A stretch of 63,651 bases of DNA, filler included, from Salisapilia sapeloensis CBS 127946 (lineage: Eukaryota; Protista; Oomycota), in the NCBI GenBank assembly GCA_023334545.1. It is 9 parts of 9 records of this genome, joined end to end, with 100 filler letters (N's around TTAATTAATTAA, not from the genome) between each part and the next. Parts side by side here need not be neighbours in the genome. Positions count along the whole stretch, not along the records: positions 15,514 to 38,556 come from JAADVB010000270.1; 8 more parts are not named here. One strand, given 5' to 3'. A program made the translations under genes and the position numbers. This document shows positions 1-63,651 of the stretch, piece after piece. The notes beneath the pieces were generated by a model that worked only from the letters and a program-made list of their open reading frames with translations, searched no databases and was not told the DNA's origin. Positions within the stretch are counted from its first letter, which is position 1; each line of letters opens with the position of its first letter.

Positions 1-141
1 GCGATGTACGATCTGATAGTACATGAACTGTACCCGTACCTAGAGATAGAGTATTGACTGACGCCACCGACATTCCGCTTCTCGAGACCCTTCAGAAGCA
101 TTGTATGCGTGATTGTCCGTGTTGAACACTGATAGCGATCT
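1..141. repeat. C1 left terminal inverted repeat arm (141 bp)
   Basis: 1-141 is the exact reverse complement of 4902-5042; first mismatch at 142 versus 4901. Confidence 0.97.
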
Positions 142-651
142 ATACTTGGCAGAAATGGCTACGAAAAGTGTCGTGGACACCTGGGAATGTTAATTCCCAT
201 GAACCCTTTGCCATGTTTGTCGACAACCAATGGATGCTAATGACATCAACACGGAGTCCACATCGAAAAGGTGTGTATTACATGGCGCATGGGAAATGTT
301 GCTCGATGCAAAGATCGTCTTGCGGAAGAGACCCAGAGGACGGCCCTAAGTCGTTGCACACCTGTGCTAGAATCATTTGTTCGAGTCCTTTGTGGTCAGC
401 AGTGCTCCTATTAACTGTAACCCTTTAATCATCCCTGCTTGAAGTATACTCGGAGCGTTCCAATGTAGTTGGCATTCATAAAGCTCACGAGAATTCGATA
501 CCACCATAAGATGGCAAGGAAACCGATCTCGTGGATTTGTTCGAATCACATCGAAAAGATAGCAATAGTTAATACATCCGTCTAAAGTTTCCATCAATTC
601 GTGCTGAAATCAATAACCCATGATATACAACCATACTTTCAATGCCATCAT
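40..651 (-). CDS. Probable small multi-exon gene, product unknown (about 152 aa; 5' end uncertain)
   Basis: Four GT-AG introns (604-636, 388-421, 237-281, 140-180) join exons into one frame: MMALK|HELMETLDGCINYC...MIKG|TRTND...PMRH|HPLVVDKHGKGFMGINIPR|SLSVFN...ILYL*, stop at 42-40. Phases are consistent. No recognisable domain. Confidence 0.45.
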
Positions 652-1023
652 GCTGCCTAGTGAATTGCCTTCTGGCGAGTAATGCAATCAGTGAGATAGT
701 ACTCGCTGCGACGCCATCTACTCTCTGCATCAGATGATAGACATTTCCACATAATGCCATCTGGAAAAGATCTTGGTTTCAGCATGCTGCTAAGATTTCG
801 ATTCCATCCCAAAACACTCAAACAGCAGGAGAGGAAGAGGAGGGCACTCGCGCTCTACTAGCTTCGCATTACAACGTGCATTGGTCGTCCATTTCCCACT
901 CAGTAGTCTGCCACCTTTTCTCGTCACTACGTGAACTCCCAACGCGTTTATCTTCACGCCACATTAAGCTTCAGGACCTCGTACGAGCGACCAGACGGTA
1001 TCACAAGCAGCACAGTGCGAAGC

Positions 1024-3712
1024 ATGGCCCAGAAAATCTGGCAACGAGCAGAGGAGTCGCTAGCGGCGCCAGGCGTCCCGCACTCCTTCCAACACGTAGA
1101 TGAAAACAAGAGCATCGCAGACATACTGCGCAGTCGAGAGCTCGGTCGCGCGAGCACGGGCAGACGACGCCACGTACGTGACAACGGGAGCAAAGTCGCT
1201 AGTGAATGCCACCCAGAGCACTACTGGGCAGAAAACCAAAGTGCCACTAAGGTAGCGTATACATCTACCTACTGACTCTTCCGTCTTCGATGATACTAAC
1301 GTACGACCATATATCCACAGCATGAAAGTCGGTACTTTGAACTACCCCAATCGACTAAATCGACTATATCCATCGCCATCAGCCCCGACGGGTATGCATC
1401 TCTTCTGATCTACATATTATTCACCTACCTAACGTATTCTGTCGGATAGAAAACTGTTTGCATCTACCCATGGAGACCACACGGTCAAGATAATATGCTT
1501 AGCCACGGGAAAAGTCATTCAGGTACACTTGAAGACAATTCGATAGTTGACACCTTTAATGATATATTTTACCATGATAGACTTTGGTTGGCCACCCACG
1601 GACTCCCTGGAGTGTCAAGTTCCACCCAACAAATCCTCGCTACGTCGCTTCCGGCTGTCTAGGTTTTGAAGTTCGGTACGATCTAGCCCTTGTTGTATAT
1701 TATTTCTATCTCGACTTATCAGCATGCGTAGATTCTGGGATGTATATACTGGTCGATGTCTGTATGTGCACAAACTGCGCCACGCCATCATTTCCATCTC
1801 CTTCCACCCATCAGGCGATGTGCTCGCCATTGCTAGTGGCACTTGCGTTTACACGTGGGACTATCAGGTACCAGCCTTCTCATCAATCCATCAAGAACCC
1901 TTGCTAAGTACATATTACAACAGCATGCAGCTCCTCGTCCTGCCATGATCAGTTCCCAGACCTTGCGCAGCGTCACTTTCCTCTCAGACCCGACCAAAGT
2001 CCTCGTGGGTGAATCCAACGAACGCCCAAACGTACAGTTACTTCCATCTCTACTGTTATACAATAAAGCTAAGTACAACATAGCGCGTGCAAGGCCAAGA
2101 GACTCCAGCGGACTTGACGGTTACCATTAGCAGATGGGACTTTGATCTGCAGTGGGCACTGAACAAGGAACCGCCGGCCGAGGCCAAGGGCCTGTCCAAC
2201 AGCCAGACAGTTCTCTCCCATGCTCTCATCTATAACGATGGTGGCATCGATGTCTCTCGATGCGGACGGTACCTTGCTGTCTGTTCCGACTTTAGTCTCC
2301 GCCAAGCAGAGGTAGAGGCAGAAGAGGCCGAACGCGCCGAAGCACAGAACGATGTGACCGAGATTATGCAGTCGTCTCTTAGCTCTGAGCCTGTGGGTGT
2401 GGAAGCTGCACCGACGTCGACAGGTGGAACGGATGCCGGTCGAGATGACGTTGATGAAGCCACGCTCCAATTCGCAACGAACTTGAACGACAGCACGCGT
2501 GGAAGGAACGTCTTCACGACGGAAGCGTTTGACGACGGACTGAACAGAGCGTACCCGAACGGAGGTGGCAGCACCTGGCCTTCGTACCAAGGTCGTACGA
2601 ACACAGACACGACGTCTGCCTTCCTCCAGCGTCTCACCCAGTCGCGGCAAGCTTACAGACGCCCAACGCATGGTGTCTTGGACCCGCACTGGGCCTCTTT
2701 TCCTAGTCTCCAGGCGCGTCAGCAGAATGACTCGAGGGACGAAACGTTTAGGAATCCATGGTCTCCTACTCCATGGCCACAGAGACATGACAATGATCCG
2801 CATGTGAACCAAGCACTGCGTCGAGTGCGTCCGAGACTGCAGCAGAACCAGTCGATTAGCCGCCGACGGATGGGCATGGAGCCACGTAGCGCCCCCATCG
2901 CCCCTCCCTCTCGCTTCGCTAGGTTCCATACGTCGAGTCCTCTGCATCGACTGGAGACGTACTATCAGACACATTTGCCTTCCTTTCGACATCGATCGCA
3001 GATGTCCCACTTCTTTGACATGTCCAACATGTCGTATAACCCGCAGCAGACGAACGCCATGGCGGCGAGAGCTTATGTGCGTGTGCCTGGTCGAACAGGT
3101 GTCCAGGCGTCTCGACGCGTGTCGAGGCAGATGCTGTACTATAATCTTACGGACGGACGCCATAGCCTTGCCATCAGCAACACGCAGCTGACGGACGCGC
3201 AGCGTGAGCGACGAACGAGGCTGGCGCAGGAAGTCCAGTCGACGTGGCTGACGCTCGTGTCGCTTGAGGAAGGGCAGCTTGGGAAGGTAGTGCAGACGCG
3301 CCGATTAGAAGGCACGGCTGCGGGGGGCGTGACGTCAGTCAAGATCTCTCCTTGCAGCGGGTATGTGCTCCTTGGGTATGGCGTGAGAGACCGTAGGCAG
3401 CGAGAGAATGAGTTCCGAGTGCACCGAGTGACGAGGATCTACCGGTGGGACGACCTATCGTTGCAGTCGCATGTCGAGAGCGAGATGGACGACGTAAACA
3501 TCGCCTTGTTTAGCCCCGTGGCTGGCGCTGGCTTCCTCTACGGGACCAAGCAAGGTAAGATTCGAGTGTGCACCATGTACCGTGGCGGGTATGGAGATGA
3601 AGAGAACTGCAACGTGAAGGATGCTGCTCGTCGACGTCATTTCGACGGAGGAGAGGCCGTGGATGAGGATATGATGGAGGTGGAGGAAGAGCCGTTGGCG
3701 GCCGAAGAGTAA
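1024..3712 (+). CDS. AMBRA1: AMBRA1-like split WD40 protein, multi-exon
   Basis: Spliced exons give [57 protein letters not shown], matching the AMBRA1 N-terminal WD40 blades. A long disordered insert follows, then C-terminal blades ([18 protein letters not shown]; [24 protein letters not shown]). Introns include 1252-1320, 1392-1449, 1523-1580, 1676-1731 and 1868-1923. ATG at 1024 is inferred. Confidence 0.88.
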
Positions 3713-3820
3713 CGCGAACGTAAAATAAGCTGTACGATGACGCGATTGGTTTCGCTCTTTGATTAATTGCTTAGTCGTTTCCGAGCTAGTTGCTTCATGT
3801 TTGAAGAATGAAGAACCAAT

Positions 3821-4351
3821 TCACTTTTGTTTTCGTTTCCGCTGCTTTGTTTGTTGATGCGCTTTGTTGATGAGAGCCTTGGAGCTGGATAAGTCATCCA
3901 GATAGATTTGCTTGGGTTTACCGGAATTGGCGACTGTGAAGACGGTCGGAGAGAGTTTGCGGAGCTTGAATCGCTTGTAGATGGATTTGCCGGACGGGAG
4001 CTTTTGAGAGCAATCGAGGACGCCGACGTTCATGCTTGCTGCTAGCTTCGGAGCCGCGTCCTGGAAAACTTGAGGAATGACGTCGTCTGGGGAACTGCAT
4101 AGCAATGTCCACGACTCACCGGATTTAAAGACTTGCTGCATGACCACCTTATCGGAAACATCGAGACGCTGCATTACATCGGTCGAGTATGAGAATTGGA
4201 GGATCGTGCCGAAGAAAAAGGCAAAGAGGATCACACCGACGGCGAGGATCGCGTGCCAGTAGTCTCTCCACATGCGGTTCTTCAGGAACATCTTGAGCTC
4301 CTTACCATCGCTCGTGCCACCCTCACGGCTACTTTTCGCCTTTCGCCCCAT
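3821..4351 (-). CDS. Single-pass membrane protein with a thioredoxin-like fold region, no CxxC (176 aa)
   Basis: ATG-started intronless ORF: basic N-terminus, hydrophobic helix (AILAVGVILFAFFFGTIL), then a VGVLDC thioredoxin-like strand. Tail-to-tail with AMBRA1. Confidence 0.6.
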   Translation of the reverse strand: MGRKAKSSREGGTSDGKELKMFLKNRMWRDYWHAILAVGVILFAFFFGTILQFSYSTDVMQRLDVSDKVVMQQVFKSGESWTLLCSSPDDVIPQVFQDAAPKLAASMNVGVLDCSQKLPSGKSIYKRFKLRKLSPTVFTVANSGKPKQIYLDDLSSSKALINKAHQQTKQRKRKQK

Positions 4352-4901
4352 GGATACGCGCTACTCGAAGCGCAGCGGATCTTTGGGTGAGGTTAGTGCT
4401 CCTTCGAACATGATGTCGTTTGAAAGGACAAAATAACTTGAACGACTCGGATTTGGTAACTTCGATGGAGCAAAAAGCTGGGTTACCAAATCAAAGGAGG
4501 CGCGAATCCAGCAAGTGTATCTGCTTTCTACGCACGCACAAGCTGGGTACAATTCTTTTGCTGGATTCTTCTTGCTATTCTGGATTTTCACGTGTCGACA
4601 ACGTTGGCAGCGTACGATACAATGAGATGCTTCTTCACATATTGCTGATTGGCGTCAGTACCATGTCGAATAGGCAGGTGCGTATTGCTGCGAAGCATAA
4701 AGTACCCTGATTACAGCATTTTGCTGTAAACATTCCAAGCGCATTAGATGTGGATGCATGTCCTCTCATCTAACATCCAAACACTTCAATTTATGATATT
4801 TTCAGTCGATGCAGATTAAGTCAAGTCAGCGAGGTATCATTTTATCTGGTCCAGAATTTATGGCAAGAAGGAGCCGAAAGAAGCTATGTATGAGACAGCA
4901 C

Positions 4902-5042
4902 AGATCGCTATCAGTGTTCAACACGGACAATCACGCATACAATGCTTCTGAAGGGTCTCGAGAAGCGGAATGTCGGTGGCGTCAGTCAATACTCTATCTC
5001 TAGGTACGGGTACAGTTCATGTACTATCAGATCGTACATCGC
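4902..5042. repeat. C1 right terminal inverted repeat arm (141 bp)
   Basis: Exact reverse complement of 1-141. Confidence 0.97.
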
Positions 5043-5142
5043 NNNNNNNNNNNNNNNNNNNNNNNNNNNNNNNNNNNNNNNNNNNNTTAATTAATTAANN
5101 NNNNNNNNNNNNNNNNNNNNNNNNNNNNNNNNNNNNNNNNNN
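5043..5142. other. Artificial contig spacer N44-TTAATTAATTAA-N44 (also 10531-10630, 12892-12991, 15414-15513, 38557-38656, 39730-39829, 52324-52423, 62279-62378)
   Basis: Identical 100-nt block occurs eight times; TTAATTAATTAA gives stops in all six frames. Confidence 0.99.
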
Positions 5143-5283
5143 CAACTTCACGCAAGTGCTGACGGCCATGCTCGTGCTCCCGCCGACGATGGCGTACGCG
5201 GAAGCGACGGCGCCGCACACGATGGACACGCCGGTACTCATGATCGGATGTGGCGTCATCCTGTACCTCATCACGACGTTCCT
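5143..5283. repeat. C2 left terminal inverted repeat arm (141 bp)
   Basis: Exact reverse complement of 10390-10530; mismatch at 5284 versus 10389. Confidence 0.97.
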
Positions 5284-5680
5284 ATAGGTGCACCTGGTGG
5301 ATAAGGAATGGAAATAGGAGTCGAGATAAACGAACGCAAGTTTAAGAAAGCAAATGGAAATCTTGATTGTTAGAGACTTAAAAATAGTAGAGGAAGAATG
5401 GAGAGTGGATATCTGTCTTTTTGCAAAGCTTCTCGTCATAACGCGCAGCGTAATCGGACGATGTCGGCACTTATTATCTTCATTATCCACAAGGTTTCCA
5501 TTCTTCCTTTTGGACAGTTGGAAGGACTTGAATGTCGAGAAACTAGAGTCGAAAGAAGAGAATTGGAAAATGAGAGCTAGAAGTGACGATGCAGTGGAAG
5601 ATATAGTCTTTAATCAATCTTGAAAGGACCGGAAGGAACATTTACAGAAAGCTATAAACGGGGCTTCTTGATTGCAAGAC
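5284..5680 (+). mobile_element. Degenerate Merlin/IS1595-family transposase remnant
   Basis: Broken frames read IGAPGG*GMEIGVEINERKFKK (compare IGGPG..VEIDESKF), NRTMSALIIFIIHKV (compare DRSA.TL..II) and LLDSWKDLN (compare ISD.WK.Y), in the expected order. Stops and frameshifts present; no TIRs identified. Confidence 0.4.
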
Positions 5681-6194
5681 GAGTCAGCAGCTCATGCGAT
5701 CGCAATTGTCACAAATGTACAAGTAGTTGTATGGTCTAGATCCAGCTACGCAACCATATAGCGCCTGTCATTGAACGTGTTTTAAAGTAAAGCCACTTAA
5801 GCCGCACCATCCGTAAATGGATACTTCTTCACGGTTGTCGACACCAGTTGCGTCATGACGAGCTCTGGATAAGTTTATATTTTAACAAAGAAGTACACTC
5901 TAGACCAAACGCTCATGCAGCATCTATTAGGTTAAACGGTAGACAGTAAAAGCATGCACGACAAGAGTATCCCGACTAGTTTCCAATGGTAATCTCAGTG
6001 CTCGTACTAATAGTAATCTCGGTACTGAGACGATACGCATGACCGTAAGGTTCATGCCAAGCACGTTCCTTCCGGTCGGTACTTTACAGGTGCTTAAGTC
6101 AGTACCTCGTCGCCAAAATATTAGAAACGAATCCGAAAGAAAAAGTATTTTCTTGTTAAAATGTTTTGTATTCAACACTTGGCTCTTCACCTTT

Positions 6195-9100
6195 CTAGCT
6201 CATCTCAAAGCCTGCACCAGCGGAGATCGACATGAGCAACTTCTCTCGCAGCACATTGTACGATGTGTACGTCGGTAACTTTAGAATACTGCAACATCAT
6301 ACCATCAGCACTTTGTTCATATATAAACGTCCACCTCACTTACTTGAAACATGTCGATGAGCTCGGCAACATGTCTTCGTCTCTCTCAATCGCCACGCGC
6401 TGGACGCAGAATGGTGGGTTCAAGGTTTCAAACCCAAGCGACGGTGCTCGTTGACAACTCGTCGTGAACCGCAGGAATGCCGCTTGCTCCGATGGTGTAA
6501 AGCTCTCCACCGCCTGCCACAGCCACTTGATGCGCTTATCCAACGCATAGTACCCGCGAGTGTAATTCGTATGTGCTTTTAAGTCCTCCACGTCCAGTGC
6601 TCCGCTCTTACCCGAGATGAGCACCTGTAGCTCAGGTTCATTGAAAAGCTGCAACCAGTTCAAGTCGACAATCTCCGTGAGACCACGACGGAAGGCTGCG
6701 CTCTGCTCTCGGATCTGCGAGTTCAAATAAAAGTTCGCAACGAGATGAATGTATCGAATCTTGTTCTCGTTCGTAACAGCCTTGTCACTTCCACCCGGTA
6801 TCAATTCCACTTCCTTTTGCTCGCCAAATTCATCCTTGTTAATAGCGAACGTCAGACCCAAGTCCTGTACGTCTCCATCGTATGACTTTAGGAACATCAA
6901 GTTCTACGTGTCAAATAGTTAGTACATCAGCATCGATACATTTGCATCGAAGGCATTACCTTGTAGATCTCTGGATCAAGAGACGGAAGATCGTTTAGAT
7001 TGTTGAAAGCGTGCAACAGCTTCGACAGGAAGAAGTGTGCAAACTTGGGCTGCACGACGATACCTTCGTATAGCGCTTTACCCAAGATACGTCCGACGAA
7101 CTGGAACAGCGTCAAGTGATCACTGTGTCGAGAGTAGTGAGCAGAAGAGGAACTCGGGTTCGGATACAACAAGTGGTCACTCGTCGACAAAAAGAGTCCG
7201 TACTGAAGATCAAATGCAATAGCAGAAAGGTCCAGCCAAAACTCTTTAAACAAGCCACCACCGTCGATACCCATCTCCTCTCGCCCAGCAGCACTTAAAA
7301 ACACAACGTTAATGCGCTTCTTGAGACCAGCACCGAGCTGATTCAGTTTCCGCAGTCCGTCCTCAAACACAGCTTCACGACGGATGTGGATGCGATAGCC
7401 AACACCTTCTTCGCTCTGATGCTGCGCCTTGTCCTGCTTCACCAAGCGCTGGAAGAGCTTTACACGCTCCACGAATGACAGGACGTACGGCATGGAGTAG
7501 ATAAGTTTGTTCGCACGAGGTGTGCCTCGCACGACTTCCTCGATCAGCTGATTCGAGTCCAAGTCATGCAGCACCCAGCTCGTTACGTTACAGAACGGAC
7601 GACGAGAGCATCGGCCGTACAATGTACGTAGGAGCTGTGTGCCAGTATCGACGACATACTTTCCAAACTCAGCATTACCTTTCGAAGGAGGTAGGTCACC
7701 ATAGAGCCAAATGGCCGAGTGGAGACAACGTTTTAAACCGACGACTACGCGCTCTACTTGTCGAAGTGGCAACGGTGACTCCATCTCGTACATCTCCTCT
7801 TCATCTACGACCATAAGCAAGTGCTCGTACGTCGCGCAGAACAACGCCAATGCACACACATACGAGTCCGACATCGGTACCTGCATCAAGTTCACGCTAC
7901 TACAAAACGATTCAAAGTCCCTCGTCTCTTGCAGGAGACACCATAGGAAGAAGACAAACGGAACTTTTTCCTCGCCACCCTCCACCGGTAATCGATAGAA
8001 CGCCAACGTATTCAACATCCGGACGACGTGTAGACTGTTTTTACCTCCTTGTTGGCCCCACCTAGCTAGGAAGGACGCACAGAGAACGACAAACGCACTC
8101 GCTTCCTCCTGCATAAAAGGTTCTAGAGTACTCGACGTGCCATGCAGTGCCAGTTCTTTCGACCGCTGCGATCTATCCATAAGCACATCCTCTCCTTCCT
8201 TCTTGTCGACCGAATACTTTTTCTTTCTCAATCCCGTTCTCTCCAATAACTGACGCGCCCAACCTTGATCTCCAAATGTCGTCGTCACCTTTTTCCAAGC
8301 GTCCGAGATGGCGTTCCCACCTGAAGGTCCTTTCGACGCAATGTCTCCAAAGCCAAATTGTTCCTACATCGAATTTAATGAAGGACACACAAAAAGATAA
8401 ACATTAAGATCAACGTACCGCGACTGTAGGAGCGGAGGGTTCCATCGGCTGCGGACGCTCAATATCCAAAGGTTTCTTCATTCCGGACGGAGCGAAACGC
8501 AGTAGTTGATCGCAGAATCCAGCTAGGAACTCTCGTCGTAGCAAAATCGATAGCTGATCGTTCAGTGCCTCGGGATACACGACTGGCACTGAGTACGAGT
8601 CGGATATTTGGAGCCACACAGCCGATACACCTTCCGCGACGTACGTTTCCTGTGGGACGATCTGTAGTAGATGCGTAAGTGCCTTTGCCTCCAATCTCGC
8701 GATTTCCGGAGACTGAGCCTGCTCTCGATCCATAAGCCATAGGACATTCCCTAAAAGCCACACGACGGATGGAATGCCTTTCACTGGCGTTGGAGGCAGA
8801 TCGTCATTGGATAGTCGCTCGGTAATCATCATCAAGTGATTCCATCGATCTTTTGCTTCTATCAACTGTAGCCATAGCGAAACATCTACACATGTATGAC
8901 ATAGTGGCACAGATAGAATCTGAGCAGCGATGTCTTCATGCAATTCGCTACTTCCTTCTGCAAAGTGCAGAAGCAATCGCATCAATTCATTCCGTTCTGA
9001 ATTGTCACGAGGGTGATGATTCTTATCCAAATGACTATACTCTGTCAGTTTTCTTCTCGTCAAACAGGCAAATGATGTCTGTGGAAGTATCGACAGCTGC

Positions 9101-9755
9101 GATAGGCGAGTCCAACGTGTCGGTAGGCTTCGAAGCGTCGCCGATCGAAGGTAGCTCATCACGTCTGGATTAACTTCCTTCAACGTAACCACGCAATCAA
9201 AGAGAGAAGAGCAATCGCCGGATTCTACGCCAGTAATCGAGTGCAGACACAAATCCACAAGTCGATAGATCTGCCATTTCTTAGTCGATTCGTCCATCGT
9301 AGCGTTCCAATCTGCACCTTTCGCCTTAGCTGCATCTGTAACTAGCTTGGCAATCTGTTCCAATCGACGTCGATCCTCTTTCGTCCCAGCAAAGACGAAC
9401 AAGAGCTTTTTCAATACCTACGATCACTTCCTTTAGTTCCTACACTCGCCACAACTAGTAATTCGCATATACGCACATCATAGATGGCATCAAACGGCAG
9501 TAACATGTTCGGTTGTTGCAATAGGATCTTCAAATTGGCAATGTCACTCAACTTTTGATCTAGATCCGCCTGAACTGTGCGACGGCTCCTCGTGCCAGCA
9601 ATCCAGGCCCTGACACTCGATTGCAACTTAATCGCACATTCGACCTTGTGCTTCTGGACCGCCCGAGCCTTACGCTCTTTACTAGCACGTTCTAACACTT
9701 GCTTCCGGCCCTTATTCCCACTCGATCGACCGAGCTCCTTGTCACTTAAGAACAT
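6195..9755 (-). CDS. UBE3C: UBE3C/UPL6-7-like HECT E3 ubiquitin ligase with N-terminal IQ motif, multi-exon
   Basis: N-terminal IQ motif AIKLQSSVRAWIA. HECT motifs GIDGGGLFKEF, FVGRILGKALYEG and FLRFTTSCQRAPSLGF. Catalytic LPSSSTCFN is completed across an intron and the last exon ends GAGFEMS* (stop at 6197-6195). Confidence 0.93.
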
Positions 9756-9852
9756 TTTCTTCTTTGGTGTAAACTATGGTCGTGTGCACATTTGCAATTT
9801 AATACCAGTCATTACAAATCAGTCGATGCTCGCATCCGTCCACCGGACGCTC

Positions 9853-10323
9853 ATGTCGACCAAGGAGAGTGCGAAGCCGACGGGCAAGGGTACCGTCAAT
9901 ACACCTGCATCAGATGGAGATGTAAAGACACAGAAGAGTGTGCCAGCAGGGTTCTTTGATGATGCTTTAGACGATGCCAAAGCTCGAGATGTCGATGTGA
10001 AGGCTATTGCTGCCAAGCAAGAGGAAGAGGACTGGGCGACATTCCAACAGTTCATGGCTGAGACGGAGAAGAAGGAACGGGAAGATGAACAGGAACAGGA
10101 GAAGGAAGACGTGGAACGAAGTGCAGTCCAAGATCTGGACAATATGCAGTATGTCGATCGATATCGCATGCTACTGGAACGAGCAGCTGCGCTCGATAGC
10201 TCCTCTTCCAACAAGCGTAAGCAGAGTAAAGATACCCAAGAGGAGTTTGATGATGAAGATGATATTACATCGATCGTCCAGCAACACGTTCTCAAGAAGG
10301 CTAAACGCAAACGAGAGGAATGA
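9853..10323 (+). CDS. ZNF830/CCDC16-like coiled-coil protein (C-terminal domain only)
   Basis: VPAGFFDDALDDAKARD..EEEDWATFQQF..QYVDRYRML resembles the ZNF830 LPEGFFDD motif region. ATG at 9853, or in-frame at 9826. Head-to-head with the HECT gene. Confidence 0.65.
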   Translation: MSTKESAKPTGKGTVNTPASDGDVKTQKSVPAGFFDDALDDAKARDVDVKAIAAKQEEEDWATFQQFMAETEKKEREDEQEQEKEDVERSAVQDLDNMQYVDRYRMLLERAAALDSSSSNKRKQSKDTQEEFDDEDDITSIVQQHVLKKAKRKREE

Positions 10324-10385
10324 AAATGTCAAAAAGAATTATGCCAAAACACTAAACTACTTGCGTCAAAGTCTAGATAACCGGC

Positions 10386-10529
10386 TTAGAGGAACGTCGT
10401 GATGAGGTACAGGATGACGCCACATCCGATCATGAGTACCGGCGTGTCCATCGTGTGCGGCGCCGTCGCTTCCGCGTACGCCATCGTCGGCGGGAGCACG
10501 AGCATGGCCGTCAGCACTTGCGTGAAGTT
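10386..10529 (-). CDS. 3' end of a membrane protein entering from the contig end (partial)
   Basis: High-GC3 frame NFTQVLTAMLVLPPTMAYAEATAPHTMDTPVLMIGCGVILYLITTFL*, TAA at 10388-10386, converging on the ZNF830-like stop. Confidence 0.55.
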   Translation of the reverse strand, partial: NFTQVLTAMLVLPPTMAYAEATAPHTMDTPVLMIGCGVILYLITTFL

Positions 10530-10530
10530 G
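10390..10530. repeat. C2 right terminal inverted repeat arm (141 bp)
   Basis: Exact reverse complement of 5143-5283. Confidence 0.97.
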
Positions 10531-10630
10531 NNNNNNNNNNNNNNNNNNNNNNNNNNNNNNNNNNNNNNNNNNNNTTAATTAATTAANNNNNNNNNNNNNN
10601 NNNNNNNNNNNNNNNNNNNNNNNNNNNNNN

Positions 10631-12891
10631 TTGAATAGCAGAGTCACTAAGCCGGGATAAAAAGTTACGCTCCTTCTCTAGCACAACCCAGCAGTCGTAT
10701 CCACTTCGCGTGTCAAAGTACGTGACTCCCTTAAAGTTAAAATTGTCGCGTTCGATCAGGAAGGCGGCAACATTATGGAGAGGCACGCTAGCGAGCAACG
10801 CACCTGCATCAATAATCGCACTCAATGTCTGTTTGAGTGCTAACGTGACGACTTTCTGCCATACGATGCAGTTTGCTATGCCACTGCAAATGACTTCGAA
10901 GTCTCGATTTTCCTTTAAGATCAAGTCGAGCATCTTACCATCCCGTACCACGAAGCGACTGCTCGTTCGGCTCGTATTGCTTGACCGACAATGGGAGCAA
11001 ACGGTGGTTGTCCTTCGTCCCAGAAAAGCCCGTCACTTGTTCTCCAGCAGCAAGGTTCCATGCTGTCCGCGACAGTCTTTGAGAATACTGAGTGGTATCA
11101 GTTGGGAGCACGTGTTAGTTGAGGAAAGCGTTAATCACAGGCGTCGAATACCGATACGTCGCAATGATGAGTTCTCGCTGGCTTTGATCGCTGAGGCTAA
11201 TAAAGTCCACACTTCGTAGCGTGTCGAATGTTTCCTGCTTGAGCCGATCTTTGACAGAACCGAACCATTTATAGTAGTGATACTTTTGGCTGGACACATC
11301 CAGGCGTAGTACAGTCTTGAAGATGCTGATGACCTCCCTGTTCTCTAATCCAGACTGGTAGTACGACAGCTGTGTCAACAGGATGCTGACGTCCGGGTGA
11401 CTGAATTCGGACCGATCACTAGACAAATCCAGCAGCTCGAAATGGAACTACTAGTCGCTTTTTGCGAGATCCTCGTACTGGCAATCCATACTCTACTCGA
11501 TGGCGCTTCAGGAAGCAATGCTCCAAGATTCCGTATGTTACGAGGCGACGAAGAGCTTCAATACTCTCCTGCATTAGCTTGAGATTATGCAAGGAGATAT
11601 CCAAGCCTCGATGGAAAGGTTGCTCCAAGAATGCCAGTCCAGCGGCAGTGACCGTCAGGTAGCGATGCATATAGTGACGTATCTCAGTCAGCAATGGGGT
11701 GAGGAAATGAGTGCGAACGATTTCATTTGGTCGATGCTGGCTAAAGTACAGCAGGAGCATAGGAAGAATAACTCTTGTCTTGCCTCGACCCATGTTGAAC
11801 TGACAAATTGCGCCTCGGTTGTCGATCAAATGCTTGGCGATCACATACTGCTTGTGCCGAATTTGGATACAGCCTTCCACTTCGAATACCAGCCATAATC
11901 GGTGCTCCCTGCTATCCCACTCACGAACACAGTGTAAGTCATCGATCAAATGCTGGAGCGACACGGATTGCAGGTGCTACCCACGATACGTTAGCCGATT
12001 TAGCTTATCTTCAAGTACGCACAGTTCCATGAATATCAGAGCTGCCTTTTGAAATCCCTGGCGGGATGAATGACTTAGTCTAGGAGCTAGACGCACAAGT
12101 GTCGACATATTGAAAGAGGGTCGCACGATATTCACCACTGTCAACTTGGGTACGCAATTCGCAGTAGCCAACAGGCGGTCTCGGTCACTGCCTCGAGCTT
12201 GAATGACAGCTTGATGCAAGTACTTTTCCATTGCTATCCGGAGGAGACGTACTTTGTTTAAGTACTCTTGAGCTAGTTTCAAAATATCAGGAAGCTTTGT
12301 CAAGATTTCCATTTGACCATGGCTTTGCCGAGCACTCCAACTTTCCACCAGTTCCTCTTGCATTTCGTGTCCCATTTGGCTTTGCGCTTATTTGGACAGT
12401 AGAAACTCCTTCGACTCGCTGTTTATCTGCAAATGAACCAACTTTGATAACTCCTGCTCCAATTCTTTGACAAACATTTGATCAATAGGCGGCGACGAGA
12501 TCTCCATGGCCGCCATCTTGCCGTGCAGACTTGCATTTCTACTCGTCACGACATGTCCAAGAATATTTTTTTCTTCTTGCAAACTAAAGCGATGGCGCAA
12601 CCAATTCCGTGCCGGGGTGGAAGCACACATTGCGTGGTACTAGTCTTTCTGATCAATGTAGCTTTGCTTCGCTTGTCCATCGCTTGGCATTTGGAATAAA
12701 AACCTGTTCCGGTTGGCTTTACCCAGCAAATGCTCGACAAAGATCGGAATTGTCGGCTCCGTGTATCCGCACTTGACGACATTCTTCAGCAGAGCCTCTT
12801 CCGTCGACGAATAATGCCGACTACTGCGACACGCACGCAATGTCTGCAGCGCTGCTTCCGCACCGGTCATCTGAAGCCGATCATCGGGCAA
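10631..12891 (-). pseudogene. DUF3638/DUF3645-family large protein pseudogene (fills contig C3)
   Basis: Motifs WLVFEVEG..QIR..QY, QFNMGRGKTRVILPML, KRHRVEYG, RLVVPFRAA, SEFSHPDVSILLTQLSYY and GFSGTKDNHRLLP are collinear. They are interrupted by in-frame stops (12640, 12388, 11977, 11115) and single-base frameshifts (about 11429, 11036, 10943). Confidence 0.88.
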
Positions 12892-12991
12892 NNNNNNNNN
12901 NNNNNNNNNNNNNNNNNNNNNNNNNNNNNNNNNNNTTAATTAATTAANNNNNNNNNNNNNNNNNNNNNNNNNNNNNNNNNNNNNNNNNNNN

Positions 12992-13730
12992 AATGCCTTC
13001 CGGGGTGTTGATATAGTCGACGCACTCTTGCTTGGTCTCGGCAATGAGACGAGCAATCTTCTGCCTCAGGTACTTCATTGCTAGGTGGTCAATGCCTTCT
13101 TCATGCGTTAGCATGTATGAACGAATCAGCAGCGCTATCCATTGGCACCGATGCGGCTCCACAGCCACGAGACATGGCTTGGCTACTTCTGTGCCAGTTG
13201 CTGCAAGCTTCTCTTGGTCGATGCAGGCACAGCGCTGGAAGTTGACGGCCATTTCCACGGACGCTTTCGTACGTTCATCCTCAAAGTTTTCCAATGCGTC
13301 TTCGACTTCTTCAGGCAGGTACTCGTCAAACCCAAAGATAGGGTCGTCTGGATGCGTCTCCTTTCTCAGTTCCTCCAGCTTTGGCAGTAGCCTAGAATAA
13401 AACTCCTTTCAGACAACGCCGTAGAACTCTAACGGCTCCACGTTCTCCGAGATGGTATGCATCGCCTTAGGCGCGAATATAAATAAGATGCTTTCTTTGA
13501 TATCGCATCCAGGAGCTGTAGCTTCCTCCTTTGCCACTTCTTCTTCCGCAAACACCAGGATACGCTGTAAGAGCTCAATGATACCCCGCCGACTGATGTA
13601 GACAAAGTCTGCCAGTTGTCTCCCATGTACATCAGCTGAAAATGCAGCTGACGATGCAGCTGACAAGAAAATGTAAAGATTTTTCTCAGGTGCGTATCCT
13701 GAAGGCTTCAGTCGCCAGAAGAGAGGGGCA
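12992..13730 (-). pseudogene. Disrupted coding fragment, product unknown
   Basis: One frame continues through an in-frame TGA at 13409-13411 (FYGVV*KEFYSRLLPKLEEL...) to the contig end; no in-frame ATG upstream. Confidence 0.5.
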
Positions 13731-13757
13731 TCCTAAATTTGTTTCGTTACACTAAAG

Positions 13758-13859
13758 CTACTTTGACGGATATTCGTTTTGTTATGATAATTGTGATAGG
13801 ATAATCATATAAGAACTACTTTGCGCGGATATTCGTTTTTTGTTGTGATAGGTAATCAT
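13758..13859. repeat. Imperfect tandem duplication of about 50 bp
   Basis: ctactttg..ggatattcgtttt..gtgatagg.taatcat at 13758-13808 and again at 13816-13859. Confidence 0.8.
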
Positions 13860-13960
13860 GCATTATCAGGGTCTGCTTTGTCAATTGCAAAATTGCAAAA
13901 ATCTTGGTCAGCTGAAACCAGATTACCAGTGGTTGATCAGGCAGTTCATTTTCCAAATAG

Positions 13961-14259
13961 AGCGCACCAACCCAGTAGATCCAAGCGCTTCTACAAGAAG
14001 CGCAAGGTGAGCGCGGCGATGGCGGCTCGCCTCCATTCGGTAACTTTATTTACAACTTATTTTATTATTTATTTTCTAGGAAATAATTCCTCAACTTGTC
14101 GAAGAAAAAGTCGAGGCGGAGGCGGCGAAGGATGCCGCGCTAGCGGTCCAAGAAGTGACCGGTTTCGCCACCGTCCGCGCGCGCATCGATGCCGAACAGC
14201 AGCGCGTCGACGAACTCATCGCTAAGGTCGAGGAAGAAGAGAGTAAAGCAGAGAATTGA
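13961..14259 (+). CDS. 3' fragment of a small coiled-coil gene (two exons, no start found)
   Basis: ...SKRFYKKRK|EIIPQLVEEKVEAEAAKDAALAVQEVTGFATVRARIDAEQQRVDELIAKVEEEESKAEN*. GT-AG intron 14007-14079 is in phase 0. Confidence 0.5.
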
Positions 14260-14339
14260 TTTCATTGCTTTCTATTTTTTGTTAACTTCTATTTAACTTC
14301 CCTCTGCCCCGATGCACGCGAGGAAATGGAGCATGCGGA

Positions 14340-15413
14340 CATACTGCTCGCACAGAGCGTCGAGTTCTTCTAGCTGTGAGACCGACAGCTCTAGCTTACT
14401 GGACGTCACGTGGACATAGTGCAGGAGTTCTAAGCGATAGCCGATTGCGTTTTGATACGCCATGGACGTCGTGTCGGTGGATCGAGGCGAGAAGGCGGCG
14501 AGTTCCTGGAATAAGAGCTGCACGAGCACATGCTGCTGCTTGAGCTCTTCGACGATGACGGCCTGGTCGGCTCGATAGGACTCGACGAGGAACTTGAGCA
14601 GCTCGAGGAACTTGGTGGCAGCTTTATCCGGCGTCAGTAGCGGCTCCTCCTCCTCCACTGTCGCCTCTCCTGCAGCCGACGCCTTCAGTCCGTCGATGCA
14701 CTCGTTCAGCAGTTGCTGCCGTAACGGCTGACCGAAAGGAGCGCGTAGGCCTTCGAGGAAAAAGTCTCGCAGCTGTCGCGTAAGGCGTAAGCTTTCGACG
14801 GAGCAGTAGAGGTGGATGGTCCACAGGAGCTGGAGGACGCTTGTGGTCACTTGCTGACTGCGTTCGAGCAGCAGACTGGGGCAGCTGGACGCGAGGCGAT
14901 GGAGAAACGCCACGACTTCCGGACATGCCTCCTTCTTTCCGAGACAAGAGCATAGGCTCGAGTGCATATACTCGACAAGATGCAGCAAGAGTTCGTCCGA
15001 CAGCACCGGGACGGTCGTGATCACGAGGTTGTGCACTTCTTCCGCCAGCGCATGGTCTTTCTGGAGACAAGAGTCCCAGATGACGTCGAGGTAGTGCTCA
15101 TCGAGGCTCTGGCTCTCGGCGAGGAACTTGACCAACGGCGCGATGCGAGGCACGATCTGGTGGTGGATGCCGTCTCCGAAGCAGTTCTCGACGATCTTTT
15201 GGTCTCGGATCCAGGCGATCAGGACTTGGTCCAGACGCTGCGAGTGGTCCTGTCCTTCGTCCTCATCGATCGGACCAGGCGACAGCTCCGGTGGAGGCTC
15301 CTCTCCTTTCCCCGTGACGACCCAGTGGTGCGTCGGCGGGAGGTACTCTTCGTACTGCGACTGGTGCTGGTAGTAGTCAATGTCCTGGTCAGAGCCTGGC
15401 TGCATCTTGTCTG
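14340..15413 (-). CDS. USP9X/USP24/USP34-like deubiquitinase, N-terminal armadillo-like region (partial)
   Basis: WIRDQKIVENCFGDGIHHQIVPRIAPLVKFLA..LDEHYLDVIWD matches the conserved N-terminal block of this USP group. The frame ends near a GTATGT donor at about 14345 and no downstream exon is evident. Confidence 0.65.
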
Positions 15414-15937
15414 NNNNNNNNNNNNNNNNNNNNNNNNNNNNNNNNNNNNNNNNNNNNTTAATTAATTAANNNNNNNNNNNNNNNNNNNNNNNNNNNNNNN
15501 NNNNNNNNNNNNNCGCGAGCTTTTCTATCGGCTGATCCCAATCGCCTTCGAGATGGGAAGCTCGGCCATCCTAACGGAAGCATGTATGTATCATGCGCTA
15601 GCTACGAACCGTGTGGACCTTTACAATCCTGGACCATCAAGAGAGCATTGACCCGACAGTCATAGTATCCAAGTGGTTACATAAGATCACTCATCCACTT
15701 GAATGAAACGAATGCAGCGTAAACACCTTTCACTAAAAAAATTGAAAACAAAGTTTTATATTTAAAAACTTTTTTTAGCTGTCACCCACTACAAACTTCT
15801 AGATAAATCCTGTACCGTAACTTGAAGTAAAAAATTTATATCGAATTCTACTTCAGTTCCTAGCTTGTAGCTGCCTTCATTTCTAGTTTAATCCGACCGA
15901 TCACAAGTAGTTTGAAGCAAGAAGAAACCAAGTCAAC

Positions 15938-16501
15938 ATGCTATCTCCGTGGGAACGCGTTCGACCTCAGCGATGGCACGCAGATGCTGCATTCGAGTCC
16001 TCATTGCAAGACTTGGAGCATATGAGTGACCACATGAACCAATTGGGCAACCCATTCTCTCGCGACCTATGGGCAGACACGGGCTTTGATTCCGATGACG
16101 ACTTCTTTGCGGACTTGCCTATGCACAAGGTAAGTGGCAAGAAGCAAAAGACCGAGAGTGACCAGTCGGCGTCGACGGACTCGGATGATGATCCGGAAGG
16201 CAAACGCGGATACTCGAGCTACTCGTACAGCAGCTCATCTATCATGGACGACAATGGAAAGCCTGTCAAGAGCACGCGTCGCCACTACACGGATTCTCGC
16301 GGTCGTATGAAAGCTATTCACGATCGCGAGTACAATGGCAAGAAGCTCCGATCTACGTGGCACCGTCGAAACAAGGATGACGAAGGTACGTACGAGACCA
16401 TTTGCTCGGACGGTACGCCGGAAGACTTTGAAAAGCTATGGTCTGGCACGGTCTTTGGTCAGAACGATACGAAGCGGATCCAAGACAAGGATTCGGACTA
16501 A
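15938..16501 (+). CDS. Myeloid-leukemia-factor-like small acidic protein (187 aa)
   Basis: ATG ORF with SYSYSSSSIMDDNGKPVKSTRRHYTDSRG, an MLF-like beta-hairpin pattern; intronless. Confidence 0.55.
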   Translation: MLSPWERVRPQRWHADAAFESSLQDLEHMSDHMNQLGNPFSRDLWADTGFDSDDDFFADLPMHKVSGKKQKTESDQSASTDSDDDPEGKRGYSSYSYSSSSIMDDNGKPVKSTRRHYTDSRGRMKAIHDREYNGKKLRSTWHRRNKDDEGTYETICSDGTPEDFEKLWSGTVFGQNDTKRIQDKDSD

Positions 16502-16571
16502 TACAAATGATTTTTAACCCAACGATGATTTCCTTACAGTCTCCTACTCGTACTATGGTTACAAGTACATC

Positions 16572-17812
<1,241 letters not shown>

Positions 17813-17863
17813 CCTGCTAATTCGAAAATACCGCTTATAGGATCGAGCTGACGCCTCAAGGTG

Positions 17864-17899
17864 ATTGCGCAATATATACCTTTCAGCTGATTGCGCAAT
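17864..17899. promoter_or_regulatory. Twin perfect palindromes ATTGCGCAAT (bZIP C/EBP-type site) in the LEU2 / ATPase-alpha-like divergent promoter
   Basis: TGATTGCGCAATA occurs twice; palindrome cores at 17864-17873 and 17890-17899, inside a 179-bp head-to-head intergenic region. Confidence 0.55.
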
Positions 17900-17991
17900 A
17901 AGTATTTTTCATCTGATTCGTGGAAATATGATTGAAATTTAACCAATCAGCATGTGATAGATATAACACGCTATTTTACGACACGATCGGC

Positions 17992-19830
17992 ATGTTGGGT
18001 ATTAGGAGATCAGTGGGAGCGCTTGTGCGACGTACTGTAGCTCAACGGAGTACGCATCGATATGTACATACGTCCCAAGTGGTCTTGCAAGCTATTGGCG
18101 GCAAACGATTGACTGAATCATCGGAAACGATGCTCTTACAGCAGCTAACGGAGGCTATGGAGGATAAGCCGGACGCCAATGATGCACAGGATCCTTCGAA
18201 AGACCGACGTGCCTTTGCAGGTACCATCATGGATGTGAAGAACCACATTGCAACGGTGTCAGGACTACGTAATGTTACCATTGGTTCTAGCATCGCTATT
18301 TACGCCAAAAATGCTGCAGACGAAGAGAAGTCTCCCGTCTGTAGTGGCATCGTCCTGTTTCTCGGAACGCATGAGACTCAAATCGCTTTATTTCCACGTG
18401 ATGCAGCCATCGAATCTGTGAGAAACGTATCACTAGGTATGAAAGCCGAGATGGTAGCCAAGCATCTCGAGATCCCTGTGAACCCCGTCCGTCTCACTGG
18501 CCACGTCATCGATCCACTCGGCAATGTCATCGACATGGGCACAGCACCTAAATCTGACCAACCAGAGCCAACGGATGACTCTCTATCATTAGCATGGGGA
18601 GCTAGCAACATCCCGTCTATCCACCAACGTACGTCCTTCCAAGAGCCATTCGAAACCGGCATTTCTGCCATCGATTGCTTCAAACCACTTGCATTCGGAT
18701 ATCGATTTGGTATCTACGGACCGAAGAATACGGGCAAAACTAGACTCGTACTAGACATTCTTGCGAGGCACATCCAACAAGCACAGGAGCGGAAGCAAGA
18801 GGTTCCACACATTGTCTACGTGTGCATCGGGAAGACGTCCCAACGTCTCCACCAGGTCGTCGATCTCCTGAAACAAGCTGACGTACTACAACACACGACT
18901 GTCATATCAGCAGATGACCGTAGCTCCTCCATCCTGCAGTTTCTCGCGCCATTCACTGGCTGCTCCGTCGCCGAATACTTTATGCGCTTGGGTAGTCGCA
19001 AGAGCATCGTCGTGTACGATGATTTGGCCACGCACATCCAGGCAGTCGAGTCTCTTGTCCAATCCATGCAGCTCCCAAGCGCTTCGACGCTAAGTCTCTG
19101 CGGCCACGCCGTGTTGATGGAGCGCTCTGCACCTCTTGTCGACGAGACTTCGGGCGCATACGAGTCGCTTACATCCTTAGTCCTTGCCGATACACCGGAT
19201 GATCATAGTGACGAAAGCGCAGAGATCGTCGCGACGCAAGGCAACGCCGACTTATTCCGTGAACGCATGATGTCGATCGTAGATGACTCGATTGTCCTCT
19301 TACGACGTCTCGCGAGGGAACGAGTGTACCCTCCATTAGACGTGTGTGCTCCAGGCGGATCGATTCGTGGACCACCGTTCCAATCGACTATGCTCTGGCG
19401 ATGCGTCCGGACGTTGCGTGCGAGACTGAACACGTCGTCGCAAGTCCAAGCTGCTGCAACGGCTGCAAGTGAGCTCGGACTCGAAGTGGAACCAGAAGCA
19501 GCGGAAGTCATGGACTATCAGGATCTCGTGCGAGCGTTCTTTAAAGAACAGACACTCGTGCGACGTACGGACGTGGAGAAGACGCTCGGTGTTTTCTTCC
19601 TCGCGACAGTTCCGACTGGTAAACTGCCCCCAGGTCTCGACTTTCTCAGTTTCTTGAAAGAAGCGAGTGAAAGGTTCATGAACGAGTATCCGGAGGTTTG
19701 GCATGCGATTGAGACGCATTCGACTACGGAAGAATGGAGTAAGGAGATGCAGGATCAAGTGTCAGAGACCTTGTTGACGTATCTCAAGGAGCATAAGACG
19801 GATCCGACACCAGCTTTTACACCGTGGTAG
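17992..19830 (+). CDS. Divergent F1-ATP synthase alpha-subunit paralog with predicted mitochondrial presequence (612 aa, intronless)
   Basis: Alpha-type motifs IATVSGLRNV, GHVIDPLGN, PFETGISAIDCFKPL, Walker A GPKNTGKT, VYVCIG, LQFLAPFTGCSVAEYF, Walker B IVVYDDL and ERSAP. N-terminus MLGIRRSVGALVRRTVAQRS is Arg-rich and acid-free. Confidence 0.85.
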   Translation: MLGIRRSVGALVRRTVAQRSTHRYVHTSQVVLQAIGGKRLTESSETMLLQQLTEAMEDKPDANDAQDPSKDRRAFAGTIMDVKNHIATVSGLRNVTIGSSIAIYAKNAADEEKSPVCSGIVLFLGTHETQIALFPRDAAIESVRNVSLGMKAEMVAKHLEIPVNPVRLTGHVIDPLGNVIDMGTAPKSDQPEPTDDSLSLAWGASNIPSIHQRTSFQEPFETGISAIDCFKPLAFGYRFGIYGPKNTGKTRLVLDILARHIQQAQERKQEVPHIVYVCIGKTSQRLHQVVDLLKQADVLQHTTVISADDRSSSILQFLAPFTGCSVAEYFMRLGSRKSIVVYDDLATHIQAVESLVQSMQLPSASTLSLCGHAVLMERSAPLVDETSGAYESLTSLVLADTPDDHSDESAEIVATQGNADLFRERMMSIVDDSIVLLRRLARERVYPPLDVCAPGGSIRGPPFQSTMLWRCVRTLRARLNTSSQVQAAATAASELGLEVEPEAAEVMDYQDLVRAFFKEQTLVRRTDVEKTLGVFFLATVPTGKLPPGLDFLSFLKEASERFMNEYPEVWHAIETHSTTEEWSKEMQDQVSETLLTYLKEHKTDPTPAFTPW

Positions 19831-19870
19831 GAAAATAAAAAAGCACAAAGCAATGTTTTGGTAGCAAATC

Positions 19871-22144
19871 TTACTGCGTTTTAAAGTCTACATGAATAGT
19901 TCCTTCTGCAGCGTTAAAGGCAAAGCTCGACTCGAGCTTGTCGACTTTAGATGGCGGGAGGAATCGAACCAGCTGCTTGGCATGCACCACGGCAGGTCCA
20001 GTCGCAATGACATGAGTGCCGTCCTTGTCTAAAGAGTATTCCACCCACACGACCACGCCATTGGCAGTCGGTGGGAGTGGACTTGTCACTTGGTTCTGGA
20101 CACTGTGTGCCTTGTCGGTAAAGTTCCATCGACCGAGCTCAATCACGTCCGACACAGCTTCGTGCTCGTACATGTACACTGGGAAAGGGAAGTTTCGGTT
20201 GTAGTACTCTTCCTGGAAAATATCAAACGAGCTATGGTCAAAGCCACAGACTTGTCCGACGGCACCGAAACACTTTTGAAGGTGCGTGAACTCGACTGCC
20301 TGAGCACATACGCGAGCAGATGCAGGTAGCACAGTCGCATCAGGACTGAGTAAGTGGTCGACAGCGGATCGACGTAGCCAAAAGTTAAGCGCTTGCCATA
20401 GTGGCAAGTTCTGCATCGAATAGTAGAACGGTTCGGCTACGAGCAAGTCTACAGGTTTCGATGTATGGAGGTGGTCTAATACTAGACCTTGGCAACCAGC
20501 ATGCAGGACTTCACATTGTTCTGAGAAGCCATTTGCTTGTAGGATCTGATCATAGACACGAGCAGATACATCTTTCGACTCTATCGAAGTAACATGTTCT
20601 ACGCCTCTAGAAGCTGCAAGCAAAGAACAAAGAGAACCATCACTGACATCAAGACACGAGATCGGAGTGCCAGATCCACGAGCACGAAGGCTTTGAACAG
20701 CATCCGAGATGGCACTGTCAAACTTCTGTCGTCGATCAGAGTTGGTAAGCATGGAGATTCGCTCTGGGTTACTGACAAGGTGGAGGCCACATGTACACAT
20801 GAGCGGAGACTCTCGACTGTTCTTGGTGTCCGAGTGTGCAAGATCAAACCAAAGTCGGATGTCGTCGTGGGTGGACTGGAGCATCAAGGAATCGTTTGAT
20901 GAGACGCTAATAGAGGAAGCAAGTGGACAGACGACTTGTACCCAATGGTCTTGCCAGTTCTGAGCATGAGCTCGTGTCGAGTATACGATTTCATGCTCCT
21001 TGTCGAACACAACTTCCCACCAGACAAGCACAGCGTGTGCCGTTCCGTCAGTCGTCGTCAGCATCGTATGGCGAGACGTACGCGCACTGCGCTCTTGCTC
21101 ATTCTTCTTGGTAAAGTCAAAAGAAAGTATTTTTGCAGGCTCCGTCAGCAGTTTGGTCGAATCATGGAAAGCAGCAATATGAAGTGGAATTGCAGGTCGG
21201 CCTCCCGTGCATGCTGTCACGTCCTTGTTATCAACATTCATGTCTCGAGCGAGACGAACGTGCTTGTCGTTCAGTTCTAGATCTGCCGCAGCATTCAATC
21301 GATACAGCGTTTCATTCTCTACTACTTGTACAAAGACATTGGCATGCTCAGGTACGATGACAGCATTCTCCACGAGCAAATGCTCCTTTGCATGGCGGAG
21401 TGTAGGCAGGACAGCTTCTCCGAGTAAAGCTGAATCAAAGAGCTCAGATACGAGCATATCGGCGCGTTGGGGCAAGTGTGCATTGGGGTCGTCACCAACA
21501 ACTAAGTCAGTCGACTTGCACGGGAACACGGTGATCCTGTCGTCCGGGAAATTGTGTTTGGTAACCTTGGTGGCGACTTGAGCCATCGGCTCGAACATTT
21601 CGCACGCGTAGACGTGCTCAGCTCCATGACGAGCTGCGAGCATCGACAATAAGCCTGTACCAGTACCAATATCTAGTACAATCGGCTTCCGTTCATGAGT
21701 CTCAATAAAAGCAGAGATAGCTTTGTGTAAAGCTCGCGAGTAGCATTCGTTTCGGTCATTATCACGCAGCATGGAAGTCATTTGGGACATCGCCATGACT
21801 TGGTTATACGTGCTCTCGCGACTATCCTCCGGTTCGATCCACATGAGTCCTCCGGCAGCTGGATTCAGCTGAGCTTGCAACAGAACCTTGGACGAGCCTT
21901 GGACAAGTGAAGCTGGGTCCTCGTCATCTTCATAGTACTCATATGGAACGTCCACAACGACAGTCTCTTCAGCCGCCGCAGTCTCAATTGCGTCTTCCAA
22001 TGACACCCCAGGTGCATTACCAGGCGCCGAAGTGCCTTCTCCAGCAAGACCACCGCCGTACTTGTCCACGCCAGCGTACATGATCTCTTGGCCAACGAAA
22101 CTTTGTGGTCCACACTTGCTCTGAAACTCCTCAAGATCGTCCAC
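19871..22144 (-). CDS. PRMT7: Protein arginine N-methyltransferase 7 (tandem methyltransferase modules)
   Basis: SMLRDNDRNECY, VLDIGTGTGLLSMLAARHGA, YACEMF, double-E loop SELFDSALLGE and QDHWVQ; degenerate second module (CLDVSDGSL, LVAEPFY). Confidence 0.93.
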   Translation of the reverse strand: MDDLEEFQSKCGPQSFVGQEIMYAGVDKYGGGLAGEGTSAPGNAPGVSLEDAIETAAAEETVVVDVPYEYYEDDEDPASLVQGSSKVLLQAQLNPAAGGLMWIEPEDSRESTYNQVMAMSQMTSMLRDNDRNECYSRALHKAISAFIETHERKPIVLDIGTGTGLLSMLAARHGAEHVYACEMFEPMAQVATKVTKHNFPDDRITVFPCKSTDLVVGDDPNAHLPQRADMLVSELFDSALLGEAVLPTLRHAKEHLLVENAVIVPEHANVFVQVVENETLYRLNAAADLELNDKHVRLARDMNVDNKDVTACTGGRPAIPLHIAAFHDSTKLLTEPAKILSFDFTKKNEQERSARTSRHTMLTTTDGTAHAVLVWWEVVFDKEHEIVYSTRAHAQNWQDHWVQVVCPLASSISVSSNDSLMLQSTHDDIRLWFDLAHSDTKNSRESPLMCTCGLHLVSNPERISMLTNSDRRQKFDSAISDAVQSLRARGSGTPISCLDVSDGSLCSLLAASRGVEHVTSIESKDVSARVYDQILQANGFSEQCEVLHAGCQGLVLDHLHTSKPVDLLVAEPFYYSMQNLPLWQALNFWLRRSAVDHLLSPDATVLPASARVCAQAVEFTHLQKCFGAVGQVCGFDHSSFDIFQEEYYNRNFPFPVYMYEHEAVSDVIELGRWNFTDKAHSVQNQVTSPLPPTANGVVVWVEYSLDKDGTHVIATGPAVVHAKQLVRFLPPSKVDKLESSFAFNAAEGTIHVDFKTQ

Positions 22145-22235
22145 AGCGCCTCAAGTGACCTCGTCCGACGTGATCTTAGTTTCACATCGGCAGCATTCAT
22201 CTCATCAATTGGCTACTGTACCAACTAACGCAATC

Positions 22236-23994
22236 ATGGGTGAGCGTGATGGTCTTCTCGACCGTGACAAGAGACATCAGTCCGAGTATGATTCGTTACG
22301 AGCGGAGCTGGAGAGGTCGTGGTCAGATACGGATAAAGCTCTGGAGCTAAGTATCGGAGAGGTCGTGACACCGGATGAAGAAGCCAATGCAAGCTTTAGC
22401 TGGTCGACGTTATGGGCATACGCTGGCCCGGGATGGCTCATGTCCATTGCGTACGTCGATCCTGGAAACTTGGAGAGTGATTTACAAGCAGGTGCGTATG
22501 GAGGATACCATCTCATCTGGGTCCTCTTCGGATCCACCGTCCTCGGGTTCTTCCTGCAGGTGCTAGCAGCTCGACTTGGTGTGGTCACTGGACGAAACTT
22601 GGCTGAAATGGCCACGATAATGTACCCTCGTTGGGCTTCACTGACACTCTGGATCATGACCGAGATCGCCATCATCGGAAGGTAGTCTATCCTACAGTAT
22701 TTTAGGTAGCTACACGCTAACATGGAGTGTGGACACCATTTAGTGACATCCAGGAAGTCTTAGGCTCAGCCATCGCATTTAAAATCCTCTTCAACTTCCC
22801 TCTCTGGATCGGATGCTTGGTACGTCGACACTTTCGCCTTCATAAAGCTTATTCTAACTCCCGTCTTAGATCACAGGACTCGATACTTTTACTTTTCTAC
22901 TACTACATCGCTACGGCATTCGTAAACTAGAAGCCTTCTTCGTCTCACTCATCGCCATTATGCTCGTGTGCTTTGTCGCGAACTCTGCACAAGAAGGTGT
23001 CTCACTTACGGCACTGGCAGGTGGATTCGTACCTCGCGTAGAGCCATACGCTGTTACACAGGCCGTAGGTATCCTCGGTGCAGTCATCATGCCACATAAC
23101 ATCTTCCTCCACTCGGCACTCGTCCAAACGCGTCGAGTGGATCGTCGAAACTACGCCAAAGTGCGTGAAGCGAACAAATATTTTGCCATCGAATCCGGTG
23201 GCGCGTTGCTTATTTCCTTCTTTATCAATCTAGCTGTCCTCACGGTCTTTGCCCAAGGCTTCTTCTCCCCAGACTGTACTCCGTCATACAAAGAGGATGG
23301 ACTGAATACTGCCTGTGTGCCGGGAGGTACTGCTTTTGGACCATCCTACGGCGACTGTGTCCTGGCGAGTGATGTCCATGGACAAACGGTAGGTCAATGC
23401 CAAGCCATCGGTCTCTCGCAAGCTGGCTCGGCACTCAGTGGTATGCTCGGATCATACGCTGAGGTCATTTGGGCCATTGGGCTCTTGGCAGCCGGTCAGA
23501 GCTCTACCATGACAGGCACATACGCCGGCCAATTCGTCATGGAAGGCTTCCTTGATCTACGCATTGCACCGTGGAAGCGAGTGGCACTTACGAGATGCGT
23601 CGCACTCGTCCCTGCGCTGATTGTAGCGGTGGCGAGTCAGGAGCATCCAGCCGAAAGCGATCGACTAGACGAACTACTTAACGTCCTACAGTCGATACAA
23701 CTCCCATTCGCACTGCTACCTGTCCTCGTGTTCACTAGCTCAAGTGAGATCATGGGCTCGAACTTTGTCAACGGCTGGAAGACCGTAGCACTAGGCTGGT
23801 CGCTCGGGCTACTCGTCTGCGTCATCAATCTCTATCTGATCGGTGTCAATCTAGAAGACTTGGCATTAAGCACCTTCAGCCTCCTTCTTCTCGCAATTGT
23901 CGGCGTCCTCTACTTTTCCTTCCTCGGCTACCTCGTCCGAGATGACTTTAAGACTGTCTACCACTGGACCCGATCCCGCATCTGTCGTACATAA
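22236..23994 (+). CDS. NRAMP: NRAMP divalent metal transporter, multi-exon
   Basis: GPGWLMSIAYVDPGNLESD, EIAIIG|SDIQEV (intron about 22683-22741), GAVIMPHNIFLHSAL, GQSSTMTGTYAGQFVMEGF, QSIQLPFALLP. Confidence 0.96.
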
Positions 23995-24280
23995 GCTATA
24001 AATCCAACCTCGACCATCGCTTTCATCAGCGAAGCTGCCACCTTTCGTTAAGATACACTACTCGTATCCATACTCATCACCCTTCGCTCTAGTACCACAT
24101 CGTCTAGTCGTCTCCTCTATGGCATGCAGTAGTCTGTACGCAGTAACCTAGTTTCCAGGTTTCAAGAGGGCTAAAGAACGAGAAAAGAAAGACGAAAACG
24201 TGATAAACGCATCAAATCGCATTGATAGCAGCGTTATATGGTGAAAAGATAAAGACGTTCTGCTTCTACTCGTACTCGTC

Positions 24281-25420
24281 TTACGAAATCTCATCTGCCG
24301 TCGCGTCAATCCGTTTCTGGAGCTCAAATTCGTTCTCGACAAGCGGTCGAACGTCTTTCGCATCGACCAATGTGGATAAAAATGGTACGAGCTTCAGCAA
24401 TTCTTCATCCGAGTCATCGTCATACCACGTCTCGATCGGAATCCCATTGCTCACTTGATACCCGAACGCATGAGGCGAATTATCGACTAGCACCACCTTT
24501 TCCAACGGTCTCCCGAGCACATGCAAATCTTTCAAAAAGTTCCCAAAGACATCTAAACACCCTTCACGATAGATACGATGGTGAATGTACGATCCTTCTG
24601 CATCCAACAAGTCCAGTAGCTTCTCGGCGTACGCGCGATGGGAAGCTGTGAAGACAACGACTTCAAAGAGAGACGAAACAGTACGTAAGAACTCATCTAA
24701 ATGCGGCCGCTTCTTCACGCTCACGGTATAGTCCGAGCCATTAAACGTGACGGGGAACTTAAGATCCGGATCTGGCGTGTCTTCGATGCTGCAGTGCACG
24801 AGCGTTTCGTCTAGATCGAGGACAAGACAGACGTTCGGTGCGTCCTCCGATTTCGGAGGTATCACAGGCGCACGAGGTGTGTCTCCTACTACATCCTCGT
24901 ACTTTGGTAGGGTCTTAATGAATAAAAACGGATTAAACTCTGGCTCGGTCTCTTCCTCTTCCTCTTCCAACGTTTCCACATCCGCTTCGACACCGTCTTC
25001 CAACCAAGAATCCTCACACTCCTTTATCTTGTCTTCCTCTTCACTCGATGATGCCTTCACCTCCACCTTACTCTGCGCTGGAATCTCACTCGCACCAGCA
25101 GACTCGAGCTCCTCGTCCAAGTTCTTACGAGCTTTCGTCACTTTACTCGCGACTGGTTTCTTCAGAGCTGGGGAGAATAACTGCTTCTCTTTCGGCGGCT
25201 CTTTCCCAGGTGAAAACATCCCATCCAATGTCGTCTGCCGCTTGTCATCCGGACGCTGCTTCGCGTTCTTCCGAGTCGACGTAGTCTTGGCACTAGCCAC
25301 TCGAGGTCGCTTTAAAGGCGTCGATGCAATGGGAGACGACGGGTCTGCGTAATTCCCTTTATAAGGCTTCTTATGACTGCTAGAAGACCCCATCGACGCG
25401 TCTGATGCCCCCGTGGGCAT
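24281..25420 (-). CDS. CTDSPL2: CTD small phosphatase-like protein (SCP4/CTDSPL2), HAD phosphatase
   Basis: LVLDLDETLVHCS, RPHLDEFL, VVFTAS, FLKDLHVLGR, LVDNSPHAF; disordered N-terminus. Confidence 0.92.
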   Translation of the reverse strand: MPTGASDASMGSSSSHKKPYKGNYADPSSPIASTPLKRPRVASAKTTSTRKNAKQRPDDKRQTTLDGMFSPGKEPPKEKQLFSPALKKPVASKVTKARKNLDEELESAGASEIPAQSKVEVKASSSEEEDKIKECEDSWLEDGVEADVETLEEEEEETEPEFNPFLFIKTLPKYEDVVGDTPRAPVIPPKSEDAPNVCLVLDLDETLVHCSIEDTPDPDLKFPVTFNGSDYTVSVKKRPHLDEFLRTVSSLFEVVVFTASHRAYAEKLLDLLDAEGSYIHHRIYREGCLDVFGNFLKDLHVLGRPLEKVVLVDNSPHAFGYQVSNGIPIETWYDDDSDEELLKLVPFLSTLVDAKDVRPLVENEFELQKRIDATADEIS

Positions 25421-25469
25421 GATGCGTCCGAAATTTATTTATCTTGGTTTCACTATTCAATTATCGCGG

Positions 25470-26384
25470 ATGGAACTGAGCGCCAAGGAGCGACAGGTGC
25501 GGCAAATGGCCGCGGGGGGAGGTGCTGGGATCTTATCCAAGACCGTCGTGGCCCCCTTTGAACGCGTCAAGATCGTTTGCCAAACGGGAGAAGCCGTCGG
25601 CATGATGCGGACCGTGAACGATATCTGGGCCTCGGAAGGCGTACGTGGGTTCTGGCGAGGCAATGCTGCTGCTTGTGTACGCGTTGTGCCGCATAAAGCT
25701 ATCCTATTCGGTTGCTCAGACGTCTACAAGGACCTACTGCGGTTTATCGTGCCGCCGCAGAACACACCGACGGGACTTCCCCCGTGGGCATCATTTGCTG
25801 CTGGCTCGATGGCAGGATTCTCTGCTTCAGTCTTGACGTATCCGCTCGATCTAGTGCGAACGAGGCTGTCTGGTAGAATCGGGAAGAACATCAAGTACAA
25901 TAGCATCGTACAGACCTTTGTCGTTACGGTGAAGCAGGAAGGACCTCGTGCCTTGTTCCGTGGTATCGGCCCTACGCTCTTCGGTAGCATCCCGTACGAA
26001 GGTATCAAGTTTGGGACATACGATACGTTCAAGACGATATACGCCAAAGTAAGACCAGTGGACCCAGAGTCGACGTCGTCTCCTCTTGTAAAGAAACTAG
26101 AACAGTACCTAAGTAAAATGGTTTGTGGTGGAGGCGCTGGTCTTGCAGCGACGATTGTCATGTATCCAAACGACACGGTGCGTCGGAGGTTACAGATGCA
26201 AGGTCAAGACGGCGAGACGAGGTTGTACAAAAATGCAGTTGATTGTTACCTAAAGCTATTGCGGAAGGAAGGGATTACTGTGTTCTACCGAGGCATGGTC
26301 CCGACACTTGTACGTGCGATCCCGAACATGGGTGTCCAGTTCGCTTCCTACGACTTTCTAAAAGGATTATTCATTCCGAATTAG
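25470..26384 (+). CDS. Mitochondrial carrier (SLC25), CoA/adenine-nucleotide carrier-like group
   Basis: Three signature repeats: APFERVK, YPLDLVRTRL, YPNDTVRRRLQ. ATG at 25470. Confidence 0.92.
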   Translation: MELSAKERQVRQMAAGGGAGILSKTVVAPFERVKIVCQTGEAVGMMRTVNDIWASEGVRGFWRGNAAACVRVVPHKAILFGCSDVYKDLLRFIVPPQNTPTGLPPWASFAAGSMAGFSASVLTYPLDLVRTRLSGRIGKNIKYNSIVQTFVVTVKQEGPRALFRGIGPTLFGSIPYEGIKFGTYDTFKTIYAKVRPVDPESTSSPLVKKLEQYLSKMVCGGGAGLAATIVMYPNDTVRRRLQMQGQDGETRLYKNAVDCYLKLLRKEGITVFYRGMVPTLVRAIPNMGVQFASYDFLKGLFIPN

Positions 26385-26451
26385 AACGGACAAGAGGAAA
26401 GAAGCATTCGAATGACATCAAGACGAATAAAGAGCAAGAATAGACTCCGTT

Positions 26452-28937
26452 TTACCCTTCATCATGCTCACCACCTTCTATCCCTTCCATCTCTAAGAAA
26501 TCGTCTGCATACTCTCGTTCGTCGTCATTAAGCACTGCTTTCATAGCTTTCTTATCGCTCTTAAACACCTTTTTCACTACTGTCTCCAATGCCTTCTTCT
26601 TGTGCTGCTGTCGCTGGAAATCCGTCGTGAAGCGCTCCATGAGCGAAGGACGAGAAGAAAGAGATTCCTGTAACCGCTCCTTGTTACGTCGAATCGCCTC
26701 TCGGAATGACTTGCGCTGCTCCTTTGCACGTTCGATCGCCACTGCCTCTGCTTCCCGTAGATCCACAAACCCACCAGCATACTCATCCCGTTTCCTACGC
26801 TCTGATTCGATTACTTCTTCCTGGAGTGCCTTACTTGCTGCTTTCATCTTCAGTCTTCGTAGCTTCTCCTCGACTTCCTCTTGCTCCTTCTTCTTTTGAG
26901 CTGCCACTGTCATCTCCACTCGCTTCTTCACTCTCAGTTCATCCGCCTTGGTCGGGCGTACTCGAGGTGGTGCCCCACTCGCCATGACTTTGTCAAATAA
27001 CCGCTTAGATGCTGCTTCTTCACGATGACGCTCTTCCTCTCTCTTTGCTGCCATCCGCTGACGTCGAGCTTCCTTTCTAGCCTGTAGCTCTTCTAATGTC
27101 GCCGCGCGGCTTGTAAAGAACTCTTTGGTGGTAGTCGCGTGTTGCTGTTCAACGACACGTGCTCGAGTCTTTTGAAGCTTCTTTTCCCACTTGGAGTGAA
27201 GTGCATCAAAGTCTGGCACCGGCTTTGGACGTCGTTGACGCTTCCTCTCTTCTTCCTCTTCAGCTTCTCGTAGTTGCTGCTTCATACGGATGGTAATCTT
27301 ACCAGGAGCCACAGCGCAGTCACCTGCTACATTGCCTTCCGACCGAGTACGCTTCAGAATCATTTGAATTTCTTCAGGAGGAAGTGATCGAGATGTAGCT
27401 GATGCCATGCGTGGTGGTAACGCAGAGACAGAGAGCAGCTCAGTCGATCGTTTCTTAATTCGCTCCGATCGTTCCATCTCTCGAGTAGCTTCCGGACTGA
27501 TATAAGTACTAAGCGGAACTTCTCGAGATTGCACACGTTTTGCTGGAGAGAACTCCATATAAAGCTCCTTTTCTAACTCCTTCGTACGCTCTTCTTTCTT
27601 CTTTCGAGCAGCTTCCTGACGCTCGAGTAATCCTATAGGTGGATGGGCATTATGAGCTCGACGAAGTCGTCGAATCCGTTCCGCCTCGACTAGAGCAGCT
27701 TCAGCTTCTCGTCGTTGCTTGCTACGTACAGGAATGATGTAAGAGCATGTGTATAAGATGTTGGTACGTACAGAAGAGATTCTTACTCTTCAAAGTATGA
27801 ACATGATCGTCGTGTTTGATCTAGGTTTCCACTTCGCTCTTGAAGAGCTCTTCTCAAGTCCCATGTCTGTAGGGATGATTGTGTTTTCTTATATGAGGGT
27901 GCTGGTTTCCTCTCAATCTTCGCAGAAACGTAATCAAATACTGGGGACGATATCGCTAGCATAATTAAAAGTAATAAGATACTTATGTAGGAACATGATA
28001 AGTTATAAATACCTTCAGGGGATTGCCATTCATCCGGCTCATCAAATGGGGGAGGATCATAGTCACTCCCATCGCTTTCCTCGTACTATATCATACGCAT
28101 GTAAGGTCAGTGGTATGCAGTTCTGCTTGGTCAAACAAAGAGACTACTCCCTTACCTTGCTCTTATCATAAGGTGGTAGGCATTCGTCCCATTCATTCTC
28201 CTGTGTTTCAAATGCACCTTTCATGTCATGAAGGGCAAAAGCTTGCTTTGAAGGAGATGTAGTGTATCTTGGTGGACGCTTTCTTTTTGCTTTATCCTGT
28301 GGTTGCTTACAACTCTTTCTGTGTCGTTCCGCGTCAGCTTTCTGCTGAATTAGTTTCGACAATTTTGTTTGTTCCGCACGCTTACTCTATCGCCAGTGCA
28401 AGCGTGAGTGGTAGCCGATCAGTCGTATTATACTTTCATTGCTTACTTTACGCATTTCCTTAAGTTCTTCCAATATCCCCTGTCCAATTTCCGGGTTCTT
28501 AAGCGAGCTCCATCGCGTCTGCTTGTCAAATACCACCATATCCATGTCTTCTTCACTACTATCGTATTCGTCCATCGGTGGTGGTGGCGTGTGAAGCCAC
28601 GATCGATCGGGCTTTGGACGCTTTGACACCTGGCTTACCTCATGCGATTTTGAATGAGGCTGTCGCTTGATAGTATCAGTACCCACAAATGATCCAGGTC
28701 TCCGTACTTGTGCACTCTTGGGTCGCTTCTGTTTAGACTTTATCTCTTCCTTGATGCGTCTTATTTCTGCTTCCTACATCATCTAAATCAATATACGACG
28801 GACAAGTGTCTAGATATATCACCAGTTACCTCTGCATGCAGCTCTTCCTCGGAAACGATCCGATACCGGCTTTGGTTATTTGTCTTTGCATCAGATGGAA
28901 AAGAGATCGAAGCACCAAGGTCAATCACACTGACCAT
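26452..28937 (-). CDS. FAM161: FAM161-like (UPF0564) ciliary/centriolar coiled-coil protein, multi-exon
   Basis: RPKPVPDFDALHSKWEK, VRPTKADELR and RPSLMER are FAM161-type motifs. Upstream exons join via GT-AG introns (e.g. ELHAE|EAEIRRIKEE). The start at 28937 is tentative. Confidence 0.7.
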
Positions 28938-29099
28938 GATGTACCAGCTTTCCTCTCGTAGAAATGCTTGAAAGCTAAAAATATGTGCTGGACTGAGACG
29001 AATTATATAGTGAACATCGAAAACTGTCACCATAAGCGTTTGGTAGCGCGATATTGAAAAGGTGAGAGTATATTAAGTTGAACAATTTTGTTTAGTGCA

Positions 29100-30400
29100 C
29101 TAGTACATGATGCTTCGCACTTGTTTCGTTTGCCGAAGTTTATCGCGAAGTTTCCGCCTAGCTGCGCGTTCTGCTTCCAGCGACTGCGAGACATCCGAAT
29201 TGAGGTAGATGCTCGGTAAGGCGAGTCGCGTGGGATATTGAGACGTCTCATACTCTGAGTTGTCTTGAAATGAACTTCGGCGTCTTCTTCCAGCATCCTC
29301 CATGTCTTTCTCTGTTATCCCTTTATTTCCATCTTCCGGTTTCTCGGCCTCAAAAGCTGTTCGCGAAATTGGTTTTAACTTGCGCTCTGGTTTCTTCGTA
29401 GATTTCTCCGCAGCGACATCGCGCAGAGATCCGCCGAGATTTCCAAGTGGACCTTGGAGACTTCTATTGGGTGGTCGACTGATTAAATGTGACGAAGACT
29501 TTGCCTTCTTCTTGATTATCGGATGTGGGGAGCGCTGCATGGTCATGCTGGCTGGGTCCATCGACATTAACTCCTCCAAGGACTCAATTCGAGCCAAGTC
29601 CGCAAACACAGTCTTGAATGTATTAGCGTCGGAATCGAATATTGTCATCGTGACCCGATTAAACAATTTGAACAAGAACGATTCATAGATTTCCACACCG
29701 ATGCCAGTCGTCCAAATATCCACCTAGCACAATGCTCACGTTCAATTGAAGATAACGTAGATACTACAGAAACATACGTACGACTTCGAACAGAGCACGT
29801 GTGAAAGCTTCTTTCGTCATACCCCCCTCCTCTGTATTACCACTATCTTTCTTCCAATCTTTCTCGACGATCTGCCTTGCCTCTCCCACTGAAAACTACA
29901 CAACGCACACATCCCGTATCCTCAAATGAAAGTCTCATTACATCTATATGCAATAGTACCTCTTGTGGTGACACTAACGCCTTGTAGAACTTGATAAAGA
30001 CATCAACATACTCTGTCTTCCCGATGAGGTATGAGCCATTTCGAATAGAAGGAAACGTATCCCAGAAGTGGTAGATCGCACCAACCACGCGAGGATTCTC
30101 TAGTAACTGCATTCGACGTTGCAAATTCTCCTCTGTATAATACTCCTGGTCACCTTGCTTTCGATAGGAACAAGTCGGAGATGGCAAGCTACTCCTTGCC
30201 GTCTTGGATAGAGTATGCTGTCCTGCATCTGCTTCATGAGTGAAGAGAAGATGTAGCTGACGCCTGCTCTGAACAGTGACAGATGTCTTCACTTTGGACA
30301 GTTGCGGCACAAAGCAAGCGATAGGTCCATCTTCCGGTTTCTCCTCCGTCTTATTGCTGCGAAGACTAGCAGCATATGCAGACGGCGTCATGCCAGCCAT
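29100..30400 (-). CDS. Unknown protein with a degenerate EF-hand-like pair, multi-exon
   Basis: YYTEENLQRR..IYHFWDTF..GKTEYVDVFIKFYKAL|FSVGEARQIVEKDWKKD..FTRALFEV|VDIWTTGI..YESFLFKLF joined by two in-phase introns. The 3' end is uncertain. Confidence 0.6.
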
Positions 30401-30562
30401 GTTTAAAATTACGATAGAACAAAGCCTACAACTTCATCTACACTATCATCTAATTATAGCAAGCGCATGGTATATGTAAAAGCAAAGCAAGTAAATAGGA
30501 GTGGAAAAATGTTTCGTCTGGAAGCTTGGGCAGACAAGATCTGTGCAAGTCGAGACGAACGT

Positions 30563-32125
30563 CTATTGAGCCAATTGAGCACTGTCAAGTGCTTTCTTGA
30601 AAACATTCCAGATCGTCTCTGGATCTTCCAGTCCAATGGTAATACGAACGAGGTTACGGTCGACACCACACGTCTCGACGTAGTCGAGTTCGTTATAGTG
30701 CGCCAAGTACGGAAACGGGCATGCAAGCGTGAAATTCGTGCCGAGACTCGGCCCTTTTGCGATTTCGACATTGTCATAGAACCGCTGAGCAGTCTCGAAC
30801 CCACCATGTAGCACGATGGACAAGAGCGGACCAAACCGAGGCGTATCCTCGGATACTGAATCATCGAGCAACTTTTTATAGTTGTTCACATCCGGGTTGA
30901 GCTCTGGGTAAAACACATTCTTAACAAGAGGATGAGACTCAAGACGCTTTGCAATGATACTCGTCGATTTGTTCACTCGATCGAGACGTGAGCGTAGATC
31001 CTTGGACGTTTCCACCAAGACTTTTGCATCTTCCAAGACGATGAAAGATTCATTTTTGCCTTCCGTCGTCTCTAGTTGTTTCTGCACAGAACCATACACA
31101 GCACTAGTCGAGTTCAGTACCAAACTACCTGCCATGACAGTACAAGTGCCACTAAAGAGTTTCGAAAGACTCGTGACGACCATATCGGCGCCATGGTCTT
31201 TCATCGGATCGACATTGTAGGACGCAACGGTGTCATCTACTACCAGCACCGAGTCATGCTCATGTGCTAATTGTGCGAGCTTCTGAACGTCTGGAGACGC
31301 CAGAAGCGGGTTGCCTGGGAATTCCGTGAAGATACCCAAAATCTTTTCTTTCTTAAGAATCGTCTCTACCTCCTGCATCGCCTTGTCATCACACACAGGG
31401 AAGAAGTAGACGCCATTCTCACACCACTCTGGTCGCTGGAGGATCTTGAGCGTATCGACGTATGGGAATCCAAAGAGAATGCTCTTCAGTTCCAGACCTC
31501 GTGTCTGCTGCAAGAGTCTCACGGCAGCAAACATAGCGCCCATACCAGTCGGATAAACCAAAACGTCTTTCGATGCATCAATCGCAGTCGTCGTGTAGAG
31601 ACTCGCGACACGCTCACACAAGGCTTTATGCGTCTCTGTCCCGTTCATCTTCGGTGGCTCTTGCTGACCATTTTCAAGAGCCTGGAGCACATACTCTGCG
31701 TGTCGAGATGATACGATCTCACCACTGTGCTGCCAGAACTGCTTGGCAATCGATTGCAATTGCATTGGGAATTGGACGGCCCATATAAGACGTTCTACGT
31801 GCTGGATTTGGACAGCGTCTACGTCGTTTGTGTAGTTTCGCTGTAACATTTCAGCAAGACGTTTGGCAGATGACTCACATGGCAGCACTACAACATCCTG
31901 GTCCGCTTTGCATTGAACGTACTTGTCCTTGACGACCTGAATAAGCTTCTCCACTTGCGGATGCTTGGAAAAGCGAGGATAGCCACAGGCCAGCGCATTG
32001 ACCACACGATCATCTCCTTCTTCATAGCCAATGACATCAGCCCACTTGGGCATCGATACAGACAAGGCATGTCCATGCTTGGGCGGCAAAGACTCGCCTA
32101 ACGGGACGGTAAGAGGCAGCTCCAT
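30563..32125 (-). CDS. STR2: Cystathionine gamma-synthase, fungal Str2/Met-7 type
   Basis: PLGESLPP..HALSVSMPKW, GYEEG..CGYPRF, FTEFPGNPLL, PLP-lysine TSLSKLFSG, KGPSLGTNFTLACP, AHYNEL, LVRITIGLE. Confidence 0.92.
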   Translation of the reverse strand: MELPLTVPLGESLPPKHGHALSVSMPKWADVIGYEEGDDRVVNALACGYPRFSKHPQVEKLIQVVKDKYVQCKADQDVVVLPCESSAKRLAEMLQRNYTNDVDAVQIQHVERLIWAVQFPMQLQSIAKQFWQHSGEIVSSRHAEYVLQALENGQQEPPKMNGTETHKALCERVASLYTTTAIDASKDVLVYPTGMGAMFAAVRLLQQTRGLELKSILFGFPYVDTLKILQRPEWCENGVYFFPVCDDKAMQEVETILKKEKILGIFTEFPGNPLLASPDVQKLAQLAHEHDSVLVVDDTVASYNVDPMKDHGADMVVTSLSKLFSGTCTVMAGSLVLNSTSAVYGSVQKQLETTEGKNESFIVLEDAKVLVETSKDLRSRLDRVNKSTSIIAKRLESHPLVKNVFYPELNPDVNNYKKLLDDSVSEDTPRFGPLLSIVLHGGFETAQRFYDNVEIAKGPSLGTNFTLACPFPYLAHYNELDYVETCGVDRNLVRITIGLEDPETIWNVFKKALDSAQLAQ

Positions 32126-32447
32126 CGATCGGTTCAGGAATGCGCAACTGTGTTGGTCGAAAAGTGATGATAAGAAGCCAGTTGGTGTCAGAATAGGATA
32201 CAATCTATACGTATTGATAAAGAGAGGACACAAGTGGTATAGAAAACTGTACCCTAAAGTATCAAATATAGTAGATACATCCTAAAATGGCAAATCATAT
32301 CATCTTCTGATAATCTGACTCAGCACGACTGTTCTTGTGGCAATTGAGTGGCCAGTACTTCCTATCTTGATCCTGTATGTGTGAGCTATCTTTAGCTTGA
32401 TGAGCTAGTAACAAGGTTGAAAGAGTTATTTATTTGAACAAAAAGCC

Positions 32448-35400
32448 ATGAATAATGATGGGTCTTCAGCTCAAAGGAGGAAGTCTGACATTGCATCCAA
32501 GACCCAGCTGCATCACAAGCTTTCCAAGCATCCATCGACGGATGAGTCACCTACGCATAAGGGGAAGAAGACGCCACGTCGAGTTATGCATTCGATGGCA
32601 AACATCCATCCTCGGAATGCTCGAATTCAAAAAGCTTGGGTCGTCGAGTCGCCCCCGAAGCAAGCTTTCCGTCCATACTTTGGTGACATGTTCAGTACAC
32701 GTGGCGAATATGTCGATGGCATCTTGTACATGTCCCGCATGAAAAGCGAACTCAAGCGTCATCTAGACCTTGGACCGATAGAGGAAACACCGTCAGCGTC
32801 TCGTAGTCAAGTTCGCCAATTACTCCACTCTGACATCAACGGTGGAATGACCGGTAGACAAAAAAGTAATAGCGTGGAGGAAGCTGATGCTCTCACCTCT
32901 TCTAGTCCATGTGACAACAACGATGAGCTAAATCAACCAAATGAAGCTACTCAGGAATTGCAACTACGTGAACAGTGTGCACGAACATTGAGTAACTGGA
33001 GCCGGAACGTCGAAAACGCCCGTTTAATGATCGAAGAAGGCGTTGTAAACTCACTTGCGCACTTGAGTCATCCATATGATGAGCACACTTGTCTTCACTG
33101 CGTCACGACGATGCATAATCTGTCAGAAGTCGTTGAGCTGCGCAATCGCATCGTCCAACAGGGCGGTGTCAAGACCATCGTGGAAATTTGGAGCAACACC
33201 GTCAAGGACGAGTACCTTGAATTCCTCTGTGCACTCACGCTCTCCAACTTCTGTTCGAACATGGGTGAAGAAGAGCGTATCGTGACAGACGGAGCTGTAG
33301 GGGCTTTGGCTTCGCACGGCACACATAGGCCTCAGCTTGCCATGGTCTGCTACTCTGCGCTGTTTAACCTCACTTATGCGCGTGAAGTATACAATCGAAT
33401 GGAAATTGTACTGAAAATGTTCATGACTATGGTGTCTCCATCGCACACAAATGCAAGGAGAGCGATTGCGTCAAACCTTGGAGCAGACGACCTCATCCTC
33501 CAAGCTTTATGTAATTTGTCCAACCACGCGGCTATGAGAAGTCGATTGATTGAGGAAGGAATACTCACCAGCATCTCTTCTTTCATTCGACCGTCCATGC
33601 CAGCGAACCAGCACCTCATAGCCTATATCCTTCTCAACCTATCATCTTCGAAAGCATGCCGTCTTGATATGATGACGAGAGGTGCGATGAAAATGATACT
33701 TGTCGTCGCGAATGCCGCGCATGAACCAGATACGAAGAATATGCTTGCGCAAGTTCTTTACCATTTGAGCAAACCTTATGAAAACCAGAACCGAATGATC
33801 ATGGAAGGACTACTAGTGATCATTAAGGAGCTGTGCTGTAAGCATGATGAAGGAGAGGATGACGGATCGGACACGGCAAAAGTTTGCGTTCGAATACTCT
33901 ACACATTATCAGCTAGTAGCGTTTGTCGCCCAAGGCTTGTGGAGCGTGGCGTTGTCAACATTCTCGCAACTCTTTCGGAAAAGTTAGCTCCGTCCAACTC
34001 GATCCAATTGTGTACACTTGCCTTGTGTAACTTTTTAAGTGAAGAGCAGGCTGGGATGGACATTGTACAGACAGGTGCGATCACATCCCTCTTCGCTCTG
34101 TGCCAAGCTCCGAATCACAGCCTTGCAACCAAACTTCTCTTTGCTCGCTCTCTTCACGGGATTTGTAGCAATCCAAAAACACAAGTGTCCGTTTCTTCCG
34201 ATGAAGTCATCCAGGCACTTCTCCCATTAATGAATATGGATGCTGATAACTTAGGTGTAGCTGAGGCACGTGCAGGCGCGAAGAAGAACGTGCCAGTCAC
34301 TGAGTCTACCAGGACGGTTCAAGCTCGAGAACCTGAGTTAAAGAGCGCCATTCGTCAGCATTGTGTCGCGGCCTTGGCGCTTCTTGCATTTGACACAGAT
34401 ACGATCCAAAGCATTGATGACACCATTGCATTGGATTCGGTAATAGCCGTAATGAAGGCCGAGTATTCTAACGAAGCTATTCACCAACTATGCTGCACGT
34501 TTTTCAGTCTATTGGCTTATCACGAGCAGCATGCAAACATGCTTGCAAGAACTGCCATCGACGCGATGCTGGAGCGTTGTCTTGAGACGTCCAATGTGAT
34601 GTCGAAGAAGTATTGTTGTCATGTTATCGCTTCCATGTCTTGTCACCAAAGTTGTTGCTCGGTGTTGCTGGAAGCCGGTAGCTTGGCAGTGCTGTCCAGA
34701 ATGGTGCACCAGCACAAGTCAGATGCATTCATCCTGCGTTTGTGCTCCATCGCTCTGGTTAACATGTCATCTGCATCGTCTTTATGCCAATCGCTTTTGT
34801 CCTCTGGTGCATTGTTCATCTTGTCAGGTCTAAGCAACTCGTATAGCGAAGATATACAGAACGATTGTTCCAAAGTGCTATGCCATCTTTCCAATCTAAA
34901 GGAACAGGAGGATAGACTTGTGGGCGAAGGCACGCTTGGTGTACTTTTCATGATTGCCATGGTCCGTGCAGTGAGTAGTGAGACGAAAGAGATTTGCCTT
35001 CGCTCTCTCGTGAACTTACTCGTTCCCTCCACTGTCGACAAAATGATTCAAGAGGGAACTGTCAAAATGTTGCCTATGCTATCGACAGCTAGTTCCCAGC
35101 GGTCAGGTGACACAGCTCTGCGTTTATTTTGTAAACTGTTTGCTTTCGAAACAGGTCGCAAGGCAGTATGTGCTGATTATCCGCCGCTCAAGTCTCTTTT
35201 GGATCTGCTCAAAGCGCCTCCAGTAACGTCGAAGATAGCAGCATTACAAGAGACACTCTTGAGTGAACTAGTGTTCTATCAAGACACGCGGTCTCGAAGT
35301 GTTTCTGCTGGATTAGTCGAAGTCCTCTGTGCTGCAATCGCTCGCATTCGAGAGCAAGAGAGCGAAGATAGCGGATGTGCAGCGCGTGGATTGACACTTG

Positions 35401-37529
35401 CCTTTTTCGTGCTCGTTCGAGATATCCACACCAAAGTCGCGACTGCTTCTACAGACAACGTCCAAACAGTTGCAGGCTTACTTGATGGGCACGAGGAAAA
35501 AGAGGAGTGTAGAGGTAGCCTTTGTGCTTTGTATGCGATCTCGTCTATCTGTGTGCTGGCATGGCATGATGAAACGCGTGCCATGATTGATTTTACTACT
35601 GTCTTGCCATTAATGGTATCGTATATTGCCCGCCAGTCGATGCTCTTTCAGACAGAAGACGCTTCTCCAGTGAAAGTCACGATGCTTGCCTTGTGCTGCC
35701 TCGCGCAAGAAGATAAATACCAAGACGATGTGATTGCATCTAGTTTAATTCATCACTTGCATGAAGAGTTTATGAAAAAAGAAGTAGCCATGGATCGGAC
35801 TGTACTTGGATTGGTTTGCAACCTCTTTCGCCAAATCAGCCATGCACCAACCTTTGCCACTGTCGTGAACTCTGATAATCTTCCCATCATCCATTCCTTA
35901 TGGTGCATGCTCGTACAAACTGCGTCATCGTGTGATGATTTGGCGTCCTGCCTTGATTGCGCTGACATACTTTGCAGTCTCGCGTTTGCTGGTGCTAGTA
36001 TGCGTAAAATGCCAGACGATGCTTTCCAATCTCATCGAATAGACAAAGTGAATTCCCAGTTAGTTTCCAAGAAAAGCTTTGATTGTATCCAAGCGCTGAT
36101 GACTAGCGAACAACATTTAGAAACAAGATTGTGCTGCATTACATCCATCTGGATGCTTGCTAGCTATTCCGACAATGCAAAAGCTCTGGTACACCTCGGT
36201 GCTACCCAACTTGTTGTGGAAGAGACACGTCGTCTAGACTCGAGGAATCATGATACCATTCGATTCTATTGTGCTGGAGCACTCAACAGCTTCGCTTCTA
36301 ATGACATGGATAGCATATCTGCCCAAAGGATGATTCAAGATGGTGCAGTACCAGCGCTGGTGGCACTTGCCAAGCGTGACGACAACGTTATTCGGGATCG
36401 ATGTGCTCGTGCTCTGTCCTACCTATCAGCCCAGTCACCGAAGCTAGAGATTGGAGCTGTGATGACCGTACTCTGTGCTTCCAATCTGAATGACAGCTCG
36501 TTGCTTTCATCCACGCCAACGAGACCTCTTATTTTACTGACCAATCGGCATAAAGAACTTGTTCAATTACCAAATTTTGACATGGAGCTACGACCAAGAC
36601 TGGCATGGATGTCTTTGAAATGTCCAGGTAACTTTGACATCAGTCGACCTCCGGTGCCAGCACTTCCTCCTGCAGCATCTACAAATGGAAGCGAAGATGA
36701 TTATTTACTTGATAGTGGTGGCGGAAACGCTAGTGCATCTCGGCAATCTCGATATAAACGATCACAAAGTTTGCCTGGCAAAAACATGAAAGTTATTCCA
36801 TCACTGGATGATGACATCACAAATACTACCGGAGCAAGCGCAAGCGATAGCGGGCGGCGGCGCCAGTACATTGCTTTCCCCAAGTTGGACTCGTCTACAC
36901 CGGATATACGCAAGCCACAACCTGATACATTGAAGTTACAACGTAAGCAGGGCGTGCAAGACAGTTCCGCAGACTCTGGTCTTACAAACAAAAGCCGTGA
37001 TGAAGCTAATGAAGATAAGTTTGGCGTTGCTGATTCCTCTTCTAAAAGTAGACGAATCTCCCAGAATCACAACTCTCGACTTTCAAGTAGCAAAATTCTA
37101 TTGTCACGGTCACTTGACAGCCAGTCCTCCGACAAATCCGGTCAGTCAAAGTTATCAAGACTCGGAAGATCTAAGACGTCTAGTACAAGGTCTTTAGCAC
37201 CGCTGAAGAACTTATCTAGCAGGAGCACAACATTGTCATCTTTACAGGAAACTAAAAGCACAAGTCAGTCGGCTGCTGCGATAAAGACGACGCGATCCAA
37301 GAAAACCATGTCACGAGCTGCTTCAATGGAAAAGCTGGAAGGTGCCGTCACATTAGCTGCAGTAGCTGCGTCCTTCTCTTTATACAAACAAGCTCCAATA
37401 AAACCAGAGATACAACAAGAGTTGGTAGGCTCTACTGATGATGATAGAGTACCACAGACGATGTTACGAACGCGTAGCTTGGAGATGCTCGCGTCAACTT
37501 TTGCTCAATTACAGTCGCGAGAACGGTGA
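32448..37529 (+). CDS. Large armadillo-repeat protein (Vac8-like), 1693 aa, intronless
   Basis: Repeated ARM patterns (ALCNLSNH, RLIEEG, GAVPALVALAK, CARALSYLS) and a Ser-rich disordered C-terminus. Confidence 0.85.
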   Translation: MNNDGSSAQRRKSDIASKTQLHHKLSKHPSTDESPTHKGKKTPRRVMHSMANIHPRNARIQKAWVVESPPKQAFRPYFGDMFSTRGEYVDGILYMSRMKSELKRHLDLGPIEETPSASRSQVRQLLHSDINGGMTGRQKSNSVEEADALTSSSPCDNNDELNQPNEATQELQLREQCARTLSNWSRNVENARLMIEEGVVNSLAHLSHPYDEHTCLHCVTTMHNLSEVVELRNRIVQQGGVKTIVEIWSNTVKDEYLEFLCALTLSNFCSNMGEEERIVTDGAVGALASHGTHRPQLAMVCYSALFNLTYAREVYNRMEIVLKMFMTMVSPSHTNARRAIASNLGADDLILQALCNLSNHAAMRSRLIEEGILTSISSFIRPSMPANQHLIAYILLNLSSSKACRLDMMTRGAMKMILVVANAAHEPDTKNMLAQVLYHLSKPYENQNRMIMEGLLVIIKELCCKHDEGEDDGSDTAKVCVRILYTLSASSVCRPRLVERGVVNILATLSEKLAPSNSIQLCTLALCNFLSEEQAGMDIVQTGAITSLFALCQAPNHSLATKLLFARSLHGICSNPKTQVSVSSDEVIQALLPLMNMDADNLGVAEARAGAKKNVPVTESTRTVQAREPELKSAIRQHCVAALALLAFDTDTIQSIDDTIALDSVIAVMKAEYSNEAIHQLCCTFFSLLAYHEQHANMLARTAIDAMLERCLETSNVMSKKYCCHVIASMSCHQSCCSVLLEAGSLAVLSRMVHQHKSDAFILRLCSIALVNMSSASSLCQSLLSSGALFILSGLSNSYSEDIQNDCSKVLCHLSNLKEQEDRLVGEGTLGVLFMIAMVRAVSSETKEICLRSLVNLLVPSTVDKMIQEGTVKMLPMLSTASSQRSGDTALRLFCKLFAFETGRKAVCADYPPLKSLLDLLKAPPVTSKIAALQETLLSELVFYQDTRSRSVSAGLVEVLCAAIARIREQESEDSGCAARGLTLAFFVLVRDIHTKVATASTDNVQTVAGLLDGHEEKEECRGSLCALYAISSICVLAWHDETRAMIDFTTVLPLMVSYIARQSMLFQTEDASPVKVTMLALCCLAQEDKYQDDVIASSLIHHLHEEFMKKEVAMDRTVLGLVCNLFRQISHAPTFATVVNSDNLPIIHSLWCMLVQTASSCDDLASCLDCADILCSLAFAGASMRKMPDDAFQSHRIDKVNSQLVSKKSFDCIQALMTSEQHLETRLCCITSIWMLASYSDNAKALVHLGATQLVVEETRRLDSRNHDTIRFYCAGALNSFASNDMDSISAQRMIQDGAVPALVALAKRDDNVIRDRCARALSYLSAQSPKLEIGAVMTVLCASNLNDSSLLSSTPTRPLILLTNRHKELVQLPNFDMELRPRLAWMSLKCPGNFDISRPPVPALPPAASTNGSEDDYLLDSGGGNASASRQSRYKRSQSLPGKNMKVIPSLDDDITNTTGASASDSGRRRQYIAFPKLDSSTPDIRKPQPDTLKLQRKQGVQDSSADSGLTNKSRDEANEDKFGVADSSSKSRRISQNHNSRLSSSKILLSRSLDSQSSDKSGQSKLSRLGRSKTSSTRSLAPLKNLSSRSTTLSSLQETKSTSQSAAAIKTTRSKKTMSRAASMEKLEGAVTLAAVAASFSLYKQAPIKPEIQQELVGSTDDDRVPQTMLRTRSLEMLASTFAQLQSRER

Positions 37530-38527
37530 AGTAGTTTGTAGTTGGTCTATTTGCAGTTAGGAATTGCTGCAATTCCGGTTATAAATAAAAGTAGGTATCT
37601 TCTTTGTATTAGCGTGTTCTAGCTACAGCTTGGATCTTGTCGATGATCACTCAGCCAGGCATTGGTGTATCGCATTGCTCTCTCAAACTAAGAGGTAAAT
37701 ATGCCTACGAAGCATAGAGCCTAACTGCAAGCACAGATCGATATCAATCGCGAGTGCTAATTAGTATACCCAAATGGAAGAGCTCCTCATCTCGGTAGTC
37801 AAACAGAAATGAATTATTTTATCGTTATATCGAGCTGTGTGTTGACATACCAGGTTTGTGACATAAAGAAGCTTGTCTTGATGATTTATAGCCCAACAGA
37901 GCCTATAGAGTTTTTCAATTAATAAAGGAAAACGCTTCAAGATGGCATTTTCACTATTAAGAGTTGTAAAAGTAATGAAAATCGTTCCAATAACTTAAGT
38001 TGTTAAGTGCTGAGAATTTGTTTTCTGATTCTGATGTTCTATTTTTCGATTACTTGATAAACAATTCCGATAATTGAATAGATGAAGAAACTCACGTGCT
38101 CGATTTCCGACAAAAGCGGGCGCCGTTGGGTTGCCTTCGCGTGCAGATACGCTCATCGCACTTTTATTAAGTTTAGACTACATCAATTCTTTAAATTTTC
38201 ATGCACAGGAGATAGAGCAAAACATAAACATCGAGGAAATTGGATAAAACTGAAAATAAAAGCGAAATTTGATGGCTCAAATGCATGATCGGAGTCGGAG
38301 TAAGGATTTTTAAACTTTTAAAGATATGATAGATATGCTGGACAGTAAGAAACATTGTAAATGTAAATTATATAGGGATATTGCGCTAGTAGACAATTCT
38401 AAAATCTTTTTAACTTGGCTATCCCACAGGTCACCCACATGGGCTGCTTAAGGAGACGAAATACGTTGCTCGAAAGGCATTTGCTGACGCTTCTTGCTAA
38501 GAAAACTGTTAGTCGGTGCTCTGGAAC

Positions 38528-38556
38528 AGTGGCACTAGTGGCACTAGTAGCACTAG
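38528..38556. repeat. 9-bp tandem repeat (AGTGGCACT-type, about 3 copies) at the end of contig C5
   Basis: agtggcact agtggcact agtagcact ag, running into the spacer. Confidence 0.8.
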
Positions 38557-38657
38557 NNNNNNNNNNNNNNNNNNNNNNNNNNNNNNNNNNNNNNNNNNNN
38601 TTAATTAATTAANNNNNNNNNNNNNNNNNNNNNNNNNNNNNNNNNNNNNNNNNNNNC

Positions 38658-39729
38658 GGCATTGCGACTGTAAATTTAACGCCAGAAAAAGTTACTTTCG
38701 AGAAGTCCAAAGAGTACAAATATGACGAGGATAAGCTAGTAGAGTGGCTCATCAACCAAGCAAATCAATACTGTCTGAAGGTGAAATTTGACAAAAGGAC
38801 CGAAGAAAAAATTCGCGACAAGTTGTTAGTTGCGACTAAGGCCAGGCCCTCGGTTAAATTTAAAGAAATCCGTGACAAGTTTGAAGGTTTAAAATCATCC
38901 ACCATCGAAACTTGCAAAGACAAATTGGTCAGCGAGATAAATTTAAGACGCGAAAAGGCACTTTCGATGCTGGATGTGCTCTTCAATGTGAAAGCACTTC
39001 CTGAATTGGAGAATGAGAGTGTGAAGGAGGCATTGAAAACCTTTGACCGTCTTATCAATTGGATGGACGCCCGAGAACATTCCCCGTTCAAACTGAAAAC
39101 CTCGACTCGAGTAACATTGCAGCTACCTCTACGTCTTCCACATGCCCTCAAAGATTTACTCGACCTTTTAAAGAATGAGCACATCGATGCTTTTCAATCA
39201 TACCTTGAGCAACTGCCATCGAAACACGGCAAAGGTATTGATGTCTGGCACTCGAAAATTGAATCACTTTTAAGATTGCCGACATCTAGTGCTGGAGCAA
39301 AGAACTATTCGGGAAAGAGTACTCAAGAAATGATGCCGGAATTCGAGTTTGCTATGCGTGAACCACTATCAATGTGGAAGACAATGTGGAAAGAAGCAGC
39401 GGAGACCATTTTTGCTGAAATGCTGACGAATCTCCCGGAAACCCAATCGCCTCCGAAACGTCATAGACTGAAAAGAAATTGCGGAGTCGATGCAGCAGTG
39501 AATGACGCCTTCCGCATTGTAATTTCTACGTGGGGTAAAAGCTCCAAGCCTATTATGGAGGTTGACATCAAAGACACAATGCGTGGAGCATACAGCACCT
39601 GCAACATCAAGAAGGAAAGGGTGGAGCCGCCAAAGAAGACAATTGAAGTGTTTCAATTTAAACCACTCAAACAATTGAAGCAGGCCGCTGTTCCACTCGG
39701 CAAGCTGCCGTTTACTCAAAATGACCAAG
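38658..39729 (+). CDS. Unknown protein fragment; frame open across the whole of contig C6
   Basis: The frame starting at 38658 (GIATVNLTPEKVTF...) is continuous with the tracked ORF at 38781 to the contig end, about 357 codons without a stop. No domain recognised. Confidence 0.7.
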
Positions 39730-39829
39730 NNNNNNNNNNNNNNNNNNNNNNNNNNNNNNNNNNNNNNNNNNNNTTAATTAATTAANNNNNNNNNNNNNNN
39801 NNNNNNNNNNNNNNNNNNNNNNNNNNNNN

Positions 39830-39970
39830 CCCAGTCGCAGCCGTCTCCTCGTCGCTCCCGTGGATAATCACCTCGTGCTCACCACTCTTCGCGTGCCGAC
39901 CGCGAACGCACATGGCCGTCACACAAGCCACCAAGACACTGCACGCGATGGCAATCACAATAGACACCCA
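39830..39970. repeat. C7 left terminal inverted repeat arm (141 bp; copy of the carboxypeptidase TM/tail sequence)
   Basis: Exact reverse complement of 52183-52323; mismatch at 39971 versus 52182. Confidence 0.97.
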
Positions 39971-40022
39971 CAACCGTGGCACTATACAAGATCTGGAAAC
40001 TTGGAATATTTGTCTTATCTCG

Positions 40023-43000
40023 TTAATTTTTTCTCCTAAGAAAGCAGTAATTCAGTTCATGGCTCTCTTTGTCTTTTGCTCTGCATTCGAGTCCACAACC
40101 ATTGCCACACTCGACGATCCTCATTCCACAAACTTTCACATGCCTCAAGTTTGCCTGCGCGGTCATAACTTCCCCACAACCAAGTGGGCAGTAGATCAGC
40201 CGTAGGTTACATTCGTGCTCTTCGTGTCGCTTTAGTTCGTGTGCAGCTAACGTAGACATGCATCGATGAGAGCATTTGACTCGACGCATTGGACAGCTTT
40301 GTTCACGATGCTTGGAGAGATCTGTCTGAACAATATCTTTTTCGCCACATAAAACACAGGACACAAGACGTGCAGAGCATTCTTCACGTCGATGCCTATA
40401 CAAATTTTCTCCCCGCATCTCTTTTCCGCATGATTCACATTTGGCATGTCGCTTGGCACAATGATCTTTCATGTGGCTTTCCAGTGTATGAAGTGAAATA
40501 TTAAGACCACATTGCAGTGGACAAGGCACGAGCCGGCGTTTACATGCCTTTTCTACATGCTCCTGAACTTGGCAATAAAAGATGTGTTTGATCCCACATT
40601 TATTCGGGCATGGAACTCGGCGTAATTCACATTCCTGGGTTTCATGGACCAATCGATGTTTTGCTATTACAGTTTCTTTACAGCCATTTGCACAATCCAC
40701 TCTTCGCAATGGGCAAACTTCTTGCTCATGGTCATCACGTAGGCAACGCAGTAGACCGGTCTCAGGACAGCCATTGCGGCAACGAACCGTGCCATTTGGG
40801 CATTCATACTTTTGATGGTCGGCACTATCGCACGCTTGAATGAAAGAAACAGTATTTGTAGCTGGGTCCAAGCATTCTAGTGGGCAACTGATTAGTCTCT
40901 TTGGACATTTGGACTCGAGATGCTCGGGGTACTTTGCTCCAAGCATAGTAGCACCACAAACACAGTGGACTGTTCTATGTGCGCATTCCTTCTCCATGTG
41001 GAAATTCAGACTTTCAGCAGCTATAACATCGTCACAAGAGATATGGATTGGACATTTAACGCCTCGCTTCGGACAGTCAAACTGTGTATGATGTTTTAGC
41101 TCTTCTGCCCAGAGTCCTTCGATAGGACAGCCAAGCGAACATACAACAGGTCGCTTCATACATTCTTCGCGTTCATGCTTTTGCAATGGTAAAAATTGTC
41201 CAGTAATATCATCATCGTCTCCTACTTGATGATCCACTTCTCTCGTTGAGTATCCACATCCCCATCGACAAAGTCGATGGCCAACCTTCTCTCTTCCGAC
41301 ACAATACATAGATCTTCCTCCACGAACTTGAGTTAGGAGATCGGCGATTTCTCCATTGCTTACTTGACGAGCGATATCAAGAGCGGTCATGTTCTTGCTA
41401 TCAACCACGTTCAAGTCGATGGTACTATGGCGGACTAGTAGTCGAACAGCCTCCAGTTGGTGATTTGCAGTAGCAACCATCAAAGGTGTTCGTCCATCTG
41501 CAGCCGAAGCTCGATTGACATCTGCACCATGCTCAAGCAAGGCTTCAATTGCCCGTAAAGATCCGTGGAATGCTGCGATGCGCAGCGCAGTATTTCCACA
41601 TTTACTTTCGAAATCGACCACCGGTCTATTAGCTTTGCGATCAAGTAGCAAGTCGATCATAAGCATTTGATTACCATCAGCATCTTTTGTATATGCTTCT
41701 TCGATTGCAGCAGCCATGAGTGGAGATATCTCTCCATCCTGTGTCGTATAATCTGCACTTGCTTTCTCGTCAAGTAGCTGCGTTATTTCTTCAAATAATC
41801 TAGCAGCAATTGCAGTATCTAACTTGTCATGAAGTTCTTTTCGTTCCCGCATCTGCTCCTCTACACGCTTTCTCGCCGCAATTTTAACACTTAACTGAGA
41901 CTTCCTTTCATTCCAATCTCCATAAGCTTGTTCGATAACCTCACGCATAGGTTGATATTTGCTTTCATGCCAGCCTCCATTTGAAGGTTGGAAATCACTA
42001 CAGTCGAATCTGTCAAGTGCAAGTTCCAGTGTATCAGACACAGTCATTGGCTCCTTGCCCTCGCTACCATCAAGTGGCTGTAGAACCCAACCATGCAGAT
42101 GGCATGAGTTATTTTGGCTGGTGATAACATCCTCACTGTTTGCAATTGAAAGTGGGCATGGGATATTGCATTGAGGCACGACATGCGTTTTTTGCCACAA
42201 TCGCGCCCCATGTTCTAAAAGCAGAGTTACCACATCGGAATAACCACTCATGACCGCTTCATGAAGAGGTACACGTCTTGTTTGACGCAGAAATGCAAGA
42301 CGACGTTGTATATGCCCAATTAGGAAGGACTGAGCGATGCTGTCGATCAAAAGACTCATGGATTTGTCGGAGAGACCTGGATGTCTCGATAAATCACTTG
42401 AACCAGTGCTCCCTCCTGCAGCTTCCTTCCTTCTCTTCAGCCATGCTTTAATTGATAGCTGCAACAAAGAAGCACATAGTGAACGCTCTTCAGGTGTATA
42501 GCCACAGCTCCCTCCACTTGCAAGTAGCAAATGGACCATACCCTCATTGCCTACACTACAGGCCAATGTCATAGGTGTATGTCCATTTAACGCAACACTA
42601 TTCACTAAAGTGTGCGCTTTTAATCGCTGCTTTGCAATTTCCAGTGCTTTCTTCGCATTCTCCAACTCCGACCGACAAGAATGGACTTCTTCTTGTCGGG
42701 ATGGCAAAGACCTTCTTGAAATATCTAGATCGAACTCTGCCTGTTGCAACCGTTTCTGAAGGTCTGCTGCAACAGCTTGCAATTTTTTCATTTTATCACC
42801 AATTGAATCCCGCTCGACATTTATGTTATACTCACGATCCACTCCGTTGATCCACAAAGCAAGCTTTTCCAACACCGTTGCGCTCGCAACAAACTGTGTT
42901 GTATCGCTACCAGGTTCCAAAGTGAAGGCTGAAACGTACTTTGATATCGAGAGGAAATCTGGAGACCGAAAGCACTCTCTTCTGACCTTTGTCATCACAT

Positions 43001-46000
43001 CCAGCGCAGTAGGCTGACGGCGATATGCTCTCAACTTTTGCAGTAAGCTTCGATCCATTAATAATGCCTGTGACGCATTCCACCATTCTCGATCGGTATA
43101 CTCCGTAGCGTTTCTTCTTCCTCGTGGTAAGACACCCGTAAGCAAACACAGCGCCTTTGTGATGACCAGTACCGTTGGCGTTGGCACATGAACATTTACA
43201 AGTGCAGCAATATCTTGCGTGGTAAAAGATCGGATTGTTTCTAGCATGCGATTCTCAAGGGCACTTGATTCAGCATCCAAGATGTCTCGAGAGCCATCAA
43301 CACGGCGTATTTGAGAGTTCGTATTTGCAAGCTCACGACGAAGCTCCTCTACTTGCACGCTCTGCTCTTCAGTTGCGGTAAGACTGTCACTACAGGCGCA
43401 TATACTATCCTCCCAGTTCTTTTGAGCTTTTTCTGTTTGCTGTTCTGCCTTCTCACATGCCTGGCGTAAGCGTTGCTCCATAGCCAATGCATCAACGGCA
43501 GTATCAAGAGAATTGCTATAGCGAAATAAACTCGAGACGTAGTCGTAGTCAGAGCAAGCAATTGCTCTGAATAGGTGCTCTAAATCTTGCTCTGTCTGTA
43601 GTTGCTGCTCGAGCAACTTCACAATCTTTTCACGATCCAATTGATGTTCATAAGGTAGCTTGTTTCGGTCAGCAGCCAATTCTTTTGCCACTTCTAGAGT
43701 GCACTCGCCGTGACGGTTCACATGATCTGCCTTAGCTCTATGACTTAATAACAATGCCACCAAGTCGACATTTCCAGATGTAACAGCCTCTCTCAAGGGA
43801 GTCCGACCTCTTGAAGTTTCCAAATTTACATCCGCTCCATATTGGAGGAGAATCTCTACACTTTGCATGTCGTTGACAGAAACCGCAGTAGTGAGAGGTG
43901 AAAACCCATTCATAAATTCTTCATTGGATGCGCTAACTTTGTCTTCAAGCTGTTGGAATAAGTAGCTTACCAAGTCTTCATCATGATCTGTCAAAGCCCT
44001 TTCAAGCGCAGATGCATGATGGCGTACACATTTAGCAAGTCTTCGGTCAACAATCCATAGTGCAAGTGGACGGCCACATCTGTTGTCACCAGAACCAAAT
44101 CCACAATTGACAATGCGTTGCCTACATCGTTTCCAGTGAGTATCTTCTTCATACGCAAAAATGCTCTCTGAACATCCAGTAGAACACTGGATCAAACGAA
44201 GTGTACACTTTTTATTTACATGGTCATCCACATGCATTAAAGGAATTTGGCTGCCGCAACGCAAAGGACAATATAGTAAACGCCGAAGACAGCTATTACT
44301 CTCGTGATCTGTTACTTCGCAAGCACGAATGTGAAGACCACACCCTTGGCTACAACGAACGATCCGTTCGGGACAGCTAAATTTCTTGTGTTCATTTACT
44401 TTCTTCGCAACGATTTGAGTTTGACATTTGGAACAGTTCACTATCCTTTGCAAGCACTTATTGTTTACATGATCTTCTAGTTCTTCAAAAGTAAGAGATT
44501 GCTTACATCCTATAATCGGACATTCTCCTACCACTCTCTTACGACAATCAGAAGCAAGATGCCTTGCTTGCGTATCTGCTATAATGAGTTCGCTACATTT
44601 CTCGCATGGAATTGTCCGCTTCGGACACGATTTACTCTCATGAAGAGGTCTATCCGATTTAGCAACTAATGCACCACATCCTAATTGGCATCGATGTGGA
44701 TACTTCTGGCAGTCTTCCTTGATATGGTTCTTCAGATCTCTTGCTAATATAGAGTCATGACAATGTGGACAGCAAATATCACGATAGTCGCAGTTTCCTT
44801 CTTCATGTGTGCGTAAATGCTTTTGAGGCAGTAAAGTGCCACATCCGAGAGAGCAATATATATTTCGCTCTTCACATCCAGTGGCTATATGTGCTTGAAT
44901 ACTTTTTGATAGCACTTGCATGCCACATCCAAGAGGACAGAATGTTGTGCGGAGAAGACATGTTGATAGCAAATGATGGTCTTCTTCTTCTGATAATATA
45001 TAGCTGCATTGGAAATCAATACCTTTGTCGAGTATTTCATGCTCAAACTTGTGCAGATTAATTCTTTCCACAGAGTTACCGAAGCGTACGAGATGCTCTC
45101 CAGAGGTTTGGGAATAGGATAAGATAAAACCAATTTTGGAAACTTGCTCGGACTTCCTTTTGCACTCAGTTGCTTCATAAAGAAGTTTTAAACAAAAATT
45201 TTCAAAGCAGGATATCAAATACTTTCGGGTCAGCGTACTGGACATACATATAGATAGGTCGCTCCGTAAATTCTCGCGTACATCTTCTTCAAACATTAAG
45301 AGACTTTCGAGGTACTCATGGTGACGTTGCCAGCGCTTATCTGCTGCCCTCACACTCTTTAATACGGGTGCTACGGAAGTGTCATTTATATCCCACACCT
45401 TTACCGTTCTTTCGCAAAGATCAAGTGGACAGTGAACTTGTCTTTTAGGGCAATTCCCAATATCCGACAATAAGTGTGTGTCGGCTGCTTGAACTGAGAG
45501 CTCTTCACTACAAGCCCCAGGACAATTTATTATCTGAAGGTCACAATGGTGAGCGTAGTGATTATCCAAAGCACAAAAAGGTAATATGCCAGATAGATCA
45601 CATCCATTCCGACAGTCGCATAATTTGTATGGACACGTATGCTCTTCATGATGTTGTCGAGCATGAGTCGAGCCTTTTAGGACGCTCTTACATCCAATCG
45701 CCGTCCATTTGCAAGGAATGGGTCGATACGTACACTTTTCCGTACAATGGAAACTCATTTGCTCGTAGACAACCATTTGGCCACACCCTCTTTCGCATTC
45801 TACAAGCCTCTTGCTGCAACGCTTTTTTAAATGAAGCTTTCTTTCATTCGCAGCTACTTGCTCTCCGCAGAAATTAGGACAATCGATTGTTCGATATGGA
45901 CACTCTTTTGACTCATGCTCATGCAGCGAGTCGAAGGTCACGGACACGCCGCAGTTTAGACGACAAGAAACATGACGTTTCCTGCAATGATATTTGACAT

Positions 46001-47912
46001 GAAAACTTCGGTCACGAAGAGGCACAAGCTCTTTACATCCCGCATCGACGTTTGGGCACATCACTTTTCGAGCTGGGCAGCTAGCTCCTAGATGAAATGA
46101 TTCTAATTCCGCGATGACTTCTTGTTCGCAACGTTCACATAAGATTGTTCGTTTCGGACAGTGATGCTCTTCATGGATGTTGATAGCATCGGCGGAGGCA
46201 ATAAAGTCGCACCCTTGATGTTTACAGGATTTTGGCTGCGTGAGATTGCCATGAAGTTGAACATATTCTTGGTGCTTTTTGGCGCTTTCATAAGTCAAAT
46301 TTAAATCCTTTAGCACTTCTTCAGCGGCTCCTCTCTTCTCTACGTCAGTTTCTTTTGCCATTATAGTTTCTGCATACTCTATGGCTGATAATCCGTCGCC
46401 AGATTTGGAGAGCAGTGCCGTAAGGCATTTTTCATGCCATTCAAGCCATTCAGAATGCTTTGCTGATCCAGTAGAACTTTGACTTCGAGATGTTAATTTA
46501 TCACGATTTCGACCTACCGAACGACTTGTGTTGCATGATGTCCCTGGGCGTAATCGCGCTGTTTGTGCGGCTTTCATCGCTTCAGAGGCATTAACTTCAT
46601 GTTGAAATGACATGGGGAAGTGATCAGGGACTGAATTATCTTTTAAAGCTTTCAAAAGGTACTTCACGATACTTTTCTGCGAGTTGGAGACTGCATGAAT
46701 AAGCGCAGTCTTTTTTTCGTTTGTCTGGTAATTCACGTCTACGCCGGCCCGCAAGAAGTATAAGCACATTGCATCATGTCCGCAGAAGCAAGCCCATGTC
46801 ATAGCGGTATGTTTAAGTTTCGTTTCTTTATACATGTCAGCGCCCATGGCTAGTAGCTTATCGGCAGCAACTATGCTGTTATTTGCTGCAGCTTTCGTCA
46901 GCGGTGTCCACCCGAGGTTACTTTCGTAATCCACAAAAAAGTCGTAAACGAGTGCATCTTCACAATGTTCTTGTTCCAGCACCTCCAAAGCCTCCTGGTA
47001 TTCGTCGATTGAAAGAGGTGCACTATTCAATATAGACATCATTGCAACTTCATCTAGAAGTGGTGAAGCTAATATCGGTTTTAGCTCTTCGATACAATGT
47101 TCGTTGTTTGCTAAAATCTGTCTAGATTTGTCTACTTGTGTCTGCCACCAGGCAGAATCAGCATTTATCTTTCGCTTCGACTGAAGACGCTCTTGTATCA
47201 CTTTTATAATTGCGTCATTACCTGTTAGCTCTGCCCAACGTAATGCCGTTTTCCCCTTACTATCTCTTAACTCCAAATTGGGCTCATAGCTAAGAACGTA
47301 TTCAACCATTGAATTATCAAACGCATCAGCTGCATGTAGCGAGGTCAAAGTCTTTATCTTCCTTCCGATGTCACTTGTTACTTTCTTGCTATGGCCGGTA
47401 TCATCCATCTTTAATATTCTTGCTTCTGCGATCGCTTTCATCAATGGAGTACACCCACTTCGATTGCAGTCATTGATAGTCGCCCCACTGCATGTAAAAG
47501 CACAATGAAAAAGCTATGAATGTGCATATCAATATGCTGACATATACCTCTTTATCAACTGATCCAATGCGATGTTGTTACGACAAGATACTGCTGCAAG
47601 TAAAGGTGTTTCTCCATACGCGGTCTCTTGGTTCGGATCAAGACCGTCATTTTCAATGAGCCATAGAATCTCTTCAAAATCATACTGACGTAGTGCAGTT
47701 TCCAGTCGCTTTATAATGCGAGTATGACTGGCTTCAGACGTAGTAAAGGATAGGTGGGGTTCGATATCATTATTCTGTGGCCGATGCTTGCGTTTATTAC
47801 CAGATTTCCTATGTAGAGGCGACTCCAAGTACTTGGCCGAGATTGCAGGTAGCTTTGCAGTTCTTATTCTGCTCTTGCTTGCTGAGAACCTTGGCATAGA
47901 TTGTATCGGCAT
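40023..47912 (-). CDS. Giant ankyrin-repeat / TRAF-type zinc-finger protein with a dynein-like stalk and microtubule-binding domain (about 2600 aa)
   Basis: Exon 1 (MPIQSM..GETPLLAAV) is spliced to a 2473-aa ORF. Ankyrin motifs GWTPLTKAA, GFSPLTTAV, GRTPLREAV, GHTPMTLAC and GRTPLMVA. About 33 H..C-xx-R-xxx-C TRAF-finger repeats in three clusters (my count). Coiled coil-MTBD-coiled coil at about 42620-43480. Confidence 0.88.
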
Positions 47913-48154
47913 CGACCAGATTCGAGATCGGTGTTCTAAGAAAGAGGATCACGATGACTGTGAATGTTGAATGAAAAGCTACACAACCACCTGCGTGAGC
48001 GTTGTGTAGAGCTTGGAAAGATGGCTATTAATAGCAAGACACGAGCAACAAGAGGACGATGATCTGGCTAAAGAAACGTAAAGGGAATGGGTTCTTTGCA
48101 TAAGAGTGAATCTAGAACGAAGACGGCAATTCCCCCATTTTCTTTTGCGTCTAG

Positions 48155-49621
48155 ATGAAGAGGAAAGCAGCAGTCAATCAACATCCAATCGAGTTCCTTC
48201 CTTCTCGATTTTTCTTCTTGTTGCTACGTGAGCCTGCTCATTCTGGTAGCACTGTAAATGCATCACATGTATTTGTTCGACCAACTACAAATTACATGTG
48301 CTTGGACGATCAAATTCTATCTTCAGCGTGTACGAAACCCATATCTCTTGAGATTACATTGCGGTTCAATCATGCGATGAACAAGCAACTTACAGAAGAT
48401 GGTGATCTAAGCAAGCGTTTTTTTTACGTCAATTGGAGAGGAAACGAGTTTCGGAGACGGCAGGTGGCTGCCATTCGGTTAATTTGTGCTTGGAGGTTAC
48501 TACAACTACATTTGTCTCCTGAGGAAGCGATGATGCCATTTTCACATGCAGGAGGTTGGATCGATCCTTCAGGTGGCTCTATTCATCCACAGTTTGGCGC
48601 TGAAGTACCGTTGCTATCAACACTAAAAGCAATACGGAAGGCGATAGACAGTCAGATACTTGACAGTAAACTAAGCTGGGAGAGTAAGACAAACTTTGAG
48701 TGGGGATGTGAAAACCATCGCTTCATCCGCTTAGCACCAGAACTCTTGGTACTATCCATCAATGACAGCAACAAGGATGCAACAGACACAAACTTTAACT
48801 GTGGGTGCTGGCGAGATCTACGTGAGCAGCATAACGTTGTCATGGCTTGCACGGCCAGTCCAACAAGTACCAAGTCTCATTGTGAAATTGCTGGTATCCA
48901 ACGAGTTAATATCTTCAATAGCATCTCACAAGCACCCGACTCAGGCTTTCCAGTCCCACTAGAAGCACAGTCCATTTTCAGATTTCTCGATGTGCTTGAA
49001 TTCGCACCTGGGTCAGTTGTCGTGATCGCTCAAGAGAATGAATCACAGAACCCACTCGTAAGCTATCTAGCCGGCTATCTCATTTCGACCTTTCAATTTG
49101 CTCCCGTTGAAGCCATAGCTTACGTCAGACTACATCTTTCGTCTCCAGGCATATCAGCAGGGCATGCAGTGGCACTGGAGCAGATGAAGATGGAGCTTCA
49201 ATGGTACAGCACGAAGACATCGCTTGACGAGTACAATCAGGTGAATCAAGGCGTGTTAACAAAGCGACTTGGGTCGCCTGTGAATGTGGGTACTGTCAGT
49301 TTGGAACGACAGTCTTTACTGGGTGTCAAGAGCGATATGATGAAACGAGATACTGACGGCTTGCACGGACCGACGTCATTGCGAACCATGAGTCCACGTG
49401 CTTCTAGCGCTCATGCTCGACGTGTCATGAGTCTCCACAACTCACATCGAATGCTTCAAGAAGCGAATGGAAGTAGACGGACAACGTTTTCAACAATTCA
49501 CAAGTATTTGCACCAGCCACCAGCCACTGCTGCATCTCGAGGCGAGTACGAGAGTGCACTCAAGCTAGAAGGTGTGGAGAAGAATCACGACACGTACTTG
49601 AAGTCATCTGCAAGCTCGTAA
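48155..49621 (+). CDS. IQ-motif plus degenerate dual-specificity-phosphatase-like protein (5' exons probably upstream, start uncertain)
   Basis: RRRQVAAIRLICAWR is IQ-like. VVVIAQENESQNPLVSYLAGYLI..FAPVEAIAYVR aligns by eye with the DUSP VLVHCxxGxSRS..AYLM..EA..VR pattern but lacks the Cys and Arg. Confidence 0.55.
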   Translation: MKRKAAVNQHPIEFLPSRFFFLLLREPAHSGSTVNASHVFVRPTTNYMCLDDQILSSACTKPISLEITLRFNHAMNKQLTEDGDLSKRFFYVNWRGNEFRRRQVAAIRLICAWRLLQLHLSPEEAMMPFSHAGGWIDPSGGSIHPQFGAEVPLLSTLKAIRKAIDSQILDSKLSWESKTNFEWGCENHRFIRLAPELLVLSINDSNKDATDTNFNCGCWRDLREQHNVVMACTASPTSTKSHCEIAGIQRVNIFNSISQAPDSGFPVPLEAQSIFRFLDVLEFAPGSVVVIAQENESQNPLVSYLAGYLISTFQFAPVEAIAYVRLHLSSPGISAGHAVALEQMKMELQWYSTKTSLDEYNQVNQGVLTKRLGSPVNVGTVSLERQSLLGVKSDMMKRDTDGLHGPTSLRTMSPRASSAHARRVMSLHNSHRMLQEANGSRRTTFSTIHKYLHQPPATAASRGEYESALKLEGVEKNHDTYLKSSASS

Positions 49622-49726
49622 GCGAGACTGTATGAATAGACGAGTAACTGGTTAACAATACGAAACAAAAGAAAAAAGTGAAAAAGCGAGAATGTGTTTT
49701 GCTTATTCCAAGCTCTGTCCTTTTGC

Positions 49727-50380
49727 CTACACGATGCATTCGAGTTGCGTTCGCTCACATTTGCGTAAACACTTTTCAGCAATCTCCATCACGTCCTTGT
49801 GCACGTCTTCCTTGCTTTTCGTAGCGTCCACCTTGTACCACTTGGAATACCGCTCACTCTCCGTCTCACTCATAATTGTCATGTGCTCAAACACCGCTGC
49901 CACTTTGTGCTGGAAAGCAGGCGTTTCATATCGTTCATTGCCATACTCGGCTCGATTGGCCGCTTCTTCCACTGGCATGTCCAAGTAGATGATTCCGTCA
50001 GGAAGTGGTAGCCCGAGTTCTGGTCCCCAGCACCATTCCAACTCCATGTCATTCTTCGCAACGGAGAAAGCGACACCGCTGTAAGAGTATCGGTCCACAA
50101 TGACCGTCGTGCCGTTCTTGATCAGCTCTTCCATCTCTGCTGCAGCCTCCCAGCGGTTCGCAGAGAAGAGCAAGTGAATGACGCGGTCATTGAGCGCTGC
50201 CTTGGACGTCAAGTAGCTATTAATGGACTGGCCGATCGCCGTGGTACGATCCGGGAAGTGACGCAAAGCGACTCCATGGCCTTTTGCCTGCAACGCCTCT
50301 TGCAGAAGCTTTGTCTGTGTCGTCTTGCCACTCCGATCGACTCCTTCTAGCAGCAGAAACGCACCTCTCTTCCCACTCAT
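49727..50380 (-). CDS. DTYMK: Thymidylate (dTMP) kinase
   Basis: LEGVDRSGKTTQ P-loop, FPDRTTAIG, HLLFSANRWE, VDRYSYSGVAFS, ERYE. Confidence 0.96.
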   Translation of the reverse strand: MSGKRGAFLLLEGVDRSGKTTQTKLLQEALQAKGHGVALRHFPDRTTAIGQSINSYLTSKAALNDRVIHLLFSANRWEAAAEMEELIKNGTTVIVDRYSYSGVAFSVAKNDMELEWCWGPELGLPLPDGIIYLDMPVEEAANRAEYGNERYETPAFQHKVAAVFEHMTIMSETESERYSKWYKVDATKSKEDVHKDVMEIAEKCLRKCERTQLECIV

Positions 50381-50484
50381 GCTTGTAATCCAGTTGTGAG
50401 TCTTTTGGTCATGCTTGTGTGTCTGCAGGCATTTTTACGGAACGCCTTGTCAAACATACGCAAAGCGACAAATAACAAGATACC

Positions 50485-52323
50485 ATGCGTCTGCTCTGGC
50501 TGCTGGCTGTTGTCATCACTGCCCCATGCACGTGGGCCCAGCGAATGAATCCTTCGGACCGTATGCGATTTGCTACGTATCCAGAGGAGTCTAGAATACT
50601 TGGAGTAGACGGTCAGAACTTGAGATGGACGAGTGAGGTAGAAGACGACGATCTTGTGACAGATCTTCCAGGTCTGGATAACCAGACCGACGTTAAACAC
50701 CACGCTGGGCACATTGCAGTGGGTGATAATGCCCATAATAAACTTTTCTACTGGCACTTTGTTGCGGCAAAGGAGCCTGAGAATGCTCCTCTCGTAATTT
50801 GGTATGAGAATAGCATCCGATGGTCTCGTATCGATTCATATACTTATGCACGGTCCTAGGCTCAATGGCGGACCAGGATGCTCTAGTATGCAAGGCCTCT
50901 TTTTGTATATAGCTCATGTGCATACACCTCGATAAGCAATTGACATGTCGGATATAGAGGCGTCTCTCCTTTCAAACTCACGAACGCATCCTCGATCGAT
51001 ATGAACGAGCACAGTTGGCATCACGTGGCCAATTTGCTATTCGTAGACCAGCCTCTAGGCACTGGTCTCTCCGTCTCGAAAGGAATCGAGTATCGAGACG
51101 ATGAAAGCGCTATCTCATCTGACTTTTACGATTTCTTATCTCAGTTTTTCGCCAAGCATCAAGAGTATCTCGTCGAAGGAGAAGATTACCCTTCAACAAG
51201 AGATTTCTACATCTTTGGCGAGTCTCACGCCGGTCGATATATTCCTCGCTTTACCAAGTACATACTAGAACAGAATGAAAACATCGCCAATGTAGATGAC
51301 AGTCGCTTCCAAGTGCATATGAATCTAGCAGGTATTGGCATTGGCAATGGATGGGTGCATCCGCGTATCCAGTACGACTACAGTGACTTTGCCCATGCAC
51401 TCGGGCTGATCAAATTGGGTCAAGTGAAAAGTCTGAAAGCAAAGTATCAAGAGTGTGAAGCAGCACTGGAGGCTGGGACGTACTATGCGTCCTCTTGTTT
51501 CGATAACTTGGACGCGATCATGGCAAGTGCTAAGAACCCTCAGACGAATAAACGACTCAACTACTATGACGTTCGCGGCTACGTCAGTAGCGTCCGGGAG
51601 TATCCTCCAGGTCAGGACGATATCGTGGCGTACTTAAACCGAAAGGATGTACGACGAGCTCTCCATGCTTTTGAAGAAGCCAACTACAAGTACAGAATCT
51701 GCAGCGATCAAGTGTACAAGCACTTGAAGCAGTTAGACGGAGCAAGCTCTCTTCTGGATGTCGAGTACGCACTCCAGCACAACGTCCGGACACTCTTTTA
51801 CAATGGTCAGTGGGACCTCATGTGCAACCACTATGGAACAGAAGAGCTGCTGTTGCATCTCAATTGGACTGGCGCTGACGCTTTTCAGGACGCAGACAAG
51901 TATACGTGGCTTGTCGATGGCCGGGACTCTCCTGCCGGATTCGTTCAAGAAGGAGGCAACTTGTCCTATGTCGTCGTCGCCGACTCTGGACACATGGTCA
52001 TGCTGACGGTGCCTGCCGTAACGAAGGATCTCGTCGATCGCTTTATCCATGGTAGAGCGTATAATGATAGTCCACAGGCTGTTGGCAGTCTTAGTGCGAA
52101 TGCGTCTGAATGGGGAGGGGCACAGTGCTTCGATGTTGAAGAATATTTAATGTCTTCTCATGCATTGGCAACGTCATGGTTATGGGTGTCTATTGTGATT
52201 GCCATCGCGTGCAGTGTCTTGGTGGCTTGTGTGACGGCCATGTGCGTTCGCGGTCGGCACGCGAAGAGTGGTGAGCACGAGGTGATTATCCACGGGAGCG
52301 ACGAGGAGACGGCTGCGACTGGG
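50485..52323 (+). CDS. KEX1: Serine carboxypeptidase S10 with C-terminal TM helix (Kex1-like); 3' partial
   Basis: Signal peptide, LFYWHF, W|LNGGPGCSS across an intron, LLFVDQPLGTGLS, nucleophile FGESHAG, GQWDLMCN, SGHMV, then TM WLWVSIVIAIACSVLVACV. Truncated by the contig end. Confidence 0.9.
52183..52323. repeat. C7 right terminal inverted repeat arm (141 bp)
   Basis: Exact reverse complement of 39830-39970. Confidence 0.97.
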
Positions 52324-52423
52324 NNNNNNNNNNNNNNNNNNNNNNNNNNNNNNNNNNNNNNNNNNNNTTAATTAATTAANNNNNNNNNNNNNNNNNNNNN
52401 NNNNNNNNNNNNNNNNNNNNNNN

Positions 52424-52564
52424 GTGGATCTGCGCCTTGGCCTCGAGCTCCGCCTTCTTCCTCGCCTCTTCCTCTAGCCTCAGTCGCTTGGCCTCCTCCT
52501 TCTTCTTTTTCTCCATCTCTTTTTTCTCCATCTCTTCCTTCAGCTCATCCTTATCAGCAAGTTT
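52424..52564. repeat. C8 left terminal inverted repeat arm (141 bp, within CysRS)
   Basis: Exact reverse complement of 62138-62278; mismatch at 52565 versus 62137. Confidence 0.97.
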
Positions 52565-54310
52565 CCATACAGATCCGCCCGTCGCTCGGTCCTCTAGTCG
52601 GACACCAGCTAGCGGCAGCTCTTCATCCCGAACAGTGTCGCACATGCGCAAGATCGTCGAAGCCAGAGCGTTAGCATCACCAGACTTTCCCGATCGAGCA
52701 GCTTCCCGAATGTCATCACGGAACTTGGCAAACGTATCGAGGATCGGTGCAACGAACGTCTCGTGGTCAGCACCGTCGTCATTGGATAGAGGGAAGCCAA
52801 TCTCATTCGACGGAGGCATGAGGCCAAAGATGCACAGCATGCGCGTGATGTACTCTGCACACGATCGAAGTAGCATGGACACATGCGTGGTTTCGTTCGC
52901 AAGGTATCGATTCACATCCTTTGCTAGCTGCTGGAGGTGGAACAAGGCCAAAGGAGTGTTAATGTCATCCGCCAACGCATCATGAACACGTTCTTTACAG
53001 GCAAGCAAAGCAGCATCAAGCTCCTTCTCTGCTTGATTCCATTTCTGCGACCCGTCAAGAGCTAATTCACGCAGACGGACTTTGACGTTTTGGAAGAACT
53101 CGCTGAAGAAACGATCGACACCAACAGCTTCGTCCATCGAATTGTCATTGTAATCCATCGGAACATTGTACTTGTGGAGGAGGAAGAGGAGACGCAATTG
53201 TCGAGGCGTATTGTCTTGCAACGCTTCATGGATCTTCACAAAGTTCTTGAGACTCTTGGACATCTTCAAGCCTTCGATATTCAAGTGACCTGTGTGGACA
53301 AAGTAGTTGACCCACTGCTCAAAGTCAAAGTACGCTTCTGCCTGCGCGATTTCATTGTCGTGATGCGGGAAGCGGAGGTCGATGCCACCTGAGTGAATGT
53401 CCATCTTGCCACCAGCAATACCCTTGAGCGTATCACCTGCCATAGCAGAGCACTCGATGTGCCATCCAGGACGACCTTCGCCCCATGGAGATGACCAGAA
53501 CGGCTCGCCGGACTTGGATTTCTTCCAGAGCGCAAAGTCACTCGCGTTTCGCTTATCTCCTTTGCCGACGGACAAGGCGCCTTCACCTTCGGCCAAGAGC
53601 TCCGACTGTCCAACGTTCTCTGGAAGCAACTTGCCATACGCCTTGCCTTGAGACTTCTCGAATGCTGCTGTGTCAAAGTAGACGGATCCGTTGCTCTCAT
53701 ATGCGAATCCGTTCTTGATGATACCTTGCACGAATTCAACAATCTCATCCATATATTCACTCACACGTGTGATGACGGTCGGACGTTGGATGTTGAGCGC
53801 GGACATGTCCTCCCAGAAGGACTGCTCCCAGTGCTTCGACAAGTCGTTCGTGCGCTGCATATTGCTTTCGGGACTTTGTTCTGCTGCCCATTGCATCACG
53901 AGCTTCGTCCGTTCATCTTTATCCTTCGGAAGCTCTTCACTTGGGTGCGCTGCCTGCCAACCTTCCTCGGCAGCACGCACAATGATCTTGTCATCAATGT
54001 CCGTGACGTTCATCACGAGCTGCACTTCATAGCCAAAGTATTGCTCCATAATACGACGCACATAGTCAAAGCACGTGTACGTCCGTCCGTGACCTAAATG
54101 CGTTTGGTCATACACCGTAGGGCCACACATGTACCACAGCACACGCTTGCCAGCACCCATCGGCACAAACGGCGTTTTCGTACGCGTAAGACTGTTGTAC
54201 ATGCGCAACGGGTAGTGGGTCTCATAGTAGGACATCATGGACTCCACGGGTTGTGGGGGGAACCATGTAGGCTGCTTCACGCCGTCAGTAGCTGCAGGGA
54301 CGTCCGCCAT
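52424..54310 (-). CDS. CARS1: Cytoplasmic cysteinyl-tRNA synthetase; 3' partial
   Basis: WYMCGPTVYDQTHLGHGR (HIGH-like), NVTDIDDKII, DFALWK, GRPGWHIECS, FPHHDNE, GLKMSKSLKNF. Confidence 0.97.
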
Positions 54311-54452
54311 ACTTCGTAGCTGGATTGAAATGCACGAGATTTTATGTCCTGTGGTGCTTAATTTGGCATCTGATTGGTTCGATTGTAATTTAAATCGTAC
54401 GTTTTAATTAAATCGCATCGTTTAGACACAAAAAGTGTGATCGCCGAGCATC

Positions 54453-56261
54453 ATGGTGAGGAAGTCGCGAGTACCTCCACCTCCTGCGAATGCAGCTGAC
54501 AGATTTGATGTTTCAACTTTCCCACTAGCATTGCAACTGAACCAGGAGTTTGAATCGATTGCTGAGTTTAAAGCAGCCGTACAAAGATGGGCTGTGCAAG
54601 CACGCTTCACGCCTCGCATCCAAATGTCCAACCAACTCTCGGCAGTGCTAGTTTGTGGCCGTTCTTCCGAGTGCCCCTTTCGTACGCGAGTGGCATGGAG
54701 AGAGCCGATGAAAAAGTTCATGGTGTCCGTCTTCCAGCCAGTGCACTCTGCGTGTCTCGCATCGGCACCGCCGAAGCGTGCTCCGAATGGCATGCACCAC
54801 TTTCTGCTTGAAGCCGTTCCGACGTTTTACACAGTAACGAACGATACTTCTCCAAAGGATCTGCAGCAAGTCGTACAGCAGAACATAGGGCAACCGCTAG
54901 AATATAACGCAGCTCGGAAGCTCTTGCGAGCGTTGAAACATCGAGATCCGGAGCATGAAAAGCAGCAATTTGGTCTACTACCAGCACTATTCCAAGTCTT
55001 GCAAAAGAAAGATCAGGCAGGTCACTTCGTCATGGAAGTTAATGATATATCTCCGCCGTTGGATGTGACGGTCGACTCGCTCGAACCTTCCGACTGGCAA
55101 AGTGAGTGGCAAGTTGATACTTCGACCGAGCCAAGTACTGAACTCCCTCGGTTCAGCCGTTGTTTCATGTGTCCATCAGCAAGTAAAGCTGCATTTCCGT
55201 ACCAACCAAAGCTAGTGCTACTAGATGTCTACTCGATGCAGTGTAATTTCCCTCAAAAAGTGCTCGTCGCGTCTGGGTTAGACGCTAACAATGAAACGAT
55301 GATGTATGCTGCCGGTATTGTCCATGAGCAAAGTGTAGAGAACTGGGGCTGGTTCCTTCGACAGCTCAAGACATCTCTAGTCGGCCTGGACATGTCTCCT
55401 GTCACGCTGCTAGGCAACGCTGGCGACGGACTGGAAGAAGCCATCAAGATGGAACTGCCGGAAGCTCACTACGGCATCCGGTGCTCTTACTTGGCTGATA
55501 GGATTGAAAAGAGCTTTGGCGTAGGATGTCGAGACGCTTTCTGGGAACTTGCAAAGGCGCATTCGGCCATCGTCTTCGCTCAACGCATGGCAGCGTTCAA
55601 AGAGAAAGAACCTTTGGCAGCAAACTACCTCCTTCGCTTCGACCCAAAGAGGTATGCCGCTGCCTTCTTCTCCGGATCACGCTTCGGTCAAAGCAGTACA
55701 ACGGATGAAGGTCTGAACGAAATGTCCGATGCGTGTTTCCAACCTCATTTGGAGTGCCTCATGGCCTTGTGGAATGCAGAAGCTAGGCGTCGTACGTCTC
55801 GGCAAGAGCTGACGAAACACTTTCCACCGTCCCAACGGATCTCGCCTAGTGCAGCGACGTTGCTAGATGAAGCGTTGGCGTCTTATGCTGATTGCACTGT
55901 GTTTGAAAATGCTTCCGGTGTCGCTAAAGTTAAAGTATCCAACGCGTCTGCGGATAATCGAGAGTTTCTAGTAGATGTGGGCAGTAAGGAGTGCTCTTGC
56001 CGTCGGTTTCATGATACAGGTATCCCTTGCACCCACGCTGTGGCGGTGTTAGAAGGACGAAAGCAAAAGGTAGTGGACTATGTGCCAGATTACTACTCGA
56101 TGAACAGCTACTGGCGAGCGTATGAAGCTCCGATGGTGGAGATATCTATGCCGGAAGTGGATGCCGACAAGGATAATGTGTCTGCGTTTCCCTTTTGTCG
56201 TCCACCAGCGACGAAGCCTCCGAAAGGCCGACCTGCTAAACGCAAGCGGCCAGAACATTGA
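54453..56261 (+). CDS. MULE/Mutator transposase-derived protein with SWIM finger, probably domesticated (602 aa, intact)
   Basis: MuDR-like N-terminus (FESIAEFKAAVQRWA; C..SECPF), MULE core (LLDVYS..LDANNE..ENWGWFL), SWIM finger CSCRRFHDTGIPCTH and basic tail PPKGRPAKRKR. No TIRs seen. Confidence 0.85.
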   Translation: MVRKSRVPPPPANAADRFDVSTFPLALQLNQEFESIAEFKAAVQRWAVQARFTPRIQMSNQLSAVLVCGRSSECPFRTRVAWREPMKKFMVSVFQPVHSACLASAPPKRAPNGMHHFLLEAVPTFYTVTNDTSPKDLQQVVQQNIGQPLEYNAARKLLRALKHRDPEHEKQQFGLLPALFQVLQKKDQAGHFVMEVNDISPPLDVTVDSLEPSDWQSEWQVDTSTEPSTELPRFSRCFMCPSASKAAFPYQPKLVLLDVYSMQCNFPQKVLVASGLDANNETMMYAAGIVHEQSVENWGWFLRQLKTSLVGLDMSPVTLLGNAGDGLEEAIKMELPEAHYGIRCSYLADRIEKSFGVGCRDAFWELAKAHSAIVFAQRMAAFKEKEPLAANYLLRFDPKRYAAAFFSGSRFGQSSTTDEGLNEMSDACFQPHLECLMALWNAEARRRTSRQELTKHFPPSQRISPSAATLLDEALASYADCTVFENASGVAKVKVSNASADNREFLVDVGSKECSCRRFHDTGIPCTHAVAVLEGRKQKVVDYVPDYYSMNSYWRAYEAPMVEISMPEVDADKDNVSAFPFCRPPATKPPKGRPAKRKRPEH

Positions 56262-56651
56262 ATAAAACCATGCATGCTTGTTTATACTTATGACCGTACT
56301 CGCTCTTTGATCTACTCTACTTTGTGCACGGCTACTCGTCGCGGGTACGAGTGATCGTCGGGTCCGATCGACCGGCCATGACATATCGCCGGTTTCGAGC
56401 ATACTTAGCGCCAGTCGTTTTTATTTCGTGACCGCGTGGTGTCGGTGCGACGGAACGCAGACGTCTTCTTGCGTGCATCGTATACAAGTGCTAGTACTCG
56501 CGTACGAAGAGGTCAATTAAGACTCGTTGGTTCAAATCATCGAGAAGGTAAAAGCTACATCGACGTCGTGTGGATCAGTGGCCGTGCGCCACGTTTTATT
56601 TTTACACAAGAGCTCGACCACCGTTCGATCAAAAGTCCGAGGTAGACAAGA

Positions 56652-59600
56652 ATGGCACTTACGGGAGCCGGACCGATGGAGCTTAACGTTCATGACTCCA
56701 GCAGTAGTTCCAGTCCGTCGTCCGAGTCGGAAGACCTCTCCAGTAGCTCCGACTCAGGGGCGTCGTCCGACGCGTCTGAGACGCGCCGGAGCAAACCCAA
56801 CGGTGCCACGAAGAAGCCACGGACGAAGCAGCCGGTGAAAAAAGCCGCTGCCGCCGCTAAAGCAGAGAACCCCCCGCCACCGCCATCGTCGCCTCCACCG
56901 CCGCCACCACCGCCACCACCGATGGACGGATCTTCGAGCCAGTCAATGTCGAGCAGTTCTCTCAGTTCGAGCGATAGCGACAGCTCCGACCTGTCGGACG
57001 AGCAACCTCGCAACACGCTCGCGACGAAGCGGTCGAAGAAACCTACAGCGAACGCCGATTCGCTCAAAGTGAAGCTAAAGCTGCCTCCCGGCTTTCAATC
57101 AACGAACGGTGGGAAACGCTCGAGTAAATCGGCAGCGCCTTCGAAGCGAGAGCGTCCGCCAGCTCCAAAGAAGGCACCAATAAAGCAAGAACCAAGTGCG
57201 TCAGCACCTACGAAGAAGGCGGCGTCTGCAATCCAAGTACCTGTGAACGGAAATGACAGTTCGACGCTGTCGAATCCGATTGCTGTCGGTATACAGGAGA
57301 AACTGATTCCGACAGGTCCGACGGAACCGGAGGGTGAAGTCCGTGGCGCGAGGGAATTGAAACTCCTTGGTTTTGCGGAAATCGCTAAGGAAGTTCCGGA
57401 GGAAATGAAGGAAGAGGATGTACCGACGCATTTCAATGATGCCTTCGCGACGGAATTAGATCCGCTGCGGAATCTCGACCTGTTCTACTTTTGTGATGAG
57501 CGTGGGAATGCCATCAATCTTGAAGTTTTGGATCGTGATCCGGAAGATCGACCACGCATCATGGGCTTTGGAACCTTGGTGAGGCATCTACCGCCAGCCG
57601 ATCGACCTGTACCAGTCAAGTACATCCTTCCGTCGCCAGCATTCCCTTCTCGATCGAAGAAGCGTCGCCGGTCGGACTCGTTGTCGCCGTCTCCATCCGC
57701 GAGCCATTCGTCTGCTAGTAAGAAAAAGAATCGTCCAGTACGCAAGACGAGTCGCGCGAACGGACGGAAGCATGCCATCGATTCCGATTTTGACAGCTCC
57801 GACGGTGGTAGCTTCATGGGTACGCCTTCCAGTGGTGCTTTGCACGGAGACTCGGACAGCGTTTCGGACGTCGAGATGGGACGTGGGGAAGATGGTGCTC
57901 AGAGCGAACGCTCTTCACGCTTCAGTTCCAGTGGGAGTGATAGCAACAGCTCAAGTGGCTCCTCGTCCTCTTCTGAAGATGAGAATAGCAACATGGAGGA
58001 GAAAGCATCTACACCAACACCTTCACTGGATGCAGAAGCGAAGCAAAAGGCTCAATTGCGCAATAAGAACGGTCAATTCGTTCGAGACCCGACGTCCCAG
58101 CGGTCGCAACGATCGAGAAACTCGACATCGCCAGTGCTGATGAATCGATCGAGACAAGTGGATGAGCTGATGAAAGCTGATAGCCGCAAGTATGACGAGG
58201 CGAATGGTACCCGTGATGAATTGAACTTACGCGAATGTGGCTTCCGATACCCTCCAGAGTATGAACGCGTTCGTGTGTGGCTACCGGAGATTACGGACTG
58301 GTGTCTGGACTATGCGGAAGGAGATCCGACGCTATGGGTCATTACGGAGCACGCGTGGTACAAGATCGCCGGTCCTCTCTCCGGTCTACTTCCGCATGGC
58401 TCCTACCGTCCAAAGTTCCGTCACGTCCGCATGCTCTTTGAAGCGAGTTACCTTGTCGCATACGTCCTGAAGGAGTGGGTACCACAGAATAAAAAGGTAT
58501 CATACCGCGCGACATTGCAACAGATCGTCGAGCTGTCACTAAAAGGTCGATACCACGTTTCTGCGTCCTTCTTGATCGAGCACTATCCGTTCATTCAGAA
58601 CCAGATTGCTGACTTGTTCCCGGATCGTCAGACGTTGCTCGATTCCATGTTCTTCCGTCAACTCCATCGTCTTCACGAAAACTTCCGTGCGAGAGAAGCG
58701 AAGAAGAGGCATCGACGTGAGCAGCTTGAGCAGAAGGAAGCCGAGAGGAAGCTCCAGAAGAATCGTCGTCTGCAGCAACTCGAAGATGAAAAGCAAAAGT
58801 GGCGAGAGCTTAAGGAAGAGGAACGGAAACAGAAGGAAGAGGAGAAAAAGTATCCAATTGACGACCTCGAGTTGCTGCAAGAGACTGGAGACGACCCGAA
58901 CTACTTCCCGATTACGATGGAGGACTGCTTGGGTGTCGACAAGAGACTACTGGGCGACCTGGTAATGCTCTGGCAGACTATTACGACCTTCAAGGACTTT
59001 GTCGCGCTCCCGGAGATCTCGCTCGAAGAGCTCGCGAGCTACTTGACGTCGAAACGTGAACGAGGCACGAGTCTCGGTATCTCTCAGATCTTTGTCGCCT
59101 TCCTGCGTGCGATTTTAGCTGAAAAGAGCTTCACTTCGGTACTAGATGATCTGGTCGTCGAGGGAAACATGAAAGTGTCTGACCTCTTTGGTAACGCTGA
59201 ACGCAGCTATGGAATGTGTGAACGTCCGTTGTCGGATGTCCTGAACGCCGTGACGTGGCCTGATATCCTGCGTCAGCTCATGTCGAAAGACTTGGGTCTA
59301 GACGCGTCGATTGGACACACAGAGCCTCTGGTTGGATGTGAAATCGTCCGACAGACATTGTACATGCAGAACAACTCGGTGCCGTTCAATGATCCTGTAG
59401 ATGTGTCGCTACCAGGTCTTGTGGATTACGCGCAAGTGGTGAAGAAACCCATGGATCTAGGTACGATTAAGAAGAAGTTAGATGCAGGCGAGTACGAACG
59501 TGATGGTGGAGCGGAGGTATTTGCAAAGCACATGCGACTTGTGTGGGATAATGCGGTCTTGTACAATGGTGAAGAGTCGGACGTTGGACGTGCAGCACTT

Positions 59601-61997
59601 GCTCTTTCAGACGTGTTTGAACAAAGCTACGAACGCTTCGTGTCAGGTCGTGTGCGTGCGAATAAACAACGTATTGAAGGCTGTCAACGTGTCGAGAAAG
59701 AGTTGGCACTAGACAAGGAGAAGGACTTTGTCGGGATCGAGTATGCTGACGTTGTCTTTGCATTGTACTCTTTTGAATTCCAGGAACTCCCGGTTGCACA
59801 TAAGACGTATGCCTTGTCATGGCTCTGCTCTGAATTCCTGAAACTCTCGAGCGTACGTGCGTTTTTAGAAGAGCAGTTAAAGAAGGAAGAGACGTTGTAC
59901 AAGGACTATCGAAAGACTTGGAACGAGTACGATCGACGGCGTAAGAATCTAGAAAAGGATCGGCGTGACAAGGAGCTCAAGTTCCGAGCGGACTGTCAAC
60001 GACAAGGCATCCCGTTGACATCTCACAACGTCTTTTCAGATGCTACGAAGCGTAAGCATGCCTTCATCCAAGAGTTCTACGATCAACAGGCAGCACAGAA
60101 AGCCACGGAAGATCAATCTCTCGAGGAAGAGAAGAGTAGTATTCTCACGAAGCTCGAGTCCGGACTGGAAGATGTGACGATTCGAGAGTCGCCAGTCGGG
60201 AAAGACCGGCATTATAACTGCTACTGGGTCTTCCGGAAGGATGACAAGCAGCGGTTGTTTGTCGAAAGGAGTGATACGGGGGAGTTTGCTGCTTGTCAAA
60301 AGGCAGATGAACTGGAGAAACTCTTGGAGTGGCTAAACCCGAAAGGTGTGCGTGAACTCGACTTGCTCACGAATCTCAAGAAGGTCAAGGACCGTATCCA
60401 GGTCGAAACGTTGACATCTTCAGATGAAACGGGACCGTTGGATGCACAGCAAGTGGAGCTGAATTTGTTCCCGCTACCTGGAGCTCCGCTCAACCCAGAT
60501 ACGTATACGGTGGATGGAGGGGAGAAGGGAGTAGATAGCCATGGCGTAGCGATTCAAATGCTGCGTACATTGCAGAATAAACTAGTAGATGCACATGTGA
60601 TCTCGTCCGATTGGGACACGTCCGCAAAGTGGACGAGCAGGGTGTCAAGCGCAGCGTCTTGTGCTGACCTCCGCGTCTTGTTTGGAGAATTGGAGGAAGC
60701 AGTCATGACTTCTCGTAGCGGTGGAGAAGCAGTCCGAAAGACGTGGAAACGCAAGCGACGTGAGTGGCGTCTTGCGTTGGAAGGATCCAAGACGTATGCG
60801 CAGCTTGTATTCCTCTTGCATCTGCTCCTGGACGAGTGTGTTAATGTCGAAGGGTTCATGGACCTCTTCGTACGTCTCAGTCGAGAGGACTGGCTTAAGC
60901 TTCGACCTGTCAAGTGCCATAGCCATGTACCGGACGCTGGTGACACCATCGTCTACTTTGGCGATGGTCACAAGATGGCTCTCAAGGAAGATGGCAAAGT
61001 GCGTAAGAAGAGGTTCACGCAGGAAAGTGACGGACCTGTGACTGGCATCACGCTCGTATGCAACGTGAACCGCGTGTCTTACCATCACGGCGGTGGCGAC
61101 CCGTATGCGTTAGTCATGCTGCATCCATTGGACGCGACGAACGCCAATTCGATGCGAAAGTCGCCTGGTAGCATGCTCTGCTCGCCGCCGTCACCTCTTC
61201 AGACGCTGTCGAGGATCCTCTTGCGCATCGTGAACAAGGTCAAGTTGCATGAAGACGCTGGTCCGTTCCTCGAACCCGTGTCGTTGACCGAGTTCCCCGA
61301 GTATCGTGAGATCGTGATACATCCGATGGACTTAGGTAAAATTACTCGAAAGGCACAACGATGTGAGTACTCGAGTGGCAAGCAGTTGCTAAAGGACGTG
61401 AAACTCGTCTGTAGTAACTGCGAACTCTTTTGTGAAGGAAGGTTCCCGGCCTTACCGCCACTTGCTAGGAGTGTCATGTTGATGATGGATGCACAATTGA
61501 AACGTGCAGCGAAAGACATTAAGGCTTGTGAAGAAGCAATCCAATCGGCCGCACAGGAAGCGCATGTGACGGAGGATGTGTTGGAGGTGAATGAAAATAT
61601 GGACAAGGGAAACGTACCAGAGGAAATCGTTGCTATCCTACGACTTGAGAATCGACTACCGGAGTACATTGTCGACGTGAACAAGTATGAGAACGCGATT
61701 CAACGGTCATGGCAACCTGGAGATCACTTCCGACTGCTTTATCGTGACCCGAAAGGATTCCCGACAGAGTACTATGGAGGCAAAGCGGCTGGGTCCTTGC
61801 CGTATGATAAAGACGGGCTGTTGCCTTGGGAAGCGCTGCGGGTCATCTGGGATGAAGATGACGGTTCGGACGACAACAGGATAAATCCATGGTATGCTAT
61901 AGTTGTGATGTACAGTGGGAGGGTATTTGTACTGATATGGTTTTGTTGTTGTGATCTAGGGAAGCGGAACGGGATGTGCCGAGCAAGAAGCAGTGAT
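56652..61997 (+). CDS. BAZ/WSTF-like chromatin protein: RFTS-like, DDT, two bromodomains, WHIM/WSD and BRWD-type C-terminal domains
   Basis: KYPIDDLELL plus DDT (GDLVMLWQTITTFKDFVAL); bromodomain 1 (PFNDPVD..KPMDLGTI..DNAVLYN); WSD (PVGKDRHYNCYW..LNPKGVRE); bromodomain 2 (PFLEPV..PMDLGKI..NCELF). Final intron about 61893-61959 gives PW|EAERDVPSKKQ*. Confidence 0.88.
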
Positions 61998-62137
61998 AGA
62001 GAACAGTCGAAATTTATTTCTGTTTCTAATACATTCACATCTTGATGATGAGACCAGTACTGCGTATGTTGAGGTCGGTGTAGATGACTCGGTAGAACTG
62101 ATTACTGTAGAGCAGAGAGATAGGAGGCTTGGTGTGC

Positions 62138-62278
62138 AAACTTGCTGATAAGGATGAGCTGAAGGAAGAGATGGAGAAAAAAGAGATGGAGAAAAAGAAG
62201 AAGGAGGAGGCCAAGCGACTGAGGCTAGAGGAAGAGGCGAGGAAGAAGGCGGAGCTCGAGGCCAAGGCGCAGATCCAC
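62138..62278. repeat. C8 right terminal inverted repeat arm (141 bp; copy of CysRS sequence)
   Basis: Exact reverse complement of 52424-52564. Confidence 0.97.
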
Positions 62279-62378
62279 NNNNNNNNNNNNNNNNNNNNNN
62301 NNNNNNNNNNNNNNNNNNNNNNTTAATTAATTAANNNNNNNNNNNNNNNNNNNNNNNNNNNNNNNNNNNNNNNNNNNN

Positions 62379-63651
62379 CTCGGTGAGTCCGAGGTATTCG
62401 ACCTCGTGTGTGACTACCTTCGCACTCGGCAGTTCTACAAGGCAGAGGAGACGCTGAGGTCGGAGCGAGAGCATGTGGCCAAGCAGAGCGACTCAGAGAC
62501 GCAGCGGGCGAACCCGCAGCCGAGCGCCGTGGCGGAGGAGAGCACGTCGTTGCTGTCGTCGCGTCTCGAGTCGATGCTGGAGAGAAGCTATGTGACGCAG
62601 TTCATCTCTGGAGACACCGAGGAGCCGGAGAAGGTCTTTGTGCCTCGCCACGAGGTGGAGGAGCTCAAGCAGCCGGCGCGGACGAACCTGGACGGAAACG
62701 AGTCGCTGCAGACGACGGAGGCGAACGTGAACGAGGCGGAGGACGAGAAGGAGCTGAGCGTGAGCACGCGGCTGGTGTCGTTCGAGGCGTGCAAAGACGA
62801 CCCGCACGGCTCGTCGAGCATGCCGATCTACCAGACGTCGACGTTCGCGCAGCCTTCGGCGACGAACTTTGGCGAGTACGACTACAGTCGGTCGGGGAAC
62901 CCGACGCGCGCTGCGTTAGAGCGTCAGATGGCGGAGCTCGAGTTCGGGCACCGGTCGTTCGCGTTCTCGAGCGGCATGAGCGCCTTGTCCGCCGTGTCGC
63001 GTCTGGCCAAGAGCGGCGAGGAGATCATCCTGTCGGACGACTCGTACGGCGGGACGTACCGGCTGCTGTCCAAGGTAGTGCAGAACCAGGGAGTGAGCAT
63101 CAAGTACGTGGACCTGAGCGGCACGCAGGGCCCGAAGAACCTGAGTCAGGCGCTGTCTCCCAAGACCAAGCTGGTGATGATGGAGAGTCCGACGAACCCG
63201 CTGCAGCGCGTGTGCGACATTGCGGGTCTGGCGGCGGCTGCCCACGCGAACGGGACGCTCCTGAGCATCGACAACACCATGATGAGTCCGATCAACCAGA
63301 ACCCTCTGCCGCTCGGCGCCGACATTGTGGTGCACAGCGCGACCAAGTTCGTGGGCGGGCACAGCGACACGATGTCGGGCATCGTGATCGCCAAGGACGT
63401 GGAGCTGTGCAAGGAGCTCTACTTTTTCCAGAACGCGGAGGGCACGGGGCTGGCTCCGTTCGACTGCTGGCTGCTGCTGCGCGGCGTCAAGACGATGGGT
63501 CTGCGCGTGAACCAGGCGCAGCAGAACTGCATGCAGGTGGCCGAGTTCCTTCGGGACCACCCTGCGATCCAGCAGGTCATGTACACCGGTCTGCTGTCCG
63601 AGACGGACGAGAACCGTCAGATCCACGACCGTCAGTCTCGTGGCTTTGGCA
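62379..63651 (+). CDS. metC: Cystathionine beta-lyase-like PLP enzyme with an upstream LisH-like motif; partial at both ends (absent from the ORF track)
   Basis: The frame from 62379 is open to the window end: LGESEVFDLVCDYLRTRQFYKAEETLRSE (LisH-like), an acidic linker, then PIYQTSTF, YDYSRSGNPTR, FSSGMSA, MESPTNP, IDNT and PLP-lysine HSATKFVGGHSD (Lys at 63345). Confidence 0.9.

Follow-up and report, generated by a model that had tools for sequence, protein, structure and literature searches.

A Transcribed Nuclear Gene of Salisapilia sapeloensis Encodes a Divergent Relative of the F1-ATP Synthase Alpha Subunit

Results

An Intact and Intronless Gene between Two Spliced Eukaryotic Neighbours

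The locus under study lies in the window, i.e., the whole stretch of Salisapilia sapeloensis CBS 127946 DNA that was analyzed (63,651 nucleotides, filler included), and comprises the following genes:

16501–17817, minus strand: 3-isopropylmalate dehydrogenase gene, divergent upstream neighbour (PF00180; spliced RNA contigs)
17992–19830, plus strand: complete, intronless coding sequence of an F1-alpha-like paralogue (ORF list; in-frame upstream stop; RNA contigs)
19871–22144, minus strand: PRMT7-like arginine methyltransferase gene, convergent downstream neighbour (PF22528, PF06325, PF13649)

The central frame is open from 17932 to 19830 on the plus strand, with an in-frame stop codon immediately upstream (17929–17931), the first in-frame ATG at 17992 and the stop codon at 19828–19830; in the ORF listing the frame is intact, and its predicted product has 612 amino acids. 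Collinear RNA contigs of the source organism, obtained from three runs on two samples of one study, lie over the coding sequence (17994–19861, 17996–19852 and 17991–21294), and the gene is intronless, since a single one of them spans 17994–19861 without a gap. These contigs derive from RNA, as the introns of the neighbouring isopropylmalate dehydrogenase gene, all three with GT..AG borders (16991–17042, 17164–17215 and 17425–17481), are spliced out in them. The contig starts (17991–17996) coincide exactly with the ATG at 17992, whose use as the initiation codon is a prediction from the ORF. A second organism, approximately 95% identical and sequenced in a separate study, yields spliced contigs over most of the ORF as well.

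The GC content of the gene is 52%, compared with approximately 22% given for a Phytophthora mtDNA in a published report (PMC7224479); together with the spliced neighbour, this supports its location in the nucleus. The alpha-like ORF is thus a real and transcribed gene, intact, intronless and nuclear as the sequence-only reading of this DNA had described it. A bacterial contaminant was ruled out, as the adjacent genes are spliced and eukaryotic.

The family to which this gene belongs is partly syntenic. The head-to-head isopropylmalate dehydrogenase neighbour recurs in the genome encoding the homologue P0122, the PRMT7-like neighbour is 57% identical to the gene in the same position at locus L008, and the order isopropylmalate dehydrogenase/alpha-like/PRMT is kept in a second genome; the Achlya homologue is likewise flanked by a PRMT gene. 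No beta-like partner gene adjoins the alpha-like gene, either at the window locus or at the homologue loci examined.

The Predicted Protein Resembles F1 Alpha along Its Full Length

The coding sequence was divided into the following features, all on the plus strand:

17992–18105: N-terminal extension (residues 1–38), Arg-rich and acid-free, presumed mitochondrial presequence (composition, low pLDDT)
18109–18162: predicted N-terminal helix (residues 40–57; AF2 helix, family-invariant L48, Q50 and Q51)
18217–18477: predicted beta-barrel 'crown' domain (residues 76–162; AF2 strands, aligned to the alpha crown)
18580–19326: RecA-type nucleotide-binding domain (residues 197–445; PF00006 and AF2 model)
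18718–18741: P-loop GPKNTGKT (residues 243–250)
19009–19026: Walker B strand VVYDDL (residues 340–345), with YDDL as in canonical alpha
19066–19098: degenerate loop MQLPSASTLSL (residues 359–369), in place of LLRRPPGREAYPGD (alignments, motif lookup)
19228–19254: lineage-specific 9-aa insertion VATQGNADL (residues 413–421; gap columns in the alignment)
19345–19383: Arg-finger counterpart CAPGGSIRGPPFQ (residues 452–464), matching the canonical GLSVSRVGSAAQ segment
19387–19800: predicted C-terminal helical bundle (residues 466–603; AF2 helices, aligned to the alpha C-terminal domain)

According to the AF2 model (pLDDT 87.5, pTM 0.86), the protein is predicted to adopt the complete three-domain fold of F1 alpha. 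The best 50 Foldseek matches are alpha chains without exception (TM 0.73–0.82), and VIA-align superposed 460–495 residues on solved alpha chains with Z values of 37.5–39.3. At the sequence level, the best 60 PDB sequences were F1 alpha throughout (E 8e-30 to 2e-22). Pfam PF00006 was matched over residues 223–452 (E 6.7e-30); neither PF02874 (N-terminal) nor PF00306 (C-terminal) was detected by Pfam in the window protein at E values up to 1, and PF00006 is also the only precomputed Pfam domain in all oomycete homologues.

With the NCBIfam atpA models NF009884 and TIGR00962, the window protein scored 152 and 142 bits, respectively, over residues 74–595, well under the equivalog cut-offs of 554 and 484 bits. 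Four further proteins scanned with these models, P0127 (the marine sister) and three homologues from oomycetes, scored 87–234 bits. The likeness to alpha is thus well above chance and extends over the whole protein, as had been claimed. Other family models scored lower (SctN 82, FliI 80, V-type B 49 and atpD 41 bits), and no HMM match to Rho was obtained for the window protein. As atpA tops all these models, a relative of beta, FliI or Rho was ruled out.

The first 40 residues contain eight R/K and no D/E, in line with the Arg-rich N-terminus noted earlier. In the homologues, the corresponding stretch holds 3–9 R/K (6–9 in all but one) and 0–3 D/E in every one. In the model, residues 1–38 have pLDDT values below 50, and structural alignments open at model residues 38–41 where the alpha N-terminus is resolved. 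On this composition, the protein is probably targeted to mitochondria. Helix 40–57 superposes on human, bovine and yeast alpha from residues 2–4 on (8h9t_C, 6z1u_B, 7tkl_B and 6b8h_K). In canonical alpha, the N-terminal helix contacts OSCP and the peripheral stalk, and by analogy helix 40–57 may have a stalk-binding role.

Nucleotide-Binding Motifs Are Kept and the Catalytic-Interface Loop Is Lost

The three motifs quoted in the sequence-only reading were found at residues 243–250, 359–369 and 452–464. That reading had overstated the changes in Walker A and, probably, in the Arg finger; what has been lost is the RRPPGREAYPGD loop, along with most of the AYIPTNVISITDGQ strand.

The window P-loop fits GxxxxGK[ST], and the family consensus is GPRNSGKT. 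The 19-sequence alignment shows no variation at G243, P244, G248, K249 and T250, and P244 and T250 reach 97% across 30 family members. Relative to the canonical GDRQTGKT, the generic P-loop consensus is kept, while the alpha-specific D (to P) and R/Q are replaced; with K249 and T250 retained family-wide, Walker A cannot be called strongly altered. The Walker B strand does not vary at Y342, D343 and D344, and L345 shows 90% conservation. The catalytic carboxylate is absent, as it is in alpha, and its position is occupied by K281 throughout the family.

The loop after Walker B, RRPPGREAYPGD in canonical alpha, reads QLPSASTLSL, with 3–4 residues deleted family-wide, and the segment from Walker B to H-LLER comprises 26 aa in the window protein vs. 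30 in canonical alpha. The AYIPTNVISITDGQ strand is mostly gone, being reduced to S..VD. In canonical alpha, both elements line the alpha/beta catalytic interface. Since loop and strand are the least conserved parts of the protein, pairing with beta could, to judge from the alignments, be weak or lost.

Within CAPGGSIRGPPFQ, P454, G455, S457, R459, G460, P461, P462, F463 and Q464 are invariant in the family. R459 is aligned with the canonical finger Arg in the L-INS-i alignment and lies one column off in a larger alignment. The alpha Arg finger, bovine alpha R373 in SVSRVG, is directed at the beta catalytic site. With R459 invariant at the finger column or beside it, the finger is probably less altered than had been proposed.

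In 33 canonical alphas, 139 columns show conservation of 90% or more; the family keeps 53 of these and has lost 86. Those kept include K249, T250, Y342-D343-D344-L345, H372, L375, E377, R378, S392, T394, S428, D431, P447, S457, G460 and Q464, whereas two changes, Q to K281 and R to E353, have become fixed. The family also has an invariant set of its own (C229, H237, K281, E353, PG.S.RGPPFQ and W469) and an invariant acidic motif, LG.E.EPE..E (residues 495–505), in the C-terminal bundle (L495, G496, E498, E500, P501 and E505). Overall, the family shares with canonical alpha (Atp1/ATP5F1A; AtpA, TIGR00962) the three-domain fold (predicted here), the N-terminal helix, GxxxxGKT, YDDL, H..LLER, an Arg that falls on the finger column or one position beside it and the lack of a catalytic Glu. 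It differs in the D to P and Q to K281 changes, in the degenerate RRPPGREAYPGD and AYIPTNVISITDGQ elements and in being nuclear, while canonical alpha is encoded in oomycete mtDNA.

The segment with the VATQGNADL insertion is 29 aa long; its counterparts in other oomycetes have 15–19 aa, and that of canonical alpha has 17. The insertion (pLDDT 66–68) is absent from the remaining oomycete homologues, and no indel at this position was seen in the RNA contigs of the approximately 95% identical organism.

A Conserved Oomycete Family outside the Canonical Alphas

Searches with the window protein retrieved 35 oomycete homologues with E values from 1e-152 to 8e-87, the next matches being canonical alphas at 7e-30. 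The family, which includes Achlya hypogyna OQR84550.1 and Albugo laibachii CCA23846.1, is present in all major oomycete orders sampled, i.e., Peronosporales, Pythiales, Albuginales and Saprolegniales. Its alignment of 19 sequences has 108 invariant columns, and a comparison of P. ramorum with P. infestans gives a dN/dS of 0.087 for the whole gene, with 0.05 for the nucleotide-binding domain and about 0.06 for the C-terminal region; the alpha-like family is therefore under strong purifying selection. Database entries name its members 'hypothetical' or 'ATPase F1/V1/A1 ... domain-containing protein', and no paper describing the family was found, which speaks against the refuting case raised in the sequence-only reading, that of a family already characterized.

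Identity to canonical alphas is 21–28%. In a careful tree of 43 rows, the oomycete alpha-like family is set apart from the canonical alphas, which together form one clan, with 100/100 support, and the window protein is nested in the oomycete alpha-like clade. A placement of the family with crown mitochondrial alpha was rejected by the AU test (p = 0.004). In both results, a long-branch artefact is possible.

About twenty alpha-like clusters with presequence-like N-termini were also observed in marine and other metagenomes. In a search with a profile of 21 non-oomycete alpha-likes, canonical alphas dominated at about 400 bits and zero new taxa were recovered; swamped in this way, the search indicates that these 21 mixed sequences have no strong signature of their own.

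The Alpha-Like Gene Coexists with Mitochondrial atp1 in Other Oomycetes

In Phytophthora nicotianae mtDNA, where its product has 510 aa, and in a survey that used a 37-gene mitochondrial set across 17 oomycetes including Aphanomyces, atp1 is mtDNA-encoded (PMC5550686, PMC5093560), as had been assumed in the sequence-only reading. The alpha-like family occurs in Phytophthora, Pythium and Saprolegniales, groups whose mtDNAs carry canonical atp1. It is hence supported that the alpha-like gene is a paralogue additional to the mtDNA atp1 established for other sequenced oomycetes. The atpA scores below cut-off and the position outside the canonical clan likewise favour an extra paralogue over the ordinary alpha subunit.

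Two simpler accounts of a nuclear alpha-like sequence were weighed against these data. A transfer of atp1 to the nucleus in S. sapeloensis, which would make the alpha-like protein the sole alpha of this organism, is very improbable and was rejected: orthologues exist alongside mtDNA atp1 in other oomycetes, the window protein nests in the alpha-like clade and shares its degenerate motifs, and 152 bits is far from the atpA cut-off of 554. A pseudogene, mtDNA copied into the nucleus (NUMT) and a frame open by chance all have negligible probability. The degenerate motifs, and nothing more, speak for them, and they are ruled out by 612 intact and transcribed codons, a GC content unlike that of mtDNA, a dN/dS of 0.087 and the 108 invariant columns of the family.

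Comparison with Algal xATPA and Other Known Systems

The closest described kind of protein is algal xATPA, against which the oomycete family was set by means of published descriptions and the motifs in the supplement. xATPA, represented by Chlamydomonas ATP1B and Phaeodactylum tricornutum B7FRE6, is a set of 222 sequences defined by a bump domain of ~60 aa that protrudes from the central domain; the P-loop is often missing, the Arg is kept, and xATPA binds beta and gamma in vitro (Penot-Raquin et al. 2026, bioRxiv 10.64898/2026.07.08.737214). The Phaeodactylum protein is found in the plastid, labyrinthulomycetes, which are heterotrophic stramenopiles, possess xATPA, and oomycete genomes were searched with none reported (10.64898/2026.07.08.737214). 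The bump site of SAR-type (stramenopile and haptophyte) xATPA was taken from the supplement, in which the haptophyte and labyrinthulomycete proteins have about 80 aa at this segment (10.64898/2026.07.08.737214).

Both xATPA and the oomycete family are nuclear, have an N-terminal targeting extension (predicted in oomycetes) and a divergent alpha fold, retain an Arg (in oomycetes at the finger column or one column off), match PF00006 only and exist alongside an organelle-encoded alpha. In contrast to xATPA, the oomycete proteins are bump-less, save for the nine extra residues of the window protein at the SAR bump site, and they have a strictly conserved P-loop and Walker B and a mitochondrial-type N-terminus.

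That the oomycete family is orthologous to xATPA, its bump having been lost or never gained, is possible, though on balance unlikely; this relationship would be compatible with the role proposed below. Besides the shared traits just listed and the occurrence of xATPA in labyrinthulomycetes, it is favoured by the Volvocalean P-loops GPGGAGKTRLALDAI and GPPGSGKTRVALDAI, which share GP..GKTR[LV]ALD with the oomycete GPRNSGKTR[LV]ALD[AV]I, and by the sole insertion of the window protein falling at the SAR bump site. It also gains from the ESM-Atlas clusters that are nearest by features to P0024, P0127 and P0137, which include a 728-aa chlorophyte and a 676-aa diatom cluster with PF00006 only (scores 0.95–0.96). 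Against it stand the missing bump (15–19 aa in oomycetes vs. about 80 aa in SAR xATPA), the search of oomycete genomes without a match in the preprint (10.64898/2026.07.08.737214) and the absence of oomycete peptides from its sequence tables. Further, the xATPA hallmark motifs are absent from the best 150 matches of the profile search, meaning that xATPAs score under ordinary alphas, and the similar states may be convergent, resulting from relaxed constraint. In related look-ups, the hallmark motifs were absent from every protein retrieved, the xATPA supplement held no P-loop variant of the oomycete or metagenomic proteins, and a search for green xATPA with the P-loop region of protein P0009 returned oomycete proteins only.

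Among bacterial families, the Mycoplasma alpha-like models MMOB1660 (NF045863) and MSC_0619 (NF045936) matched the window protein at 101 and 72 bits, far under the cut-offs of 600 and 520 bits, respectively. These F1-like paralogues are also alpha-derived and were recruited off the standard ATP synthase, MMOB1660 being a gliding-motor subunit; however, they are bacterial and lie in operons with a beta paralogue, whereas the oomycete gene has no beta-like neighbour. The F1 assembly chaperones Atp11 and Atp12 (ATPAF1/2) act in the matrix, where they hold beta or alpha until it is built into F1, and with these the assembly role proposed below would be a functional analogy only, without kinship in sequence or fold.

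Discussion

With moderate confidence, we propose that the oomycete protein is a mitochondrion-targeted alpha paralogue, nucleotide-binding but non-catalytic, which pairs with F1 beta and acts as a regulator or an assembly buffer. It would be imported, with subsequent removal of about 38 residues, and would bind nucleotide as a structural ligand without hydrolyzing it. It could then take an alpha-type position beside nuclear-encoded F1 beta and serve there as an accessory that binds beta, as a regulator or as a buffer of assembly, in a manner comparable to algal xATPA in vitro. Such a role would fit an organelle that makes alpha itself and imports beta. The gene, its transcription, the breadth of the family, selection, synteny and the fold are results of the analysis, from which mitochondrial targeting, nucleotide binding and the beta partnership are inferred. 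Weighing against the proposal are the poor conservation of the interface loop and strand, the lack of a Pfam match to either terminal alpha domain and the rejected grouping with crown mitochondrial alpha.

Two other roles, each rather improbable in our estimation, compete with this proposal. The protein could be a true complex V subunit that replaces one of the three alphas (alpha2-alpha'-beta3) or all of them in a life stage, which would account for the predicted full alpha architecture, including a helix superposing on the stalk-binding one, and for the retention of P-loop, Walker B and Arg under strong purifying selection. Yet 86 of the 139 canonical-invariant positions are lost, interface residues among them, and in E. 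coli alpha, mutation of such interface residues cripples cooperativity. That few mitochondrial genes of Peronosporales evolve as slowly as canonical atp1 (PMC5550686) also weighs against this role.

Equally, the protein could act outside F1, as a stand-alone RecA-fold NTPase or homo-oligomer with an unrelated mitochondrial or cytosolic function. The loss of the catalytic-interface loop, the family-specific invariants and the matches to the MMOB1660 and MSC_0619 models are in keeping with this alternative, and a departure from the F1 context has a precedent in the F1-like ATPases of Mycoplasma, which were recruited to gliding motility. It is the invariance of the helix and bundle motifs, along with a dN/dS of about 0.06 in the C-terminal region, that speaks against it, as crown, N-terminal helix and C-terminal bundle serve mainly hexamer and stalk contacts in canonical alpha. 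No dedicated beta-like partner gene adjoins the alpha-like gene, which also counts against this alternative.

A wider reading, tentative and rather unlikely, is that the oomycete protein represents the mitochondrial, bump-less counterpart of xATPA, both belonging to one old eukaryotic alpha-like family that includes the metagenomic clusters, and that these proteins take an alpha position beside imported beta wherever the true alpha is produced within the organelle. If this were true, one would expect either F1 heads with the asymmetric composition alpha2-alpha'-beta3 or beta-alpha' intermediates kept in a regulated pool, i.e., a new layer of control over F1 assembly or activity that in oomycetes would be conserved, lineage-restricted and associated with complex V.

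For studies of xATPA, limited so far to a diatom plastid, the oomycete family provides a version that lacks the bump but keeps the P-loop, in heterotrophs amenable to culture and transformation (Phytophthora, Pythium). The published absence of such proteins from oomycetes is now qualified, and the family bears on whether xATPA-like proteins are linked to plastids or to an organelle-encoded alpha generally. It also makes the function of non-catalytic alpha paralogues a testable question. Oomycetes include major pathogens of crops and animals, and fungicides already act on their respiratory chain; a relative of alpha that is conserved, expressed and lineage-restricted represents an unexplored part of, or accessory to, oomycete energy metabolism.

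Transcription and genomic context

The alpha-like open reading frame comprises 612 uninterrupted codons. The frame has been open since 17932, with an in-frame stop upstream at 17929-17931, and its first ATG lies at 17992. The features relevant here are:

16501-17817, minus strand: 3-isopropylmalate dehydrogenase (IPMDH) gene, divergent, upstream of the alpha-like gene
17992-19830, plus strand: alpha-like gene
18718-18741, plus strand: P-loop, GPKNTGKT
19066-19098, plus strand: loop, (M)QLPSASTLSL
19345-19371, plus strand: CAPGGSIRG
19871-22144, minus strand: PRMT7-like gene, convergent with the alpha-like gene

Transcription was assessed in three public RNA runs (X1, X2 and X4) from two samples of organism A, which belong to one study and are 100% identical, and in run X5 from organism B, a separate study at about 95% identity that also contains spliced contigs. 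All three GT..AG introns of IPMDH (16991-17042 and 17164-17215, 52 nt each; 17425-17481, 57 nt) were skipped by spliced RNA contigs from the two organisms, and X1, X2 and X4 are therefore transcript assemblies. These spliceosomal introns are very short. Over the alpha-like frame, each of the three runs gave one collinear contig (17994-19861, 17996-19852 and 17991-21294, the last fusing the transcript to that of the convergent neighbour), which shows that the gene is transcribed and intronless. X5 covered 18013-19800 without indels. As the contigs begin exactly at the ATG, the RNA does not fix the transcript 5' end.

The GC content of the gene is 52%; about 22% is given for a Phytophthora mtDNA in PMC7224479. 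The rest of the same piece carries ordinary eukaryotic nuclear genes, encoding a PRMT7-like methyltransferase, an Nramp transporter, a NIF phosphatase, a mitochondrial carrier, FAM161-like and ARMC5-like proteins and a PLP enzyme. The open frame, collinear contigs, spliced neighbour and GC content bear out the sequence-only reading of an intact, intronless nuclear copy.

The divergent intergenic region between IPMDH and the alpha-like gene measures about 175 bp. On the other side, the alpha-like and PRMT7-like stop codons lie 40 nt apart (19830-19873) and their contigs abut at 19852-19864, one assembly joining both, so that the two 3' UTRs are extremely short or overlapping. The Nramp frame (22960-23994, plus strand) covers only positions 127-355 of the PF01566 profile, and the start of this gene probably sits on an upstream exon. 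AT skew is strongly negative (-0.17 to -0.28) at 26514-29513, a composition shift, and GC falls to 37.5% over the piece's final kilobase (37514-38513).

Alpha likeness and predicted structure

The protein matched PF00006 (Pfam, E 6.7e-30), and the best 60 sequence matches in the PDB were without exception F1 alpha (E 8e-30 to 2e-22). NCBIfam atpA models scored 152 and 142 bits, aligning residues 74-595 over nearly the full model length; SctN/FliI scored about 80 bits, V-type B 49 and atpD 41, and the scan reported no Rho match. Alpha likeness is thus beyond a chance match. A confident AlphaFold2 model (input alignment of 86 sequences; pLDDT 87.5, pTM 0.86) comprises:

residues 1-38: disordered N-terminus
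residues 40-57: helix
residues 76-162: beta-barrel
residues 197-445: RecA-type domain
residues 466-603: helical bundle

The Foldseek top 50 contained alpha chains only (TM 0.73-0.82 by target), and VIA-align against alpha chains gave Z 37.5-39.3 over 460-495 residues. Against those alpha chains whose N-terminus is resolved (human 8h9t_C; bovine 6z1u_B; yeast 7tkl_B, 6b8h_K), matching begins at model residues 38-41, so that the predicted mature protein matches alpha from its first residues, N-helix included. In real alpha, this helix binds OSCP and the peripheral stalk. The model therefore shows a full alpha fold and, together with the atpA coverage, confirms overall the earlier observation of full-length alpha likeness.

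Residues kept and lost

Of 139 columns with a conservation of 90% or more across 33 canonical alphas, 53 are retained in the oomycete family. Among these are the P-loop residues G243, G248, K249 and T250, Walker B (Y342-D343-D344-L345), H372, L375, E377 and R378, S392 and T394 of a strand, and S428, D431, P447, S457, G460 and Q464. Fixed replacements are D to P244, Q to K281, R to E353, T to V430 and G to D432. The K281 column holds the catalytic Glu in beta and Gln in alpha; the window protein lacks the catalytic carboxylate and has consensus nucleotide-binding motifs. The RRPPGREAYPGD loop is missing from the family (segment of 26 aa vs. 30) and AYIPTNVISITDGQ is mostly lost. R459 is invariant, on the Arg-finger column in the L-INS-i alignment and one column off in a larger one. 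All three motifs quoted in the sequence-only reading are present, and its description of heavy alteration holds for the lost RRPPGREAYPGD loop but not for the P-loop and Arg, where K249, T250 and R459 are conserved.

Invariants peculiar to the family include C229, H237, PG.S.RGPPFQ, W469 and an acidic motif, LG.E.EPE..E. Only the window protein carries nine inserted residues, VATQGNADL (19228-19254), which lie in a surface loop modelled with low confidence. The N-termini of all homologues are Arg/Lys-rich with few acidic residues, as is typical of mitochondrial presequences, which suggests mitochondrial targeting.

Conservation and phylogeny

A word search retrieved 35 homologues (E 1e-152 to 8e-87, identity 36-46%) from Pythium, Globisporangium, Phytophthora, Nothophytophthora, Peronospora, Hyaloperonospora and Peronosclerospora, with canonical alphas next at E 7e-30. 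Two more members, from Achlya hypogyna (Saprolegniales) and Albugo laibachii, came from an exhaustive profile search. Source names are only 'hypothetical' or 'ATPase F1/V1/A1 ... domain-containing'. The alpha-like family is conserved across oomycetes and unstudied so far. There are 108 invariant columns across 19 members. For the pair P. ramorum and P. infestans, the overall dN/dS is 0.087 (nucleotide-binding domain 0.05, C-terminal domain 0.06, first 60 codons 0.31).

The order divergent IPMDH, alpha-like, convergent PRMT7-like recurs in a second oomycete genome, at the locus encoding homologue P0122 (L008; GCA_003429145.1 QQTW01010200.1, 1931-5930). Identity between this locus and the window amounts to 57% for the PRMT fragment but only 41% for the alpha-like protein. 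In Achlya hypogyna (L005; JNBR01001851.1, 3047-7549) a PRMT gene adjoins the alpha-like gene. The Phytophthora context differs, with a CUE-domain gene upstream and without PRMT adjacency. The invariant columns, low dN/dS and shared gene order speak for a functional, orthologous family. The window gene is real, expressed, selected and nuclear.

Intronless genes also occur in Phytophthora (L003, L004), for P0122 and for the metagenomic P0127 (L006, L007). The homologue in Achlya hypogyna occupies 2025 bp (L005, 3047-5071) for a 573-aa product and is not directly translatable, which indicates introns. In the homologues of Phytophthora and Peronospora (P0017 and P0024, for example) the last ~40 residues form a Lys/Arg/Glu-rich, coiled-coil-like tail (…KRKQYLRKLQERKA…); the window protein, Achlya and Albugo have no such tail.

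In a tree of 43 rows and 501 columns (LG+C20+F+G4), bacterial and mitochondrial alphas formed one clan (100/100), with Aspergillus and plant mitochondrial alpha within alphaproteobacteria, as expected. The oomycete family formed one group (97/85), in which the window protein paired with Albugo (97/83); the sister of the whole family (100/99) was P0127, whose intronless gene lies on contigs from Tara Oceans and other marine metagenomes. Grouping the family and P0127 with crown mitochondrial alpha was rejected (AU test, p = 0.004), which, with such long branches, does not prove an ancient origin.

About 20 clusters of unnamed eukaryote-like alpha-like proteins also fall outside the canonical clan (P0127, P0129, P0132-P0144, P0158, P0175, P0177, P0181, P0195, P0210, P0259; loci L001, L002, L006, L007). 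They come from metagenomes, some Tara Oceans, and transcriptome assemblies, measure 555-656 aa and lack RRPPGREAYPGD; the loop is shortened, the P-loop is variable or lost, and most N-termini are MTS-like. Since a profile made from these clusters scores about 400 bits against ordinary alphas, they may represent several separate degenerations.

Discussion

Canonical atp1 (510 aa) is annotated in P. nicotianae mtDNA and belongs to a 37-gene mitochondrial set applied to 17 oomycetes including Aphanomyces (PMC5550686, PMC5093560). The family is therefore an extra copy rather than a transferred atp1, as had been proposed, a status that we can only infer for the window organism itself. That atp1 moved to the nucleus and left this gene as the sole alpha is very improbable, and a pseudogene or NUMT more so still.

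The only comparable protein found in the literature is xATPA, described in a July 2026 preprint (10.64898/2026.07.08.737214) as a divergent alpha homologue of ~70 kDa that occurs in microalgae and labyrinthulomycetes and has a targeting peptide, a defining ~60-aa bump domain, an often missing P-loop and a conserved Arg. In Phaeodactylum it sits in the plastid; in vitro it binds beta and gamma, beta with five-fold weaker affinity than true alpha, and it was 'never detected' in oomycetes. Membership of the oomycete family in xATPA carries the most weight among the alternatives, although we consider it doubtful; it would be compatible with the mechanism proposed below. The two share their general design, volvocalean xATPA has a P-loop similar to the oomycete one (GP..GKTR[LV]ALD), and by ESM-Atlas features the closest clusters to oomycete P0024 are PF00006-only ones from chlorophytes and diatoms. 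However, the oomycete family has no bump and strictly keeps P-loop and Walker B, and the best 150 matches of its profile included no xATPA-type sequence. Among the ~20 unnamed clusters no 60-aa bump was found, and their P-loop peptides are absent from the xATPA data set. Ranking next, both improbable and of equal weight to each other, are a true structural alpha' inside complex V and an NTPase independent of F1.

In our preferred reading, the protein would be imported into mitochondria, cleaved near residue 38 and bind ATP/ADP-Mg as a structural ligand; it may dock beside beta, and possibly onto the stalk via its N-helix, to serve as an accessory, regulator or assembly buffer that has no catalytic activity. 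The earlier interpretation of the gene is partly supported. The family joins already known divergent alpha paralogues and is relevant to ATP-synthase evolution and oomycete biology.

What the first reader, a model, noticed from the sequence alone, without database searches (positions are those of the whole stretch)
42620..43480. Motor-less dynein stalk and microtubule-binding domain grafted into an ankyrin/TRAF-zinc-finger giant
Between two ankyrin repeats lies a long coiled coil, then IRSFTTQDIAALVNVHVPTPTVLVITKALCLLTG..DREWWNASQALLMDRSLLQKLRAY..VMTKVRRE..SPDF..VLEKLALWINGV (about 42830-43240), then a second coiled coil that returns into an ankyrin repeat (GHTPMTLAC). By eye this follows the dynein heavy-chain MTBD pattern (L..I...DI.E......P...V..V..AVC.LL......W...+.LL.D..FL..L..Y....I..+++......F.....L..WV). 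The CC1-MTBD-CC2 order is the same as in dynein, but there is no AAA ring. In dynein, sliding of the two stalk helices sets microtubule affinity (established). Inference: the ankyrin scaffold may replace AAA4 as the stalk base, giving a microtubule anchor of fixed or switchable affinity that displays about 33 TRAF-type zinc fingers. I know of no description of this architecture; a flagellar/zoospore role is possible.
Basis: partly seen in the sequence, partly recalled or inferred. Interest (0 to 1): 0.85.

Follow-up and report, generated by a model that had tools for sequence, protein, structure and literature searches.

The report
Motor-less dynein stalk in oomycete giant
A giant oomycete scaffold protein made of ankyrin repeats and about thirty TRAF-type zinc fingers carries a true, full-length copy of dynein's microtubule-binding stalk without any of the motor, an arrangement found in no paper or database searched here, which probably tethers the scaffold to microtubules.

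Summary
Window 42600-43490 (minus strand) encodes coiled coil CC1, a helical globular domain and coiled coil CC2, inserted between ankyrin repeats of a gene of about 2609 aa (40023-47912, one 60-nt intron).

This is a dynein stalk by homology, not just by appearance:
- phmmer against PDB gives DNAH7 at E 1.5e-8.
- The family profile hits only dynein heavy chains (best 1.6e-10).
- HHalign against flap-type dynein stalks gives 98.7 %, E 1.8e-16.
- The AlphaFold model (pLDDT 90) matches entire-stalk crystal structures at Z 17-18 and isolated MTBDs at 2.9 Å.

Nothing else in the protein resembles dynein, and there is no AAA module. The module is conserved in Phytophthora, Pythium, Globisporangium, Saprolegnia, Aphanomyces and Thraustotheca. 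Its MTBD core is the best-conserved stretch of the whole protein.

It differs from dynein in four ways. Pfam PF12777 misses all 28 members. Both hinge prolines and an invariant H1 lysine are lost. New invariant motifs appear (PRGRR flap, RSLPxRQEE in mid-CC2).

Microtubule binding, fixed versus switchable affinity, and a zoospore role are still inferences. I found no published description.

The parts
40023..47912 (-). Whole gene: two exons, predicted product about 2609 aa (ORF residue n = full-length residue n+136)
   Evidence: The upstream ORF 47529-47912 matches the N-termini of the orthologues. The whole product is collinear with orthologues of 2400-2700 aa.
47548..47912 (-). Exon 1 (ATG at 47912; N-terminal ankyrin region)
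   Evidence: BLAST matches the first ~125 residues of P0012, P0022, P0004 and others. There are weak Ank hits.
47488..47547 (-). 60-nt GT..AG intron with in-frame stops
   Evidence: Read from the sequence. Splicing gives ...LIKS|GATINDCNRSGCTPLMKA, a regular ankyrin repeat, and reproduces exactly the spacing seen in P0012.
45375..46226 (-). TRAF-type zinc-finger array 1 (ORF aa 407-690)
   Evidence: Pfam zf-TRAF; CCHC pattern count.
44115..44960 (-). TRAF-type zinc-finger array 2 (ORF aa 829-1110)
43557..44027 (-). Ankyrin repeats on the N-terminal side of the stalk (ORF aa 1140-1296)
   Evidence: Pfam Ank_2/Ank_5. DARPin matches at Z ~17 to model residues 1-150.
43491..43583 (-). Conserved pre-stalk segment (LFxAIACSDYD motif) at the stalk base
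   Evidence: Invariant F, I, S and Y in alignment A1.
43236..43490 (-). CC1, outgoing stalk helix (ORF aa 1319-1403)
   Evidence: An 87-residue helix at pLDDT 90-98. It aligns with dynein CC1. The dynein hinge proline is replaced by a small residue (Ser/Asn/Gly or Ala, depending on the alignment; ORF aa 1394-1395).
42825..43235 (-). MTBD-like globular domain, helices H1-H6 (ORF aa 1404-1540)
   Evidence: VIA-align against isolated MTBDs: 6rzb_C Z 12.1, rmsd 2.9 Å, 146 of 149; 6l4p_B Z 12.3; 6rza Z 12.5; 2rr7 Z 11.0. H1-H5 is the most conserved stretch of the protein.
43086..43133 (-). H2-H3 loop of flap length with the near-invariant PRGRRNA(T/A)EYTD motif (ORF aa 1438-1453)
   Evidence: 16 residues, against 19 in flap-type dyneins. 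The dynein-invariant proline at its start is kept. For the flap, see Lacey et al. 2019, PMC6629372.
42885..42953 (-). Variable insertion between H5 and H6 (ORF aa 1498-1520), absent from dyneins
   Evidence: It varies in length among orthologues, has the lowest conservation and pLDDT 57-75.
42600..42824 (-). CC2, returning stalk helix (ORF aa 1541-1615)
   Evidence: A helix continuous with H6 at pLDDT 92-98. It aligns with CC2 of entire-stalk structures. The dynein CC2 proline is absent.
42687..42713 (-). Invariant mid-CC2 motif RSLPxRQEE (ORF aa 1578-1586); it faces the conserved CC1 patch (NES.ADTEAK in the family, TATEEQ at 43362-43379 in the window)
   Evidence: Invariant columns R261 S262 L263 P264 R266 E269, and E42 on CC1. 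The facing position is inferred from the antiparallel pairing of the model.
42165..42599 (-). Ankyrin repeat (GHTPMTLAC...), helical hairpin, ankyrin repeat (VPLHEAV...) on the C-terminal side of the stalk (ORF aa 1616-1760)
   Evidence: AlphaFold secondary structure. Single ankyrin domains align across model residues 1..598 and 1..616.
42432..42464 (-). IQ-like motif LQLSIKAWLKR in the first helix of that hairpin
   Evidence: The pattern [FILV]Qxxx[RK]xxxx[RK] is present at this place in 27 of 28 family members. There is no Pfam IQ hit. This is a lead only.
41325..41744 (-). Further ankyrin block (ORF aa 1901-2040)
   Evidence: Pfam Ank/Ank_3/Ank_4 at aa 1949-2004.
40026..41267 (-). TRAF-type zinc-finger array 3 (ORF aa 2060-2473), running to the stop at 40023-40025

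Best explanation
The segment is a true evolutionary copy of the whole dynein heavy-chain stalk: CC1, the microtubule-binding domain and CC2. It is closest to flap-bearing, single-headed inner-arm axonemal dyneins.

It sits as a hairpin insertion inside an ankyrin-repeat solenoid of an oomycete-specific giant scaffold protein with no AAA+ module.

Most likely mechanism (inferred): the roughly 13-15 nm antiparallel coiled coil holds the MTBD away from the ankyrin base. The MTBD docks on the tubulin lattice as dynein's does, and the basic PRGRR flap reaches the neighbouring protofilament. This tethers the ankyrin and TRAF-zinc-finger interaction platform to microtubules.

There is no ATPase to slide the helices, and both hinge prolines that delimit the MTBD in all dyneins are gone. 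I therefore expect a passive anchor whose affinity is set by the ankyrin base, not a nucleotide-switched one.

Shown: the homology, the fold, the architecture and the conservation. Inferred: tubulin binding, fixed affinity and the cellular site.
For: Sequence:
- phmmer against PDB: DNAH7 E 1.5e-8 over query 79-352 and chain 2606-2879; also DNAH12, DNAH1, DNAH3, Chlamydomonas inner-arm chains and isolated MTBDs 6rza and 2rr7.
- The family profile hits only dynein heavy chains in PDB: DNAH12 1.6e-10, dynein-c MTBD 1.4e-9, and cytoplasmic dynein only 1e-3.
- The exhaustive search of 1.84e9 proteins finds the family first. Every hit below it is a dynein heavy chain or a fragment of one, except one further divergent family fragment (P0107) and one unclassified 201-aa fragment.
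- HHalign against 15 dynein stalks: 98.7 %, E 1.8e-16, 182 columns.

Structure:
- The AlphaFold model from family sequences alone has pLDDT 90.3 and pTM 0.70.
- The 50 best Foldseek PDB matches are dynein stalk or MTBD constructs, dynein complexes, or dynein-sized chains (2,700 residues or more) of axonemal 96-nm-repeat entries.
- VIA-align: Z 18.0 (8i3j, 270 of 277), 17.0 (3wuq, 260 of 263), and MTBD-only matches at 2.9 Å.
- The ESM Atlas points to PF12777 clusters both by shape and by language-model features.

Architecture:
- There is no AAA family in the protein.
- BLAST against full-length dyneins matches only aa 1289-1602.
- The flanking ankyrin repeats are modelled as one solenoid.

Importance and ancestry:
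- MTBD H1-H5 is the most conserved part of the protein, with identity 0.61 against about 0.37 overall.
- The family is present from Saprolegniales to Peronosporales.
- Dynein-invariant P (PP motif), P (flap start), W (H3), K (H5) and W (H6) are kept, and the net positive charge is similar.
- The flap-length H2-H3 loop fits descent from a flap-type axonemal dynein.
Against: - No microtubule-binding assay or localisation exists, so tubulin binding rests on homology alone.
- Pfam PF12777 detects none of the 28 members.
- Both 'universally conserved' prolines delimiting the MTBD (Lacey et al. 2019) are absent in all members. The lysine invariant in the 15 compared dynein stalks in H1, the helix that contacts tubulin and moves on binding, is leucine here.
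- The H5-H6 loop carries a family-specific insertion.
- The gene is not in the published list of 257 P. infestans flagella-associated genes. That list was built by homology to known flagellar proteins, so this is neutral.
- No orthologue from a downy mildew or Albugo was seen, zoospore-forming or not, so no flagellum-linked distribution could be shown.
Confidence: 0.6

Rival explanations
1. The module descends from dynein but has been repurposed. It no longer binds tubulin. It either binds another partner through its new invariant surfaces (PRGRR flap, EWW/LMDR, KVRREC, RSLPxRQEE) or serves only as a rigid 15-nm spacer within the scaffold.
For: - The H1 lysine and both hinge prolines are lost.
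- Strong family-specific invariant motifs are not shared with dyneins.
- A new H5-H6 insertion is present.
- Pfam's MT model does not recognise the family.
Against: - The pattern of conservation follows that of dynein MTBDs: H1, H3, H4 and H5 are best conserved and several dynein-invariant residues are retained.
- Net charge and flap length are dynein-like.
- A mere spacer would not need the globular tip to be the most conserved part of a 2600-aa protein.
Confidence: 0.28
2. It is a switchable microtubule anchor. Helix registry, and hence affinity, is changed by a partner acting at the stalk base or mid-stalk instead of by ATP. One candidate is a calmodulin-like protein on the conserved IQ-like hairpin next to CC2, acting as an analogue of dynein's strut.
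For: - An IQ-like motif occurs at the same place in 27 of 28 members.
- A helical hairpin follows directly after the ankyrin repeat that receives CC2.
- Invariant patches face each other at mid-stalk.
Against:
- The hinge prolines thought to couple registry to H1 movement are missing.
Confidence: 0.1
3. The similarity is chance or convergence: a generic coiled-coil hairpin with a helical knob. Alternatively, the architecture is an assembly or gene-model chimera.
For: - Generic coiled-coil hairpins (PrgA, Tc toxins, SMC arms) also reach Z 10-13 against the model.
- Pfam gives no hit.
Against: - E-values of 1e-8 to 1e-16 come from three independent sequence methods, and the alignments run through the globular domain.
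- The matches that cover the globular domain as well as the coiled coil are to dynein stalks and MTBDs, at 2.9 Å for isolated MTBDs, while the generic hairpins align fewer residues.
- The frame is uninterrupted for 7.4 kb, and the same collinear architecture is found in more than 25 species and several independent assemblies.
Confidence: 0.02

Closest known systems
Stalk and MTBD of flap-bearing single-headed inner-arm axonemal dynein heavy chains (human DNAH7, DNAH12, DNAH3, DNAH1; Chlamydomonas dynein-c/DHC9); Pfam PF12777
   Same: - Same order: CC1, six-helix MTBD, CC2.
- Same stalk length: about 300 residues, aligned 270 of 277 and 260 of 263 to entire-stalk structures.
- Flap-length H2-H3 loop beginning with the invariant proline.
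- The PP-motif proline, the H3 and H6 tryptophans and the H5 lysine are retained.
- Best sequence E-values of all known proteins.
   Different: - No AAA1-6 ring, linker, tail or strut; the stalk base is an ankyrin solenoid instead of the AAA4 lid.
- Both MTBD-delimiting prolines and the invariant H1 lysine are lost.
- There is an extra H5-H6 insertion.
- There are new invariant motifs.
- The family is not detected by PF12777.
Engineered SRS-MTBD chimeras (seryl-tRNA synthetase coiled coil fused to a dynein MTBD with fixed registry; Carter et al. 2008, used in Lacey et al. 2019, PMC6629372)
   Same: A dynein MTBD on an antiparallel coiled coil, anchored in a foreign, non-motor base that fixes the helix registry. 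These constructs bind microtubules without any ATPase.
   Different: They are laboratory constructs with only part of the stalk. Here the graft is natural and ancient, keeps the whole stalk, and its registry and affinity are unknown.
DNAHX, a reported non-motile dynein heavy-chain subfamily (bioRxiv 10.1101/2025.01.18.633724; title and abstract only)
   Same: A dynein-derived protein proposed to act without motility.
   Different: It is still a dynein heavy chain. The oomycete protein keeps only the stalk.
TRAF-type zinc-finger and ankyrin scaffold proteins (Pfam PF02176, PF12796)
   Same: The remainder of the protein consists of these interaction modules.
   Different: My literature and structure-library searches turned up no member of these families described as carrying a dynein stalk.

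Membership tests
Dynein heavy chain (motor protein) | Ring of six AAA+ modules with linker and tail | tested here: not met
   No AAA or dynein motor Pfam family in 2473 aa. BLAST against ten full-length heavy chains matches only aa 1289-1602.
Dynein heavy chain (motor protein) | Stalk emerging from AAA4 and supported by the AAA5 strut | tested here: not met
   The stalk is flanked by ankyrin repeats on both sides.
Dynein stalk/MTBD domain (Pfam PF12777 'MT') | Match to the Pfam model above its gathering score | tested here: not met
   No hit at E <= 10 for the window segment or for any of the 28 family members.
Dynein stalk/MTBD domain (Pfam PF12777 'MT') | Significant sequence similarity to dynein stalks through CC1 and the MTBD | tested here: met
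   phmmer 1.5e-8; profile 1.6e-10; whole-library E 1e-9 for true dyneins; HHalign 98.7 %, E 1.8e-16.
Dynein stalk/MTBD domain (Pfam PF12777 'MT') | Antiparallel coiled-coil hairpin of dynein length | tested here: met
   In the model, helices 2-88 and 207-300 at pLDDT above 90. Z 17-18 to entire-stalk structures with over 97 % of their residues aligned.
Dynein stalk/MTBD domain (Pfam PF12777 'MT') | Globular tip of six short helices H1-H6 | tested here: met
   6rzb_C 146 of 149 residues at 2.9 Å; 6l4p_B 127 of 138 at 2.9 Å; 6rza 156 of 163. One or two extra short helices sit in the H5-H6 insertion.
Dynein stalk/MTBD domain (Pfam PF12777 'MT') | Two universally conserved prolines delimiting the MTBD (CC1/H1 and H6/CC2) | tested here: not met
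   Both prolines are conserved in the 15 dynein stalks (the CC1 proline invariant, the CC2 proline in at least 90 %). The CC1 position is a small residue, never proline: Ser/Asn/Gly by HHalign or Ala by MAFFT. No proline is present in the CC2 region in any of the 28 members. The feature is as stated in PMC6629372.
Flap-type axonemal dynein MTBD | Long insertion between H2 and H3 | tested here: met
   The loop is 16 residues against 19 in flap dyneins, and it starts with the invariant proline. By Lacey et al. 2019, cytoplasmic dynein-1 is 13 residues shorter than DNAH7.
Microtubule-associated protein | Binds microtubules | not testable with these tools
   Needs co-sedimentation, microscopy or cryo-EM.
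TRAF-type zinc-finger proteins | Pfam PF02176 above threshold, CCHC spacing | tested here: met
   E 4.1e-65, 14 stretches; 27 CCHC units.
Ankyrin-repeat proteins | Pfam Ank families above threshold; solenoid fold | tested here: met
   Ank_2 E 8.6e-56; DARPin matches at Z ~17.

The most novel reading that the evidence does not exclude
Oomycetes have turned the dynein stalk into a stand-alone, regulatable microtubule sensor. In this reading the ankyrin base and a strut-like IQ hairpin, loaded with a Ca2+-binding light chain, set the helix registry. The giant TRAF-zinc-finger scaffold is then attached to or released from zoospore or flagellar-root microtubules in response to calcium. This would be a new class of microtubule-associated protein, and a natural demonstration that stalk registry can be controlled without an AAA+ ring.
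Probability: 0.12. Interest if true: 0.9.

Novelty: new variant of a known kind. Interest (0 to 1): 0.78.

Why it matters
As far as I could find, the dynein stalk and MTBD have been described only as part of the dynein motor.

- **A natural experiment.** A motor-less copy conserved across oomycetes shows that this hairpin can be moved as a unit into another protein. It can be used to ask whether the MTBD binds microtubules on its own, and what the hinge prolines and the stalk base contribute.
- **A candidate lineage-specific microtubule-associated scaffold.** The group includes major plant and animal pathogens (Phytophthora, Pythium insidiosum, Aphanomyces, Saprolegnia), where zoospore cytoskeleton biology is poorly mapped.
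- **An annotation gap.** Pfam's MT model misses the whole family, so every orthologue is currently labelled only 'TRAF-type domain-containing' or 'ankyrin repeat' protein.

Tried and rejected
- **Pfam.** The segment and all 28 family segments give no PF12777 hit, only weak generic coiled-coil noise. I do not take this as evidence against homology, because phmmer, hmmsearch and HHalign all find dyneins.
- **RNA evidence.** The run search (any library kind) listed no RNA run for this DNA, only the probable source assembly.
- **Expression and flagellar-list evidence for the P. infestans orthologue PITG_02219.** The gene id is in no indexed paper. The life-stage RNA-seq tables are truncated before this gene. 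The gene is absent from the 257-gene flagellar list of Judelson et al. 2012.
- **Flagellate versus non-flagellate distribution.** Two Phytophthora-based searches covering proteins of 517-4067 aa found no named downy-mildew or Albugo orthologue. The tool's word index and length filter, and unknown database coverage, forbid a claim of absence.
- **Other motor-less stalk proteins.** AFDB clusters and the ESM Atlas returned dynein fragments. The few oddly named entries (a RING-domain protein, an 'Impact_N' oomycete cluster) had low TM-scores and look like fragments or fused gene models.
- **Neighbouring DSPn-like gene.** I considered it as a Cdc14 clue to a basal-body role and rejected it, because it lacks the HCx5R catalytic motif.
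- **Residue-level tubulin contacts.** Not mapped, because model coordinates cannot be read.

Full report
**Gene and architecture**

The piece carries one very long open frame on the minus strand, 40023..47444, 2473 aa. A 127-aa ORF just upstream on the same strand (47529..47912) matches the first ~125 residues of the orthologues. A 60-nt GT..AG intron (47547..47488) joins it in frame to give ...LIKS|GATINDCNRSGCTPLMKA, a regular ankyrin repeat. The joined product has exactly the spacing seen in the Phytophthora nicotianae orthologue. The gene therefore spans 40023-47912 and encodes about 2609 aa. ORF numbering is used below; add 136 for full-length numbering.

Pfam finds 14 zf-TRAF stretches and several ankyrin blocks, and no AAA or dynein motor family. 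A CCHC pattern counts 27 fingers in three arrays. The order of domains is:

- ANK
- ZnF array 1
- ZnF array 2
- ANK
- [CC1-MTBD-CC2]
- ANK-hairpin-ANK
- ANK
- ZnF array 3

**The observation**

IRSFTTQDI begins at aa 1404 (43235), LWINGV is at aa 1530 and GHTPMTLAC at aa 1621. The finding's coordinates therefore cover CC1 (aa 1319-1403), the globular domain (aa 1404-1540) and CC2 (aa 1541-1615).

**Is it a dynein stalk? Sequence evidence**

Pfam's MT model (PF12777) does not hit the segment, nor any of the 28 family members, even at E <= 10. Every other sequence test finds dynein:

- phmmer of the 400-aa segment against all PDB sequences puts human DNAH7 first, at E 1.5e-8. Query 79-352 aligns to chain 2606-2879, which is stalk to stalk. 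Next come DNAH12, DNAH1, DNAH3, Chlamydomonas inner-arm heavy chains and the isolated MTBDs 6rza and 2rr7. All remaining hits are DARPins matching the terminal ankyrin repeat.
- A profile of 28 orthologous stalks (A2) hits 20 PDB sequences at E <= 0.01, and every one is a dynein heavy chain. Examples are DNAH12 at 1.6e-10 and the dynein-c MTBD at 1.4e-9. Cytoplasmic dynein-1 reaches only 1e-3.
- The same profile, run exhaustively against 1.84 billion representative proteins, finds 20 proteins below 1e-10. All of these that I examined are members or fragments of this family; the three shortest (162-231 aa) were assigned by score alone. The 121 weaker hits were checked by BLAST coverage, and a few also by Pfam. 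All are dynein heavy chains or fragments of them, except one further divergent family fragment (P0107: zf-TRAF + ANK + stalk start) and one 201-aa fragment that stayed unclassified.
- HHalign of the family profile against 15 dynein stalks gives 98.7 % probability and E 1.8e-16 over 182 columns, covering CC1 and H1-H5.

**Is it a dynein stalk? Structure evidence**

AlphaFold was given only family sequences. It predicts helix 2-88, a cluster of short helices, and helix 207-300, with mean pLDDT 90.3 and pTM 0.70.

- The 50 best Foldseek PDB matches are dynein stalk or MTBD constructs, dynein complexes, or dynein-sized chains of axonemal 96-nm-repeat entries.
- VIA-align gives Z 18.0 to the DNAH1 stalk (8i3j, 270 of 277 residues), 17.0 and 16.4 to the entire cytoplasmic stalk (3wuq, 260 of 263; 5ayh), and 14.5 to 3err.
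- Isolated MTBDs align through the globular part at 2.9 Å: 6rzb_C 146 of 149 and 6l4p_B 127 of 138. The related 6rza scores Z 12.5 and 2rr7 Z 11.0.
- Generic coiled-coil hairpins reach Z 10-13 but align fewer residues than the entire-stalk structures.
- The ESM Atlas points to PF12777 clusters both by shape and by language-model features.

The two coils thus pair antiparallel, the stalk has dynein's full length, and the tip has the MTBD fold.

**What kind of dynein, and what is missing**

The H2-H3 loop is 16 residues long and starts with the proline that is invariant in flap-type dyneins, whose loop is 19 residues. Lacey et al. 2019 (PMC6629372) describe this 'flap' as a 13-residue insert relative to dynein-1. 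It is present in several inner-arm dyneins and touches the neighbouring protofilament. Together with the E-value ranking, this points to a flap-bearing, single-headed inner-arm dynein as the source.

Outside aa 1289-1602, nothing in the protein resembles dynein.

In the longer model (631 aa, pLDDT 81.7), single ankyrin domains align across both sides of the insertion. ASB8 aligns 171 residues over model 1..598, and a DARPin fusion aligns 215 residues over 1..616. The stalk is therefore modelled as a hairpin inserted in one ankyrin solenoid. A hairpin has adjacent ends, which makes such a graft easy to understand (inference).

**Differences from dynein**

- The two prolines that delimit the MTBD, called universally conserved in PMC6629372, are conserved in my 15 dynein stalks (the CC1 proline invariant, the CC2 proline in at least 90 %). 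Both are absent in all 28 family members. The CC1 proline is replaced by a small residue (Ser/Asn/Gly by HHalign, Ala by MAFFT). There is no proline after H6.
- The dynein-invariant lysine in H1 is leucine in the family.
- Several dynein-invariant residues are retained: the PP-motif proline, the flap proline, the D/E-W of H3, the H5 lysine, the H6 tryptophan and a basic residue after H6.
- New invariant motifs appear: PRGRR in the flap, EWW..QALLMDR, KVRREC, and RSLPxRQEE in the middle of CC2. The last faces a conserved CC1 patch, NES.ADTEAK.
- A variable insertion lies between H5 and H6.
- The net charge of the domain is dynein-like: +1 to +7, against +1 to +9.

**Conservation and distribution**

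The whole protein is collinear with orthologues of 2400-2700 aa, at 36-37 % identity to Phytophthora, Pythium and Globisporangium and 30-31 % to Saprolegnia and Thraustotheca. Named members come from Phytophthora, Nothophytophthora, Pythium, Globisporangium, Saprolegnia, Aphanomyces and Thraustotheca. More divergent unnamed ones come from environmental assemblies.

Along a 24-sequence full-length alignment, MTBD H1-H5 is the most conserved region of the protein. Its identity to the window protein is 0.61, against about 0.37-0.40 for the zinc-finger and ankyrin blocks. This argues that the tip has a specific ligand.

No downy-mildew or Albugo orthologue appeared in two Phytophthora-based searches. 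The tool's filters do not allow a claim of loss.

**Mechanism**

Shown: the homology, the fold, the architecture and the conservation.

Inferred: the MTBD binds the microtubule lattice and tethers the ANK/TRAF-ZnF platform to it. The engineered SRS-MTBD chimeras show that an MTBD on a foreign coiled-coil base binds microtubules without an ATPase, with an affinity fixed by the registry. This gene looks like a natural equivalent.

With no AAA ring and no hinge prolines, I expect a passive anchor of fixed affinity (about 0.6). The main rival is that the tip has been repurposed for another ligand, or that the stalk is merely a spacer (about 0.28). Support for that rival is the lost H1 lysine and the many new invariant residues.

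A regulated version is conceivable (about 0.1). An IQ-like motif is conserved in 27 of 28 members. It lies in a helical hairpin directly after the ankyrin repeat that receives CC2, where a strut-like element might act on the conserved mid-stalk node. This is a lead only. Chance, convergence or chimerism is excluded as far as computation can go.

**Literature**

Seven full-text searches found no description of a dynein stalk or MTBD outside a dynein heavy chain, none of this oomycete protein, and no mention of its gene identifiers. The nearest published idea is a non-motile dynein heavy-chain subfamily, which is still a heavy chain. PITG_02219 is not among the 257 flagella-associated genes of Judelson et al. 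2012. That list was built by homology to known flagellar proteins, so the result is neutral.

**Verdict**

This is a new architectural variant of a known module, solidly supported by computation. Its function, microtubule anchoring, is plausible but unproven.

Noticed in passing
window 42432-42464 (-), ORF aa 1661-1671: An IQ-like motif ([FILV]Qxxx[RK]xxxx[RK]; here LQLSIKAWLKR, in most orthologues (I/V)Q(L/V)xVRDFxx(R/K)) is conserved in 27 of 28 family members. It lies in a helical hairpin inserted between the two ankyrin repeats that follow CC2. It is a possible calmodulin or centrin site at the stalk base. Pfam gives no IQ hit.
   Followed up: partly
window 48155-49621 (+): A 488-aa ORF transcribed divergently from the giant gene, with 242 bp between the start codons. 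It has a weak DSPn hit (Cdc14-type phosphatase N-terminal half; 29 bits, cut-off 28.2) but no HCx5R catalytic motif, so it may be a pseudophosphatase.
   Followed up: partly
window 49727-50380 (-): Thymidylate kinase gene (PF02223, E 4e-45). A Phytophthora cactorum gene model (P0183) fuses thymidylate kinase with the giant's orthologue, so the neighbourhood appears to be conserved between distant oomycetes.
   Followed up: partly
window 51001-52323 (+), cut by the piece edge: Serine carboxypeptidase S10 (PF00450, E 9e-68).
   Followed up: no
ESM Atlas cluster, row 7 (no locus): A 58-member cluster, mostly Oomycota, is named 'Impact N-terminal domain-containing protein'. PF12777 MT is found in 14 % of its members, and it matched the MTBD part of the model weakly (TM 0.37/0.28). 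It may be a fused gene model or a second short MTBD-bearing protein.
   Followed up: no
AFDB clusters (A0A1I8CX76, A0A0V0QMH8): A 'RING-type domain-containing protein' and a ciliate protein named after an IGF-binding domain align with the stalk model over 250-300 residues (TM by query 0.39-0.43). It is not known whether they are dynein fragments, gene-model fusions or other stalk-bearing proteins.
   Followed up: no
JGI metagenome 3300045300 contig carrying P0040; L001 (P0107); L002 (P0038): Divergent family members from environmental assemblies. On the JGI contig the ANK, stalk and ANK + zf-TRAF parts are called as four consecutive genes, which suggests an intron-rich version in an unidentified lineage.
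   Followed up: partly
alignment A1/A2, H5-H6 insertion (window 42885-42953): The insertion varies from about 23 residues in the window protein to about 55, with poly-Glu and poly-Asp runs, in Pythium insidiosum. It is the least conserved part of the module.
   Followed up: partly
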